From NCBI GenBank assembly GCA_963733195.1, contig CAVTCR010000073.1, forward strand, positions 190,840 through 254,839: a stretch of DNA of 64,000 nucleotides, given 5' to 3'. Shown here one piece after another: positions 1 through 64,000 of the stretch. Each line of letters opens with the position of its first letter. Positions within the stretch are counted from its first letter, which is position 1. The position numbers and the translations under genes were made by a program. Source of the stretch: an uncultured delta proteobacterium (GTDB taxonomy: Bacteria > Desulfobacterota > Binatia > Bin18). The notes beneath the pieces were generated by a model, which did not search any database, was not told the DNA's origin, and worked only from the letters and a program-made list of their open reading frames with translations.

Positions 1-1154
1 ACCTTGCGATCGAGGACTTACTCGATCGTCCTCCAGTACAAATGGACCTTGCGCCAGTTCGTCACTTTGTCAAAGGGAAGCGGGTGTTAGTGACTGGTGC
101 CGGAGGCTCGATCGGGTCTGAACTGTGTCGCCAACTGGCCCAGTGTGAACCCGACATGCTCTTGATGTTGGATAAGGCAGAGAGTGCGCTCTACGACATT
201 GACATGGAGTTGCGACAGAAGGCTCCCGCCTGTCCTCGCATGACACTCCTTGTTGATATTACCAATGCTGGTCGGTTGCATGATGTCTTCATGCGTCATG
301 CACCACAGATTGTGTTCCATGCGGCAGCGTACAAGCACGTGCCGATGATGGAGATGCATCCGAGCGAAGCCGTCCTCAACAATATTATTGGTACCCGCCG
401 CCTGTGCGAGATTGCCGCCCAGCGGGGAGTAGAAACCTTCGTACAGATCTCGACTGACAAAGCAGTCAACCCCACCAATGTGATGGGTGCCACGAAGCGT
501 GTTGGTGAGTTGTTTGTGCAAGCCGTGGCACGGCAAGCAGAGGTACAGAGCCAGACGACGTTTTGTGCCGTTCGGTTTGGAAACGTCCTTGGTAGTAACG
601 GTAGTGTGGTTCCGCTATTTCTCCAGCAAATCCATCAAGGTGGACCAGTGACAGTAACCCATCCCGACATTACACGCTATTTCATGACTATTCCCGAGGC
701 TTCTCAGTTGGTGTTGCGCGCGGCAACTTTAGCAAAAGGCGGAGAGATCTTTGTCTTAGATATGGGGGAGCAGATTCGTGTTCTTGATATGGCACGACAT
801 CTGATCCGTCTTGCTGGTTTCGTGCCGGAAGAAGAAATTCCCATTACATTCACCGGACTTCGTCCTGGAGAGAAGTTGTACGAAGAGCTAGTCGGTACAG
901 ACGAGGCTGCCGAACCGTCTAGAGAGATGAAGATCAATCGTGTCTGTCCGCAGTGGCAACCGGATCTTGATCGGTTAATAACGGACTTGCGCGAACTCGA
1001 ATGGCTTGCCGAGCAAGGGCGTACAAAGGCAATTATCGCATTACTCCGTGAGATCGTACCGACCTTTCGTTTGCCCGAAGCTGAGGTAAAAGCGGAGATC
1101 CATACGTCGCTACGTGGTATGGCTGATCCTCCTAGCCTTGCTGTGGCAGCATAA
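1..1154 (+). CDS. Polysaccharide biosynthesis protein, CapD/WbpM-like nucleotide-sugar dehydratase (5' partial)
   Basis: Frame is open from the window edge ([12 protein letters not shown]); motifs [53 protein letters not shown]. Confidence 0.93.
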
Positions 1155-1301
1155 ACAGTCTTCTTTCATCCTACTTATTAGTACTCGTGCTCATACGCGC
1201 TCCCTACTTTCACAAAAGGGCAGCCTGCGAGTGTGTTGCCCGCCCTTTGCTTTTGTGTTGATTGTATCGATAATAAAGAAAATTTTTCTTGAGGAGTTGG
1301 A

Positions 1302-1598
1302 ATGTCGCTGCGAGCCATCTTCGCGTTGCTCTTATCGTTATTGGCATTGGTCTTTGCTCTACAAAATACCGATCCGATTAATCTACACTTCCTTCTCTGG
1401 GATTTTCCCATGAAAGTGGGATTTGCAGTCGGGGCACCTTTCCTCATTGGGGTATTCGTTGGGCTTTTATTGTCGTGGCGACGGCAGAAGAAGGTGGAGA
1501 AAACGCAGCAACTACCTGAACCTGGTTCGCCAGCTGCATTATTGGCAAATGTGAATGCCACGTCTGGAAAAAAGAAAGCTGCGAGCTGGTGGTGGTAG
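1302..1598 (+). CDS. LapA/DUF1049-family small membrane protein
   Basis: GAGGAG SD; two hydrophobic helices around FALQN..I.L.FL.W. Confidence 0.75.
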   Translation: MSLRAIFALLLSLLALVFALQNTDPINLHFLLWDFPMKVGFAVGAPFLIGVFVGLLLSWRRQKKVEKTQQLPEPGSPAALLANVNATSGKKKAASWWW

Positions 1599-1744
1599 CA
1601 GGCTAATGCAGAATAGTGAATGCGGAATGATGAATGAGGACTGTCTCATGGGTGATTTACGGATGAAGCTTTAGATTACTGTGCTCGGCCCCCAGACCTC
1701 AGTCCTCATGACTTGTCTTTCAGCTCAAGGAAGGGGAGGAAGGG

Positions 1745-2308
1745 GTGAACTCGCAGTTGCGTATCCTGTTTGTAACAGCAGAAGTATTTCCTTTTGCCCG
1801 TACCGGTGGATTGGGAGATGTCTGTGGAACACTACCGCTAGGGTTTAGATATCTCGGCGAAATGATCGTCCGTGGCGAATTGTTGCTGGGTGGTGAAGAG
1901 AGTGGAGGCTTGTCGATCCGGGGGCATGTCCCAGAAAAAGATGGGATCCTGGCTTGTCTATTGGTTGTTGAGATGGTGGCGCGTACAGGGAAAAGTCTCA
2001 AGGTCCTTTTGCATGACCTCTTCTCTCGCGTTGGTGAACTCTATCCCCTCCGTGAGGATGTGCACCTGTCTGTTGCGCAGCAAAGCCGGTTACGGGCCGC
2101 ATTGGCGGCTCCACCGATGAGTATTGCGAGCATACGTGTCGAGCGTGTGAGCACCCTAGATGGGTTGAAACTCTACCTCCATGGAGGTAGTTGGTTGCTG
2201 GTACGTGCCTCTGGTACGGAACCTGTGGTACGATTGTATGCTGAGGCTGGACGTGAGGAGATGACACGGGTGCTCCTTGCAGAGGCGCAGGACGTATTCC
2301 TGACCTAA
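1745..2308 (+). pseudogene. Chimeric ORF: first ~31 aa of glycogen synthase fused in frame to the C-terminal part of a phosphoglucomutase/phosphomannomutase
   Basis: ILFVTAEVFPFARTGGLGDV is a GlgA N-terminus; GFRYLGE..GGEESGG..HVPEKDG..VRASGTEPVVRLYAE are PGM/PMM domains 3-4. Confidence 0.8.
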
Positions 2309-2320
2309 CAGGAGAGAATC

Positions 2321-3547
2321 ATGGCGAGACTCCGCATTCTTGGTATGATTATGGCAGGTGGAAAAGGCGACCGTTTGTTTCCGCTCACCAAAGCGCGGAG
2401 TAAGCCGGCCGCCCCCTTTGCCGGGAAACATCGCATCATTGATTTCGTGCTGTCGAACTTTATCAATTCTGGTGTCTACGCTATCTATCTGTTAGTGCAG
2501 TACAAGTCGCAATCATTGATCGAACATTCGCGCTCAACCTGGCGGTGGCGTATTGGAGGGGGATTGAAAGATACCTTTATCACCGCCGTTCCGCCGCAAA
2601 TGCGGCAAGGCGAGACGTGGTATCAAGGGACTGCCGACGCGGTATATCAGAATATCAACGTGATTCGTGATTTTCATCCAGACCTGATTGCCGTTTTCGG
2701 CGCAGACCACATTTACCGCATGGATCTCGAACAGATGGTCAAGTTTCATCGGGAGAATCGTGCACATGTGACGATCGCAGCACTGCCAGTGCCGCTGGAT
2801 GCCGCGCCTGGATTCGGGATCATTGAAGTCGATCGTACCCAACGGATCATGGGGTTTGAAGAAAAGCCGAAGAACCCGAAACCGATGCCGACAGACACGA
2901 GCCGGGCCTACGCTTCGATGGGAAATTATCTCTTTGAAACAGAACTGCTGATCGATGCACTCCAAGAAGATGCCCAACGCGATACTGCCCATGATTTTGG
3001 CCGGACAATTATTCCGCAGCTCTTCACCAAGCGGCGAGTTTTTGCCTATGACTTTTTGACCAACGACATCCCTGGGATTAAGCCATACGAAGAACGTGGG
3101 TACTGGCGTGATGTCGGAACGCTACCAGCGTACTGGCAAGCGCATCTGGATTTGCTCGGCGCGACACCGGCTTTTGATCTTCACAACGCGCAGTGGCCGA
3201 TCTTTGGCCCGGTCTACGATGGACCCCCAGCACGGTTCATCAGTGGGGAGATCGACAACAGTCTGATTGGGGAAGGCTGCTGCATTGACGGAGGAACAGT
3301 CAAACGTTCTGTCTTGGGCAGAGGCGTACGGGTCGGCAAGGATGCGGAGATTCAGGAATCCATAGTGATGGACTATGCCGAGATTGCTCCAGGGGTCAAA
3401 CTCAAAGGTGTGATCGTTGACCGTTATAATGTCATTCCTGCGGGTAGTGAAATCGGGACCGGCTCTGGAGAGGGAGAAGAACGCTACTTTCGTGAACCGT
3501 CTGGGTTGTTTGTCCTTGAGCGTGGAGAGACCCGCTCGCCCATGTAA
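2321..3547 (+). CDS. glgC: Glucose-1-phosphate adenylyltransferase
   Basis: AGGKGDRLFPLT..RSKPA, WYQGTADAVYQN, DHIYRMD, ASMGNY, YWRDVGT. Confidence 0.96.
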   Translation: MARLRILGMIMAGGKGDRLFPLTKARSKPAAPFAGKHRIIDFVLSNFINSGVYAIYLLVQYKSQSLIEHSRSTWRWRIGGGLKDTFITAVPPQMRQGETWYQGTADAVYQNINVIRDFHPDLIAVFGADHIYRMDLEQMVKFHRENRAHVTIAALPVPLDAAPGFGIIEVDRTQRIMGFEEKPKNPKPMPTDTSRAYASMGNYLFETELLIDALQEDAQRDTAHDFGRTIIPQLFTKRRVFAYDFLTNDIPGIKPYEERGYWRDVGTLPAYWQAHLDLLGATPAFDLHNAQWPIFGPVYDGPPARFISGEIDNSLIGEGCCIDGGTVKRSVLGRGVRVGKDAEIQESIVMDYAEIAPGVKLKGVIVDRYNVIPAGSEIGTGSGEGEERYFREPSGLFVLERGETRSPM

Positions 3548-3651
3548 GCGAGCACCTAATGAAGAATGAAAAATGAATAATGAAGAATACAAATGAAGCC
3601 TCCCCCTTTCAATTGGTCATTCTTCATTCTTAATTCTCAATTCTTCATTGT

Positions 3652-6091
3652 ATGAAGTACCTCTGCATCCACGGTCATTTCTACCAACCGCCGCGTGAGA
3701 ACCCGTGGCTCGACACTATCGAGGTGCAGGATTCGGCATCTCCCAGCCACGATTGGAATGCGCGTATTACTGCTGAATGTTATTGGCCCAATGCTGCTGC
3801 GCATCGTCTAGGTGCTGACAATCGCATTACTGCCATTGCCAATAATTATGCGTCGATGAGCTTTAACTTTGGGCCGACGTTAACTGCGTGGCTGGCGCGG
3901 AACGAACCTGAGCTGCTAACCCACATTGTCGAAGCCGATCGCGTAAGTTGTGAGCAACATGCGGGATATGGAAATGCAATTGCTCAGGCCTATGGGCATG
4001 CGATCCTTCCTTTGGCAAATCCACACGATAAGCTGACGCAGGTCTATTGGGGCATTCGTGATTTTGTGTATCGTTTCGGACGACTCCCACACGGCATGTG
4101 GCTGCCGGAGACCGCCGTCGATACCCCCACGCTTGAGGCGTTGGCTGCTCATAATCTCACGTACACGATCCTTGCCCCGCATCAGGCCAAGCGTATTCGT
4201 CGGCTAGGCCAAACGGTATGGGAAGGCGTAAACGAGGAGACGCTCGACACGCGTCGCCCGTACGTTTGTCGTCTTCCGAGCGGAAAACAGATTGTGTTGT
4301 TCTTTTACGATGCACGAATTGCGCGGGGCGTGGCATTCGAGCATCTGCTGGATAGTGGAGAACGTTTTGTTGAGCGGCTGGTGGCTGCCTTTCAATCGGA
4401 CACTAAAGAGCCACAACTGGTCCACGTGGCGACCGATGGCGAGACCTATGGCCATCATCATCGCTTTGGTGAAATGGCGTTCACCTTTGCCATTCACGAG
4501 CTTGAGCGCCGGGGACTCGTGCATGTTACGAACTACGGTGAATATCTTGCCCTGCATCCTCCCCAGTGGGAGGTGGAGATCGTTGAGAATAGCTCCTGGA
4601 GCTGTGCCCACGGAGTTGAGCGATGGCGGGCAGACTGTGGATGTCAGATAGGAAGTTTACCTGGCTGGACGCAACAATGGCGCGCGCCACTACGAGCAGC
4701 TCTGGATTGGCTGCGAGCGGAAATCGATGTGCTCTTTGAGCGTCAGGCTGGGGTCTTTTTACGAGATCCCTGGGCAGCGCGGGACGCCTATATCGAGGTT
4801 GTCCTTGATCGCTCACCGCAGCGCGTTGACGAATTCTGTATGCAACATGCCGGACGAGTGCTTGTGCCGGCAGAGCAGCAATCCGTCCTGAAATTGCTCG
4901 AATTGCAACGTCATCGGCTATTGATGTTCACTAGCTGTGGTTGGTTCTTCGATGAGTTGTCGGGGTTAGAGGGAACACAGATCCTCCGCTATGCTGCGCG
5001 GGCAGTCGAATTGGCGAAAGAAAATGGAGTCTCGCTCGAAGCAGAATTCGTTGAGCGACTCCGCCGCGCGCCAAGTAACCTTCCTGAGATAGGCGATGGT
5101 GGTCAACTCTATCTGCGTACGGTGAGGCCCGCCCGCATCGATTTCTCCCAGGGTTGTCGCCAATCTTGCTATGGGTCAGATTTTAGAGCCCAAGTTGCTG
5201 CATGAGGCGCCCCCAGCATTCGCTGTGCAACGGCAGGACTATGAAGAAGAAAGTTACGGGGCGACTGCGCTCGGAGTAGGGCGTATGCAGGTTGAATCAT
5301 GCTTTACGCAAGAGGCGCGCGCGCTTGTCTTTGCCGTGCTGAAGCTGAGCATGCATGACGTTCACTGTGTCGTCCGTGAGAACATGACAGACTCTGACTA
5401 TCAACAGCTGAAAACGACGTTGATCAAAACCTTTGCACGACACTCGTTATCAGAGGTCGTGCGGAGTCTCGATCGCACGTTTGGCGAGAACTATTACACA
5501 GCCAAAGACCTCTTTCTTGATGATCGCCGCCGAGTGCTAGCGCAGATCGGTGAAGGAATGTTGGACCGGCTTGAAGAAACCTATCGTCAGCTCTATCACG
5601 AGAACCGTCGCTTGATGGAGTATCTGCATGAGCTCAACGTGCCACTCCCGCAGGGATTTTCGCTTGCAGCCGAGTTTCTTGTGAATCGCACCTTTAGTCG
5701 CGTCATGGTGAACGTGATCGAGAAAGGGCAGAACGATGACGAGGTAGAGGAAGTGTTGAGGGAAGCGCGCAAATGGCAGGTCCCGTTGGCGACAAAAGAG
5801 TCAGAACACCTCGTCTGTCGAGCAATTGAAGGACATATTGCTACGATGCTTACCGATCCCTTGAGTAACGGCGTGACGATTGCTTCTCGGCTGTTGCAAG
5901 TTGCTGAACATGTGAATCTGAGACTTCATTTGTGGCGTGCACAAATGCTCTTTGTTCAAGTCTGTCGCCGGCATCTTCACGACTTGTTGAGCCGTCGAGG
6001 TGACGACAAAATGGTTGCGCGTCAGCTCACTGTGCTCCGTCAGCTTAGGGGAGCAATTACACTTTGCTGTAGTCGAAAATATTTCTCTTGA
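3652..6091 (+). CDS. Glycoside hydrolase family 57 / DUF3536 protein, split by a frameshift near 5150 and probably another near 6045
   Basis: HGHFYQPPRENPW, GMWLPET, ATDGETYGHH, SWSCAHGVERW, MFTSCGWFFD; the DUF3536-like C-terminus continues in ORF 5171-6091. Confidence 0.85.
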
Positions 6092-6311
6092 TGCCTGGGA
6101 AGCAACCTGAGGCCGAGGGCTCAGGTAAGGAACTGGAACAACCCCTACTTATACCCCGCTCGCCCTGAGCGTACTCTGAGCTTGTCGAAAGGGAAGTCGA
6201 AGGATAGGGGACATTAAACGCACAACTTTCAGACATAAGCCGACTAGGGTTGCCCATGTAGTTGGTCCGCCGTTTTTCCTGTACTAGAGGGAAAATAACA
6301 AGGGGGTATGT

Positions 6312-6890
6312 ATGACCTGGATCAAGACGCAATCACCAGCAGAGAACCACGCCGTGAGTGAGGTCCTAGAGAAATTACAGGTGCTCTATCCTAAAGAATA
6401 TGACGCTTCCCGTCGTCATGAACGGCTACTGCCTGATCTCGTGAAAAACGACAGCATTATGCTGTCGCACTCGTTGATTCCACAAGCGATGTATCATGCA
6501 TTTGCGACGTACGGTGCGGCGATGGACCCGAGCCTGCCTTTGACGCGCCGTCAGCATGAGATGATTGCAACGGTCGTCTCGACGCTCAATCGTTGTTTCT
6601 ATTGAATTGAATCGCACGCAGAGTTTCTGCGGAGTGTCAGCCTTGATACAGAGCTCGCCGAGGCACTGAAGCGGGATTGGCGCGAGACACAACTGGATAT
6701 GCGCGATCACGCTATGTTGGAGTATGTTGAAAAGATCACCAAAAACCCGCCTTCCATCTGGCGTGACGATATGGACGCGCTTCGGAAAGTTGGGTTCGAT
6801 GACACGGGGATTCTCCAGATCACGCTGATTGCCTCGTTCTTCAACTACATCAATCGCATCGCTGATGCATTGGGAGTGGGGCGAGAGTAA
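6312..6890 (+). CDS. AhpD/carboxymuconolactone decarboxylase-like peroxidase with in-frame UGA (probable selenocysteine, CxxU)
   Basis: ORFs 6312-6605 and 6699-6890 are in the same frame, separated only by TGA 6603-6605; reads VSTLNRCFY-U-IESHAEFLR, ends FNYINRIADALG. Confidence 0.85.
6617..6631 (+). promoter_or_regulatory. Putative bacterial SECIS hairpin
   Basis: CGCAGA-GTT-TCTGCG stem-loop after an 11-nt spacer from the UGA, with G at the start of the loop. Confidence 0.6.
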
Positions 6891-6980
6891 GAGTTTTCCC
6901 ATCACTCCCTTTATGCTACCTTCCCAAGGCCGCACTCAGCGTGGCGAACGAGACTACAATAAATACAAGGAGAGTCGTCC

Positions 6981-8933
6981 ATGGCCGAGCATGTGGAAAA
7001 GGTGCCAACCTACGACATTCCCGCAGCGATTAAGGGGACTACAGCCATTACGCCTGAGCTGTATGCACAGCTCTATCAACGCTCAATTCAAGATCCAGAG
7101 AACTTTTGGGCCGAACAGGCCGACAAATTTGTCACATGGTTCAAGAAGTGGGATAAAATCCTGGAGTGGGATTTTCATCAAGCCAACATTAAGTGGTTTA
7201 TTGGTGGAAAACTAAATGTTTCCTATAATTGCTTAGATCGCCACGTGGAAGCCGGAGCCGGTGGACAGACCGCGATTATCTGGCAAGGTAACGATGCCGG
7301 TGAGTCGCGGAAACTTACTTACGCTGAACTGCTAGGAGAAGTCTGTCAATTCGCTAATGCTTTGAAGTCTTTAGGAGTGAAGAGGGGTGACCGCGTCTGT
7401 ATCTATATGCAGATGGTGCCAGAACTTGCAGTAGCGATGCTCGCCTGTACGCGCATTGGGGCAGTCCACTCTGTTGTGTTTGGCGCGTTTTCTGCCGAGT
7501 CACTACGGGATCGCATCCAGGATTCAACCTGTAAAGTGCTGATTACCCAAGACACCGCGTTGCGCGGAGCCAAGAACGATATCCCCATGAAAGCCAATGC
7601 TGATGATGCTCTTGAACACTGCCCATCGATCGAGAAGGTGGTAGTTGTGCGTCGGACCGGTCACTCGATTACGATGAAGTCCGGGCGCGATGTGTGGTGG
7701 CATGATCTTGTGTCGCAGCAATCCTCAACTTGCGTGCCGGAACAGATGGATGCCGAAGACCCGCTGTTCATTCTCTATACATCAGGATCAACCGGTAAAC
7801 CGAAAGGCGTGCTGCATACCACCGGTGGATATCTTACTCATGTGTCTATCACTCATAAATACGTTTTTGATTATCGTCCGGGTGACATTTATTGGTGCAC
7901 AGCAGATTGCGGGTGGGTGACGGGGCATAGCTATGTGGTCTATGGCCCGTTATCGAATCGGGCTACCACGATCATGTTCGAGGGTGTGCCCAACTACCCC
8001 GACTTTGGCCGCTTCTGGCAGGTGGTTGAACAACACAAAGTGAACATCATTTACACCGCACCAACGGCACTGCGGGCGCTGATGAAAGAGGGGGATTCCT
8101 GGCCTAATAAGTACGATCTCTCCAGCCTGCGCATACTTGGCACTGTTGGTGAGCCGATCAAAAGTCCGGAATGGCATTGGTATTTTCAGGTCATCGGCAA
8201 AGAACGTGCGCCAGTCGTGGATACATGGTGGCAGACAGAAACCGGTGGCATTCTCATTACCCCACAACCCGGAGCAATCAAAACGAAGCCAGGCTCAGCG
8301 ACCTTACCGTTTTTTGGTGTCCAGCCGTGTCTAGTGGACGAACAAGGCAATGAGCTGAATGGCAATGACGTGACCGGTAACCTGTGCATCAAGTTCCCGT
8401 GGCCGGGAATTATGCGTACGGTGTACGGCGATCATGAGCGGTTCCGTCAAACCTACTTTGCCATGTATCCCGGCAAGTATTTCACTGGTGATGGTTGTCG
8501 CCGCGATGAAGATGGATATTACTGGATCACAGGTCGTGTTGATGACGTGATTAATGTTTCCGGCCATCGCATCGGCACAGCAGAAATTGAAGGGGCGATT
8601 GGTCGCCATTCCTCTGTTGCCGAAGCTGCGGTTGTTGGCATGCCGCACGATCTCAAAGGGCAGGGGATCTACGCCTTTGTCACGTTGAAAACTGGGCAGC
8701 ATGTGACTCCGGGTTTAACCAAGGAAATCAACGATACCGTGCGCCACGAGATCGGCCCACATGCGACGCCGGATAAAATTCAGTTCACCGACGGATTACC
8801 GAAAACTCGTAGTGGTAAGATCATGCGCCGCATTTTGCGCAAGATCGGCGAAGGGGCGATTGATCAACTTGGTGATACTTCGACACTCGCTGATCCGTCT
8901 GTCGTGGATCAATTGGTGACGGGAAGACAATAG
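6981..8933 (+). CDS. acs: Acetyl-CoA synthetase
   Basis: [33 protein letters not shown]; 650 aa. Confidence 0.97.
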
Positions 8934-9050
8934 GCTGAGTTAAAAGTTAAGAATTAAGAGTGAAGAATGAAAGATGGGGAATAAAATCTTCATTAATTGT
9001 TTTTTCTTCTGTAATTCTTAACTCTTTATTCTTCATTCTTCATTATTTTT

Positions 9051-10490
9051 ATGTTGCATTTCTACAACACTCTTACTGGAAAAGACGAACAATTCACCCC
9101 GTTCACACCCGGCAAAGTACGGATGTACGTGTGCGGAGTGACGGTCTATGACCGTTCGCACATCGGTCACGCGCGAGCCTTGGTTACGTTTGACGTCGTC
9201 TATCGCTATCTGAAGTTCCTTGGTTACGAGGTTACTTTCATACGTAACTTTACTGATGTGGATGACAAGATCATCAATCGCGCCAATGAACGCGGCATTT
9301 CCTCGCAAGAATTGTCTGAGCAATATATTCGGGAATTTACCGAAGACATGACGGCACTGCGTTGCTTACCACCTACGTACGAACCGCGCGCGACGCAGCA
9401 TATTCCTGAGATGATCGCCATTATTCAGGAACTAGAGGCTAAAGGACTCGCGTATTCCACTGATGGTGATGTGTACTTCGCGGTCGACAAGTTTCCGACC
9501 TACGGCAAACTCTCGCATCGTCGCCTTGACGATATGATGGCTGGTGCGCGTATCGAGATCGATGAACGTAAACATCACCCAATGGATTTTGCCTTGTGGA
9601 AAAGTAGTAAACCGGGAGAGCCGACGTGGGACAGCCCATGGGGTAAAGGCCGACCAGGCTGGCACATTGAGTGCTCAGCGATGTGCAGCAAGTATCTTGG
9701 TCAGCCATTTGATATTCACGGTGGTGGCTCAGACCTGATCTTTCCGCACCATGAGAACGAAATTGCCCAGTCCGAAGGAGCGAAAGGAACCGAACTTGCA
9801 CGTTACTGGCTGCACAACGGCATGGTCACCGTTGAGCAAGAAAAGATGTCCAAATCGTTGGGCAACTTTCTGACGATCAAAGATGCATTAACGAAAACCA
9901 CACCAGAAGTGTTACGTTTCGTGTTGCTTTCGACTCATTACCGTATGCCTCTCGACTTCTCGATGCAGAAAGTCGAAGAGGCAGAGAAGGGGCTCACCCG
10001 TATCTACGAGACTCTCGCGCGAGTTGATGCGGCACTTGGGGGTTCTTCTTCTTGGACTAAGGAACTCCGAACTCCGAACTCCGAACTCCGAACTCGGTTT
10101 TGCGAAGCAATGGATGACGACTGCAACACCGCGCGTGTGCTTGGTGTGGTCTTCGAGACAGTGCGTGAAATGAATCGTGTGCTGGATGCTGGACAAACCA
10201 CCGACTTGGCAGCCACGCGAGCCGATCTTGCGGCCATTGCGTCAGTCCTCGGCATCATGAACGAAGTTCCGGCGCAGTTCCTCGAAGCGCAAAAACAACG
10301 TGGCCTGGCGCAATCACAGTTGACACCAGAAAAGATCGAGCAGCTCATTGCCGAACGCGCTGCTGCCCGTAAAGCAAAAGACTTCAAGCGCGGGGATACG
10401 ATTCGCGATCAACTTGCCGAACAAGGCGTGATCCTCAAAGATAGTCCAACCGGCACGACCTGGACGATAGAAGGTGGGCGGAAGGGGTAG
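9051..10490 (+). CDS. cysS: Cysteinyl-tRNA synthetase
   Basis: YVCGVTVYD.SHIGH, GRPGWHIECS, FPHHENE, KMSKS. Confidence 0.98.
   Translation: MLHFYNTLTGKDEQFTPFTPGKVRMYVCGVTVYDRSHIGHARALVTFDVVYRYLKFLGYEVTFIRNFTDVDDKIINRANERGISSQELSEQYIREFTEDMTALRCLPPTYEPRATQHIPEMIAIIQELEAKGLAYSTDGDVYFAVDKFPTYGKLSHRRLDDMMAGARIEIDERKHHPMDFALWKSSKPGEPTWDSPWGKGRPGWHIECSAMCSKYLGQPFDIHGGGSDLIFPHHENEIAQSEGAKGTELARYWLHNGMVTVEQEKMSKSLGNFLTIKDALTKTTPEVLRFVLLSTHYRMPLDFSMQKVEEAEKGLTRIYETLARVDAALGGSSSWTKELRTPNSELRTRFCEAMDDDCNTARVLGVVFETVREMNRVLDAGQTTDLAATRADLAAIASVLGIMNEVPAQFLEAQKQRGLAQSQLTPEKIEQLIAERAAARKAKDFKRGDTIRDQLAEQGVILKDSPTGTTWTIEGGRKG
10062..10096 (+). repeat. (GAACTCC)x5 heptamer tandem inside cysS
   Basis: Four perfect copies and one imperfect copy; encodes ELRTPNSELRT. 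Confidence 0.9.
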
Positions 10491-11292
10491 CCTCATTTTT
10501 ATCGGAGCACGGTGTGTTTCACGCGCTACGAGTGCGATGCCCAGAAGCTTGCTTCGTTCCCAGGATCCTATAGAATCGGTGCCCCGCAGCAAGCTATGAA
10601 GTTCTTTACTCCTTTTTTCTGCCGTTCCGTTAAGTCGAAGGAAACCAACTGCTTGTATATATCCACAGGTGAAACGAGCCCTCCCTAATCGTCGTGTTCC
10701 CATGTTCGCTCAGCTCATGTTGCGTTGGCCCTTGCGCCTATTGCGCTGGCTTTGTTTCGTTGTTTTTTGCTTTTATGGGCTGTGTCTAGTGGCGTTGTTC
10801 TACCTCAAGTGGTTGCCGCCACTTTCGACTACTGTCCAGATGCAACGTCGTATCGAAGCATTTTTTCTGGCAGAACCGTACACCAAGCGATATGATTTCG
10901 TTCCACTTACAGAGCTGCCTCTTCATCTTGCCCGTGCTGCTGTTGCTACTGAGGATGCCCGCTTTTTCGATCACAATGGTGTCGACTGGCGCGAGTTAGA
11001 CGCCCTGCTCGATAAGGCGAAACATCGCGGTCACTTGACTCGTGGTGGCTCAACGATCACACAACAATTGGTGAAGAACCTTTTTCTCACGACGCATCGT
11101 TCGCTGTGGCGGAAGGTGTTGGAGTTTACGCTCATTCCCCTAGCTGAGCTGCTGCTGACGAAAGAGCGAATTCTGGAGCTATATTTGAATGTCGTCGAAT
11201 GGGGGCCTGGAATGTATGGAGCCGAGGCCGCGGCGCAATTTCATTATGGTATCTCGGCAAAACGCCTGACTCGTGATCAAGCTGCACGACTA

Positions 11293-12672
11293 GTGGATCG
11301 CTTCACAAGTGTCTCACCCAGCTAAACCGTTAGTGGCCGCCCTGTATAAGTCCACTTGAATGGTTTCGCGAGTGTCGCATTGAAGTATGCGATGAACTCC
11401 AGAATTCTCTGGCGCAGTTCGGCCGTTGATTTGCATGATGCGCGTTTGAGTAAACGACGCACCAGAATGCTGAACCACAGTTCGATCTGATTGAGCCACG
11501 AGCAATGCTTGGGCGTGTAGACAAACCGGAGGCGATGTTCCGTGCAGAAAAGAAACTCGGCGCGAGTGGGCATGGATTTCAGGATGCCGGCTTTGCCTTT
11601 CTCCCCCAGATCGCCCGTCTCACCGATGGTGTTCGCAACCCATTGGACCAGCGATTCCGATTGATGGGTGTTGAGTTGATCGGTGATGAAGATCCATCGA
11701 TCATCCGGAGCGGTCGCGACTGTCCGTGCAATATGGGCAACGAAGTCTTGTTCCGTGCGCGTCGCACCAAGGCTGGGAGCGAGCTGTTTTCCGGTCGCCA
11801 CCTCGAAATTGGCAGTCAGGCATTGCGTGCCGTGACGAACGTATTCGTATTCCTGCCGTTCGGTCTTGCCCGCTTGGCCGGCGACGCCCGGGTGCATCGG
11901 CTTTGTGGGCGCGGCGCGTTCAAGTGCTTGAATCCCAGTCTTTTCGTCTGTGCTCACGAGATGAACGCCTTGGGCATGCAGAGCGGCAGCCTGGTGGGAA
12001 AGCTCGCACACTGTTTTGACTTGCTCGCGAAACTCTTCCGTGTTTCGGTCCGGTGCGTTGAGCCAGTACTCAATCCGATGCGGTTTGAGATCGGCCTGAT
12101 TTTAAAAAACGCTCGACACTTGACGGGGAGATGCTTGCGACGAGTTTGCGTTTGATAACCTCGTCGGCCAACTCCGCTGGCGTCCAGTGACTGATGGGGC
12201 GCTCGCTCTTGGCCGGTTCTTCGCACGCGACCGCGATGATCTGCACGATCTGCTCAGCCGTGAAGGTCGGTGGCGTTCCACTCCGCGGCAGATCACTCAA
12301 GCCAGTCAGGACCAAGGCACGCAAATCTTCGTCGCTGATCTCGGCGGCTTCGGCGCTTGTCAGTTTCGGGCTCACCTCGATCCAGCGTGCGCGCCAATAA
12401 CGAACGGTTCCGCGATCCAGATTTTGCGTGCGCACCAATTCGTGATTGCCGGCTCCATCGGACATCGCCAGAATCAACGAGGCGCGAACAACCAACCGGT
12501 ATTCCGTGCTGCGTTGCCGAGCCATTTCTTCAATGATCTTCCGAACTCTTGCGGTGAGTTCGATCTTCGGAGCGGCTCTATACGGCATCTGTTACTCCTG
12601 ATAGAGGGATAACTTCCTGCCGCAATTTTATCACCCTTCAATATTGGGTGGAGAATTTTTAGAAGGCTCCAC
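11293..12672 (-). mobile_element. IS630-family insertion sequence (1380 bp)
   Basis: TA duplication at 11291-11292 and 12673-12674; imperfect 28-bp terminal inverted repeats GTGGA...CACCCA. Confidence 0.92.
11322..12588 (-). CDS. IS630 transposase (HTH ORF plus DDE ORF, joined by a -1 frameshift at TTTTTTAAAA near 12100-12109)
   Basis: After the shift it reads QADLKPHRIEYWLN; STDEKTGIQA, YEYVRHGT, DQLNTH, TPKHCSWLNQIE.WFS. Confidence 0.92.
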
Positions 12673-12789
12673 TAGTGGCGTGTTTGCCAGCTCCGTTGGA
12701 GCGGCGACCTCAGAATATGGATGAACGTGCGGTGGACATCGTTGAGCGTATGCGGGATATGGGGTGGTAATTTAGTAGAAGGAGAGCCT

Positions 12790-13863
12790 ATGAAACTCGG
12801 ACTTATCTTTCCTGGCGGTGGCATGAAAATCCGCGATATGGTCACGATCGGTAAAGAAGCCAGAAGGTGCGGGGTTTGATTCACTCTATGTCACCGAGGC
12901 CTGGCGTAGTGGATTCGTGCCATTGACAGCTCTTGCGATGGCCACACAGCGTGTGCGCCTTGGGCCGTATGTCCTAAACGCGTATCGGGCGCAGCCCGTT
13001 GCTTACCGGGATGAGTGCAATTGATCTCGATGAACTCTCGGGCGGACGGCTCTTACTTGGCGTTGGGAGTGGGAATCGCCATATCAATGAGGATTGGCAA
13101 GGCGTACCCCACGTCGAGCCGTACCAAAAGATGAAAGAGTACATTGAATGTCTCAAACAGATCGTGCGGACCCGTATTGGTACACCAATGACATACGAGG
13201 GCAAGATTCATCGTATGCGTTGGACGCCTGCGGTTGATCCGTTGCGGGAGAGTATCCCCATTTATCTGTCGGCTATCTTCCCCCGTATGATCAAGGTTGC
13301 GGGACAGGTAGCGGACGGTGTCGCGATTGGTGCGATGGGTTCAGCGGAGTACCTTCACACGGTTCTGCAGCCGCGCGTGCGAGAAGCTGCTACTCAGGCC
13401 GGTCGTGACCCACAGTCCCTGGGATATGTCATGGCAATCTTTGTCTCAGTCGAGTGATGAACGCGAACAAGCTCGGCAAGCCGCGCGCGAAGCGATTTGT
13501 CGCTTGTTCTCACCTTTGCCACATCCATACTACGACTTCCTGTTGCGTGAGCAAGGGTTTTCTGCGGCTGCCGATGCGGCCCAGAAACTGGTGCCTGCGG
13601 GTAAACTCAAGCAGGCGGCAGACACTATTCCAGACGAAGCGATCGACCGTCTGACCATTGCCGGAACCCCGGCAGAATGTCGCAAACGCATCGCGCAATA
13701 CGAAGGTATTGTCGAAGAGGTGATCTGCGTGAACGTTTCTTATGCAACTCCGCAAATGTCTGACCCGCTCGGATCGTATCGCAGCATTATCAATCTGCGG
13801 TGGGCCAAGGTCAATGGTTTCCTCTCTCCGCGAGAGAGAGGAAAGCCTGGGGGACATTCGTAA
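12790..13863 (+). CDS. LLM-class flavin-dependent oxidoreductase with several frameshifts
   Basis: GGAGAG SD and ATG 12790 (MKLGLIFP); LDELSGGRLLLGVGSG, IPIYL.A..PRM...AGQVADG, IAGTPAEC spread over several frames. Confidence 0.78.
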
Positions 13864-15349
13864 AGAGCGCAAAGAACCGTTCTTGTACTCTTTGCTGTTC
13901 TGCTTCATTTGGTTGTCTGACCAGTGTGACCGTGACGGAGACGAGTCCATTCAACACAAACGAGGCCAATCCTGCATCGAGTACACCGATGTGATTCCAG
14001 CCTGTGAGTACCATTCCTAGGAGGCTTAGCGTACCGGCTGCGAGTCCTGAGAGTGCAGCCGCGCGTGTGAATCGCGGCCAGTACAACCCCAATATCATGG
14101 GTAAATAGAGCTGCATCAAAAACTCAAATTTGATGACGGTTAGTTGCCACAGAGTGGTAATAGGATGCAGCGAAAGGAGAGTGACAACCACAAGGATGGC
14201 AGCCGTGAACACTCGTCCGACCGTCGCGATCTCATTCTCGCTGGCATGTGGCCTCACAAACTGTCGATATAAGTCATGTGTGACCATTGAAGACAGTGTC
14301 AACAACACTCCTGCGGCGGTCGACATAATGGCTGCTGCGGCGCCCAAAAAGACGAGAATTACAATCCAGTAGGCACTCTCTGCTCGCTGACCAAGTAGTA
14401 GGGCGAGGACTTGGTCTGCCTCAATCGTTTTGAGGTCCTGTAAGCGAATAATTCCTACCAAGCCGATCAAAACGACGGCGAGCATGACAATGAAATAATT
14501 GGGAATCATCATCGCTAATCCGTGCCGCAGCGCTTTCTCGCTCTTGGCGGCGTAGACACTCTGAATGATTTGGGGGTACATCGACCCGCCCATGCCGAAC
14601 ACTAAGGCAAGGAGGAGGTAGGATCGTGTGAGTGTTTCGAGTGAACCTGGAACAGCGACTTTTTCTGGAGCGATCGTCACTGCTCGTTGAATAACGGTTG
14701 CTAAACCACCTTCCCAATGCACGAGGACAACAGCAGCAACGACAATGGCAAGCCAGAGTAGTGCGCCTTGCAATACTTCAGCCCAGACGACACCACGCCA
14801 GCCACTGAGCAGGACATAAATGAGCATGCCGGCGAAGATGTAAATCACTCCAGTGGCGAACGAATAGCGTCCGCCTGTGAAGCCAACAAACGCATGGCCC
14901 ATCGCTGCGGTTTGGATCATCAAGTAGGGAATGACGGTAATGATCAGAAACAATGCCGTCCAAAAGCGCAGCACACGACTATCGAAACGATCAGCGTAGT
15001 AATCCGATGGCGTGAGATAGTCATACTTTTTCGACAAGACATAGAGGCGCGGAGCGTAGGTCAGAAAACCGAGTGAGATTGCGATGGTAAAGGGAATCAG
15101 CGTGACAGCTATCAAACCAACTCGATACGATTGCCCTGGTAGGCCAAAAAATGTGTTGCCACTAAACTTGGTGGCGAGCATGGCGAAGAAGAGCACGAGT
15201 GCGCCGGTACTCTTGCCGCCGAGAAAATAATCTCGTGCCGTCCAGGTTTCTCCAGAGCGATAGGCAAAGTAGCCGATGAAGATGTTACTCAGTAGGTACA
15301 GAGAGAGAATGAGCAGAGCATCAAAGCCGAGTCCAGCGGAAGGTGACAT
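13811..15349 (-). CDS. Sodium:solute symporter family protein
   Basis: DYFLGGKS, SGNTFFG.PG, AAIMSTA; about 13 TM segments. Confidence 0.92.
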   Translation of the reverse strand: MSPSAGLGFDALLILSLYLLSNIFIGYFAYRSGETWTARDYFLGGKSTGALVLFFAMLATKFSGNTFFGLPGQSYRVGLIAVTLIPFTIAISLGFLTYAPRLYVLSKKYDYLTPSDYYADRFDSRVLRFWTALFLIITVIPYLMIQTAAMGHAFVGFTGGRYSFATGVIYIFAGMLIYVLLSGWRGVVWAEVLQGALLWLAIVVAAVVLVHWEGGLATVIQRAVTIAPEKVAVPGSLETLTRSYLLLALVFGMGGSMYPQIIQSVYAAKSEKALRHGLAMMIPNYFIVMLAVVLIGLVGIIRLQDLKTIEADQVLALLLGQRAESAYWIVILVFLGAAAAIMSTAAGVLLTLSSMVTHDLYRQFVRPHASENEIATVGRVFTAAILVVVTLLSLHPITTLWQLTVIKFEFLMQLYLPMILGLYWPRFTRAAALSGLAAGTLSLLGMVLTGWNHIGVLDAGLASFVLNGLVSVTVTLVRQPNEAEQQRVQERFFALFTNVPQAFLSLAERGNH

Positions 15350-15440
15350 ATTTGGAATAGTGAAGGGTTAAGAAGGAGGAGTGAAGAATGGGAGGTAGTG
15401 CGTGTTGCGTGAAACTTTGAGCTTTAAACTTTAAACGTAA

Positions 15441-15677
15441 TTAGCCCTCTTCCTCTCCTAAGGTTGTTGCCGCCAGTCGCCACTGCCGCAACACGATATA
15501 CACAGTAAATGCGGTAAGCGCGAGGGCCGCGATGAGAACAGTGAGAAACCACAACGGAACGCCAAACACCAAAGGTTCATACGTGCCGATAAAGAAGTAC
15601 GGAACACAGAAGAAGATCAGCAGAAAAACGATCGTCCAAATCCACAGTTGGGCGGGCTCTTTAGGCGGCATTATCAT
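15441..15677 (-). CDS. Small two-TM protein accompanying the SSS transporter (DUF3311/DUF997-like)
   Basis: P.VFGVPLWF motif; lies directly upstream of the symporter. Confidence 0.75.
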   Translation of the reverse strand: MIMPPKEPAQLWIWTIVFLLIFFCVPYFFIGTYEPLVFGVPLWFLTVLIAALALTAFTVYIVLRQWRLAATTLGEEEG

Positions 15678-15710
15678 TTTTTGCGCTCAGAAATTTGGTG
15701 GTTGCGCGTG

Positions 15711-16559
15711 TTACGGCGGGGATTCTTCCCCAACTTTTGGCTCGTTCTTCACGGTTGTCTTTTTTACTGGCGGAGCCTTTGCTTTCGTCATGTCCTGCTT
15801 TGCCTTCTGCGGGTCTTTTGTGGATTCTTTAGTCACAACCTTCTTTGCCACTTTTGCTTCGCGCAACCCCCATTGCCCAGTATCGTAGAAGAGATCAGCG
15901 GTGACCTTGTTTTCTTCATTGATGCGCAAGCTGCGAATGAAATCGTTGCTCTCTTGCGCGAGCGTTTTTGGCCAGGTGGCTTTTGGATCGTCTTCTTTGG
16001 GGAAAATAATCCGGAAATGCACCCGTAGTGCAGCTGTGACACCGAAGCGGTCTACCACTGTATACGGTGGATTGGCCTCGTGAACATGAGAGACAACCGT
16101 ACGCCACAAATCGCCATCAGCCTGATCAGCAACAACAGTACCAGCCGGATACTTCCGTGGCAGTTTACTGTTGCTGAAATCGGTAAGAGACAATTTATCC
16201 GCATTCGGCTCTGCAACCACAATAGCACTAGTCGTGCGAGAAGCGTTATCGGAAGAAGGAAGAGGAATCACAAACTGTAGAGCTTCTAGCTTACCACGGC
16301 TAGATGTTTGCGGCTTTGCCCAGCGCCGCGGCGCGCTGTAGCTAATCTTGCTTCCGAGAAGTGCGAGTTTCGGTTTTTTGCCTTGGTCAGGTTTCTTTAC
16401 GCGCTCTGATTTTTTCTTCGCTCCAGCCTCTGTCTCGCTTTGAACAGCATTGTTTTCATTCGTGCTCGTCTGTGCAAATACCAACGTAGTCAGAAGACTA
16501 GCAGCGATAAGAATGACACTGAACAACAAACGCGGATGCAAAAAGACTGTACGGTGCAT
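15711..16559 (-). CDS. Hypothetical exported protein
   Basis: Signal-peptide-like N-terminus, Lys-rich ends, 282 aa. Confidence 0.7.
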   Translation of the reverse strand: MHRTVFLHPRLLFSVILIAASLLTTLVFAQTSTNENNAVQSETEAGAKKKSERVKKPDQGKKPKLALLGSKISYSAPRRWAKPQTSSRGKLEALQFVIPLPSSDNASRTTSAIVVAEPNADKLSLTDFSNSKLPRKYPAGTVVADQADGDLWRTVVSHVHEANPPYTVVDRFGVTAALRVHFRIIFPKEDDPKATWPKTLAQESNDFIRSLRINEENKVTADLFYDTGQWGLREAKVAKKVVTKESTKDPQKAKQDMTKAKAPPVKKTTVKNEPKVGEESPP

Positions 16560-16753
16560 AGAGTCTCATACTTAGCAGACTGCGACCTGTTCTTTAAGGG
16601 GCAATGAATCTCTCCTAGATTCCCGCTCCTGGTAGAACTTGGGACAGCCTGTACGGGAATGGTGAAACCTCCCTGCTGTCATTCTCGCGAGCGACGCAAG
16701 ACCCGGAATCCAGAAGGCTCTCGTTAGTGCTCCACAGTTACCACGCTTAGCAT

Positions 16754-18223
16754 CTAAGCATTGGCATCTCCCATACCGTTGCCCTCCTTAAGAAACTTCT
16801 GCACCTGCGACTCAACGGCGGTCCCTTTGAAGAAGTTCGGGTTCATGCTGGTCCACAAGCGAATCGGATTGGCGAAAACAAAATCACGGAAATCTTCTTC
16901 AGTAAGGATGCCGTCTTCGACTCCCTCGTATGCTTCAGGGAGAACGTGTGTCATATCCGGCACGTCGAAATGGCCAATGTCGGAACCAAAAATTGCGTTG
17001 ATCCGTGCACCGTATGGATTCACATTACTCTTGAACGCCCAAGCATTCGCCGGATCATCGGCTTCACAGCCAAAATAAAAATGAGGCACAAACAGATCGC
17101 GAATGTCAGATGCTTGTTTGATGCCACAGGCTTCGAAGTCATCGAGTTGTTCAGGGCGCTCCATTAACAAACCGATGCCAGGCGCAAGCTGGTCAATCAC
17201 GTTGAGAAACGCTTTGGAGCCGTAGCGTTGCACGTAATCAACCAACATCTCACGATTGAGGTTAGCAGGATTCACTTCATCCAGCGCATCGGCATTACGT
17301 TTCTTCCAATGGCCGATGAGATCGCTATACAGACTGCACGCCCAACCCACACCGCCTTCGAGGAAGGTAAATTTCAGTTTAGGGAACCGGCGAGTAACAC
17401 CGCCAATAAATAGGGCTTTACACACTGCCTCTCCCGCCTGTCCGAAATGGCCGATGTGGTTGTAGACGAAATTAGAAATCGAGGTCCGTAGCCCAATGCC
17501 TGACGATGCGGAATGAAAGGCTGGGGAGACCCCAAGCTCTACGCATTTAGCCCACACGGGGTCGTAGTCATATTCACTGTCCAACCCAAGCACATCGTGC
17601 CAGATGGCGTACCGGCTCGCGTCTGGAGTTGCTTTGGCAACCGCCGCTACAGGACGCCGCACAAGACTGCTCAGCATGACAATTTTGAATCCGAGCGTTT
17701 TGACTGCAAATTCGAGTTCCTCAAGCGCTTCTTGCGGAGTGTACATCGGTACGACAGCTGCTGGAGCGAGACGATCGCCTAACCCAGCGAACTGATCTGC
17801 AGTATACATATTGAATGCACGACAGGCCGCGCGCCGCACTTCTTCATCGCGTAGAAACGGAGCAAAGAGTGCACCCGAGGTTGGGTAGATGGCAGAAAAA
17901 TCGAATCCCAGTTCTCCCATACGTTCATGCAAAAGTTTAGGGAGCATGGCTGTCGCACGGTCACGCGTGTTCTTGGTCGGTACACCCCACCAGCCTGGTT
18001 GCAACATGCGACGCTCGCGTCGTTCTGGTGCCGGTGTCTGTGCCCATTTTTTATTGCCAAATTGGTTAGCGACCTTCTTGTAACGTTCGACGATCTTGTC
18101 GCCACCGACTTTGTGAAGATATTCCATTGCCGCTGGTTCAAACTCGATCCAGTGACCATCGGCATCAAGCACTGGGTGTGCGAGGCGTGCGTGAATCGCT
18201 TCGGCGGTGTGATGTGCTGACAT
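16754..18223 (-). CDS. Amidohydrolase family protein (Amidohydro_2)
   Basis: DADGH, FLEGGVGW, GCEADD, FGSDIGHFD. Confidence 0.9.
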   Translation of the reverse strand: MSAHHTAEAIHARLAHPVLDADGHWIEFEPAAMEYLHKVGGDKIVERYKKVANQFGNKKWAQTPAPERRERRMLQPGWWGVPTKNTRDRATAMLPKLLHERMGELGFDFSAIYPTSGALFAPFLRDEEVRRAACRAFNMYTADQFAGLGDRLAPAAVVPMYTPQEALEELEFAVKTLGFKIVMLSSLVRRPVAAVAKATPDASRYAIWHDVLGLDSEYDYDPVWAKCVELGVSPAFHSASSGIGLRTSISNFVYNHIGHFGQAGEAVCKALFIGGVTRRFPKLKFTFLEGGVGWACSLYSDLIGHWKKRNADALDEVNPANLNREMLVDYVQRYGSKAFLNVIDQLAPGIGLLMERPEQLDDFEACGIKQASDIRDLFVPHFYFGCEADDPANAWAFKSNVNPYGARINAIFGSDIGHFDVPDMTHVLPEAYEGVEDGILTEEDFRDFVFANPIRLWTSMNPNFFKGTAVESQVQKFLKEGNGMGDANA

Positions 18224-18573
18224 AATTTCCCTCCGTTATCGTACTTGGATGATACGTGGAAGAATTTGCCCTGGTATGCGACAGAATGCAAGCAGAATAG
18301 TTTAGGAGTCTGGGTGTCTGGGGTCGAGAGTCAGGAAAAAGAAAACAGCGAAAGGACAGACACGAGTTTTTATCCATTTCGCCTCCCCATTTACCTTTGC
18401 CCAATGGTGTGGCTCAATCTGAGGGTCCTTCGCCCGAAGCTCAGGACAGTCTCCGTAGCGACATCTCCCAAGGATTGACAACTCCCCGCCATGAACATAT
18501 TGCCTTTTCGCTCTTGACCATAGTATTTCGACAATGGTAGCGGAGAAGGACAATCCAGACGGGGAGGGGATCT

Positions 18574-19476
18574 ATGGAATTTGGCGTTGTCCTACCACAT
18601 GTTGGTCCGCAAGCACGCGAGAATGTTGTCGAACGCATTCAATCGATTTCTCGTCATGCCGAAACACTTGGATATCACTCATTATGGGTCGCAGATCACG
18701 TTGTCATTCCTACAGTGATTGAATCGAAATATCCGTATCACCCAGAAGGTAAGTTTCCCATTGATCCCGCGGACGATTTCCTCGATCCATTGACAGTCTT
18801 GGGCTATGTCGCTGCATGTACGACGCGCGTTCGTCTTGGCACCGGCGTGTTGATTATTCCGTACCGCCATCCAGTGGTGACCGCGAAGATGATCGCCACG
18901 CTTGATGTCTTATCGCGCGGACGGATTATTCTTGGTGCAGGCGTGGGATGGATGGCAGAAGAATTCGCTTATCTCGATTCACCCTATCGGCAGCGAGGGG
19001 CACGGACCGATGAATACCTTAAAGCGATGAAAGCCTTGTGGACTCAAGCCGAGCCACACTTCGAGGGCAAGTTCGTCAATTTCTCTAAACTGAAATGTGA
19101 ACCCAAACCCGTGCAGAAACCACATCCACCAATTTGGATTGGTGGGCATAGTGAAGCCGCGCTGCGACGAACGGGAACGCTAGCTGACGGGTGGTACGGC
19201 CATGTACTGTGGCGTAATCCTGATGCCTTGCCACGAGAAATTCAGACAATCAGAAAATATGCTGAAGAAGCAGGACGTGATCCAAACAAACTCACTTATG
19301 CCGCGCCATCCTACGAGCGGACGTTTGAAGATGTCCTCCGCAACCTTCCCATGTATGAGAAGGCCGGACTAGATCACGTAGTGTTAGCTTTCTTTATGTG
19401 GACACCAGGCTTTGACGAAGTGCTCACGTTGATGGAGCGATTCGCACGCGAAGCGGGGTTGAAGGCCGCAAGGTAA
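18574..19476 (+). CDS. LLM-class (F420-dependent-type) oxidoreductase
   Basis: WVADHVV, TLDVLSRGR..LGAGVGW..EEF, PKPVQKPHPPIWIGG. Confidence 0.93.
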   Translation: MEFGVVLPHVGPQARENVVERIQSISRHAETLGYHSLWVADHVVIPTVIESKYPYHPEGKFPIDPADDFLDPLTVLGYVAACTTRVRLGTGVLIIPYRHPVVTAKMIATLDVLSRGRIILGAGVGWMAEEFAYLDSPYRQRGARTDEYLKAMKALWTQAEPHFEGKFVNFSKLKCEPKPVQKPHPPIWIGGHSEAALRRTGTLADGWYGHVLWRNPDALPREIQTIRKYAEEAGRDPNKLTYAAPSYERTFEDVLRNLPMYEKAGLDHVVLAFFMWTPGFDEVLTLMERFAREAGLKAAR

Positions 19477-19585
19477 TCGCGCATGATTTGGCTAATTTCA
19501 AAAATGGTTTATTTTGCAGGTACGAGAACGTTTGCCGGCTTGCATTGGGCCAGCTAGCATGTGTTCGACATCATAAGGAAGCACC

Positions 19586-19909
19586 GTGAATCCTTGGCGA
19601 CCAGCTACCCAGCGAGAGGTCGAGCAATTGCTCGAAGAAGCGTTTGATGACCTGTATCCGCAGCATCAAATCCAGTTTAACGCAATGAGAGTTCCCATCC
19701 GACCGATATCGGTCGCAGATACTCCAGGCGAGTTTGTATTCATCGTGGCCGAGCACAACCATGCCGTTCTGTACTGGTCAGACATAGAGGCAGGCTGGGA
19801 GATTGAGCGGCTCAACGCTACGGGTGGGATCAACACCCGCGGCTCAAGCCAGTTTGAGCTCCATCATATTATGCACCAATTGTTAGGAGACCCTGAACGA
19901 CTGTCTTAA
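19586..19909 (+). CDS. Hypothetical protein
   Basis: AAGGAAG SD, GTG start, 107 aa. Confidence 0.65.
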   Translation: MNPWRPATQREVEQLLEEAFDDLYPQHQIQFNAMRVPIRPISVADTPGEFVFIVAEHNHAVLYWSDIEAGWEIERLNATGGINTRGSSQFELHHIMHQLLGDPERLS

Positions 19910-19920
19910 GTCGTAGCGCC

Positions 19921-20016
19921 GTAGGGTGGGTGAAGCGAAAGCGAAATCCGACGAAGTACCGTGGATAGAAAGGCGCGAAATCTGAGATATTCTTCCCCAG
20001 ATTGCGTCCGGGCTAC
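19921..20016. repeat. Inverted pair of GTAG-type REP-like sequences
   Basis: GTAGGGTGGGTGAAGCGAAAGCGAAATCCGAC on +; GTAGCCCGGACGCAATCTGGG on -. Confidence 0.6.
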
Positions 20017-20078
20017 AAGACCGCGACTCTAGACGGGAGCAGAAGTTCCTTCGTTATTACGCTATAATAAACGCAGCT

Positions 20079-20294
20079 ATGGAACCCACTTCTTCTCGCA
20101 AAAACATCACAAGCCGTGTGATCCGCAAAGGTGACCCTCTCCCTGAAGAACAGGAGTGGGATAGTTCGACACCAGAAGAACGGATTAATGCCGTGTGGGA
20201 GCTGACTCTTTTGTGTCTTGCCTGGCAGAGGGACCAAGCTAGTGAACCGCGACTTCAGAGATCTGTTAGCCGAATTCAACGCGCAAGGCGTTGA
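20079..20294 (+). CDS. Small hypothetical protein (W...TPEERI.AVW), partner of the downstream nucleotidyltransferase
   Basis: 71 aa, TATAAT just upstream, overlaps the next gene. Confidence 0.65.
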   Translation: MEPTSSRKNITSRVIRKGDPLPEEQEWDSSTPEERINAVWELTLLCLAWQRDQASEPRLQRSVSRIQRARR

Positions 20295-20847
20295 GTATTT
20301 GCTGGTCGGGGCGCATGCATTAGCTGCTCACGGACATGTCCGTGCCACCAAAGACCTTGATGTGTGGATCCGGCCTGACGCTGAGAATGCGAAGCGAGTC
20401 ATCACGGCGTTACTGGCGTTTGGTGCTCCTTTACATGACCTAACAGAAGCAGACCTCACGACTCCGGGTCTGATTTTCCAGATCGGAGTGCCTCCTGTGC
20501 GTATTGATGTGCTGACGGAAATTGATGGCGTGGACTTTGCGGAAGCCTGGACTGCCCGGTTACTCACACAGTTTGCCGATCAACCTATCTCAGTCTTGTC
20601 GAAGGAGCATTTGATTAAGAATAAGCGTGCTGCCGGACGAATGCAGGATCTCGCCGATGTCGAAAGATTGGAGCCTAAAAGCAAAAAACCTCGACAAGGT
20701 AACGGTAAGAGGAGGGGGAACCGCTGTTCAACAAAGGCTCGCTATTTTTTTATCGCCTCACGTGAGAAACTCTTCGCCAAAGGGCACGTACGGCTCGTTC
20801 ATCGCCAGGCTGAGCATCAATCGCATCCGTGCCTTGCGAGGAGATAG
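20242..20847 (+). CDS. Nucleotidyltransferase-fold protein (DUF6036-like); 3' end uncertain
   Basis: YLLVGAHALAAHG..RATKDLD.W, IDVLTEIDGVDF, NKRAAGR.QDLAD. Confidence 0.82.
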   Translation: MNRDFRDLLAEFNAQGVEYLLVGAHALAAHGHVRATKDLDVWIRPDAENAKRVITALLAFGAPLHDLTEADLTTPGLIFQIGVPPVRIDVLTEIDGVDFAEAWTARLLTQFADQPISVLSKEHLIKNKRAAGRMQDLADVERLEPKSKKPRQGNGKRRGNRCSTKARYFFIASREKLFAKGHVRLVHRQAEHQSHPCLARR

Positions 20848-21738
20848 CCAGTTCTCAATCCTCACGCCTGCGTTCCGCAAGTCATCGTAGGCATGCGGAT
20901 AATAATATTCCTCTGCTGTCCAACCACTTGTCGCGCTTGAGCACAGGACGATCGGCAAACCTTGCTCAGCAAGCCGCAGAATTCGTTTTCTCGCTGCAGG
21001 CGGCACACTTCCCGTTGCCATTCCCGCAATGATGAGTCCTTGCATTGACACAATAGAGTTCGCGTCAAGCATACAACCGTCATCAGCAACCCCCATCATG
21101 AGGATGGGAATGGACGGTGGGAGCGATACCGGAATCTTCCCGATCCGTGTCCGTGGGACTGGCTGCCAGGTAAAACTCACTCGATCTCCGGTAATACACC
21201 CGTACGGTGCTCCACGACGTGCAACAAATGCGTCTCTTGCCCCAGTGTCACTCTTGTACGCACTCCAGGCTTCAAAGATGGCATCGTTCATGGTTACCAA
21301 CACTCCGTATTCACGCGGGATCGTCGTGGCAACGCGAAAAGCATTTTCCAGATTCTTGATGCCGTCATAGTCAACTGCCCAACTTGGACGCATCGCACCG
21401 GTGAACACAACAGGGATGGGAGCGGAAATCATTTCGTCGATGCAGTAGGCAACTTCCTCTAAAGTATCCGTCCCATGCGTGACAACAATGCCATCGACCT
21501 GGCTGCCCGCCTCTTCCCGGACGCAGCGAGCCAAGGAGAGGAGATGATCTCCCATCTCGGTGTCCCAGGTTAGGTCGATCACGCGTACTGTGAGGGTTGA
21601 CGCAAAAGGTGAGCGTGCTACTAACTCCGCACCTGTCAGCGCTGGAATACTCCTACCTTGCTCTACTTCGCGGACCATACTGATGGTCCCTCCTGTCGTA
21701 ACCAGTAGAATGGCAGGCGTTCGGTTGCTCGCCCTCAT
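20758..21738 (-). CDS. Asparaginase/glutaminase family protein
   Basis: TTGGTISM and VTHGTDTLEE catalytic motifs, FTGAMR. Confidence 0.9.
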   Translation of the reverse strand: MRASNRTPAILLVTTGGTISMVREVEQGRSIPALTGAELVARSPFASTLTVRVIDLTWDTEMGDHLLSLARCVREEAGSQVDGIVVTHGTDTLEEVAYCIDEMISAPIPVVFTGAMRPSWAVDYDGIKNLENAFRVATTIPREYGVLVTMNDAIFEAWSAYKSDTGARDAFVARRGAPYGCITGDRVSFTWQPVPRTRIGKIPVSLPPSIPILMMGVADDGCMLDANSIVSMQGLIIAGMATGSVPPAARKRILRLAEQGLPIVLCSSATSGWTAEEYYYPHAYDDLRNAGVRIENWLSPRKARMRLMLSLAMNEPYVPFGEEFLT

Positions 21739-21741
21739 TGG

Positions 21742-22749
21742 TTATCCCTCTAGCGGCTTGCCGGCGAAGCGAAACAAGGCAACCATAAACCACTCATTTG
21801 CATCGAACCACAAGGCACGTCGCTGGAATCCACACAACGCAAGCTGTGTGCAAACCTCAGTCGGCGAAAACTTCCGCGAGATCTCGGTATGAATTGTTTC
21901 CTCCGTGCGAAAGGACACCTGGAGGTCGAGATCAGCAATCATCACTTCGTGTTTTTCCTCACTCTGCAGATGCATTTCGATTTGGTGCAGTGGCTGATTA
22001 TAAAAAGCCAGGTGAGAGAACCGGGAAAGGTCAAATTCCGCTGATAATTCACGATTCATCCGCTGGAGTAAATTCAAATTAAACGCAGCCGTTACTCCTG
22101 CCGCATCATTATAGGCAGACTCAAGAATAGTGACCGGCTTTCGCAGATCACAACCCAACAAGAAGAAATCTCCCGGCTGCAAGGTCTGAGTCAAGTGAGT
22201 AAAGAGGCGAGCTTGTTCTTCTGGGGAAAAGTTACCAAGATTGCTCCCCAAAAAAATCACCAAGCGAGGCGTATCATTCGGCAAGGCGGTGAGGCCATTG
22301 AAATAATCGGTTGCGAGTGCGTCAATAACAAGTCCTGGATACTCGTTCACCAAGGCGTTTGCTGTCACCTCCAGCATCGACGCACTAATGTCAATTGGCA
22401 CGTAATGCAACTGTAAGTGACGCCGCTGCCCTTCATCGAGGAGCAGACGGGTTTTGACCGAGCTACCGCTTCCCAATTCGACGATGGTACATTTTCCTAC
22501 TTCATCCCAAATATCTGTGACGTGCGCCCGCAAAATGCTTGCTTCGGTGCGTGTGAGATAATACTCGGGCTGTTGGCAAATCTGTTCAAACAGGAGGGAC
22601 CCACGGTGGTCGTAAAAATACTTCGGTGGAATCGCCTTTTGTGAGCGCTGCAGTCCCACCGCAACGTCTGCGCCGAAATGAGAATGAATCTCTACAGGTG
22701 TAGTGATGTGAAGGCGGCGGACTTCGGTGTGTTGTGTGTTCATTGTCAC
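21742..22749 (-). CDS. egtD: L-histidine N-alpha-methyltransferase
   Basis: PPKYFYD.RGS.LFE.I...PEYY.TRTE, ELGSGS, AYND..GVTAAFN.N, HTEISRKF. Confidence 0.95.
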   Translation of the reverse strand: MTMNTQHTEVRRLHITTPVEIHSHFGADVAVGLQRSQKAIPPKYFYDHRGSLLFEQICQQPEYYLTRTEASILRAHVTDIWDEVGKCTIVELGSGSSVKTRLLLDEGQRRHLQLHYVPIDISASMLEVTANALVNEYPGLVIDALATDYFNGLTALPNDTPRLVIFLGSNLGNFSPEEQARLFTHLTQTLQPGDFFLLGCDLRKPVTILESAYNDAAGVTAAFNLNLLQRMNRELSAEFDLSRFSHLAFYNQPLHQIEMHLQSEEKHEVMIADLDLQVSFRTEETIHTEISRKFSPTEVCTQLALCGFQRRALWFDANEWFMVALFRFAGKPLEG

Positions 22750-22819
22750 TTTGTGCTTCCTTTCCCTATAATAGCTACGACGAGAGAGAAGGATGAGGAG
22801 GGAGTTCCGTTTTCATGAG

Positions 22820-24034
22820 TCAATCTACATCTTTTGCGCAGCGGAACCCAGAAAATATAGCCCGCATCCCTGGATGATACCAATTACGAAACGTTGGACG
22901 TCGTACGTGTTCTCGTGTCACCCATGACCCCCCACGTAAGACGCGGTGGTGCTGGTCGAAGTACGGCACTGAATAACCCTCGTAGGGATGTGCACGAAAG
23001 CCCGGATAGGGGTGAAACCATGTTGTGGTCCACTCCCATGCGTGACCTACGCCACTCAGCCTGTCACTGACTGCTGCATACTCCCATTCTGTCTCGGTTG
23101 GCAGTCGCTTCCCGACCCAACGAGCATACGCATCAGCCTCATACCAACTTACACACCGTACCGGCTGCTCTAACGCCAACGGGTACGCCTGGGCAAAGTC
23201 TAGTTCAACCCAGTGTCCAACGGTGATCTCTCGCCAGTACAGCGGATGACGAATCGCCTGCTGTTGGCACCATTGCCAGCCGTCCGCACTCCAGCATGAT
23301 GGATCTTCATATCCCCCCCTCTCGATGAAACGAAGAAATTCACCGTTAGTGACCGGCCAGCGATCGATACTGAACGCCGGCACTCTCACTTCATGTCGAG
23401 GGTGTTCATTATCCAATGTCTCTCCGATATCGTCGCTGCCCATGAAGGTAATTCCTTCGGACAAGCGACTCATCTCCCTTGAAGATTGAATCCCCACAAT
23501 TCGACAAGCGGCCGGAGAATATTGCTGACGGATGTGTTCGCCCCACATCGTATCATCAGCGAAGCGACGGGCAGACTCGTAATGGGCTGCGCCAAGGAGT
23601 TGAAGGATCACCAGCATCGTTTCAAGATGTTGCTCTTCGTGCTGCAAAAGCATAGAGAAGATATTGCCGTCGCGCAGCAATGGATGTTCGGTGTGAAAAG
23701 TGGTTTGCGCTAGAAACCGCAAAGTTTGTTCCCGTACAGTGTTCAGATACGTCAGCAGCTCTTCCCGCGCGGGCAGCTGACTTCGTTCCGCCTTCGGATT
23801 CTCTGTTGGCGTAAAAAAGAAGTCGTAGGCAGGAGACAGCGAGGGTTGCCGTTGACACTGTTGGCGGACCCAGAACGACTCGACGACGCCGATATGCCCA
23901 AGATGCCAGCCGAGCGGACTAAAATCGGAGTGCATTTGCCGGCGAAAGTCATGGTCATCGACGACAGCAATGAGATGCAGGGTGTGGGTTCGCGCCTCTT
24001 CCAACGCGTGTGTGTATTCCATCGGAGTCCGCAT
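22820..24034 (-). CDS. egtB: Ergothioneine sulfoxide synthase EgtB (DinB_2 plus FGE-sulfatase domains)
   Basis: FSPLGWHLGH and QHEEQH metal-binding motifs, RLPTE.EWE, GYSVPYF, FRNWYHP; start at 24034 or 24022 rather than 24307. Confidence 0.88.
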   Translation of the reverse strand: MRTPMEYTHALEEARTHTLHLIAVVDDHDFRRQMHSDFSPLGWHLGHIGVVESFWVRQQCQRQPSLSPAYDFFFTPTENPKAERSQLPAREELLTYLNTVREQTLRFLAQTTFHTEHPLLRDGNIFSMLLQHEEQHLETMLVILQLLGAAHYESARRFADDTMWGEHIRQQYSPAACRIVGIQSSREMSRLSEGITFMGSDDIGETLDNEHPRHEVRVPAFSIDRWPVTNGEFLRFIERGGYEDPSCWSADGWQWCQQQAIRHPLYWREITVGHWVELDFAQAYPLALEQPVRCVSWYEADAYARWVGKRLPTETEWEYAAVSDRLSGVGHAWEWTTTWFHPYPGFRAHPYEGYSVPYFDQHHRVLRGGSWVTREHVRRPTFRNWYHPGMRAIFSGFRCAKDVD

Positions 24035-24045
24035 GTCGTTTCTGC

Positions 24046-24852
24046 TCACGATACGGTTAACGGTGCCATCTGCATGTGCAAATCGGCAGTGAACGCCACG
24101 ATGCAGTTCTCCGGCACCGCACTCCACTGCACATGCTGAGACAATCGTTCCGATGCAACCACTGCCGCGTCGGGAAACATTGCCGAGCGCTGTTGATAGT
24201 AAAGAGAGGGGGCAGGAACAGACGACGAGAAACGCGAGACGATAAGACATTCGCCATTTGTCACTGCCAGGTTCAGTGCGACGTGTAACCGTTGAGGCTC
24301 TGTCCACGCGTTTAATTGTTGAATGGTCGCGCGAAGCGCATCACTCATGGTTTGGGTTGTGACTGGTTGTGCATGCAAAAAATTGAGAAACAAGGCAAAG
24401 ATATGCTCTGAGTCAGTGACTCCCCCAATGGCACTGTAGTACTCGTCGTGCAAAGCCTCACGGATACGGCGCATGACGGTTACACGGAAATTTTCAATAT
24501 AACCGTTATGCATGAAGAGAAAGCGCTGATAGACAAACGGCTGACAGTTACTTTGGTCAACCGCAAGGCCGGGCGTGGCGCTACGTACATTGGCAAAAAT
24601 ACAATCTGACGCAATGTGTTTGCTGAGTCCGGGCAGGTTCCGGTCGCTCCAGATGGGGGTGATATTGGTGTAGACACAAGGTGTCGGATCGAGCACACGA
24701 TTGTACCAGCCCACGCCAAAGCCATCGGCATTGACCACCCCAGAGGTCATTTCTATGGGGCGATAGCTCTGCACGACCAAGGAGTGCTCAGGCTCGCTCA
24801 CCACACGCGCCAGGGGAATAGCCTGGCCAAGATACGCAACAAATCGGCACAT
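24046..24852 (-). CDS. egtC: Class II glutamine amidotransferase, EgtC
   Basis: MCRFVAYLG N-terminal nucleophile, HSL..QSY.P.EM..G.VNADGFGVGWY, VRSAT, TDSEH. Confidence 0.92.
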   Translation of the reverse strand: MCRFVAYLGQAIPLARVVSEPEHSLVVQSYRPIEMTSGVVNADGFGVGWYNRVLDPTPCVYTNITPIWSDRNLPGLSKHIASDCIFANVRSATPGLAVDQSNCQPFVYQRFLFMHNGYIENFRVTVMRRIREALHDEYYSAIGGVTDSEHIFALFLNFLHAQPVTTQTMSDALRATIQQLNAWTEPQRLHVALNLAVTNGECLIVSRFSSSVPAPSLYYQQRSAMFPDAAVVASERLSQHVQWSAVPENCIVAFTADLHMQMAPLTVS

Positions 24853-24856
24853 CACA

Positions 24857-26062
24857 TCACCACGGTGAACAGTCAGGCCGTTTCAACAGCAAGCGACGGA
24901 GCCGTTCCGCTTCGGCGTGAATCTCTTCATAACTGCGGCCAAAGAGGTCGATTTGGGCCAGCACGGTCCCGAACTCACTGACCTGTTTGACTCGGTCGCC
25001 AGGCGACACATACAGTGACAATTGAGGTATTGTACGTACCTGCTCAAAGTCAAAAAGATGCTCGGCCCAATCTTCGCCAAAGGTAATAAAGTTGAATTGC
25101 CCACCGACAACTCCAGTAGCTGTCGAAGGTAAGACGAGCTGACGGCCACAGGCAAGCGCGAGACCAGCTTTGTACACACAAGACTCCAAACAGCGGCGAT
25201 ACAGGTTGTAAAAACAGGTAGCAGCACGTCCGTTAATTTCGGTCAACGTCACCGTGTCCCGATGACACCAGAATTCTATGTTGAAAAATCCGCTATTCAA
25301 CCCCACGTTACTAATGGCCTCCATCGCTCGTTTCGCTAAGAGCGCCTGGGTCTGCGGTGGATGCTGCGACGGCAGCGAGAAATTATCGATCACACGCGAG
25401 CCAGCGTAGGTATTAGTATCGGTAATCGCCCAGATATACGGCTTGTTATCACTCACCCACCCTTCGACGGTCACTTGTGGTCCATCGACGAATTCCTCCA
25501 CTAACATGATGTCACGTGCGGCGAGCGGATACTTCTGGGTATCAATGTACCGACGAAAGAACGGAAAGTAGAGCGGTGACCAGGCACCATACTCTCGTCG
25601 GGCAATGGTTAATGCCCGCTGCAGATCATCGGGAGATTCGAGCTTGAATCCCAGGATGCCGAGATTCAGCCACGGTGGTTTGATGTAGCAAGGGTAGGCG
25701 GGAACAGCAGGATTCTCGGCATGGAGATCGATAGCAGTGCAACGAACCGGTGACGACTCGGTCAGGCGTGAATAGTATTTATGCAAGCAAAGAAACACCG
25801 ACTCTACACTCGGACCACGGAAGCCAAACTCTTCACACAGAACCGCGGCGACAATATCGGCGACATCGCGCGAGTAAAAAACCGCGTCAATATGATGCGT
25901 ACGGACATATTCACGACACTGGTCAACATAGGCCAGCAGATCGAGTTCTGGGGAAGGTGTTCGCGGGTTGAGCTTGGCGTCGAGCAGATGAAAACGGTAT
26001 CCTTCGATGGCTGCTAACGCGTTGCGGTCTCGCTGTGATGGACAGGTCACTAACACATCCAT
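24857..26062 (-). CDS. ATP-grasp domain ligase
   Basis: YPCYIKP, MLVEEFVDG.QVTVEG, FFNIEF, EINGR; stop lies 4 nt from the egtC start. Confidence 0.85.
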   Translation of the reverse strand: MDVLVTCPSQRDRNALAAIEGYRFHLLDAKLNPRTPSPELDLLAYVDQCREYVRTHHIDAVFYSRDVADIVAAVLCEEFGFRGPSVESVFLCLHKYYSRLTESSPVRCTAIDLHAENPAVPAYPCYIKPPWLNLGILGFKLESPDDLQRALTIARREYGAWSPLYFPFFRRYIDTQKYPLAARDIMLVEEFVDGPQVTVEGWVSDNKPYIWAITDTNTYAGSRVIDNFSLPSQHPPQTQALLAKRAMEAISNVGLNSGFFNIEFWCHRDTVTLTEINGRAATCFYNLYRRCLESCVYKAGLALACGRQLVLPSTATGVVGGQFNFITFGEDWAEHLFDFEQVRTIPQLSLYVSPGDRVKQVSEFGTVLAQIDLFGRSYEEIHAEAERLRRLLLKRPDCSPW

Positions 26063-26159
26063 AGCATTCTCTTTCTTCATTCCCTTTTGCCTTTCCGCCT
26101 CCTACACGGTATACCCACGTATAGCAATTACCTTAACTCGTCCGGAGAAGGAGGACATT

Positions 26160-26735
26160 ATGCTTCTGTATCTCGATACCAAACGCGCACCGAATCCCCG
26201 CAAGATGCGAGTATACCTCGCTGAGAAAGGCCTCCAGCTTCCCATCAAGGAACTTGATCTGCGTGCTGGGGAGCAGCGGACTCCCGAGTTTCGCCACAAG
26301 AATCCCTTCGCTGGCGTGCCAATCTTGGAATTAGACGACGGCACGGTGATCGCCGAATCACTCGCTATCATTGAATACTTGGAAGAGCTGTACCCAGAAC
26401 CCCCATTACTGGGACACACACCGGTACAACGTGCCCTCGTTCGCATGTGGGACCGACGCTGTGAGATTGGGGTTTACCTTGCGGCGTCGCGCATGGTCTT
26501 GTCGCAAGGGGAAGTCTCAGCGCAAGCGCGGCAGACACTCTTGGCACGGCTCGCGTTGATCAATAATGGACTTCAGGGCAAGGAATGGCTCGTTGGTCCG
26601 CTCTCCCTGGCGGATATCACGCTATTCATCGGCCTTGAAACCGCCCATCACGGTGAGTTTACACTCGATCCAGCCTGGACCAATCTCCAGCGCTGGTATG
26701 CCGCTATGAAAGCACGTCCGAGTGCGTCAGCATAA
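26160..26735 (+). CDS. Glutathione S-transferase family protein
   Basis: APNPRK.R.YL.EKG, NP...VP.LELDDG..IAESLAI.EYL, SLADI; AGGAGG SD before ATG 26160. Confidence 0.93.
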   Translation: MLLYLDTKRAPNPRKMRVYLAEKGLQLPIKELDLRAGEQRTPEFRHKNPFAGVPILELDDGTVIAESLAIIEYLEELYPEPPLLGHTPVQRALVRMWDRRCEIGVYLAASRMVLSQGEVSAQARQTLLARLALINNGLQGKEWLVGPLSLADITLFIGLETAHHGEFTLDPAWTNLQRWYAAMKARPSASA

Positions 26736-28005
26736 CGCTCTGCACGCGCGTTCGTTGCTTTCGTTCATGTTCTCTTTGCTTTCGACATCGCTTCCGGTGG
26801 GGCAACCTGACGTTCGACGACTTGCGTCGTTCTTCGGTGTTGCCTATTTCATCCAGGGTTTCGCCGATCTGTCTTCTGGTCTCACCCGTCAACCAGTGCA
26901 GTATCTGTTGAAAGAGCAACTCCAGCTCTCGGCTGTTGACTCAGGAGCCTTTTGGGCAATCGTCGGGCTTGGGTGGACGCTGAAACCCCTCTACGGCTTT
27001 CTCTCTGATAGTGTTCCTTTCGCTGGCTATCGTCGTAAAAGTTACCTCGTACTGATGGCGCTGGTCGGTACCTTCGGCTGGCTAATGCTTGCGCGTTTTT
27101 CTTCTTCATACACAACTTTATTGTGTGTTCTCACCCTGTGTGCAGCGTCCTTGGCGTTTACTGATGTCATAACCGACGCTTTGATGGTGGAAACTGGCCG
27201 CCCACTACGGCTCACCGGTAGTTTTCAGGCGATTCAATGGGCCTCGTTGAGTTTCGCACTGATTCTAGCGCAATTTCTCGGTGGGTATCTGGCCGCGTAC
27301 GTGTCAGTGCAAAATGTGTTCTTGCTCACTGCTGGTTTTCCTCTCGCCCTTATAATTGTTACCTTCAGTCTGGTACATGAGCCGCCAGTTGCCAGCTCGC
27401 AAGTTACTTTTACTGATACGCTTTCCACCCTTCGTCATGCGACCCATACACGTATGCTCTGGACCAGCGTTGCGTTTCTCTTTCTGTGGAACTTCAGCCC
27501 ATCGTTTGGTACTCCGTTGTTGTACTATGAAACCGATGTGCTCAAGTTTTCCAAAGTCTTTATTGGTACTCTGGGAGCAATTACACAGGTGGGAAGTGTC
27601 ATTGGTGCTCTCCTTTTTTTGCTTTGTAGTCGTGCACTCCCGCTCCGTAAGTTACTGACCGTTGCTGTTGCACTTGGAGTGCTATCCACTCTCAGCTTCT
27701 TAGGCTTAGTTGGGCCACGTTCTGCAGTCGCTCTGTTTTTTTTCTCCGGCCTAATTAACCAGATCACGCACCTAGCAGTGCTGGACCTCGCCGCCCGTAC
27801 GTGTCCAGTGCGCGCAGCAGGCACGGTGTTTGCGCTGCTAATGTCGACTCTGAATCTCGGGGCAAGTAGCGGCGGTGTCTTCGGCGGTTGGCTTTATGAG
27901 TCCGCAGGCTTCCCTCCGCTGATACTCATCAGCGCGCTGGGAACCGCACTGTGTTGGTTGATCGTTCCATTCGTGCGCGAGCCGCATAATGAGTTGCAGG
28001 GATAG
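26722..28005 (+). CDS. MFS transporter, folate-biopterin (BT1)-like
   Basis: W.LKPLYGFLSD.VP..GYRRKSY, DV.TDALMVE; start may be ATG 26767. Confidence 0.85.
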   Translation: MRQHNALHARSLLSFMFSLLSTSLPVGQPDVRRLASFFGVAYFIQGFADLSSGLTRQPVQYLLKEQLQLSAVDSGAFWAIVGLGWTLKPLYGFLSDSVPFAGYRRKSYLVLMALVGTFGWLMLARFSSSYTTLLCVLTLCAASLAFTDVITDALMVETGRPLRLTGSFQAIQWASLSFALILAQFLGGYLAAYVSVQNVFLLTAGFPLALIIVTFSLVHEPPVASSQVTFTDTLSTLRHATHTRMLWTSVAFLFLWNFSPSFGTPLLYYETDVLKFSKVFIGTLGAITQVGSVIGALLFLLCSRALPLRKLLTVAVALGVLSTLSFLGLVGPRSAVALFFFSGLINQITHLAVLDLAARTCPVRAAGTVFALLMSTLNLGASSGGVFGGWLYESAGFPPLILISALGTALCWLIVPFVREPHNELQG

Positions 28006-28073
28006 AAGCGTCTCACTCAAGCTAAGCCAGAAAGCATGACATTCGTACACTTGACAATGCAACTCCCCAGCCA

Positions 28074-28175
28074 TGTCATTCTGAGCCCTTCGACTTCGCT
28101 CAGGATGAGCTCCGCGAAGAATCGCCCTGAGAAACCCTTCACCTCGTTCAGGGGAACGACTCTAGTGTACCGATC
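28074..28175 (+). repeat. TGTCATTCTGAGC...CTAGTGTACCGATC hairpin repeat, copy 1
   Basis: Shares both ends with the copy at 50786-50863. Confidence 0.7.
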
Positions 28176-28482
28176 TCTTGAAGTCTGATTTAGGAGGTCA
28201 TCTAGTGTACTGCAGGTGGTTTGTTGTCGGAGGCATGCAATGTTTCCTGAGTGACCTGCTGACAGAGATGTAGTGCGGACTGATATCGGGATATACCGCC
28301 AGTGAGATGTATCACGATATCCCGCGGGCTGATATTTAGATATACCGCTAAATTGGCAGTGTTTCCTGTTGAGAAAAGGCTTGACACAATGGGTGAAACG
28401 AGAGGATATTGCGAGAGGTTTTCTGGGGAGAGGGAGACTTTCAATATCGGGATATACTGCTGGTGAGGTGGCAGTAAACTCA

Positions 28483-28670
28483 CTAATTACTCAAAGTTGA
28501 CAGGATGACCAACTGTGATTCTCTCGAAAGGCCGTTTTTTGCTGTCTAGACGGCCAACAGAGAACCGAAAACAGCGGTTACCGTATTGGGCTGATCTATC
28601 TTGTAAGCCTTTGAAAACAAATGAGAAACACACCGTCAATCGTCCCAACCTGTCAACTTTGAGTAATTAG
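28483..28670. mobile_element. MITE-like element (188 bp) with perfect 22-bp terminal inverted repeats
   Basis: CTAATTACTCAAAGTTGACAGG at 28483-28504 and its exact reverse complement at 28649-28670; no ORF inside. Confidence 0.8.
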
Positions 28671-28802
28671 ACACTCAAACAAAAAGTGCAGAGTCCTTTG
28701 GTCACCTTATCAAATCTGTTTTGACAAGAATCAGCCCAGTGTGAGAAGGATTGACCAAAAACAAAAACCCTCTCGGACAGTAATCAATCGAAGAGCGTCA
28801 AG

Positions 28803-30005
28803 ATGGCAGACAGAGAAGAATACGCGTTGTGGTTGAAGGTATTAACAACACTCAATGAGTCTCAGGCTCGGTGGTATGTAGCGCAAAAAGCAATTGAGTG
28901 GGGCTGGGGAGGAATTCGAAAAGCACAAGCGCTGACTGGAATGTCCCACAAGACGATTATGAGAGGAATGCAAGAATTAAAACGTTCGGAGAGCTTAGGC
29001 GATCCTGGACGGGTGCGTCTGCCAGGAGGTGGCCGCAAAATGGTGGAGGACAAGTTTCCAGGGATGGAGGCGGCTTTGGAACAGATGCTTGCCCATGAGA
29101 TAGCGGGAGACCCGATGACCCACCAAAGATGGGTACGAAGCAGTTTGCGGCAACTGAGTGGAAAGCTAAAAGAAGCAGGTTATCAAGCAAGTACAATGAC
29201 CGTGGGTCGACTGCTTAGGAAGCAGGGATTTTCCTTGAAGAAGAATAAGCGGAAGGAGTTTAGGCCAGAGTGCTCGGTGCGAGATGAGCAGTTTCAATAT
29301 ATCGCGTCGCAGCGACAAGCTTTTAGTGCCGCAGAGCTACCGATTGTGAGTGTTGATACGAAGAAGAAAGAACTAATCGGGAATTTTATGCGCGATGGCA
29401 AAACGTGGTGTAAGGAAGCTGTGGAAGTCCACGCGCACGATTTCCCGAGTTTGGCAGCCTGTCGAGCCGTTCCTTATGGCGTCTATGACGTGACAAGGAA
29501 CGCGGGCTATGTATTTGTTGGTACCTCAGCAGACACGCCAGAGTTTGCAGTTGATGCTCTTGTCCGCTGGTGGAAGGACTATGGCTGTGTAGCCTACCCA
29601 GGAGCAGCGCAGTTGCTCATTCTCGCTGATGGTGGAGGTTGCAATGGGTATCGCTCGCGAGCCTGGAAACATCAACTTCAGGAAAAAGTCAGCGACCAAT
29701 TGGGACTCACAGTAACCGTGTGTCATTATCCACCGGGATGCTCAAAGTGGAATCCTATCGAGCACCGATTGTTCAGCTACATCAGTCTTAATTGGGCAGG
29801 CAGACCGTTGAGAACCTTGGAAATCATGCTCGGGTATATACGAGGAACAACCACGGCAACGGGTCTGAGCGTCAAGGCTTTTTTACAGAGAGGATCTTAC
29901 AAAAAGGGACAGAAAGTGACAGCAGAGAGTATGAACCGTCTTTCTCTTCGCGCTCACGCGACATGTCCCGATTGGAATTACACAATCAATCCTCGCAATG
30001 ACTGA
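28803..30005 (+). mobile_element. ISAzo13-family (Rhodopirellula-type DDE) transposase
   Basis: R.PGGGRK, GDP...RW, SVDTKKKELIGNF, PYGVYD, ADGGG.NG, HYPPG.SKWNPIEHRLFS; element ends not identified. Confidence 0.93.
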
Positions 30006-30068
30006 AGCGCTTTGGGAAAAGGATAGGACAGAAGAAAGATCAATTGAGAGGAGGTCCCGGAGTGAAGC

Positions 30069-30166
30069 GTCTAACCTTACGTTCCACCGCATCGCTGCCC
30101 GGTTGCGTTTCTGAATGAAGCCGAACAGTCGTGTCTTGGCGGCTCGCGTGAGTACGGACGTTAAGT
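30069..30166 (+). other. Degenerate integron attC-like site
   Basis: GTCTAAC (RYYYAAC) to GTTAAGT (GTTRRRY), 98 bp, with imperfect internal inverted symmetry; an ATG follows 11 nt later. Confidence 0.55.
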
Positions 30167-30177
30167 CTTGTGGAATC

Positions 30178-30621
30178 ATGTGCTACGAAGTGTACATATC
30201 TACTGATAGCTGGGAAGACTTGACCACTCGGAATTCTGAACTCTTACGGTTTAAGAGAGTAGCCGATCCCAGCACCGACCCCGCCATTCTTCTCCTCGAT
30301 TTCCCGAACCGCTGGTATGTAGGTTCGAAATCTGAATGTAGTTGCACTTTCCGACACCTTTACTCTATTGAACTGGGGTTCGGAGAGCCCGTGGACTGGT
30401 ATCCAGAAGAACAAGATGAACTTAATGCCACACGTGAACTCTACACAACCCTAACGTCTCTCCTGTCAGCCGGATACCATGTCGATCTGCTGGACCAGTG
30501 GCATGGTTCACAAGCTGAGGCCATCACGACGCTTGATGTATCACTGAGTGAGGTTTCAGAACAGGCCTTTCGGCTGTTCGAGAATCATAAATTCAGATTG
30601 AATCTCGGGCGCAACCCTTGA
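30178..30621 (+). CDS. Hypothetical protein, gene-cassette-like (MCY..., CSCxFRH motif)
   Basis: ATG immediately downstream of the attC-like GTT site. Confidence 0.65.
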   Translation: MCYEVYISTDSWEDLTTRNSELLRFKRVADPSTDPAILLLDFPNRWYVGSKSECSCTFRHLYSIELGFGEPVDWYPEEQDELNATRELYTTLTSLLSAGYHVDLLDQWHGSQAEAITTLDVSLSEVSEQAFRLFENHKFRLNLGRNP

Positions 30622-30688
30622 CGACCGACCTCTAGACAGAGTAAGCCCTGCGAGCAAGTATTGATCTTACTGACGGAGGGGAACTCGC

Positions 30689-31606
30689 ATGAAACTCTAT
30701 CGTTCAATTTTATTCGTTCCTGGCAATCGTGCTGAGTGGATCGATAAAGCGCCTAAATACGGTCCCGATGCGCTGATCATCGACCTGGAAGATGCAGTGC
30801 CGATTGCCGAAAAAGCCGAGGCCCGCCCGATTGTTCGGGCTGGTATCGAACGCTCGCATAAGCGCGGTATGCCGATCGTCGTGCGTGTCAACGGTGTCGA
30901 TACTGGTCTGACCGGTGAAGACATCGAAGCCGTCGTGGTTCCGGGGCTTGTTGCGGTTGCCGTGCCCAAACTGGAAAAAGTCGAAGAGATTCTTAAAGTC
31001 GATGCCTGGATTGAGCTCTTCGAACGGAAGGCTGGATTGCCGATTGGTTCGGTTGAAATCGTTGCCATCCCCGAGACCGCCAAAGGCATCATGAATGCGT
31101 ATGAGCTGGTCAGTGCGTGTAAACGCATGGGCAATATCGTCGGTGGGGTCGGTGCACGCTCTGGTGATGTGACCAAAGCGATCGGTTATCGCTGGACACG
31201 GAGTGGTTTCGAGACATTCTATCTCGCATCACACGTTCTTCTTGGTGCCCGAGCGGCTGGCATTGAGTATCCGCTAGCAGCAGGATCACTTGAAGTGAGT
31301 GATACTGAACTGGTGCGTTCGCAACTGCAACGGGTGCGTGAAATTGGTTATCGCGGTTCATTGCTGATCCATCCCTCCGCCGTGCCGATTGCTAACGAAA
31401 TCTTCGCCCCGTCCAAAGAAGAGATCGAGTGGAATAAAGGCGTGCTGAGAGCGATGGACGGAGCCGAGCGTGCTGGCAAGGCCGCGGTGACTTACGATGG
31501 TATGATGATCGATTACGCGCATGTCAGAAACGCGCTTGATCTGCTGCACCAAGCCGAATCATTCGGGCTTGAAGTGGGTGAGTATCCAAATGTGAAAGCG
31601 TTGTGA
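30689..31606 (+). CDS. CitE/HpcH-family CoA ester lyase
   Basis: RSILFVPG, DLEDAV, VRVN, ETAKG, IHPS, GMMID. Confidence 0.93.
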   Translation: MKLYRSILFVPGNRAEWIDKAPKYGPDALIIDLEDAVPIAEKAEARPIVRAGIERSHKRGMPIVVRVNGVDTGLTGEDIEAVVVPGLVAVAVPKLEKVEEILKVDAWIELFERKAGLPIGSVEIVAIPETAKGIMNAYELVSACKRMGNIVGGVGARSGDVTKAIGYRWTRSGFETFYLASHVLLGARAAGIEYPLAAGSLEVSDTELVRSQLQRVREIGYRGSLLIHPSAVPIANEIFAPSKEEIEWNKGVLRAMDGAERAGKAAVTYDGMMIDYAHVRNALDLLHQAESFGLEVGEYPNVKAL

Positions 31607-31637
31607 GGTAGGAGACGTGTTGCGTGATGCGTAACGC

Positions 31638-32999
31638 ATGAGAGTTGAAATCGCCACCAGGAAAGAGGGGGGACGAGTGCCACGATTCCGTTTTGTTGTG
31701 ATGGGAGCCGTTTGGCTGACGATGTTCTTTCTCTTTCTTGATCGGGTGAACATCTCGCTTGCTGCACCGTATCTCATGGATGGACTGAAACTCAATGGTG
31801 TGGAGATGGGTGTTGTCCTCAGTATGTATTACTGGGGATATATGGCAGGGCAGTTGGGCGGAGGTTTCGCCGCTGACCATTGGACAATCCGCATCTGGGC
31901 CTCAGTTATGTTCCTGGCGTGGTGTGTGCTCACCGTACTCACCGGAGTGTGCAACTCACTCTGGCAACTGGCGCTCGTACGTGGCCTGTTTGGCGCCTGC
32001 GAAGGTGCAGTCGCCAATCCCACGCATAAATTAGAAAATCACTGGGTGTTGCCAAATGAACGAGGGCGCGTTTATGGCATTGCAATCGGCTGTGGCTATC
32101 TGGGATTGATTCTTGGCACTCCCCTGGTGAGTTGGCTGATCGATGGCTGGGGATGGCGCGTTATGTTCTATGGTACTGGGGTACTCAGTGTCCTTGGTGC
32201 CATGTGTTTTTGGGTTCTGGTGTACGATCATCCGCGAGACCATCCCTGGATTTCGTTACAAGAACGAACGTTCCTGGAAGAGGAGCTTACCAAAGATCGG
32301 GTCACGTTCGATCCTACGCGCGGTGCTGTGCATACGCTCTCTTTTCGTGAAGCGTTTGCCTTCCTGTTGCATACTCCCGCTTATTGGGGGCTGTGTGCCG
32401 TGAGCTTCTTTGCGCTGGGAACGTTCTTTACGAACCTCAGCTGGCTCCCTGGATACCTGGTCAAAGATCGGGGCTACACGGTGATAAACAGCGGTCTCTA
32501 TCTTATCTTACCGTACATCGCTGCTCTCGTGGGTTCTCTTACTGGTGGCTATGTGGGCGACCGTTTGGGAAGCCGCGGTGCTGTGGCGCTCTGTGCCAGC
32601 ATTGTGACTGGACCGGCGATCATGGGACTGGTTGTGAGCCAAGACGTAACATCTGTTATCCTCTGGATGAGCATTGCACTATTTATGAATGCTGCGGCGG
32701 TGAATAGCCTGATCATATTGCTTTTTGACTTGCTTCCTGCAGAGGTGCTGGGCGTCTCGGTAGCGATCTTTTCAGGTGTGTGCGGTGGTTTAGGCGGAAT
32801 CGTCGGGCCACTGATCATGGGGTATGCCTATGATCGCACCGGCACGTTTTGGTGGGGGTTTGCTAGCTTGGCAGCAGGAGCGGTAGCCGCAACACTAATT
32901 CTTCTGCCGATTACGATGTATGAAAAACGTGTGAAGCGCGAGAAACGAGAGAAGGCTGCGCAGTTTGTGATTGGTGTTCGTGAGGCGGCTGAGGCGTAA
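31638..32999 (+). CDS. MFS transporter (anion:cation symporter-like)
   Basis: LDRVNISLA, W....ERGR, D.P.DHPWIS..E; about 12 TM segments. Confidence 0.9.
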   Translation: MRVEIATRKEGGRVPRFRFVVMGAVWLTMFFLFLDRVNISLAAPYLMDGLKLNGVEMGVVLSMYYWGYMAGQLGGGFAADHWTIRIWASVMFLAWCVLTVLTGVCNSLWQLALVRGLFGACEGAVANPTHKLENHWVLPNERGRVYGIAIGCGYLGLILGTPLVSWLIDGWGWRVMFYGTGVLSVLGAMCFWVLVYDHPRDHPWISLQERTFLEEELTKDRVTFDPTRGAVHTLSFREAFAFLLHTPAYWGLCAVSFFALGTFFTNLSWLPGYLVKDRGYTVINSGLYLILPYIAALVGSLTGGYVGDRLGSRGAVALCASIVTGPAIMGLVVSQDVTSVILWMSIALFMNAAAVNSLIILLFDLLPAEVLGVSVAIFSGVCGGLGGIVGPLIMGYAYDRTGTFWWGFASLAAGAVAATLILLPITMYEKRVKREKREKAAQFVIGVREAAEA

Positions 33000-33022
33000 T
33001 AGCAGAGAATAAGGAGTATGCT

Positions 33023-34013
33023 ATGGCGAAGAAAGTCAGTTTTGGCTTGACGCTACCGAATCGGGGCGTTGTCCTCGGGATCACGACTGTTAAAGAAATG
33101 CTGGAGTTGAGTGTCGAGGCGGAAAAGTCCGGCGTGTTTGACTCCATCTGGGCGGGCGACAGTATTGCCGCCAAACCGCGACTCGAAGCAATCACGCTGC
33201 TTTCTGCCGTCGCTGCGCGCACTGAACGGGTCAAACTCGGGCCTGCTTGCTTTGCCAGTTTCCCGCTACGTCATCCGATTCTTCTTGCCTATCAATGGGC
33301 AAGTTTCGATGTTGTCTGCGAAGGACGCTCGATCATGGTTGCCTGTCAAGGCGGACGCGGACAAGGCGCGGGTGATTCGGAAATGGAATGGGAGGCGATG
33401 GGACTCGATCTCTCTGAGCGTGCACATCGCATGGAAGAGGGGATCGACATCTTACGAAAGCTCTGGGCCGGTAAGAATGTCAGTCATCAGGGGCGCTTCT
33501 ATAAATTCACCAATCTGACGATCGAACCGCAACCAGTGCAGAAGCCGTGTCCGATCTGGATTGCCAATAACCCGCATATTTTTGGTGCCTCAGAAAAACT
33601 GCTCAATCATATTGCCCGTCGCGTCGCGCGTATGGCGGATGGTTGGCAGACGACCTTCACCACTCCAGAGGCATTCAAACTTGGTTGGCAACGCATCGAG
33701 CAGCAAGCCAAAGAAATCGGCAAAGATGTGAGCAAAATGCCGCGTTGTCTTGTATTACAACTGCCATATCAACGAAGACCGCAAAGCCGCGTTCCGTGAG
33801 TCAAAGGAATTTCTTGATGCCTATTACACGACTGACTTCAGCGAACAGCAGCTCAATGTATGGGTGGCGATGGGGAGTCCGCAGGAATGTATCGAGACGA
33901 TCCAATCACATGTGAATGCCGGTGCCGACATCATTTGCGTTCGTTTTCCGGCACGGAACCAGACGCAGCAGCTCAATCGATTTATCAGCGAAGTGGCCCC
34001 CGCATTTCAGTAG
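33023..34013 (+). CDS. LLM-class flavin-dependent oxidoreductase, frameshift near 33750
   Basis: FGLTLPNRG, W.GDS..AKPRLE, P.PVQKPCPIWIA; the C-terminus (GSPQEC..RFISEVAP) is in ORF 33750-34013. Confidence 0.85.
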
Positions 34014-34103
34014 GAAGTGACTTGACTAGGAACGAATAGCAGGCATAGAGTCAGTTTCGTCTTTACTAATTTCCTTAAGAATTGATCAAAGGAGGTACAG
34101 CAT

Positions 34104-34502
34104 ATGGGTGCAGCAGAAAACAAAAAACTGATTCAAGAGATGTTCGCCGAGCTGTCGAAAGGGAACTCGCAGGGGTTTCTCAACAATCTGGCTGACGATG
34201 TCCAGTTCACGATTATGGGCACGACGAAGTATTCGGTTACGTGCAATGGCAAGCAAGAACTGCTCAGTAAAGTCTTGGGGCCGTTGTCTGCGCAGCTCGA
34301 AGGTGGTTTGACCATCACTCCCGACAATTTCATCGCTGAAGGTGACTTTGTGGCAATGCAAGCACGTGGCAAATCAACTACGAAGACCGGTAAGCCGTAT
34401 AACAACACCTATTGCCAAATCTTCCGCATCGTCAACGGCAAGGTACAGCAAGTGACAGAGTATTTGGATACCGAGTTAGTGACGGCGGCGTTTGGGAAGT
34501 AG
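34104..34502 (+). CDS. SnoaL/NTF2-like protein
   Basis: IAEGDFV, GKPYNNTY, VTEYLDT; AGGAGG SD. Confidence 0.9.
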   Translation: MGAAENKKLIQEMFAELSKGNSQGFLNNLADDVQFTIMGTTKYSVTCNGKQELLSKVLGPLSAQLEGGLTITPDNFIAEGDFVAMQARGKSTTKTGKPYNNTYCQIFRIVNGKVQQVTEYLDTELVTAAFGK

Positions 34503-34512
34503 GACCTTAGCC

Positions 34513-34742
34513 CCTGGATGCCAGCTTCCGCTGGAATGTTCATGAACCTGCGGTCCGTCCTTGTCCATGAAAATGCTAGCGGGTGCCACTGCTGGCTCGT
34601 CCAGCAGTGCATTCCTTTTTCGGGGGAATGACGACAACGGCGAGCCCGTCATTCCGGGCGAGCAACGCGAGACCCGGAATCCAGGAGGCATAATCGCGGG
34701 TTCGCACTTACTTCCCCTGGATGCCACTTTCGCTGGCATGAC
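34513..34742. repeat. Cluster of REP-like palindromes (GTCATTCC..GGAATCCAG family plus one GGTGCCACTG unit)
   Basis: CCCCTGGATGCCA.CTT.CGCTGG twice, GTCATTCCGGGCGAGCAACGCGAGACCCGGAATCCAG; related units at ~16615-16712 and ~39450-39500. Confidence 0.7.
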
Positions 34743-34945
34743 GGACGGGAGCGTTTCCGTGGTTGTTGCTCACATGCTGAGTGCGTAGCACTCTGGGCTC
34801 CTCGCAATAACCGCCTTCAATCCGCATTCTACAATCGCCAATCCGTAATCCTCAATCTCGAATCCGCGAACTCTTTCCCGTTGGCATTTACAGACCATTT
34901 CGCTGACGTACAATAGCGCCTGCATTTTTAGCAAGAGAGGCAGTT

Positions 34946-35404
34946 ATGACTCCAGACCGGAAGACACTTATTGGTCGCGTATTTCCAGATGTGAAGTACC
35001 ACATTAGCGAACAAGATATCAAAGATTATCTTCCGGTTGCTGAGGAAACTCACCCGTCGTTCTTGAACGATGCTGGTGCCCGCACAACTGGTTATGAACG
35101 TCGCGTGATTCCGCCATCGTTTGCGCCGTACATTTCAATTATCGGTCTGCTGCGTGCCTTTGATTGGAAAGACGATTTTTACCTCGACTACAAGACCGGT
35201 ACCGCCATGTTTGGTGAGCAAGAGCTGGAATATCTGCGCCCGCTGTACGTTGGCGAGACGCTGACGATTCATAGCTCAGTCTCTGATGTGTACGAGAAGA
35301 CCGGGAAACGAGCGTTCGATGTTGCACAAGTGGCGTTTACCGTGACAGATGAGCGTGGCGGGCTCGCACTGCGTGGCGCGCAGTCGTACATTCTCTTCAA
35401 GTGA
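34946..35404 (+). CDS. MaoC-like dehydratase, N-terminal-type subunit
   Basis: PPSF, FGEQELEY.RPL.VGE, DVYEK.GK. Confidence 0.85.
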   Translation: MTPDRKTLIGRVFPDVKYHISEQDIKDYLPVAEETHPSFLNDAGARTTGYERRVIPPSFAPYISIIGLLRAFDWKDDFYLDYKTGTAMFGEQELEYLRPLYVGETLTIHSSVSDVYEKTGKRAFDVAQVAFTVTDERGGLALRGAQSYILFK

Positions 35405-35434
35405 GCAAGACAGACAGAGATAGAGGGAAGATTC

Positions 35435-35875
35435 ATGGATACGCGGACAAAAATGTATTTTGATGAGATTCAGGAAGGGATGGCTATTCCAAGTGCCACC
35501 TACGGCCCGATGGATCGCTACAAACACATTCCCATTGCCATCATTCTGCGTGATACGAATCCTCTCCATCTCGATCGTGTATATGCCCAGGAGCGCGGTA
35601 TGCCTGATGTGGTTCAGCAAGGACCATTGAATGAAACGTTCCTGTATCGCTTTCTCACAGATTGGTTGCATCGTCCGTGGGATCTACGCAAAACCAAGCT
35701 ACGCTTTGCAGCGAATGTTTTTCCCGATGATCTGCTGACATGTGGTGGAACGGTGACACGGAAGTATCACGAGAACGGCGAGCCTCGGGTTGACTGTCAA
35801 ATCTGGCAGCAGAACCAGAAAGGCGAAAAGATTTTGATGGGTGAGGCGACGTTTACGCTCCCAGAACGCAAGTAA
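35435..35875 (+). CDS. MaoC-family dehydratase
   Basis: DTNPLHLD..YA..RG.PDV..QG, VFPDD.LTC.G.V. Confidence 0.88.
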   Translation: MDTRTKMYFDEIQEGMAIPSATYGPMDRYKHIPIAIILRDTNPLHLDRVYAQERGMPDVVQQGPLNETFLYRFLTDWLHRPWDLRKTKLRFAANVFPDDLLTCGGTVTRKYHENGEPRVDCQIWQQNQKGEKILMGEATFTLPERK

Positions 35876-35976
35876 AAGAAGGGTAAAAGGGGGAATGGGA
35901 AAAAGAGTCTAGGAGTCTGAGAGTCTAGGAGCCGAAAAAAGGCATTCTTCATTTCCCCGTTTCTCGATTTATCCTT

Positions 35977-36558
35977 ATGCAACCAGAAAAGATCCATCTT
36001 CGCTCGTTGCTATTAAAAAAGCGTCGCCAGCTTTCCGCACAGGAAGTGAGTGACAAAAGCCAACGTGTTTTCATGCATCTCCGTGCATTTCCTCCTTTTC
36101 TTCTTGCACAGACGGTTGTTCTCTACAGCGCTGAAACTGACGAAGTGCAGACTGAGGCTATTTGGCAGGAGGCGGTGAGCCAAGGCAAAGCGGTGTACTA
36201 TCCCCGTATCATCGCGGATCGCTCTAACTTGGAATTTGTTCGACGGCATTCTGACGCTCCCCTCATTCCAGGGATGTTCAACATTCCGATTCCGCCAGGC
36301 AATGACTTACTCTCTGAATTACAAACAACCGATGTGGTACTGACTCCTGGAGTAGGGTTTGACAGGAAAGGTGGGCGTTTAGGTCGAGGAAAAGGTTACT
36401 ATGATCGGGCATTTCGCGGGGTTTTAGCCCCGGCTCGTCGAGTCGTGTTGGCTTATGAGTTTCAAATTCTACCAACGATTCCTACTAATCCGACAGACGA
36501 ACGTGTGCACTACATTATTACCGAGACAGGGGTACACGACTGTTTCGTTTCTTCCTAA
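35977..36558 (+). CDS. 5-formyltetrahydrofolate cyclo-ligase
   Basis: PGVGFD..G.RLGRGKGYYDR, IITE. Confidence 0.95.
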   Translation: MQPEKIHLRSLLLKKRRQLSAQEVSDKSQRVFMHLRAFPPFLLAQTVVLYSAETDEVQTEAIWQEAVSQGKAVYYPRIIADRSNLEFVRRHSDAPLIPGMFNIPIPPGNDLLSELQTTDVVLTPGVGFDRKGGRLGRGKGYYDRAFRGVLAPARRVVLAYEFQILPTIPTNPTDERVHYIITETGVHDCFVSS

Positions 36559-37659
36559 AGTTGAAGACCTTCAAGATTCTCTTTTTTCTCTGAAAGCCTC
36601 TAAAAAGTGCGATGTGAAATCCTGTCGTTAGGGAGAGAAGACAGGTAGGAGAATGAAATCTCCTGTTTTCCCCCTGGCAGGGAGTAGAAAACGGTAAGGA
36701 ATTATGAGAAAGGAACTTCGGGCAGGCAGGGCTGATGGTAACGGTTCGATCGTCTCAATCCTATAATGTCGACGAATAGTGCGTCGTCAGCCTCTTAATT
36801 AAGGTGGTTCTGTAACGTCTTGCTGAGGGGGGAGCAAAAAGTGGGAGATCTTATAATCCAACCAACTGAATCTGACTTCTGTGTTTTTCAGATTAACCCT
36901 GCCGCACCGAGTTGTGATCTGATCCTCCCAGCAGAGCTTTGGACGTTGCCATATTCACATCCTAGAACAGGATGACGCCCGCCACTTTCCCTTCTAGAAG
37001 GTTTTTCCACCGCTGGTACGGTCAAGATTCTGTCTCCATGAGAAAACAGATAGTTAGATGCTGTATGAGAGCAGCAAAGGGGCGAGGGTCATGCCGAAGT
37101 ATAGGGGCGGGGTTGGCAAGCGAACGAAAAAGTCTGCAAAAAAACTGGTTGCGGTTGCTGAGATTTTGGGAGAGGTTGTGCCGCGCTTCTCTGTCCAATT
37201 GGTGCGCGAAAAGCCGCCGACAATTTCTGTAGAAAAGTTAAGGTCTCTTCGCCACTTTCGACCTTCCTATATAAAAACGTTGCTTTCCAAGTTGTTGCTC
37301 GTCGGTGAAGGAAGATCGCGATTATCCTTTACTACGCCTGGCGAGGAGCGCCTCTCGCGGTGACGATCTGTCGACAGAAGGGGATGTGATGCGCTAGTGG
37401 GATTCCTTCACGAAAGAACATTTGATAACTGCTCAGTCTCATACTAAGACTAAACAGTATGAACTCGAACACTATCATATGAGTGAGTGAGAGGAGCTAA
37501 GCGCGATGGACATCCCAGAGAGAGCCGACCGGTCGCAATCTAATGCTCATCGGCGGATACCTTCTTGGCGATGGGAGAGCATAGCCATATCCACTGGGTG
37601 TGACGTGCCAATTCATTCTTACGAGAAGAATCGTTGAATTTCGTCTGGTAACGGCCAGG

Positions 37660-39280
37660 ATGGCCGTCTACTTAGAAAAATTTTCATCACTGTTGTTGTT
37701 TTCGTCTCACTGCTCCTCCCGGTGCAATCTTGGAGTATCATCGCGTTGCGACCGGATCTCGAACTTGAGGGGTTTGTTCAAGCGCAGAACATCCTCCGTA
37801 CTCCGAAATTCCAGGGTGCGAAATTTATTTTGCAACGCAACACTGCGCAGATCGAAGCCAAATATCACTTCCTCCAAGAAGGCCGAGCATTCGGATGGCT
37901 TTCAACCGGACCATGGGAAGATGCGTCACTGACAGTGATTGGTCGCGGCGTGTATGACTCGATCTACGACATTGGTGACGCGTTCAGCGAGAAGTTTACC
38001 CATCAGGAAAAAGAGAAACGCAAGTTTGAGTACAAACTGCGTGAGATCTACCTCGATACCGCAATTCCGCCTTTTGCGTTCCGGATTGGTCGTCAACAAG
38101 TTGTATGGGGTGAAACTGATAACTTCCGTGCGCTTGATGTTATCAATCCATTAGATTTACGCTGGCACTGGAGTCGCGAATCGTGGGAGGATATTCGCAT
38201 CCCGTTGTGGATGGTGCGGGCGATTTACGACATCGGCAAAATCGGTCCTTAGAAGAATCGTTCGCTGAGGCGGTGTGGATTCCCTGGGATTTTCAGCGCA
38301 CTAAGGTGACCAGTGATCCGCGCCGTCCGTGGGCGTTCATTGGTGGTGGTTTGCGCGCGAGTGCAAACTCGGCGGTGATTAATGGCGAACTGTACGATGT
38401 TCAGACGACCGTGCTCGATCGTAAGCCAGACCGCGCGATCGAGAGTAGCCAGGGAGGAATGCGCTTCAAAGGAATCTGGCGCGGAATCGACTTCAGCCTG
38501 AATTACTTCTTCACCTTTGCGGATACTGGGGTAAAAGTTCGGCGTGATAACGGGCAGTTCCGCATTGTTGATGGACCGACTCCCTCTGGAGCAGATGGGA
38601 CGGTCTTTTCTACCATTAATCTGGTCAACACGCGCTCGCATGTGGCCGGCTTTGCGGCAAACTACTCCGAGGAAAAATACACGCAGTCAGTATTTCGTGT
38701 AGAGGCCGCGCTTTCTTCTGGCGTACCAGTGCGGTTACGAGCGGGAACGCCGCGACGGCTTGATGATGACAACGATAGTTTTGATAGTGCGAATCGTACG
38801 GTCATCATGCTCGCATTTGACCGACCGACGTGGATTCGACCACTGAATAAGATCCGCACGTTCTTTTTATCTGGCCAGTTCTTCTGGCGCCATTATCCCG
38901 ATTACAATCGTTTCTTTCGCGGGGCACCGTCAGTGCGGCACGCCATAATCAATGATCGTGTCATCCCTGACCGCTATATTAGTGTGAACACGGACCGAAT
39001 TAAGCAAAACGAGGTGGTTATGACCTTCTCCGCCTCAACGAGTTATGGACCAGGTGGCTTATGGCAACCACTCTTTGTGATAGCGTATGATCCTGGAGCT
39101 ACGGCTGGTTATAATCGGCTGGCGATGGAGTATCTCTTTTCTAACCATCTTATTTTACGGCTACAGCAAGATTTCTATTGGGGCAAATCATACGAAGGGC
39201 CGTGGTCAATCGGCGACCGCTTTGGCCGCTCGCGTGACAGTCGCCATGAGACGATTTTTAGTGTGATATTTCAATTTTGA
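37660..39280 (+). CDS. DUF1302-family outer-membrane protein with frameshifts near 37700 and 38250
   Basis: LREIYLD, RIGRQQVVWGETD.FRALD.INPLD, EDIRIPLW, C-terminal FQF. Confidence 0.8.
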
Positions 39281-39718
39281 GTAAAACAGGCTGAAGAGAT
39301 AGTTTCTTTTCCTTATATAGTGAACCTAAATGAGATGTCCCGTGCAGTTTTCCCCGCGCCCTTCGACTTCGCTCCGCTACGCTCAGGACGAGCGGTTTCC
39401 GACCCCTCGTGCTGAGTCCCGAGGGGGGGTAAGCGTGGAGGCAGAAGCCCCCTGGATTGTCTCGCGTCGCCCGGAATGACGGGCTTGTCGTCTTCGTATT
39501 CCAGCGAAATGGATCAATATGGACATTGTGTTTCCGAGACGTAACCCGAAGGTGAAGTCGAAGTATGACGCGCTCGCCACAAATGATTAGGATACCTATA
39601 GCCTACAGCCTAAAGCCTTGACTCTAGACTCCGTCTTAGTCCTATGGCACAGTCAATAAAAGGCTGAACGAACGTTCAATTTGCTAACAACTTAACAAGG
39701 TTTTGTAAGGAGGGCTAT

Positions 39719-41431
39719 ATGCCTACGTTCGATACAATTATTAAAGGCGGAACGATCGTTGATGGAACGCGGAGTCCGCGTTACCTCGGCGATGTTGGTA
39801 TCAAAGATGGGAAAATTGCCGAAATGGGCAAGCTCAAAGCTAGCGATGCCAAGAAGACGCTGGACGCGCACGGACTGTATGTCGTGCCGGGCTTCGTCGA
39901 TCTCCATACCCATTATGACGCCCAGATCAACTGGGACCCCTACTGTACAATCGGGAGCTGGCATGGAGTGACCTCGCTCGTGCTTGGTAACTGCGGGTTT
40001 GGTTTTGCGCCGTGCAAACCGGAGCTGCGTGACCGTGCCATGTTGACCATGTCGCGTGTCGAAGCGATTCCTTTCGAGTCGATGAAAGCGGGGATGAAGT
40101 GGGATTGGGTTACGTTCCCTGATTGGCTCAACTTCCTTGATCGCACCCCCAAAGGCGTCAACGTCCTAAGCTACGTGCCGCTGGCGCCGATCATGATTTG
40201 GGTGATGGGGCTGGAAGCTGCCAAAAGTCGTCCTGCTACCGAGAAAGAAAAACAGGAGATGTGCCGCATCCTCAATGAAGCGATGGATAATGGTGGCTGT
40301 GGCTTCTCGGCCCAGCGCCTCGGCAATGGATTCATCTCGGTACAGCGTGACTACGACGGCACGCCGATGGTCACAGATACGATGGCCGACGAGGATATGT
40401 TGGCGTTCGCCGAAGTTTTGGCCAAGCGCAAAGAAGGGTTTATTCAGCTCACCCAGGCCAGTGAGAACTTTGAGAAAGACATGCGCTTTTATGATCGGCT
40501 GGCCGAGGTATCGGGCCGACCGATTCTGTTCAATGCGACAGCCGTGCGCGACGACCGACCGAGTCTGCACCGGCGTACGATGCGCTGGATCGAAAAAACC
40601 AATAAGGAAGGGCGGCATATCTACAATCAGTGTGGAACCCTCCGCCAGGGATTCATCCTCACGTATGAAGATTGGAACCTGTTTGACGGCAGCGACGTGT
40701 GGCGCGAGGTGACGATGGGCACGCCGACCGAGCGGCTGCAGAAGTTCAAGAATCCTGCCCTCCGTCAGGCGCTGCGCGCGGAGTACGATGCTGGTCATAC
40801 CCCGATCGTGACCGGGTCAATCAAGGACTTCACTATTGAGTCTGTGCATAACTCGAAGTTCGAGAAATATGTCGGCTTGACGGTCGAGAAGATCGCCGAG
40901 ATGGAGAACAAACATCCAATCGATGCGATGATCGATTTGGCAATCGCGGATGACATGAAGACGGAATTTATCACTCCAGCCCGTAACCAGCGCGAGGATT
41001 ACGCCACGGAACTGATGTCCTCTGAGTACAGCATCCCCGGCGTATCAGACGGTGGCGCGCACACGAAGTTCACCACGCTTGGCACCTATCCGACCGACCT
41101 GCTGACCTGGATGGTACGTGACGCTGGCTTCATGAGTCTGGAAGAGGCGCACTATCGGCTGAGTGCGTTGCCGGCCAAGTGCGCGGGCTTTCAAGACCGC
41201 GGTGTGTTACGCGAAGGCGCGCCGGCAGATGTGCTGGTCTACGATCTGGAGAACCTGAAAGTAACGCCGGAAAAAATGGCAGTTGTCCATGACTTCCCGG
41301 CTGGCGAATGGCGCCGCGTGCAATACGCTGAAGGCTATCGCTGGATTATGGTGAACGGTGACGTGACCTTTGAAGATGGCAAATGCACCAACGCCACTCC
41401 TGGCAAACTCCTCCGCCACGGGCGCGGGTAG
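39719..41431 (+). CDS. N-acyl-D-amino-acid deacylase-like amidohydrolase
   Basis: PGFVDLHTHYDAQ, GNCGFGFAP, SDGGAH. Confidence 0.93.
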   Translation: MPTFDTIIKGGTIVDGTRSPRYLGDVGIKDGKIAEMGKLKASDAKKTLDAHGLYVVPGFVDLHTHYDAQINWDPYCTIGSWHGVTSLVLGNCGFGFAPCKPELRDRAMLTMSRVEAIPFESMKAGMKWDWVTFPDWLNFLDRTPKGVNVLSYVPLAPIMIWVMGLEAAKSRPATEKEKQEMCRILNEAMDNGGCGFSAQRLGNGFISVQRDYDGTPMVTDTMADEDMLAFAEVLAKRKEGFIQLTQASENFEKDMRFYDRLAEVSGRPILFNATAVRDDRPSLHRRTMRWIEKTNKEGRHIYNQCGTLRQGFILTYEDWNLFDGSDVWREVTMGTPTERLQKFKNPALRQALRAEYDAGHTPIVTGSIKDFTIESVHNSKFEKYVGLTVEKIAEMENKHPIDAMIDLAIADDMKTEFITPARNQREDYATELMSSEYSIPGVSDGGAHTKFTTLGTYPTDLLTWMVRDAGFMSLEEAHYRLSALPAKCAGFQDRGVLREGAPADVLVYDLENLKVTPEKMAVVHDFPAGEWRRVQYAEGYRWIMVNGDVTFEDGKCTNATPGKLLRHGRG

Positions 41432-41492
41432 AGATCACTGATTGTCATATTCCCTCTTCCACCGGGAGAGGGAAGGGTGAGGGTATTCCGAG

Positions 41493-41522
41493 CGGGGCTT
41501 GAGCAATCAAGCCCCGTTTTTT
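41493..41522 (+). terminator. Intrinsic terminator
   Basis: CGGGGCTTGA-GCAA-TCAAGCCCCG followed by T6. Confidence 0.9.
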
Positions 41523-41767
41523 ATGGGAAGACTTCTTGCTCTTCTGCATCAGCCGAAGAGAATTCCCACTCAGGAAGGACTGCTTCGTGAAGTTTGTCGT
41601 TCAACTTCACCTGGTAGGCTAAAGTCTTGCCTTCGTGTTTAATGTCGATTTCACACTCAACAGTGAATTCTCCCTTTATCACACTTAATACTTTTCCGTG
41701 TCACAGACTGTAATCTTATTCCTAAAAAGAGCTACATCTTCTGTCTTCTGCATGCTTTGTGGTGCAC

Positions 41768-43670
41768 TCACTTCAGCCCCGCCTTGCGCAGGGCGGCAGC
41801 CCAACGCTCTATGACCGCTGGGTCTTTCTGGGGAACCATCCGCTTCCACTTCTCCACAGAGAAGTGCGGCATGATCCGCAGCATTTCTGCCCCCGCAGCC
41901 CGCGCTTCCTCCTCTCGCCCTAACTCACTATAGCTCACGGCCAATCCCCAATAGGCAAACCAGAGATTGGGATTGTAGGTAAGAACTTGCTTGAGCATCG
42001 GAATCGCCTCTTCATACTGCCCGGCATGTAACGTAGGCTTGGCCTAAGAGTGTTGAGGCATTGAACCTGACGAGGGTCAAGCCGCACTGCCTTCTTTGCC
42101 GCCTCCATGGCTTCCTCAGTTCGTCCCACAGACATCAACACATAGCTAGATTACCATAGCCAGTGGCCGAGTTGGGATCGAGAGCGAGGGCGCGCTCTAT
42201 CTCAGCGGTGGCCTGCGCATACTGCTTTTGCCACAGCTTGAGAAAGCCCAATGCTGCATGGGCTCTCGGCAGCGACTCGTCCAGGACTATGGCCTGCTGG
42301 AGCATCTCCTCAGCGCGCGCGAGAGTTCTGAGGGGTCGGCATTCCATTGCGAGAACCACTCTATCCAGTACGTAGAGCCTAGCCCGGCGTATGCTCCGGC
42401 ATACTGCGGGTCCAGCTCAAGAGCTTTCTCAAACATCTGCCGTGCCTGGATATTCGTCTCTTTGGTCGTGCGCCAGGAGAGCTGCCACCCGCGCAGGTAA
42501 TAATCGTAGGCTTCCAGGTTGTTCGTGGGGGCAGTCTTAAACCGTGCTTGCTCTTCCGGCGTGAGCTTCACCTTCAGCGCGAACACGATCTGCTGGCGGA
42601 TTTCGTCTTGCACGGCGAAAATATCTTGTAGCGGGCGGTCATAGCGCTCGCTCCACAGATGCTGCCCCTGAGTCGCATCAATCAACTGCGCCGTGATCCG
42701 GACTTGGTTGTCACTCCTCCGGACACTGCCTTCCAAGACGTATCGCACTCCCAACTCCCGGCTGACGTCCTGGACCTTCACGGCCTTGCCCTTATAGGTA
42801 AACGCCGAGTTGCGCGCGATGACAAAGAGACTGGCAATCTTGGAGAGGTCGGTCGTGATGTCTTCGGTGATGCCATCGCTGAAGTAGTCTTGCGAGGGAT
42901 CATTGCTCATGTTGTCAAAGGGCAAGACGACAATGGAGGGTTTGTCGGGTAGGGCAGGGAAGGAAGGCCGGGCGGAGCAGGAAAAATACGCTGTGATAGT
43001 ATGGCTCACTGCACTCACCAGTGCCAGCAACCCCACCACTGCTGCTACTCGATGGGCAGTCCCCACCCGACGAGAAAGCTTTAGGCGTTGGACTCGCAAC
43101 GTCTCACGTAACCCTTTTGGCGGCGCGGAGAGCAACGCATAGACTGGCGAACCGCTCGGCAATGTTCTTGAGCTTGGGCTTCCCCAGCGATACCACCGTG
43201 CCCAAGTCCATTTCTTGGCCACATCGCGATAGACTACGTCCGAGATGCAAATCGTGTCCGGCTCGGCGAGAGTTTGTAGTCGTGACGCGATGTTCACGCC
43301 ATCGCCAAACACGTCACTGTCACGCTGCACAATGTCGCCCAGATGAATGCCAATGCGGACGTGAATCTGTTCGGCTTTTTCTTTCCCGTCGTTATGAGTC
43401 CGGAACTGACGCTGAATCTGCTGGGCGCACTGGACAGCATGAACGACCGAGGGAAAATCCACCAGGAAGGCATCACCGACGGTTTTGATGACCGTCGCCG
43501 TGATGCTCGGTCACTGCCTGCTGGATGAGCTGATTATGGATGTCCAGCAGCCGCAGCATGCGGGCTTCGTCGCTGCCCATCTGGCGGCTGAAGCCGACGA
43601 TGTCGGTGAACATGATCGCGGCCAGCCGTCGCGTCTCTGCGGGCCTCGTGCTAGCGCTGTCCTCTGCCAT
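41768..43670 (-). CDS. Adenylate/guanylate cyclase with TolB-like and TPR domains, multiply frameshifted
   Basis: RRLAAIMFTDIVGFS, RIGIHLGD..DVFGDGVNIASRL, PDKPSIVVLPF.N.S.D..QDYFSDG.TED, TPR helices, LRKAGLK end. Confidence 0.85.
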
Positions 43671-43677
43671 GGCAGCG

Positions 43678-43707
43678 ATTATCGGGTACGTGGCCTACGA
43701 TTGTCAA
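43678..43707 (-). promoter_or_regulatory. Sigma70-like promoter implying a leaderless transcript
   Basis: TTGACA-18 nt-GATAAT, then 7 nt to the ATG at 43670; no SD. Confidence 0.6.
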
Positions 43708-43716
43708 ACCATGCTT

Positions 43717-43797
43717 GCCGGGTGCCACTGGTGGCTCGCCACCAGTGCTAAGTTCCCCCAGACGTTGAACACGGGCAGGTAAGCTGCCCGTGGCACA
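43717..43797 (+). repeat. REP-doublet (REPIN-like) repeat, copy 1
   Basis: GGTGCCACTGGTGGC..GCCACCAGTGC ... CACGGGCAG..CTGCCCGTGGCAC; near-identical to 45537-45616. Confidence 0.85.
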
Positions 43798-43949
43798 GCC
43801 ATCGTGCCGTGGGTTGAAACTCACAGTACCACCATGGCATCGCGAGGTGATAAGGAAACTGCCGCGAAGCAAAGGAGTCTGGCCGTTCACGCCGAGATCG
43901 TTTACTGTGCGCTCTATCAACTCAGGCGACAGAAGAATAAGAAGGACGT

Positions 43950-44234
43950 ATGGAAACAATCATTCCTATCTCCGAATTGCAGAGTCAGACCAAACAGATT
44001 GTGGAGCGGGTAAAAAATACCCGCGATACCGTGATCATCACCCAGCGAGGGAAACCTGCTGCGTTGTTGGTAAACTATGAAGACTACGAAGGAATGGTTG
44101 CGACGCTGGAGGAAATGAGTCAATCGGATTGGCGCGAGCGATTAGCAGAAGCAGAACGTGATTCTCGCGCTGGCAAAGGGATTGAACTAGCAGAGTTTAA
44201 AGCCAAACGGGCCAAGCGTGGTAAGACGAATTAA
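43950..44234 (+). CDS. Phd/YefM-family antitoxin
   Basis: IPISEL, VIITQRGKPAALLV..EDYE..TLE. Confidence 0.92.
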   Translation: METIIPISELQSQTKQIVERVKNTRDTVIITQRGKPAALLVNYEDYEGMVATLEEMSQSDWRERLAEAERDSRAGKGIELAEFKAKRAKRGKTN

Positions 44235-45477
44235 ACTGCTACCACGAGCCGAAAAAGAGTTGGAGGCTCTGTCTCCTGCCATTCAAGGTCAGATTATCAA
44301 CAAGCTCGAACTGCTGCGTGAGTTTCCTGAACTGGGACCGGCGATGTTTGACGCTTTTCAAGGATACCGCTCCCTCTTAGCCGCCAAGAATACCTATCGA
44401 TTATGCGAAATAAGCTACAATGGGTGGGTGCTTGAATATAACCGACTGAAAAAAGACCGACGACGATTGTTGGCGTTGACGGGGCTGACACACAAAGAGT
44501 TTGTCGTGTTGCATCAGGCGTTTCGCACCGCCTATGCGACCGTGTACCCGGAGGACAAAACGGCGGACGGTAGTATCCGCAAGCGACAGGCGGGAGGCGG
44601 TCGCAAAGGGCAGCTGAGGACGACGGAGCAGAAACTGCTGTTTAGCTTGGTGTATCAGAAGACCTATCCGCTGCAGGTGGTGCTGGCCGAGATTTTTGGA
44701 CTGAGCCAGTCACGCGTGAACCGGTGGCTCCAGCGGTTGCTGCCGATTCTGAAGCAAGCGCTGGACGAGTTGGGCGTCTTGCCGACTCGGGAGCCTGACA
44801 AGTTTGCACTCCATGAACGCCGCCACCAGGAAGCGGCGGAGCTGATTATTGACGGGACCGATCGGCGGCGGCAGCGTCCGAAAAACCCGGCCCAACAGGC
44901 CTTGCACTACAGCGGCAAGCAGAAAACGCATAGTGACAAGAACATCGTGGTGGTCAATGCCAAGACCAAGCGCGTGGGCTATTTGAGTCAGACGTATGCC
45001 GGGAAAATGCATGACAAAAAGATCGTCGATACCGAACCGCTTCGCTATCCACGGGGAACAATCCTGTATCAGGACACCGGCTTTCAGGGGTACGCCCCCA
45101 AAGTGCAGCAGACCCACCAGCCGAAAAAAAGCCGCGCAAGGGCGCGTTAACCCGTGGGCAAAAGCGCCACAACCGCAAACTGTCCCGCGTCCGGGTCCGC
45201 GTGGAGCATGCTTTGGCTGGCGTGAAACGCTCCCGGATCGTGAAGGACGTCTTGCGCAATACCAAAACGGACCTGTCAGATTTAGTAATGGTTGTCGCAT
45301 GTGGGTTACACAATCTCCGCGTACGGTACCGCAAACGGCGGCTGCGAACATGAGCGAAAGTTATTCCGCATAATGTCGATCGTTTACCGGATTGTCCATG
45401 AGGATCTCATTGAGGTTGCGTATATCCGCCACTACGCCAGACAGACCCGTCTCCGTGTTATTAGAGAGAAAAAATAA
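44218..45477 (+). pseudogene. RelE/ParE toxin interrupted by an IS5-like element
   Basis: N-part ...AEKELEAL...FPELG...KNTYR ends at 44400; C-part IVYRIVHEDLIEVAYIRH resumes at 45379. Confidence 0.85.
44401..45375 (+). mobile_element. IS5-like (DDE_Tnp_4) insertion sequence, ~975 bp; transposase ~44428-45353 with a -1 frameshift at A7G (45124-45131)
   Basis: Inverted ends TTATGCG(A/G)AATAA; IIDGT.R..QRP, YSGK.K.H, GKMHDK, YQDTGFQG, then RVRVEHA..GVKR after the shift. Confidence 0.88.
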
Positions 45478-45536
45478 TCCAGGGAGAACGTCGGTGCCAC
45501 TGGCGGCTGTTCTTGGGAGAAGTCAAAAGTCAAAGC

Positions 45537-45616
45537 GCCGGGTGCCACTGGTGGCAAGCCACCAGTGCTAATTTCCTCCGGACGTTGAACACGGGCAGCA
45601 AGCTGCCCGTGGCACA
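45537..45616 (+). repeat. REP-doublet (REPIN-like) repeat, copy 2
   Basis: Direct repeat of 43717-43797. Confidence 0.85.
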
Positions 45617-45827
45617 CTTGCCGTGATCTGTCGAATTCCGTCGTGGGTTGAAACCCATAATTACCATCACCGCATCGCACAGCGATGAGGAGGTGCTGCG
45701 GACTGGAGTAAGATGCGTTCTTCGTATCATGCAATTGGCAACATGCTGTCGTTGACCCCAGGAAGTACGTCTTTAGGGGCTCATTTCTCTTGCCCCTTCA
45801 CTTATCTCGCGCTATACGGTTGCGGCA

Positions 45828-46850
45828 ATGGCAGAGAAGCGCACATTGACAGCATTCCCTCGCCCTGAAGACATTTTTGCGCGACTGGAGAAGTCGCCAT
45901 TAGTGTCGCTGTACCTTTTCTACGGCGAGGAGCCGTATCTGATTGAACAAGCTGTTGATTGCGTTCGCCGTCGTATCGGGAAAGGGACTGCTGTTCGTAC
46001 CTTTTCTGTAGGCGAAGATCCACTCGACCGGGTCCTTGATACCTGGGGAGTGCCGTCGTTATTTGCTTCTGCGAACCTCGTGGTACTAAAACGAGCTGAC
46101 CGCCTCAAGGCTGCGGATCGTGAACGATTGGCACGCGAAGCAGAGTTGCGTGATGCGACCCAGCCGCTAGTTGTGTGCGCGCAGGGTCGTATTGATGTCA
46201 CGCAGAAATTCTTTGATCGCTGCACGAAAGTGGGGTTTGTCGCGGAGTTTCGGTCACCCTTTGCGAACCAAATTCCTGCGTGGGCGCAACGCTTTGCGCG
46301 TGAACGGAAGGTCACCCTCACAGAGGAGGCCGCGGCTCTCTTGGCTGATCTGATCGGAGCTGATCTTTTTGCCTTAGCCAATGAAATCGATAAGCTTGCT
46401 GCGTTTGTGTTGCCGAAAGCGGAGATAGATGGGGACGCAGTCACAGCCTGTGTTGGTAATTTGCCAACTTCGACGGTTTTTGATCTCGCTGACGCTCTCG
46501 GGCAGCGTGATCAGCAAAAGGCACTAGCACTGCTTCGGCAAGTACTGATGGATGAACGTGAGGCACTGCCAGTGTTACAAGCCCTGGTCGGTCATTTTCG
46601 CCGTTTGTGGCGAGTCAAAGAATTGGTTGCCAGCGGCGCACCAGAGATGCAGATTGAGCGTGCGACTGGACTGCGAGGCATGCGTCTCCGCGCGTTGCTC
46701 AGCCAAAGTCGGTTGTTTTCTGCCGTCGATTTACGACGGCTGTTTCATCGTGCTGCAGAACTTGACCTCATGTTTAAATCTTCGCGAGTGTCTCCTGCGG
46801 CGCTGTTTGATGTGTTAATTATATCGATATGTGCCCGCCCTACGTCCTAG
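45828..46850 (+). CDS. holA: DNA polymerase III subunit delta
   Basis: YLFYGEEPYL, PSLF...LVV, L.NEIDKL, VFDL.DA; 340 aa. Confidence 0.9.
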   Translation: MAEKRTLTAFPRPEDIFARLEKSPLVSLYLFYGEEPYLIEQAVDCVRRRIGKGTAVRTFSVGEDPLDRVLDTWGVPSLFASANLVVLKRADRLKAADRERLAREAELRDATQPLVVCAQGRIDVTQKFFDRCTKVGFVAEFRSPFANQIPAWAQRFARERKVTLTEEAAALLADLIGADLFALANEIDKLAAFVLPKAEIDGDAVTACVGNLPTSTVFDLADALGQRDQQKALALLRQVLMDEREALPVLQALVGHFRRLWRVKELVASGAPEMQIERATGLRGMRLRALLSQSRLFSAVDLRRLFHRAAELDLMFKSSRVSPAALFDVLIISICARPTS

Positions 46851-46865
46851 GAAAAGGAATCTGAC

Positions 46866-47297
46866 GTGATACGGAAGGTTACGAAACCGTGGACCGAAGT
46901 TCAGCTCGGGTTCACCTTTTTATCTGATGAAGATGGTCCATCGCACTCTGTGCATGAACGTAAGACAACCAAACTGCAAAAGGCTCAGGAAGCGAAAGCC
47001 AAGCCGTACGATTTAGCGGACGCACTTTCTCTCGTGCAGAACCATTTGCTTGAAGCCTCGCTTGACGAGGTCTCTGCCCAGCTCTTGCCACTTTTAGAAC
47101 TCTGCGAAGCGACGTTAACGCGAGCGCTTGATGTTGTTGCGCTCCGCGAAACCGAGCCGCTATTTTCTATTGAAGAACAGCGGAGCCTACGAGGCATTGG
47201 GCAAGCGCAGTGGCTTCTCACTGAAAAAATTGTCCGGCGAGGATCACAGTCGGAGGGGAGACGAGCACAGAAGAAGAGAACGCAGAACGAGGAATGA
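46866..47297 (+). CDS. Hypothetical protein
   Basis: AAGGA SD, GTG start just downstream of holA. Confidence 0.5.
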   Translation: MIRKVTKPWTEVQLGFTFLSDEDGPSHSVHERKTTKLQKAQEAKAKPYDLADALSLVQNHLLEASLDEVSAQLLPLLELCEATLTRALDVVALRETEPLFSIEEQRSLRGIGQAQWLLTEKIVRRGSQSEGRRAQKKRTQNEE

Positions 47298-47348
47298 GGA
47301 ACCGAGGAGCAAGGAAAGGGTTTCCATTTCGCATTCATCCCCCTACGG

Positions 47349-47978
47349 TCAGCGTTTTTCTTGCCGTGTTCCTGCAATCATCTTGCCGATCGCTTCCTTC
47401 AACGGCAACTTCGCCCGCAACGTGGCAAGCGCGTCGATAACGATTTCTATACCGGACAAGATCACCTCGCCATTTTCCGGGCATTCCAATGCCTCAGCCA
47501 GACGAACACCTGTCAGGGTAAAGAGAGGTCCAGGCTCTGGATCAGTTTTCCCGCTACTCAACGAAAAGAGTCCATACTGTATAGCTCGAGTGTTGTAGAG
47601 ATGCAGGAGATCCGCTTGTGTTTCCTCCTGTTCGTCTTCATCTTCATCCGGGCACGCGGCTTGTACGAAGGCGGGAACGGTCGCGCCAACAAGGGCAGTC
47701 ATGAACGCACTATGCAAGTCGGCTGCGGTCTGCTCTGCCACCGTGGCTCGAAACGCCGCGGATGCAATACGATCACAGCTATGCAGCAGGATGATGAGCA
47801 ACTCTGCAATCGCGGCCTGTTGCTTTACAGATTCAGTAAAGGGGTCTTTGGCGAGTTCTTGTGTGACCTCGGTCGATTTTCTCAAGGTCTGCCACGAGGC
47901 GTTGGCAAGACTAAGGAGCTTTGTACTCAGCTCCTGCATTTCTGGCGAAAGTTGTTCACGAATATCTGTGAGTTTCAT
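47349..47978 (-). CDS. Hypothetical protein
   Basis: 209 aa, helical composition, convergent with the previous ORF. Confidence 0.65.
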   Translation of the reverse strand: MKLTDIREQLSPEMQELSTKLLSLANASWQTLRKSTEVTQELAKDPFTESVKQQAAIAELLIILLHSCDRIASAAFRATVAEQTAADLHSAFMTALVGATVPAFVQAACPDEDEDEQEETQADLLHLYNTRAIQYGLFSLSSGKTDPEPGPLFTLTGVRLAEALECPENGEVILSGIEIVIDALATLRAKLPLKEAIGKMIAGTRQEKR

Positions 47979-48070
47979 TGGTGGGTACTTTGTCCTTCAT
48001 CGAGTTTCGCTAAGATGAACATGATGTTGCCGAAAAGGAAAAGAGAAAGCAACGCATTTAGGATGTATGC

Positions 48071-49430
48071 ATGACAAATGTGACGGAGGTCAACGCGCGT
48101 CGCCAGAAATCATTGACCCGCCAGGTCCGCATCGGACGTTTTCTGATCATCACCCAGATGGTCGTACGGATTTACGGCGGATATAAACTCATCCAACTCT
48201 ATGGTCGTTTCATCTCACAGCATGGATTGGACGAACGCTATGCGCGACATCATCGCCGCAGTGCGGAATTAGTTTATCGTACAGCGTTACGCCTCGAAGG
48301 CTGGTTGGTGAAAGCCTGCCAGTTCATCGGTACACGTGCGGATATTCTGCCGCCAGAGTATATTGAAGTACTCTCGCGCCTGCACGACAAAGTCCCGCCG
48401 CGTCCGTTTTCACTCATCAAGCAGCGTATCGAAGAGGAACTCAAAAAGCCGATCGAAGAAGGTCTTTCCCTCGTTTTCTACTGAGCCCATTGCCGCTGCC
48501 TCATTAGCGCAGGTTCACAAAGCATCCCTCAGTGATGGCCGCCAAGTTGCGGTGAAAGTGCAGTATCCTGATGTTGCGGCGCTTGTCGATCTGGATATGC
48601 AAAACATTGCCTTCTTCGTCGAATGGCTAGCGCGTCTGGAGCCGCGCTTCGATTTCCGTTTCGTCATCAAAGAACTGCGTCGCTATATTCCGCTGGAACT
48701 AGATTTTCTCAATGAAGGGAAGAACGCGGAAGCGGTCGGGAAAAACTTCGCCGCGCGGGGAGATGATGTGATCGTGCCGCGCATCTACTGGGAATACACG
48801 ACGAAGAAACTCTTAGTGATGGAGTTTATGGACGGGATCAAGATCACTGAGGTCGGGAAGTTGCGGAGCGCCGGAATCGATACCCGAGCAGTGGCGCAAA
48901 AACTGACCGAGGCCTACTTGCAGCAGATCTTGTTGGACGGACTTTTTCACGCCGACCCACATCCGGGCAATCTTCTCGTCCAGTCTGGACCACGCCTGGT
49001 GTTTCTCGATTTTGGCTTGACCAAAGATTTGCCCGCGGAATTTCCTGCTGAGATGGCGCGATTGACGACCGCGATTGTGACGCAGAATTCCGCAGAGATC
49101 GTCGCCTCGTTCCGTCGCCTAGGGTTTGTGACGAAGAACGGTGGAGATGAGAGTTTACTGGTCCTAGGCGAAGCGATGCTTGGTCACTCAGTGAAAGAGA
49201 ACAAGGCGTATGCTGATCCCGAGATGGTTGAACGCTTCAACAAAGAGATCGATGACGCGATGCGCAAAGATCCGCTTGTTGAAGCGCCGAGTGATTTGGT
49301 CCTGGTGGGTCGAGTGATGGGATTACTCAGTGGAGTTGGGAAGCAGCTGGGATCAGAGGTGAATTTGTTTTCGACGCTTATGCCGTACTTGATCGCAGAA
49401 AATAAGAATCCCGACAGTGTTACGCCGTAG
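48071..49430 (+). CDS. ABC1/UbiB (AarF) family kinase, frameshift near 48460
   Basis: K..QF..TR.DILP.EY, PIAAASLAQVH, VAVKVQYP, ELDF..EG, FHADPHPGN, LDFG. Confidence 0.9.
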
Positions 49431-49466
49431 GGGCGTCCCGCCGGTGAAAGCGGGCTGTCGGGATTC
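49398..49466 (-). terminator. Branched intrinsic terminator
   Basis: 12-bp stem GAATCCCGACAG/CTGTCGGGATTC enclosing two 5-bp hairpins, followed on - by TTATTTTC. Confidence 0.7.
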
Positions 49467-49520
49467 CGGCGGTGCCTGGATGCCTCCAGGGACCACCCAT
49501 AAACATCAGGGTACGTCAGC

Positions 49521-49562
49521 CTAGGAGGCCACCACCTTACACCTCACCGTAATTGCTACCAT
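49521..49562 (-). CDS. 13-aa small ORF MVAITVRCKVVAS
   Basis: ATG directly after AAGGAGGTGATCCAGC; TAG at 49521-49523. Confidence 0.5.
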   Translation of the reverse strand: MVAITVRCKVVAS

Positions 49563-49719
49563 GCTGGATCACCTCCTTCCTCAGCGCACCAACTGCGGGC
49601 CCAGAGTCCGCTCAGCCAGGAACCGATCGCCGAATTATCGGCCCGAGGCGCGGTCCGCTTGCGTCCTGCCGGATTGCAAGAGTCGCAGCGCAAGGGGTTT
49701 GTGTGAACCCGACCTATAA

Positions 49720-49728
49720 ACTATATCA
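49720..49728 (-). promoter_or_regulatory. Extended -10 promoter (TG-A-TATAGT)
   Basis: Matches TGnTATAAT with one mismatch; predicted start at GG 49714/49713. Confidence 0.6.
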
Positions 49729-49795
49729 CTTTATACTCTGAAATCGATGTAAGGTCTAGCCTCTTTAGCGAATCTTTGATCACTGCTGTCCGCTC

Positions 49796-49824
49796 TTGCG
49801 GGAAAAGAGACCGGCCTATATAGT
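49796..49824 (+). promoter_or_regulatory. Sigma70-like promoter
   Basis: TTGCGG-17 nt-TATAGT upstream of ATG 49838. Confidence 0.5.
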
Positions 49825-49837
49825 CCGCCTCACTTTT

Positions 49838-50770
49838 ATGGCGCATTTTCATATCACGGCGGTTTTTGAGACCCGAGGAGCCTCACAGGCTGAGGCTGAG
49901 CGCGTGGCTGCGGCAGCATTCCCTGCTCTGCGTCACCCGCGCATGCATTACTACGAGCACGATACGAGTGGCGGCTTGGGGCCGTATCCTCCGAGCCAGT
50001 CGCTGTACTTCACTACGATCGCTGAGTTCGATGTCGAAGCATACACAGAAGAGAAGGCTGTAGAATTAGCCGAGGATATGCTCGATCGATTCTCAACCGA
50101 TACGATCCATTATCTTGGTCACGGCATTATCCCCGGAGACCGGCGTGTACAACCAGAAGACCGCCACAAATCCCACGAGGAAGAGCATCGACCCTCTTCT
50201 GAGCTAGACGACAAACAGGACGTACAGGAAGAGCAACGCGGCAAAGGCCGTCGCCCTCAGCGCGGACGTGGGCGCGGACGTAAGCCAGGCAGACGAGACA
50301 ATGAGAGTGTCGTAGGTGTCGAGGAGCGAACATCAGAAACAGTGAGGGAAGCCACGAATGTGGCACCTGTCTCCGCTCTTACTGATACGACTCCTCTCGC
50401 GGGGGAATCTGCTGCTGTTCCGCCACCACAGGCGCGCATTGTACGTGAGGCGCCAGTCCCACTAGCTCCTCCTATTGTTGTTGAAGACACGACTCCTCCG
50501 CCTCCCCCGCCGCGTAGTTCGGCAGAAATGCGCGTAACCCTCACTGTTAATCTTCGTGCATCTGAGGTGATACAATCGCACGATCAAGGTGAATCAGGAG
50601 ACGAGGAGCTAATTGCGTTAGCAGTTGCTGAGGCGCGCCGTCGTCACCCGAAGTTGCCAACAGACGTTGCTCCAGACTCCGTGACCTCTCCGTTGCCAGG
50701 GGGAGATCGCCTTATCGCGCTGACCTGGCACTACCAGTCTCCAGTCCCTTCTGCGACAGAGGTAGGATAA
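49838..50770 (+). CDS. Hypothetical protein with a duplicated N-terminal beta-alpha motif and an Arg/Pro-rich disordered linker
   Basis: F....FE....S..EAE..A and F....EFDV.A.TEE.A..LA; RGRGRGR; PPPPPP. Confidence 0.7.
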   Translation: MAHFHITAVFETRGASQAEAERVAAAAFPALRHPRMHYYEHDTSGGLGPYPPSQSLYFTTIAEFDVEAYTEEKAVELAEDMLDRFSTDTIHYLGHGIIPGDRRVQPEDRHKSHEEEHRPSSELDDKQDVQEEQRGKGRRPQRGRGRGRKPGRRDNESVVGVEERTSETVREATNVAPVSALTDTTPLAGESAAVPPPQARIVREAPVPLAPPIVVEDTTPPPPPPRSSAEMRVTLTVNLRASEVIQSHDQGESGDEELIALAVAEARRRHPKLPTDVAPDSVTSPLPGGDRLIALTWHYQSPVPSATEVG

Positions 50771-50785
50771 AGTACCACTCACGAT

Positions 50786-50863
50786 TGTCATTCTGAGCAG
50801 CACGATACATCTTTCTGAGAGATCCTTCGTTGCACTCAGGATAACAACCCTAGTGTACCGATC
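50786..50863 (+). repeat. TGTCATTCTGAGC...CTAGTGTACCGATC hairpin repeat, copy 2
   Basis: Same ends as 28074-28175; lies between convergent genes. Confidence 0.7.
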
Positions 50864-50865
50864 CT

Positions 50866-51861
50866 TTACGGTCTAATTTCGCGCACTCTCCCCGAATAAT
50901 TCTCCTCAATTGCTTTCACTGTCCGATACGCAACCTCAGTGTAAGGGACGGGAATTCCTAACCGTTGTCCTTCTTTGAAAACATAACCAACAGTTTCCTC
51001 GATTTCTGTTTGCTTACCCGCGAGAACGTCTTGCAACATAGACGGAATGATATGAGTCCGCCCACTGGTAGCGACTTGTCGTCCGACTTCGACCAATTTC
51101 CGTACTGCTTCGTCAAATGGCGCATCGCGCATCAACTTCATGTCAAACAAACTCCAGGCCGGATGTTCGGACAACGAGACGCCTTTGGCTCGTGCTACTG
51201 CTGCTACTTCGCGAAACATGTGTACCGACACTGCAGCAAGTTGTGGACTTAACCATACTAAGTGGACAGGGAGACGAGTGATGGCAGACAACGGAGCAAA
51301 GGGATTCTGGAATGCTTGCTTGGTCCATTCGATAGAGACAATATCATCAGCAGCGGCAGCTTTGAGACCAGAGCGAACGAACGCATCAACAATAAAGCTG
51401 ACACGATCCGACTGATGTCTGCCGAGATCACCAAAAAAGGTGACGCCATCGAGTGTGTACTCGACCTCGCCATCACGCACGAGTGTAGCTCCGATCATCG
51501 TGGTCGACCCTATGACTGTATCTTGACCAAAGACGCGGGCGATCTGTTCATTCTTGACGACTCCGTTTTGCAGAGAGGCAACGCCGCCCACTCGCAAGTG
51601 TGCAACCCCTGCAAGTGCTCGCTCCATATCCTTTGTTTTAACGACGATGAGTAGGATGTCGGCTTCATGCAATGTGGCTGCATCCGCCAATGCTGGGACC
51701 TGGACTTGAAAATTGTCGAGCCCACGGAGCTGGAGTCCAGATTGCTGCACGGCAGCTGTATGGCTTGGCCGTGCGATCATGACAACGTCATACCCCGCTC
51801 GTGCCAGATAGCCAGCCACGACCGACCCTACACCTCCTGCTCCCAATACAATCACTCGCAT
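50866..51861 (-). CDS. panE: 2-dehydropantoate 2-reductase family protein
   Basis: GAGGVG, VKT, SLQNG, W.K...N, SMLQD...G..TEI. Confidence 0.88.
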   Translation of the reverse strand: MRVIVLGAGGVGSVVAGYLARAGYDVVMIARPSHTAAVQQSGLQLRGLDNFQVQVPALADAATLHEADILLIVVKTKDMERALAGVAHLRVGGVASLQNGVVKNEQIARVFGQDTVIGSTTMIGATLVRDGEVEYTLDGVTFFGDLGRHQSDRVSFIVDAFVRSGLKAAAADDIVSIEWTKQAFQNPFAPLSAITRLPVHLVWLSPQLAAVSVHMFREVAAVARAKGVSLSEHPAWSLFDMKLMRDAPFDEAVRKLVEVGRQVATSGRTHIIPSMLQDVLAGKQTEIEETVGYVFKEGQRLGIPVPYTEVAYRTVKAIEENYSGRVREIRP

Positions 51862-51990
51862 ACGGTTTTCCTCCTTTGTACGATGCGGAAAGGATTATTC
51901 CGTGCTCGACGAAGAGTTGTCAATGAACGAAGGAGGGATATCCTTGTGCCTCTGCTTAAAGACGTTGTGGAATAGCCCGATGAAGAGAGA

Positions 51991-52584
51991 ATGGGGTACA
52001 AAAGACCAATCAGGCAACAAAAACTGCTTCTCACCGTCATGTTCAGTGTTCTCGGATTGCTATGCGACGGTGTTTTTTCTTCAAGTTTTGCAGTCCCGAA
52101 TTCGGCGATTCGTAGCTTAGTAGGGGTGAAAGCCGTGCGCGTTGTTGCTGAAGACCTGACCGCAGCAATGCAGAAAACTGGATTGCGCAAAGAGCAGATC
52201 CAGGGCACAGCTGAGGAGGCACTACGAAAGAACAGATTTACCGTACTGAGTGCTCAAGAGGCAGGCAGGGTACCACTTGTTTACGTCCGGCTGAGCTCGG
52301 TCTTTGCCAACGCTACCGGAGATGGGCCAATCAGCTTTTATATTACTCTCCAAGTGAAACAGCACGCGACACTGATAAACGGGGGACAAACAACTATCCC
52401 TCAGGTTCAGTCTGGAGCTGAAGAACCTTCACTGATCGTTACCACCTGGGAAGGTGGTACGATGGCGATGGTAAACCCAGAGGAGTTGTTCTTCTATATT
52501 AAGCAAACCTTGCTGAACTTGGTTGGTGACTTGGCCCGTGACCACCAGGAGGCCAACTCAACACAAGTCAGTCGCTCACAATAA
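51991..52584 (+). CDS. Hypothetical exported protein
   Basis: Signal-like N-terminus; SL.G.K.V.V..E.L. Confidence 0.7.
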   Translation: MGYKRPIRQQKLLLTVMFSVLGLLCDGVFSSSFAVPNSAIRSLVGVKAVRVVAEDLTAAMQKTGLRKEQIQGTAEEALRKNRFTVLSAQEAGRVPLVYVRLSSVFANATGDGPISFYITLQVKQHATLINGGQTTIPQVQSGAEEPSLIVTTWEGGTMAMVNPEELFFYIKQTLLNLVGDLARDHQEANSTQVSRSQ

Positions 52585-52611
52585 AAAAAGGGTTTTCTTT
52601 CCGTTGCGCGG

Positions 52612-53241
52612 TTATGCTTTTTCATCCCCGATCGAAGGAAGAATGACGTGGAATACCTGTGTCAGATGTACAAGCCATCCTTCTCCAGCTTTAAGCCGCA
52701 CGATCTCTTCCGTACTCACTTTCCGACCGACCGCACGACCGAACGCATCGGCTGAATTTTCGGACTCTCGCAACAAGAGGACCGTATCGTACCGTCCGAA
52801 GACAAGCGCAGTGGGAGTTGCCAATACCTCCACAACAGTGGCTCCGGCTTTGAGGAAAAACTGAATTGTCCGTTCCCAGTCTGGAGTCTCTTCTATACAG
52901 TCAAAGAGAAGAAGCGGAGGAAGACGCCCTCCAGCTAAGCTACGACTGACGATACTGAGCGCATTCCTCGTCATCTCTGAGGACACTTCGCCAGAAACTG
53001 GGACTTGCAGATACTGTGCTCGCTGGCGCAACAATAGACGAAATTGCAGTTCTATTTGTTGATGACGGCGCGCATCAAGGCAAAAGATAGTACCTTGTTG
53101 CCGAGCTTGGCGAAGTGCTAACCCGACGAGGAGATTGCTTTTGTCACTAGCCGTGCCACCAAGCACGGCAACCCGACCCACCAGTTCAGGGAGAGGAGCT
53201 GGCGTTGACGGAGGAATCGATACTCCTGATTTTGCTGCCAT
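52612..53241 (-). CDS. Hypothetical protein with a degenerate P-loop
   Basis: VAVLGGTASDKS, IFCLD, LLLFD. Confidence 0.6.
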   Translation of the reverse strand: MAAKSGVSIPPSTPAPLPELVGRVAVLGGTASDKSNLLVGLALRQARQQGTIFCLDARRHQQIELQFRLLLRQRAQYLQVPVSGEVSSEMTRNALSIVSRSLAGGRLPPLLLFDCIEETPDWERTIQFFLKAGATVVEVLATPTALVFGRYDTVLLLRESENSADAFGRAVGRKVSTEEIVRLKAGEGWLVHLTQVFHVILPSIGDEKA

Positions 53242-53322
53242 GTGCCGCTGAATATACCCAGCGAGAACACGAGAGAAGGGCCTCCTCTTGTGGGGACAGG
53301 CAAAGTCTTTTAAGGAAGGGAC

Positions 53323-53778
53323 ATGACGACAGCAAATGTTCCTACTTCCAAGAAAAATGGTACCTGGTTGGTTGTTGGTCTCCTCGCGCTGGCGGTGCTA
53401 GCAGTGATCGTCTCGCGCGTGTTTTATTTCTCGTCCGATACTACGACTGAGGTGTTGCAACAAGAAGGTATTCCTGCCGCACGCCAGGGAATGGCGTTAT
53501 CGCAGGAAGGGAAAAAACTCTTACCCTCAGAAGAGCAACGAGAGATGGATGCCATATATACTGAGGCATTTAAGTCTCTGTCTGTTGAAGAACGTCAGCG
53601 CTTTATGACCTTAGGGCAAAAAGGACCTGCGGCGACAGATGATGAAATTACCGAGACCGCTACGTTGCTTAATAAGGCCCTTCGTTCGCTTGCCCCAGAA
53701 CGTGGCACCCGCCTGTGGGAGTTAGTCAGTAAAGCGGTCCAACTTGCGCAGCAGAAGGCAGTGCCTTCCTCACCATGA
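53323..53778 (+). CDS. Hypothetical membrane-anchored protein
   Basis: AAGGAAGG SD, single N-terminal TM helix. Confidence 0.7.
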   Translation: MTTANVPTSKKNGTWLVVGLLALAVLAVIVSRVFYFSSDTTTEVLQQEGIPAARQGMALSQEGKKLLPSEEQREMDAIYTEAFKSLSVEERQRFMTLGQKGPAATDDEITETATLLNKALRSLAPERGTRLWELVSKAVQLAQQKAVPSSP

Positions 53779-53785
53779 GGTCACA

Positions 53786-54532
53786 GTGTCCCAACCTTCA
53801 CTGCCTCTGCCTGAAGCAACCAACGCGCAAGATGGTTCCGTGCTTGTTCACATTCCGTCGGGAGAGTTCAGTATGGGGAGTGAGGAGGGATTCCCTGCTG
53901 AGCGGCCAGTCCATCGGGTGAGGCTCGATAATTACTGGATCAGTAAGTCTCTTGTCACCAATGCACAATATGAACAGTTTGTGATGAGTACGGGTCATCA
54001 CGTTCCTTTTATGGACGACCCACGTGCAGCCAATGATAACTGGGATGTGCAACAGCGGACGTACCCCACGGGACGCGCGCAGCACCCTGTCGTACTTGTG
54101 AGTTGGCACGATGCGCAGGCGTATTGCGCCTGGGCAGGGGGACGCCTGCCTACGGAAGCCGAATGGGAGCGTGCAGCTCGTGGAGGACTGGAAGGACGAG
54201 TATATCCGTGGGGCGATGAGATTGATCCGAGTCGTGCTAACTATGATAACCGTAATGGTACAACACCGGTTGGATCGTATGCCCCAAACGACTATGGTCT
54301 CTACGATGTAGCCGGGAATGTCTGGGAGTGGGTCGCTGACTGGTACGATCCAAAGTATTACCTCGCGTCACCTCCTGCGAATCCTACAGGGCCAACCCAA
54401 GGCTTTACTCGCGTGCTCCGTGGTGGGGCTTGGTTGCTCTTTCCTCAATTCTGCCGTGTGGCGTATCGTTTTCGCGAGGGGCCAGATTTTCGTTTCAATC
54501 TGATCGGCTTTCGCCTTGCACGTTCATTGTGA
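53786..54532 (+). CDS. FGE-sulfatase (SUMF1-like) domain protein
   Basis: F.MGS..E.PVH.V, HPVV.VSW.DA.AYC.W...RLPTEAEWE.AARGG, GNVWEW, GFRLAR. Confidence 0.92.
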   Translation: MSQPSLPLPEATNAQDGSVLVHIPSGEFSMGSEEGFPAERPVHRVRLDNYWISKSLVTNAQYEQFVMSTGHHVPFMDDPRAANDNWDVQQRTYPTGRAQHPVVLVSWHDAQAYCAWAGGRLPTEAEWERAARGGLEGRVYPWGDEIDPSRANYDNRNGTTPVGSYAPNDYGLYDVAGNVWEWVADWYDPKYYLASPPANPTGPTQGFTRVLRGGAWLLFPQFCRVAYRFREGPDFRFNLIGFRLARSL

Positions 54533-54755
54533 GCCTCACCTTTACATTCAGAGAGGTTCTGGTCCCATTTTTGCAGAAAATTTATGATGGGATAGGTAGG
54601 GTGGAAATCACAATCCAAGTCTCTTGTGCTTGAATTGCCGGTGCTTTCTTCTCAGTTTCCGCTTCTCCCTAGAACCTTTTTGGAAGATGTTTTGCCCGTC
54701 AAGAATCTGCCGAAACGTCAGATTCTTGACAGGTGATGGAGGTGAGGAGGTATTT

Positions 54756-56837
54756 ATGGCAGGGGTAACGTCCGCGTGCGCGACTATACAAGCGAGTGGT
54801 GGGGAGACAAAAGACCCTTATATCCCGAAGAAGGTGATATTCGCGGGAAAGGACAGAACGCTTTCTTTGTCAGAGAAAGATAGTTCGTTTGCCGAATGCC
54901 CTCAGTGCGCAGAGAACCAGCAACGACAAGACAATCTGCGGTGGATTAGTCATTTTCTCAGTGCTGCCATTGATGCTCTGTCTGCCCATATCGTTGTTCT
55001 TGACAGTTCCGGAGTCATTGTGGCCTCCAACGCCGCATGGCGACGATTCGCGAAAGAGAATCAGGGTGATGAGCGAACGGGTGGTATAGGGAGCAATTAC
55101 CTCTCTACTTGTCAGATTTCCGCCGAGCACGGGGTTGTAGAGGCTCGCGCTGTGGCAATGGGAATTCGTCAAGTACTCAGTCAGCAGCAAAAAGAATTCA
55201 GCTTAAACTACGTCTGCCATAGTCCAACCGAGGAACGATGGTTTACCGCTCGTGTCTCTGGTTTTGAACACGATGGAGCAATGTGGGCGGTCGTGGCGCA
55301 TGAGGATGTAACCGCTCTCCAAAAAAGAGAACAGGTTGTGAAGCAGCATGAAGAGTGGTTTCGCTCGCTGAGTACCTCCTCTCCGATCGGCATCTTTCAA
55401 ACGAACGCGGCTGGGCATTATGTGTATACAAATCCGTGGTGGCAGGAGATCTACGGACTGACATTCGCAGAAAGCCTGGGAAGTGGATGGAGCCGTGCAA
55501 TCCACCCCAAAGATCGCCAGCAGGTACACGCAGCGTGGGAAGAGGCGATACGTGATGGGCACGAATTCTGTCGCGAGTTTCGTATCATTACTCCTACGTC
55601 CACTTCTTGCTGGGTGCGTGTTCGCTCTCAGCCGATGCGCGGAAGTGATGGAGAGATACTAGGGGCCGTTGGTACGACTGAAGACATCACTGCGAGCAAA
55701 CAGGCGGAAGAAGCGTTACATCGTAGCGAGGAACGCTGGCAGCTTGCCCTTCAAGGTGCGAATGAAGGTATCTGGGATTGGAAGGTACAAAGCAACGATC
55801 TTTTTCTCTCTCCTCGCCTCAAAGAGATGATGGGCTTTGCGGAGCATGAAGTTCCGGACCGGTTCGACTATTGGATCGACCGAGTTCACCCTGATGACGT
55901 CGAGCACGTGATGCAAGAGATTCGTGATCACTTTAGCAAGAAGGTTCCTTTCTACGCGGTAGAATGTCGACTGCGCTGTCGAAATGACTCGTACTGCTGG
56001 GTTCTCGTCCGCGGCCAAGCCCTTTGGGATGAAACAGGGTATGCGGTTCGTATGGTCGGTTCGATCAGCGACATCACCGCGCGCAAACAGGTTGAAGAAG
56101 AGAAAGCGACTTTTGCCGAGAAGGTGATGGAAAGTAACCGAGCGTTGCAGGAGTTTGCCTCTGTCGCGTCGCATGATTTGCAGGAACCTTTGCGTAAAAT
56201 CCAGGCGTTTGGTGAACAGCTGCGGAGCGGCCACAGTCGTGAGTTATCTGAAGAGGGACGAGACTATTTGCAGCGTCTGTTAACTGCGGCAGATCGTATG
56301 CGGACGCTGATTAACGATCTTTTAGCACTGTCGCAGGTCACAACCAAAGCGCGACCGATGGTGCCGATCGACTTAACCCAAGTTGCCCATGAAGTTGTTG
56401 CTGATCTCGAAGTGCGAGTGGCGCAGAGTGGGGGGTGCGTTGAGGTGGGTGAGTTGCCTACGATCGATGCCGACCCACTCCAGATGCGGCAGATGTTACA
56501 GAATCTGATTGGTAATGCGCTCAAGTTCCGTCGGAAAGAAGTAACAACGGTCGTCAAAATTAGCGGCAATCATATTGTGGGAACTCCCTCGTGTGAGATC
56601 CGGGTAGAAGATAATGGTATCGGGTTCGATATAAAATATCTTAGCCGTATTTTTGCGCCCTTCCAACGATTACATACTCGCCAACAGTATGAGGGTTCGG
56701 GAATGGGCCTGGCTATTTGCCGAAAGATCGTTGAGCGCCATAGAGGAAAAATTACTGCCTCGAGTGTGCCAGGGCAGAGTGCGATCTTCGTCATTACACT
56801 GCCAGTGAAACAGGGAGGCTCTACAGAGGTGCGGTAA
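54756..56837 (+). CDS. Multi-PAS sensor histidine kinase
   Basis: Three PAS/PAC repeats, ASHDLQEPLRK H-box, NLIGNALKF, DNGIG, GSGMGLAIC; GAGGAGG SD. Confidence 0.95.
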   Translation: MAGVTSACATIQASGGETKDPYIPKKVIFAGKDRTLSLSEKDSSFAECPQCAENQQRQDNLRWISHFLSAAIDALSAHIVVLDSSGVIVASNAAWRRFAKENQGDERTGGIGSNYLSTCQISAEHGVVEARAVAMGIRQVLSQQQKEFSLNYVCHSPTEERWFTARVSGFEHDGAMWAVVAHEDVTALQKREQVVKQHEEWFRSLSTSSPIGIFQTNAAGHYVYTNPWWQEIYGLTFAESLGSGWSRAIHPKDRQQVHAAWEEAIRDGHEFCREFRIITPTSTSCWVRVRSQPMRGSDGEILGAVGTTEDITASKQAEEALHRSEERWQLALQGANEGIWDWKVQSNDLFLSPRLKEMMGFAEHEVPDRFDYWIDRVHPDDVEHVMQEIRDHFSKKVPFYAVECRLRCRNDSYCWVLVRGQALWDETGYAVRMVGSISDITARKQVEEEKATFAEKVMESNRALQEFASVASHDLQEPLRKIQAFGEQLRSGHSRELSEEGRDYLQRLLTAADRMRTLINDLLALSQVTTKARPMVPIDLTQVAHEVVADLEVRVAQSGGCVEVGELPTIDADPLQMRQMLQNLIGNALKFRRKEVTTVVKISGNHIVGTPSCEIRVEDNGIGFDIKYLSRIFAPFQRLHTRQQYEGSGMGLAICRKIVERHRGKITASSVPGQSAIFVITLPVKQGGSTEVR

Positions 56838-56917
56838 TGTGCTTCCTCGTTCGTGGGAAAGCTGACCGTCGTTACACGTATCCATTCTTGCAACTCCCAC
56901 GGAAAGAAAGGTTCGAG

Positions 56918-58051
56918 ATGGCAACCGAAATTGTCAAAGTTTTGCTTGTTGAGGATGATGAAGATGATTATCTCATTACTCGGAATCTGCTGAGAATGGT
57001 TGAAACTCCCAGATTTGTACTTGACTGGGTACAAACCTATGACGCTGGGTTAGCTGCGCTTACTAAGAACCAGCACGACGTGTGTATGCTCGACTATGGT
57101 CTCGGTGCCTGTACGGGTCTCAATCTTCTCCGTGAAGCAATGGCAGGTGGCTGTCGGGTGCCAATTATTATGTTGACCGGCCAGGAAGACCACACGGTTG
57201 ACGTTGAGGCGACACAGATTGGTGCTACCGATTATCTCGTCAAAGGGCATGTCAATGCTGTTCTGCTGGAACGAGCCTTACGTTACGCGTTGGAACGGAA
57301 ACGGACAGAGCAAGCGATGGCGCGGCAGCGGGCGGATTTTCTCGCTATGCTGACGCACGACATCAAGAATCCTTTGTCGGTCATTCTTGGCTACACAGAT
57401 TTGCTCATCGATGACCTCAACGATGGAGATACAAAATCCCTCTCAAACATTCTTGAGCGCTTGAAAAGCAATGCGTTAACAGTGCATTCTTTGGTCACCA
57501 ACTATCTGGATCTATCGATGATCGAAGCCGGGCATATCACGCTGAGTAAAAGGACAGTAGACCTGAATGCACTGTTACGAAAAATTGGTCAGCAGTATGA
57601 TGCTGTCGCGCATTTACGACACTTGCATTTCGATTTCGCTCTTCAGCAGGAACTTCCGCCTATCGAGGGAGATGTGATTGCGCTAGAGCGAGTGTTTGCC
57701 AATCTCGTCTACAATGCGTTGAAGTTCACCCCAGCCTCTGGGCATATCACGCTTCGTTCTGAGGTACGGCACGGAATGGTCATTGCCGCTGTCGCCGACA
57801 ATGGTCCAGGCATTGCCCGGACGGAGATTCCGCGACTCTTCGAGCAGCACAAAAAAATGAGGGCAGAAACGCAGCGAGAGGGGACCGGGCTCGGGCTGTG
57901 TATCGTCAAAGCGCTGGTCGAGGCGCACGGAGGCCACGTTGAAGTCGAGAGCACACTTGGTGATGGGAGCTGCTTCTCGGTGCTGCTTCCAGTTGCAGGA
58001 ATCACTCATCCGGTTTCGGTGACATCAACAGAAACGAGAATCTCTTCCTGA
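56918..58051 (+). CDS. Hybrid response regulator/histidine kinase
   Basis: LLVEDD, LDY, IMLTG, DYLVK receiver domain; HDIKNPL, NALKFT, DNGPG, GTGLGL. Confidence 0.93.
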   Translation: MATEIVKVLLVEDDEDDYLITRNLLRMVETPRFVLDWVQTYDAGLAALTKNQHDVCMLDYGLGACTGLNLLREAMAGGCRVPIIMLTGQEDHTVDVEATQIGATDYLVKGHVNAVLLERALRYALERKRTEQAMARQRADFLAMLTHDIKNPLSVILGYTDLLIDDLNDGDTKSLSNILERLKSNALTVHSLVTNYLDLSMIEAGHITLSKRTVDLNALLRKIGQQYDAVAHLRHLHFDFALQQELPPIEGDVIALERVFANLVYNALKFTPASGHITLRSEVRHGMVIAAVADNGPGIARTEIPRLFEQHKKMRAETQREGTGLGLCIVKALVEAHGGHVEVESTLGDGSCFSVLLPVAGITHPVSVTSTETRISS

Positions 58052-59514
58052 TACAAGCGAGCAAGGGTTTGTCTGACCGTTTCAGGTGGACAGTTCTTGC
58101 CTTCGGTGGTCGCGAGGTACTGTGTCATGATATCGCCCACTGCCGGTTGTTGACTCACAATGGTCAGCAATCTCGGAAGATGTACCTGCTGGAGCATTCG
58201 TATCCCGCGCGGGTAGATCGGTGCAACGACCACCTCGCGTAACTCAACGAACGGTCCTTCAATAACCGGGCGTTGCTCGATTGTCACTCCTGGTGCAATT
58301 CGCAGAGTCGAAACCCGCTGCGCATTGTGGACTACGGATTGCGGATTAGGGATTGGGGATTGGGTGGACCTTGGACCTCGGACCTCAGACCTCGGACCTG
58401 CTGGTGCCGTGCGTTTTCGCCAAAACGGCTGATTCGACCAGCGCTGTTCCTCGCCGTAGTAGCGAACCGACTGCCGGTAATGCGTTTCATAGGTCGTCTG
58501 TTGGCTTTCGTTATAAAACTGAATGGCGTAGGGAATCATTGCTGGCCGTTTGAGGATCGTGTTGATGACAATCGCGCCGGTGATGGCCGACGCCATTGCT
58601 TTGTGTACCCCTTCGGAGGAGAGCGGATCGATAAACAGCCCCGCGTCACCAACTAGTAAGAATTGCTCTCCAGCGAACATACTCGCTGTATACCACGTAG
58701 CGTCAAAAACCTGCGGTGGGCGAGATAACCGTGCCGAAGTGAGAAATCCCGAGAGATACGGTGCGTGTTGGAGTTCAGCGAGATAAAAGTCGGTGAGACT
58801 AGTACGACGAATCTTGGTTCCCTCGTACCAGTCAACTAGCAGCGTGACATTGCGTAACCCATTGTGAAGCGGGACGGACCATACGAGTCCGTTACGATAA
58901 GTTTCAAGCAAGGTGTTGGCGAAATCATCACCAGTGGGTCCAGTTGCGTCGCGCCAGTATCCCGTAAGTGCCAATGTCCGATACGTATCATCTCGCTGCC
59001 GGAGTTGTTGTCGGGCAAGGATGCCAGCATGTCCGCTAGCATCAACGAAGAAATCTGCGATGAGGTTGCCCTCGTGCGTACACACGGTGATTGGGTGGCC
59101 GACTTCTGTTGCCACACTATCAACCGCGACTCCTTCAAACGCTTGCACCCCAGCCTCACGAGCGTGCGTTAATAGAAGAGTATCAAAATCTTCCCGCCAG
59201 GCTTGAAAACCGTAGCGTGCGTGATCTGGACTATAGTACGAGGTGCGTGGCTGAGCGTTTCCCCAGCAGACCGTATGGCCAACCATACGCAGAAATCCGG
59301 CTTCTTCGACCTGTTGACGAATGCCCAGAAAGTCGAGAATCGGCAGAATTTGTGGCGTCAGCGACTCACCGATCTGATGACGGGGAAAGCGGCGCTTTTC
59401 CAGCAGCACAACGTGATAGCCGAACCTTGCGAGGAGACGGGCGATGGTTGTGCCAGCAGGTCCGCCGCCAGCAACGACGACATCGGCATGTTGAGGGAAT
59501 TGGTTCTGCATCAT
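58006..59514 (-). CDS. FAD-dependent oxidoreductase of the flavin halogenase family
   Basis: GGGPAG, FPR..IGESL, DASG, LVWSVP (WxWxIP-like), GDAGLFIDPLSSEGV. Confidence 0.85.
   Translation of the reverse strand: MMQNQFPQHADVVVAGGGPAGTTIARLLARFGYHVVLLEKRRFPRHQIGESLTPQILPILDFLGIRQQVEEAGFLRMVGHTVCWGNAQPRTSYYSPDHARYGFQAWREDFDTLLLTHAREAGVQAFEGVAVDSVATEVGHPITVCTHEGNLIADFFVDASGHAGILARQQLRQRDDTYRTLALTGYWRDATGPTGDDFANTLLETYRNGLVWSVPLHNGLRNVTLLVDWYEGTKIRRTSLTDFYLAELQHAPYLSGFLTSARLSRPPQVFDATWYTASMFAGEQFLLVGDAGLFIDPLSSEGVHKAMASAITGAIVINTILKRPAMIPYAIQFYNESQQTTYETHYRQSVRYYGEEQRWSNQPFWRKRTAPAGPRSEVRGPRSTQSPIPNPQSVVHNAQRVSTLRIAPGVTIEQRPVIEGPFVELREVVVAPIYPRGIRMLQQVHLPRLLTIVSQQPAVGDIMTQYLATTEGKNCPPETVRQTLARLYQEEILVSVDVTETG
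58325..58398. repeat. Two adjacent heptamer tracts inside the halogenase-like gene
   Basis: TACGGAT TGCGGAT TAGGGAT TGGGGAT then ACCTTGG ACCTCGG ACCTCAG ACCTCGG; encodes GPRSEVRGPRSTQSPIPNPQS. Confidence 0.85.
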
Positions 59515-59520
59515 CGTGAG

Positions 59521-60328
59521 TTATCGCAGGGACATTGTCTCAGCTAAAGGACTCTCGGCATACCCTGAAGGTGCGGCGAATTCTTCGTCTGTGAAATCTC
59601 GTTGCTGTACTTCGACGACCTCTTTAGTGACACGAGAAACGGCATTCACCGTTTTCAGTGGATACCCTTTCGTGACGAGATCCGTAAGTTCAGCAAGGAC
59701 GGCCCCAGGTGGTGTTGTACGAGCCTGTTGCAGTTTACTCACAAATTCCTGGCGTTTCCGCCCATCGATCTCCTTCGTGACGTCAACAGTGGCCGCAATC
59801 CACGTTTCTTCGTATGGCTCACCATTACGGCGGACTTCGTATTTCTGCATCTGTTTTCCGAGAATCGTTGCTTGTTCAGGTGCCTGAGTTGTGGTGATCT
59901 CTAACGTCGGGATCAATGGGTCAAATGGATCAACGCGACTGAACGCCCGCAGACGTTGGCTCTGTTCGAGCGGCATGGTCTGGAGCATTTTTTCTGCTTT
60001 TTGCTGACTCTCCTGTAACTGGCTATTGAGCAACGCGAAGTACTCATCGACAGGACCTTCCCAATAGCGTTTGCGCGGGTGATTTGCGAGAACGATACGC
60101 TGAGTGTCAAGATGAACGATCAGCATCCACACGTTCGTAGTGTATTTGATGCGATTCTGTGAAATCACATTCACAAGCTGAGCGGGACGATTGGCAGAGA
60201 CGGGCGTCTGTGCGGAAGTGGTCGTTGCAAGGAAATACCAACCAGCGACGGCAACAGTTGGAGAAGAGGCTAAGGAGCAACCCTGCTCCCAATACACTGC
60301 TGACATACCGCCGCGTTAAGTTTTTCAT
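59521..60328 (-). CDS. Exported protein, DUF4412-like, frameshift within the signal region
   Basis: ATG 60328 with a signal-like start in another frame; TILG....KYEV, E.W.A, GYPLK, EF..P.GY. Confidence 0.65.
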
Positions 60329-60363
60329 AGCTACTTCTTAACCGAGAAACTCGGAACTAGAAA

Positions 60364-60444
60364 CTATTCTAGCCCTTCCAACAGCGCCTTGGCCTCTTGC
60401 AAGTCCTTGGTATCAAACCCCTCAGTAAACCAGTTGAAGGTCAT
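60364..60444 (-). pseudogene. Orphan C-terminal remnant of an adenylate cyclase/AAA-TPR protein
   Basis: FNWFTEGFDTKDLQEAKALLEGLE-stop matches the WFTEGFDT.DL..AKALL terminal motif of that family. Confidence 0.75.
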
Positions 60445-60573
60445 AGAAGGTTGATCCTTGCTCCAGGTGTACTCGTGCTGTACTGAACTCTCCAGAGTAG
60501 AGAAAGATTTCGCCGATAAGGGCTGAAAGAGAGTATTGCTCTCCGGAGACTTCTGAGAGAGATTATCAGAACT

Positions 60574-60864
60574 ATGACGAAGAGAGCAAAAAAATTAATC
60601 CGCGAAATAGTTCAGGGTGAGCCCTACGAGTATTACCCATTAGGGAAGTATATCGTTGCTGCCCCGGGGATTTGCGGCGGTCGTCCGACATTCAAGTATA
60701 CCCGGATTGAGGTACAGGTTGTTTTCGATCTCCTTGCAGCGGGTGAACCGATTGAGCAGTTGATAGCAAACTTGCACGGGCGTGTTTCTCGGAAAGCGGT
60801 CATAGAAACACTACGACTAGCAACCGCCTTGTTGAAGCGCGAAGCTGAGGCTATCGCTGCATGA
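60574..60864 (+). CDS. DUF433-family antitoxin
   Basis: I...PGICGGRPTF..TRI.V. Confidence 0.9.
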   Translation: MTKRAKKLIREIVQGEPYEYYPLGKYIVAAPGICGGRPTFKYTRIEVQVVFDLLAAGEPIEQLIANLHGRVSRKAVIETLRLATALLKREAEAIAA

Positions 60865-61166
60865 TCGTTCTGGATGAGAATCTCCTCGTCCTTCGTCTGG
60901 GGAATCCTATTGCTGCGTGGTATCCAGGGCGTGTGTGCTCAATCATTGACCTTGATCCAGGAGCAGTCATTAAAGACGACGCTATTCCGACCTATTTGTG
61001 GCGAGGCAAGGGAGTAACGTTTATCACCACGAATGTTCCCGATTTTTGGCGACGTGTCCGTGCTGATGCGCGCTACTGCATTATCTGTTTTGCTTTACCA
61101 AACGAGCGCTTAAGAGAGCTGTCCGCGTTGCTCCGACGGCTGTTGCGCGTCCCGGAACTCGTTTAG
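60861..61166 (+). CDS. DUF5615-like PIN toxin, possibly truncated
   Basis: MIVLDENL, IKDD.I, FITTN..DF; ATGA overlap with DUF433. Confidence 0.75.
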   Translation: MIVLDENLLVLRLGNPIAAWYPGRVCSIIDLDPGAVIKDDAIPTYLWRGKGVTFITTNVPDFWRRVRADARYCIICFALPNERLRELSALLRRLLRVPELV

Positions 61167-61179
61167 GTACGTTGGAAGC

Positions 61180-61599
61180 TTATGATCTCAACAGCCGAAT
61201 AAATCCAGCCTGCTCAAAATGTTCGTCGGTCGTGAGTACTTCAAGAAGACCGCGCTGCTTCATCACCACAAAACTTGCACAATCGACAAGACTCCACGCT
61301 TTATCTTGCCGTTGAGAGAGCAACTCCCAGGCTTGTTCATCCAGTGTTGCGTCAATATGAACGATCTCCACGTATGGAGAAGTTTTGAGGCTGTTGATGA
61401 AAGCAATGATTGCCGGGCGAGGAATACGGAGCGGGCTGGTCAGCAGGGCAACCAGTTCTGTGAGGATATAATTGGTTGTGATGAATTTTCGTCCCTGTTG
61501 TCTTCCTACACGATAGAGAGTCGCTGCCTGTACATGCTGCGCTTGGGTAGGATCAACCAAGTGCCCCCAACCAGCAGTATCAGCGAAAATGTCACTCAT
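61180..61599 (-). CDS. VapC PIN-domain toxin
   Basis: FADTAGW, TTNYIL.E, SLVDCASF.VM, LTTDEHFEQAGF. Confidence 0.92.
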   Translation of the reverse strand: MSDIFADTAGWGHLVDPTQAQHVQAATLYRVGRQQGRKFITTNYILTELVALLTSPLRIPRPAIIAFINSLKTSPYVEIVHIDATLDEQAWELLSQRQDKAWSLVDCASFVVMKQRGLLEVLTTDEHFEQAGFIRLLRS

Positions 61600-61862
61600 C
61601 AGCAACGTTTTCTGGCGTCTTCGTCTGTAGCGTATCGGCTACGACCTTCCCCAAATACTGGTCATGATGATCAGCCCAATTAGAACTTTGACCACGCAAA
61701 GCGCCGATAAATTGCTCAAGGGGATCATCGGTCAACTGCTGCACAGCCAGAGAGACCCATTGCGTAACGAGTGCTTCAGGTGACTGTCCACTTTGTGAGG
61801 CGGTCCTTTGCAAAGGCTCATAGACATTATCTGGCACTTCGATTGTGAGCGTATGACTCATC
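61592..61862 (-). CDS. Putative antitoxin for VapC
   Basis: LTIEVPD.VYE.L, DPL..FIG, ADHHD.YL; overlaps the vapC start. Confidence 0.8.
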
Positions 61863-62134
61863 GTGTTCCTCCCCTGCACGCGCCGAATTTGCTGTACGAA
61901 GGTAACATGAAAGAAGGGCTGTGACGAGTTGAGCGCGCGGCTTGCTCCTTACCCTTGAGTTGGGTGTTGGACCGACATTTTGCAGAGCACAAGCTGATGT
62001 AGATCGGTCTCAGCTTGAAACCGTAGAAGAGTTTCCATTAAAAGACAAGATCGCTGATTTGCCTCGGGTGACAAAGGAGATTAAGCAGGATAGCTGTCTT
62101 TTGGCATCCGCGTACGGCGCGGCTTCAGTGAAGA

Positions 62135-62554
62135 TTAACTGCTCTGACCTTCGTCAGGAAACAACCGCAAGAAATCCACTAACCGAACAATGGGGATCTT
62201 CTGAAATTTTTTGAGCTGACGGAGGTGCCGATCACCAGTGACAATAACATCTGCTTGAGCCGCCAAGGCGCACTCCAGAATGCGATTATCCGGCTCATCA
62301 GCTAAGACATGAAGATGAACAGGCGGCTTGAGCACCTTTGCTACATGGCTCATCAGTTTTAATGCCACTCTGATGTCAGAGTCTGATTGAGCGAATTTAG
62401 TACGAAATTTCTGCGCAGTCTCTGTCAGGATGGCAATCGACGTGTAAAGAGAGAACCGTTTACGACGAGCAAGAAGAAACGCTCGTTCGCCTTGACTACC
62501 GGGAATGAGGAACGCGGAAATAAACACGTTGGTATCAAACACGACCCGCATCAA
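62135..62554 (-). CDS. PIN-family putative toxin
   Basis: VVFDTNVFISA, DEPDNRILECAL...AD.IVTGD.HL. Confidence 0.92.
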   Translation of the reverse strand: MMRVVFDTNVFISAFLIPGSQGERAFLLARRKRFSLYTSIAILTETAQKFRTKFAQSDSDIRVALKLMSHVAKVLKPPVHLHVLADEPDNRILECALAAQADVIVTGDRHLRQLKKFQKIPIVRLVDFLRLFPDEGQSS

Positions 62555-62796
62555 CGATTCTCGAAGACAACGCGTTCAACTTCCTGTTCGGTGAACACTC
62601 CTTTCTGTCGTGCTCTTCCAGCCATCTTCCGTTGCAGGCGAAAGAATTCCTCCTCTTCGAGTTTACCCTTATACGCTTCGATCATTCGACGAAACAATTC
62701 ACTCTTATTGAGGCGCTGGCGGGTGGCTAACTGCTCGTATTCTTCGGCCAGCTCCGGAGCGACAGAAAATCCCATAACCTTCGTGCGACGGCTCAT
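62551..62796 (-). CDS. CopG/RHH antitoxin
   Basis: FSV.PEL, NKSELFRRM; overlaps the toxin start. Confidence 0.85.
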   Translation of the reverse strand: MSRRTKVMGFSVAPELAEEYEQLATRQRLNKSELFRRMIEAYKGKLEEEEFFRLQRKMAGRARQKGVFTEQEVERVVFENR

Positions 62797-62991
62797 GCCT
62801 ATTCCTTTCTCTGATTAAACTCAGTTAAACCGTAAGGCAGAGAATTGAAGAACACAAGACCTTTAAGACAAGAGGGTACATCAGACAACACTTTGTGAGC
62901 TTGCTTGGCCTTGCCTGCAAGATTAAACGCCCAGGCTAGGCTGAACGCGTGGGATAAGTCTTGAGCCAACGCCTGGGGTGCTTTCTTCACT

Positions 62992-63066
62992 GCCTGCTCA
63001 AAATGTTCGTCTGTCGTGAGCACTTCAAGAAGACCGCGCTGTTGTATAAGAACGAAGCTCGTGCAG
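62992..63066 (-). pseudogene. Remnant of a second vapC 3' end
   Basis: About 50 bp with two mismatches to 61208-61257; encodes CTSFVLIQQRGLLEVLTTDEHFEQA. Confidence 0.75.
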
Positions 63067-63170
63067 CCTTGTCGGGTGGGTTAGATCTCTCCTCCTCAAC
63101 TAAGGGCGTCGCTTGCCCTGTATAGTCTGGTGCGGTAACACTAGGGACGCAACAAATAGGGAGCCCTGCT

Positions 63171-63575
63171 ATGCCTACCGTGCGTGTACCAGTTCAACTC
63201 ACAGTCGAGCATCTGATTGCAGCGGTTAAGCAACTGCCTCCCGCCGATCTGCACGAATTCGAGCAAGCGTTCGCTAAATGGCAAAAGCGGAACGGCATAC
63301 ACACGGACGAAGAAGCAAAGCTCCTTGAGTGTATTAATAAAAATGCGCAACTTCCTGCTGCTGAACAGCGGCGCTACGAGCGCTTGCGCCGAAAACATGA
63401 GCGCACTAATCTGACTGAAAGTGAACGCGAGGAGTATCTGTCGCTCCTTCGGCAATTGGAAACTCGCAATGTCAAACGCCTTGAAGCCCTGCTCGCTCTC
63501 GCTCGGAAACGCGGCACGACATTGCGCGGCCTGATGAAGACGCTCGGTTTACCAGACATCAAAGATGCCGCGTGA
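63171..63575 (+). CDS. Hypothetical protein, putative partner of the HNH nuclease
   Basis: L...E..E...L....E..NV.RL.AL..LA..RG..L..LM..LG; overlaps the HNH start. Confidence 0.75.
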   Translation: MPTVRVPVQLTVEHLIAAVKQLPPADLHEFEQAFAKWQKRNGIHTDEEAKLLECINKNAQLPAAEQRRYERLRRKHERTNLTESEREEYLSLLRQLETRNVKRLEALLALARKRGTTLRGLMKTLGLPDIKDAA

Positions 63576-63999
63576 AGCGATCACTACGGCGCTGCGTCGC
63601 CGAGTGCGGGAGCGGGCACACGGACTTTGCGAATATTGCCGTTTTCCTGCTCACTTTGCCAATGCTGCTTTTCACTGCGATCATGTCCAACCCCGCAAGT
63701 CTGGAGGCAAAGCTATTCTTGAAAATTTGGCATGGTCATGCTCTTGGTGCAACGCGTATAAGTCTACCAAGACCCACGCCTTTGATTCCAAGACCAAGAG
63801 GCTTGTCTTACTTTTCAATCCACGTCGTCAACGATGGTCACAACACTTTACCTGGAGTGACGATACCCTACTCATTGTCGGACGCACGACGATCGGACGT
63901 GCAACGATAGGAGCCTTGCAGTTAAACCGTACTGAGTTACTCAACCTACGCCGTGTCCTGTGGGCTGCTGGCGAGCATCCCCCCGTTGTTCATGACTGA
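63565..63999 (+). CDS. HNH endonuclease
   Basis: CEYC, DHV.P...GG....NLAWSC..CN..K, LFNPR.Q.W..HF.W. Confidence 0.92.
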   Translation: MPREAITTALRRRVRERAHGLCEYCRFPAHFANAAFHCDHVQPRKSGGKAILENLAWSCSWCNAYKSTKTHAFDSKTKRLVLLFNPRRQRWSQHFTWSDDTLLIVGRTTIGRATIGALQLNRTELLNLRRVLWAAGEHPPVVHD

Positions 64000-64000
64000 C

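Follow-up and report, generated by a model that had tools for sequence, protein, structure and literature searches.

The 64,000-nt stretch of DNA analysed here, hereafter the window, carries on its minus strand a structured RNA of ~316 nt which, as read from the sequence, occupies ~49713..49398. This small RNA is genuine, expressed and conserved across many lineages. Its parts are as follows.

49720–49759, minus strand: predicted promoter region, with a −35-like CTAGACC (49759–49753) and an extended −10, TGATATAGT (49728–49720).
49585–49713, minus strand: 5′ domain of ~130 nt, with compensatory pairs in each stem (RNAalifold, 21 relatives).
49563–49581, minus strand: SD1, AGGAAGGAGGUGAUCCAGC (as DNA, AGGAAGGAGGTGATCCAGC), the complement of the 16S 3′ tail.
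49521–49562, minus strand: 13-codon ORF starting with ATG at 49562–49560, translated as MVAITVRCKVVAS and followed by UAG.
49531–49536, minus strand: 5′ strand GGUGGU of a long-range helix, within codons 9–11, pairing with 49473–49468.
49518–49530, minus strand: stop-codon hairpin GGCC-UCCUA-GGCU with an anti-SD-like CCUCC loop, paired in 100% of alignment cells; one sequence has A-U in place of G-C.
49475–49512, minus strand: two hairpins of the 3′ domain, one being ACCC/GGGU, whose loop varies, and the other CCUGGA-GGCA-UCCAGG (49490–49475), whose GGAGG loop is SD-like.
49468–49473, minus strand: ACCGCC, the 3′ strand common to two mutually exclusive helices, whose partners are 49536–49531 at the ORF end or a local GGUGGU at 49497–49492.
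49398–49464, minus strand: three-way terminator, with nested stems at 49464–49408, a U tract reaching ~49398 and covariation in all three stems.

In the 5′ domain, a GGUC/GACC stem closes two hairpins and is followed by a stem GCC..GGGCCGRY/RYCGGUUCC..GGC and then by a hairpin GCGG/CCGC. The GGUGGU strand at the end of the ORF sits within an SD-like GUAAGGUGG, the equivalent of which in other genomes is GUGAGGUGG. The terminator consists of an outer stem, AUCCCGACAG/CUGUCGGGAU, plus two inner hairpins; the loop of the first contains an invariant CACC (UCACC, 49447–49443). Upstream, the promoter letters CTAGACC and a −10 of the form TAnAGT are kept across 25 aligned relatives. An earlier note on this DNA had proposed the promoter, SD, ORF, CCTGGA-GGCA-TCCAGG hairpin and nested terminator with its T tract, and each is present in the sequence. 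The same note had described a self-contained minus-strand unit, and this is supported, the flanking genes being convergent or divergent; the neighbouring ABC1-kinase ORF is convergent and ends at 49430, inside the terminator, with an overlap of ~30 nt.

Twelve runs on record as RNA contain the stretch. Contigs from soil and rhizosphere metatranscriptomes (4 runs of 4 studies) cover 49244–49713, and one contig of 258 nt corresponds to 49456–49713 with 0 differences. In the four RNA runs no contig lies over 49714–49950, and contig depth falls below ~49433. The contigs end at 49713, which is 7 nt past TATAGT, or at 49703; letters joined at 49713 (X11) and 49703 (X1) resemble what we take to be Illumina adapter. 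Contig ends cannot prove transcript ends, and these give a hint of a 5′ end near 49713.

Although the earlier note could name no family, a search of Rfam identifies a relative. No match reached the gathering score anywhere in the 64-kb window, and the nearest family is RF02471 (Ms_IGR-5), an actinobacterial sRNA without assigned function. Model positions 1–184 of 184 align end to end with 49586..49399 at 30.3 bits (E 3.9e-5), below the curated gathering score of 45 bits, and this locus gives the only match in the 6.9-Mb genome (E 1.2e-4). The complete RF02471 architecture (SD region, ORF-spanning stem, stop-codon stem, nested terminator) is present from end to end, and the terminator of the window copy aligns with the nested terminator of the model. 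As judged from this alignment, the RNA is a divergent relative of RF02471, and it lies outside the Actinobacteria for which that family is named. The model matches 10 of 19 relatives at E ≤ 0.05, one of which (L018, same family) scores above the cut-off at 46.9 bits. Loci of Mycobacterium, Micromonospora, Streptomyces and Luteococcus obtained by a pattern scan also pass the cut-off, and since one from Blastocatellia (Acidobacteriota) does so as well, with 52.3 bits, the range stated by Rfam is too narrow. Because RF02471 is itself functionally uncharacterised, the search returned no strong match to a characterised family, the outcome that would have told against the earlier reading. Also upheld is the absence of 6S, SRP, tmRNA and RNase P; none of these, nor any riboswitch, was among the Rfam matches to E = 10 in 49300–49850. 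CC2171 (RF01867) was considered as the family and rejected at 15.5 bits against a cut-off of 75 (E 0.51), with no match in the RNA's own genome at E ≤ 0.01. Among the accessible main texts, literature searches on Ms_IGR-5, CC2171, extended SD sequences with small ORFs and related subjects yielded no paper giving a long SD, a micro-ORF or a function for Ms_IGR-5.

The RNA is present as a single copy in 30 of the 41 genomes searched, and in 21 of 24 within the same family. A core composed of the long SD, in-frame start, tiny ORF, GUGAGGUGG and a hairpin-held stop codon turns up again in Actinomycetota, Acidobacteriota, Rokubacteria and other groups, including single Planctomycetota and Myxococcota MAGs. 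In its own phylum the core pattern was found in 9 of 401 genomes, and its own class, represented by 14 genomes, accounts for five of the nine; a class-level relative resembles a MAG labelled Thermodesulfobacteriota. As to taxonomy, a Nitrospira probe gave no match, and a Geobacteraceae primer matched the 16S gene with 1 mismatch, which is no more than a lead. The ~130-nt 5′ domain is an addition of this lineage. A covariance model of that domain (R1), searched against 54 loci and the own genome, detects it in relatives of the own class and in two Rokubacteria, with a weak match at one Planctomycetota locus, and gave no match in the Actinomycetota and Acidobacteriota loci supplied. All 11 matches among the 54 loci at E ≤ 1 lie directly 5′ of the SD. 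The idea that the 5′ domain is a riboswitch reused elsewhere was rejected, as the only significant R1 match in the own genome is the locus itself, with one more at E 0.47.

The whole RNA folds better than 100 of 100 shuffled sequences (z = −4.12), and RNAalifold analysis of 21 aligned relatives reveals compensatory changes in 26 of 84 predicted pairs. The stems affected include the GGUC/GACC closure, those of the 5′ hairpins, CYUGG/CCAGR and each of the three in the terminator; in the region of the 3′ domain hairpins, for example, pair 250–266 is U-A instead of C-G in 2 of 21. For the 5′ domain, the GGUC/GACC closure and the hairpins proposed in the earlier note covary, while the exact CUUGCG/CGCAAG pairing belongs to this copy only and the family has a shifted equivalent stem. 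The long-range helix between 49536–49531 and 49473–49468 is paired in 21 of 21 sequences (100% of alignment cells), with U-A changed to C-G in three. Its homologue in 83 actinobacterial copies contains several covarying pairs, two of which (73–210 and 74–209) switch among C-G, U-A and G-C, and the helix is present in Blastocatellia too. The competing local helix, 49473–49468 with 49497–49492, changes from G-C to A-U in 3 of 21. Mutually exclusive pairings around the ORF end, as had been suspected, thus exist, with compensatory change in each helix. The alternative pairings suggested for GCCUCCU are possible. So, on paper, are a kissing contact between the CCUCC and GGAGG loops and a pairing of CGGUGA with the invariant UCACC loop; in every case the columns involved are invariant across relatives and hence carry no covariation signal, and a loop change in L016 is accompanied by no compensating change. 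A hairpin at the stop codon was found in every clade examined.

The 16S genes of this genome terminate in ...CTGCGGCTGGATCACCTCCTTTCT, so the duplex with SD1 comprises 16 Watson-Crick pairs, or 19 nt with one G-U. The complement claimed from the window alone is therefore exact against the organism's own 16S 3′ end. Among 14,372 GGAGG sites in the 6.9-Mb genome, with the two rDNA copies set aside, SD1 ranks first in the length of perfect complementarity to the 16S tail, with 16 nt; the runners-up are three sites of 14 nt each, and the match is far above chance. The predicted duplex energy is −35.5 kcal/mol, as compared with −8.7 for GGAGG. Each of the 30 relatives keeps the SD core AAGGAGGUGRUC, and the sole changes, A>G and C>U, both preserve pairing with 16S. 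The universally kept complement measures ~13 nt, AAGGAGGUGRUCC, which corresponds to the entire single-stranded 16S tail. The proposed reach into helix 45 does not hold as a general trait, the CAGC part of the match being local to this family. Full 16–19-nt pairing and initiation may be alternatives rather than successive steps of one path. The SD1 letters are also those of a common 16S reverse-primer site, and the locus is therefore a potential off-target in 16S PCR; among the papers listed by a literature search with AAGGAGGTGATCC, titles and abstracts pointed to genome announcements and work based on 16S.

An in-frame ATG, GTG or TTG lies 7–10 nt past GGAGG in 30 of 30 relatives, with ORFs of 13–15 codons. 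Among 120 further matches to the pattern, 117 keep an in-frame start and the ORFs range from 11 to 19 aa, so that 147 of 150 copies retain both an open frame and a start at SD spacing, a count whose statistical weight is overstated because the copies are kin and not independent. The long SD and tiny ORF, singled out in the earlier note, are the conserved heart of the RNA in relatives and pattern matches alike. One reading of such an SD is that it holds the 30S subunit as does the STAB-SD of Bacillus thuringiensis cry3A mRNA, blocking a 5′ exonuclease or else withdrawing or shielding 30S subunits and their 3′ tails, with an incidental ORF. The precedent (PMC4113751) likewise has a long complement to the 16S 3′ end and binds 30S for a purpose other than ordinary protein synthesis. 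The predicted duplex extends to the base before AUG, an arrangement from which start-codon placement should suffer, and in the short form of the RNA the SD is ~10 nt from the 5′ end, downstream of a strong-looking promoter. However, the cry3A element belongs to the 5′ UTR of an mRNA that encodes a protein, and by definition it lacks a start codon and initiation, whereas the window RNA keeps both start and frame and has no protein gene after it. Were the ORF incidental, it would not retain a stop-free in-frame start at SD spacing in nearly all copies across phyla while varying in length. Furthermore, with one RNA per 30S a sink would need very high abundance, which contigs cannot measure. We consider this reading improbable.

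A second possibility is a dedicated micropeptide mRNA, in which the 13-aa peptide is functional and the long SD drives very high synthesis. The same retention of start and frame would suit it, and residues E-V-[AV] are kept across phyla (consensus ..TVxCEVVAS in the own lineage and ..RTREVAAR in Actinomycetota). The codons argue otherwise. Among 73 distinct actinobacterial ORFs, the E-V codons never vary synonymously (GAG 73/73, GTG 73/73), and GTG is kept in 30 of 30 of the unbiased, BLAST-found set. In the adjoining codons it is the first position that varies, which alters the amino acid, giving R/W/G at codon −8 (CGG 27, AGG 25, TGG 12, GGG 6) and R/C/S at codon −6 (CGT 58, TGT 11, AGT 4). 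Codon −7 alone shows synonymous variation only (ACT 27, ACG 19, ACA 16), which would also suit some selection on the peptide. The pattern used for the 120 matches itself contained GTRAGGTGG, so it is only among the 30 BLAST-found relatives that the invariance of this stretch is free of bias; there, GAGGTGG occurs in 28 and AAGGTGG in 2. The N-terminal half of the ORF is variable among those relatives and its length is free, and the last two residues are clade-dependent, tracking the local hairpin. The NGG/NGU first-position variation, together with an invariant GUGAGGUGG that forms a strand of the covarying helix, points to a constraint on the RNA and not the peptide, and selection looks to act on the RNA and the act of translation. 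Of the two functions offered in the earlier note, the micropeptide mRNA is hence the weaker for its codon variation and the helix strand within it, and sequestration in the absence of translation is a poor fit to the retained starts; we regard the former as quite improbable.

The layout of short ORF, alternative hairpins and intrinsic terminator also resembles a leader in which translation of the tiny ORF chooses between termination and read-through into a downstream gene. Attenuator leaders and the sRNAs they release (trpL/rnTrpL) likewise use translation of a tiny ORF, and not its product, to re-pair overlapping segments ahead of an intrinsic terminator. They differ in having a regulated downstream gene and a regulatory codon run, both missing from the window RNA, and here the alternative helices leave the terminator stems out. 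What follows at this locus is the ABC1-kinase ORF, convergent and overlapping the terminator, in place of a regulated gene on the same strand. A Pfam survey of 132 ORFs around 30 loci of several phyla found no recurrent neighbour, and many downstream genes lie on the opposite strand. A leader or attenuator is largely refuted by this genomic context and is most improbable. The gene for ribosomal protein L31 lies downstream in one Bryobacterales locus, a single case. A chance resemblance, or the decayed remnant of an rRNA operon, suggested by a plus strand that bears the 16S 3′ end, GCTGGATCACCTCCTT, has virtually no likelihood and is refuted by similarity to 16S that stops at 16 nt, by single-copy, syntenic conservation over ~316 nt with covariation, and by the RNA's own promoter and terminator.

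The analysis shows that the RNA is conserved, that its structure covaries, that its reading frame is preserved, that its codons are constrained as RNA and that it is present in RNA libraries. The interpretation we favour, with moderate confidence, is that of a stand-alone structured RNA related to Ms_IGR-5, on a distant branch that carries an additional 5′ domain; it would be gated by the ribosome, with translation-dependent refolding or occupancy as its output. The SD, complementary to the entire single-stranded 16S 3′ tail, would capture a 30S subunit, and with the start codon 7–10 nt beyond it the captured ribosome would translate 11–19 codons. The last of these, SD-like GUGAGGUGG, would supply the 5′ strand of the long-range helix closing the 3′ domain. 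Because the final codons form that strand and the stop codon lies in a hairpin, every round of translation would have to open the 3′ domain, freeing the anti-SD-like CACC strand to pair elsewhere. The output would be a ribosome-dependent change in fold or ribosome occupancy itself, perhaps also protection of the RNA, and not the peptide. We infer 30S binding, translation of the ORF in this organism and toggling of the fold by translation from sequence features, and what the switch would act on, through a partner or target of the 3′ domain, is conjecture.

Ms_IGR-5 has these traits in common with the window RNA: a long 5′ SD, GGAAGGAGGUGRUCC; a 12–13-codon ORF ending at a hairpin-held stop codon; an invariant GUGAGGUGG paired to a downstream CACC strand; a nested terminator; and a stand-alone, single-copy gene. 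The window copy differs in its below-threshold score, in its phylum and in its additional structured 5′ domain, because of which its SD is internal instead of ~10 nt from the 5′ end. The ORF ends in GUG-GUG-GCC-UCC, as opposed to GUG-GCU-GCC-CGC in Ms_IGR-5, and extra GGUG and CACC elements are present. Ms_IGR-5 is expressed in Streptomyces (PMC8079986, PMC8780764), and ribosome footprints on it were reported in M. abscessus and M. smegmatis (PMC4974804). The consensus of the Caulobacter/alphaproteobacterial sRNA CC2171 starts with GAAAGGAGGUGAUCCAG, with GUG directly after it, and the RNA has been validated by northern blot with no function identified (bioRxiv 10.1101/2022.01.24.477521). Its 15.5-bit match is confined to the SD, however, and no GUGAGGUGG core was seen in its consensus; the two RNAs are probably analogous rather than homologous. 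In the extended SD–aSD helices of Staphylococcus aureus, pairing likewise runs on in the direction of the start codon, which places the mRNA on the platform or makes it more rigid there (PMC13009471). There, the extension amounts to two extra base pairs on ordinary mRNAs, compared with 6–9 extra pairs spanning the whole 16S tail on a dedicated RNA in the present case.

A broader reading, which seems to us somewhat unlikely, is that these RNAs form a multi-phylum class in which a dedicated, abundant RNA pairs with the complete 16S tail and a peptide-indifferent "test lap" of translation unzips an internal helix between SD and anti-SD mimics. If true, one role could be to signal or control how many free, translation-competent 30S subunits are available; another could be that of a checkpoint or shield of the 16S 3′ end, for example in final 3′ maturation, hibernation or nuclease attack. 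This would represent a new RNA–ribosome interplay that is neither that of an mRNA or tmRNA nor that of a classical base-pairing sRNA. Ms_IGR-5 stands in Rfam as an orphan "Actinobacteria sRNA", and the present locus extends its range to Acidobacteriota, Rokubacteria, a Thermodesulfobacteriota-like class and single Planctomycetota and Myxococcota MAGs. The conserved core appears directed at the ribosome, with its complement to the whole 16S tail, a micro-ORF whose frame is kept and whose peptide seems indifferent, and an internal SD/anti-SD-like helix that translation would open. An anonymous sRNA thereby becomes a testable hypothesis, namely that a dedicated RNA might sense, hold or protect small ribosomal subunits.

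The features of the RNA locus, all on the minus strand, are as follows; they were read from the sequence, and the ORF product by translation.

Features of the RNA locus
49759-49753, minus strand: -35-like CTAGACC, kept in the family
49728-49720, minus strand: extended -10, TGATATAGT
3′ of the -10 and 5′ of the long SD, minus strand: structured GC-rich stretch of ~130 nt
49581-49563, minus strand: long SD, AGGAAGGAGGTGATCCAGC
from ATG at 49562, minus strand: 13-codon ORF, product MVAITVRCKVVAS-stop
following, minus strand: hairpin enclosing the ORF stop codon, then two more hairpins
to ~49398, minus strand: three-way terminator with T tract

A transcript, as proposed in the earlier note, is present in metatranscriptomes. 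Twenty run rows contain the stretch, 12 of them recorded as RNA (9 rhizosphere, soil and ice studies), and 49244-49713 is covered by contigs from four RNA runs, each of a different study. One 258-nt contig equals 49456-49713 with zero differences, and adapter-like letters follow 49713 and 49703 in contigs. This fits an RNA 5′ end 7 nt past TATAGT, although contigs cannot prove ends or levels.

Both 16S genes of the RNA's own genome end in ...CTGCGGCTGGATCACCTCCTTTCT, and the complement described in the earlier note (16 nt perfect, or 19 nt with one G-U) matches that 3′ end. The 14-mer AAGGAGGTGATCCA occurs there at exactly three sites, antisense to rDNA twice and at the RNA locus. Among 14,372 GGAGG sites in the genome, the RNA's SD is the longest perfect 16S-tail complement outside rDNA (16 nt), the runners-up being three sites of 14 nt. 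The predicted energy of the SD-16S duplex is -35.5 kcal/mol, as compared with -8.7 for GGAGG and -14.0 for AAGGAGGUG. A complete duplex would extend to the base just before AUG and probably cannot coexist with start-codon placement, which points to two states, one docked and one initiating. Within Actinomycetota, RUCC at the SD's 3′ end is paired to GGAY of codons -8/-7, and the pairs covary (G-C 68, A-U 9); part of the 'extended SD' therefore has an intramolecular partner in that phylum.

Further complementarities surround this element. An invariant CACC (UCACC in 20/21) occupies the apical loop of the first inner terminator hairpin (49447-49443, minus strand) and is complementary to an invariant CGGUGA in mid-ORF (49549-49544, minus strand) and to GGUGA of the SD. 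Six Terriglobia copies (L052, L054, L070, L072, L078 and L096) carry, ~200 nt 3′ of the SD, a stretch nearly identical to the 16S 3′ tail (GACCACCUCUU) that, judged by sequence, could pair with their own SD over ~11 nt. Elsewhere in the own genome, perfect 16S-tail complements of 13-14 nt (GAAAGGAGGTGATG...) lie on contigs C48 (30273, plus; 30514, minus), C70 (44178, minus), C19 (76857, plus), C5 (9963, minus) and C74 (132918, minus). Each is followed by TTG or GTG and a very short frame of 5-26 codons, and two of the six are inverted copies ~240 nt apart; these loci may form another group of micro-ORFs with a long SD.

All 30 BLAST-found relatives have ATG, GTG or TTG 7-10 nt after GGAGG (29 scored by script, the window copy by eye), in frame with a kept end ..C-E-V-V-A-S-stop, while the N-terminal half differs among copies in both sequence and length (13-15 codons). 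By rough estimate, about 1 in 8 random sequences would meet the start-codon conditions. Among the matches listed from a pattern scan for the SD and ORF end, an in-frame start is present in 117 of 120 loci, with ORFs of 11-19 aa; the exceptions are L046, L079 and L117, the last two of which look like chance matches within long ORFs. Translation of the ORF is likely, because in-frame starts are kept and ribosome footprints on the related RNA Ms_IGR-5 are published (accessible part of PMC4974804). That the RNA serves as a 30S decoy or stabiliser without translation is unlikely in our estimate.

Codons at the ORF end in 73 distinct actinobacterial ORFs, among the matches listed; codons -5, -4 and -3 are partly forced by the search pattern
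Codon -8: CGG 27, AGG 25, TGG 12, GGG 6; R, W, G
Codon -7: ACT 27, ACG 19, ACA 16, ATG 9; mostly T
Codon -6: CGT 58, TGT 11, AGT 4; R, C, S
Codon -5: GAG 73/73; E
Codon -4: GTG 73/73; V
Codon -3: GCT 72/73; A

First codon positions vary freely next to fixed second and third positions, which argues for RNA constraint on the ORF end. Outside the pattern bias, the relatives have GTG in 30/30 and GAG in 28/30; the window copy and those of its genus carry AAG. Across 83 actinobacterial copies, GGUGGCUGCC forms a helix with GGCAGUCACC, which lies downstream and just 5′ of the terminator, and pairs in this helix switch among C-G, U-A and G-C; Blastocatellia have the same ORF-end helix, where A-U replaces G-C. 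All 21 sequences of the window's family can pair GGUGGU, within codons 9-11 (49536-49531), to ACCGCC (49473-49468); three of them replace U-A by C-G and thereby turn Val into Ala. The ACCGCC strand has a second, local partner in GGUGGU at 49497-49492, with compensatory G-C to A-U changes in 3 sequences, and the long-range and local helices are mutually exclusive. A functional micropeptide as the product of the ORF is accordingly improbable: its end codons are under RNA-type constraint, their first positions are free and they lie in a covarying helix.

Neither immediate neighbour of the RNA is on its strand. Directly upstream of its promoter is a plus-strand ORF of 324 aa (49796-50770) that has no Pfam match and contains long stretches of low complexity, charged and rich in proline; farther out is a minus-strand PanE/ApbA gene. 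A convergent ABC1/UbiB-like kinase gene (48071-49430, plus strand) ends inside the terminator, which contains its last ~30 nt. This gene looks divided between two overlapping frames, one without a Pfam match (48071-48484, 137 aa) and one matching PF03109 at 254.6 bits from profile position 15 (48336-49430, 364 aa), for which a frameshift, pseudogene formation or an assembly error could account. Pfam searches of 132 ORFs around 30 loci of all clades found no recurrent neighbour, and many of these loci have the downstream gene on the opposite strand. The RNA is thus a stand-alone gene rather than a leader, and the same two observations make an attenuator very improbable. At one Bryobacterales locus (L071:791-1117), ribosomal protein L31 (PF01197) lies ~150 nt 3′ of the RNA on the same strand, an arrangement absent from the other 29 loci. 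Adjoining the RNA's 3′ end in a class-level relative (L032:1310-1367, minus strand) is a sub-threshold Rfam CsrC match (28.9 bits, cut-off 61, E 7.7e-5).

Homologues keeping the long SD, ORF and structure, as the family suspected earlier called for, were found by DNA search. The RNA is single-copy in 30/41 genomes, its own included, and present in 21/24 same-family genomes, with weaker matches at class level. Promoter, 5′ domain, SD, ORF and terminator are all kept in a 25-copy alignment. RNAalifold predicted 84 pairs from 21 copies, with compensatory changes in 26 across all stems, and the window RNA folds at -148.4 kcal/mol (z = -4.12; 0/100 shuffles as stable). A chance match or rDNA relic is a negligible prospect.

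The pattern scan (AGGAGGTGRTC, 18-42 nt, then GTRAGGTGG; one genome per species) returned at least 120 stretches. Most of the matches listed are from Actinomycetota (Streptomyces, Kitasatospora, Micromonospora, Mycobacterium, Nocardioides, Rhodococcus, Amycolatopsis and others); many are from Acidobacteriota (Terriglobia, Bryobacterales, Blastocatellia, Pyrinomonadaceae), at least 2 from Rokubacteria, and one MAG each carries the label Thermodesulfobacteriota, Myxococcota, Planctomycetota or Heliobacteriaceae. The Heliobacteriaceae locus and a Blastocatellia locus (L134) both carry a Blastocatellia-type copy and share an upstream neighbour, Transglut_core2 + TPR_9; since this gene is of acidobacterial type, the former contig may be mis-binned. 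The own phylum has the pattern in 9/401 genomes, 5 of them among its class's 14.

The earlier note could name no family for this RNA. At gathering score Rfam indeed has none anywhere in the 64-kb window, but at relaxed thresholds RF02471 (Ms_IGR-5, 'Actinobacteria sRNA') aligns full-length to 49586..49399 (30.3 bits, cut-off 45, E 3.9e-5), taking in SD, ORF and 3′ domain and leaving the 5′ domain outside. Because this locus is also the model's sole match in the whole genome (E 1.2e-4) and 10/19 relatives match at E <= 0.05, we read the RNA, from sequence comparison, as a divergent branch of Ms_IGR-5, of which by Rfam threshold the window copy is not formally a member. The same-family copy L018 exceeds the cut-off (46.9 bits), as do 5/18 scanned pattern loci, one from Blastocatellia. 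RF01867 (CC2171) was rejected, having the SD alone in common (15.5 bits, E 0.51); in the accessible part of its report, northern blots validate CC2171 for Caulobacter and Methylorubrum, and no condition affecting it was identified (bioRxiv 10.1101/2022.01.24.477521). RNA-seq validated Ms_IGR-5 in Streptomyces lividans, it was detected as a transcription unit in S. avermitilis (PMC8079986, PMC8780764), and ribosomes protect it in M. abscessus and M. smegmatis (PMC4974804); the accessible parts of these three papers state no function.

The Ms_IGR-5 model begins at ACAC and is a short form, whereas the window RNA has an extra 5′ domain. Actinomycetota and Acidobacteriota copies have a promoter with good -35 and -10 immediately upstream, so that the RNA is expected to start ~10 nt 5′ of the SD, at ACAC; the window's lineage has a 130-nt 5′ domain instead. 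When 54 loci were searched with a covariance model for this domain (R1), each of the 7 own-class relatives tested matched (L032 87.2, L033 76.0, L034-L038 22.4-29.4 bits), as did two Rokubacteria (53.8 and 26.7 bits). One Planctomycetota locus (18 bits, E 0.037) and a Thermodesulfobacteriota MAG (14 bits, E 0.3) matched weakly, and no Actinomycetota or Acidobacteriota locus among the 54 did. Given this narrow spread, and a single match in the own genome, at the RNA locus, the 5′ domain is a lineage-specific addition and not a reusable aptamer.

We lean, by a little, towards a ribosome-gated RNA. The long SD would dock a 30S subunit and the micro-ORF would then be translated. A ribosome moving along the ORF must open the long-range helix, and the strand freed is anti-SD-like (CACC). 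An SD-like GAGG lies 11 nt 5′ of the stop codon; a terminating ribosome would therefore have GAGG 8 nt from its P-site codon, similar to the 9 nt of the long SD at initiation. Transit and termination at this SD-like ORF end would open the helix that closes the 3′ domain and let its CACC strand pair anew, the output being a changed fold or ribosome occupancy itself. Occupancy may also stabilise the RNA, in a manner likened to STAB-SD (accessible part of PMC4113751).

The family was already known from Rfam, but solely as an orphan actinobacterial sRNA. The accessible literature searched, which does not include the original 2013 paper, holds no account of a long SD, micro-ORF or mechanism for it, nor of its cross-phylum reach, the long form with a 5′ domain, a frame-kept yet peptide-indifferent ORF, or an SD/anti-SD-like helix opened by translation. 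Tentatively, the RNA might be dedicated to small subunits and their 3′ tails, serving them as sensor, checkpoint or shield.
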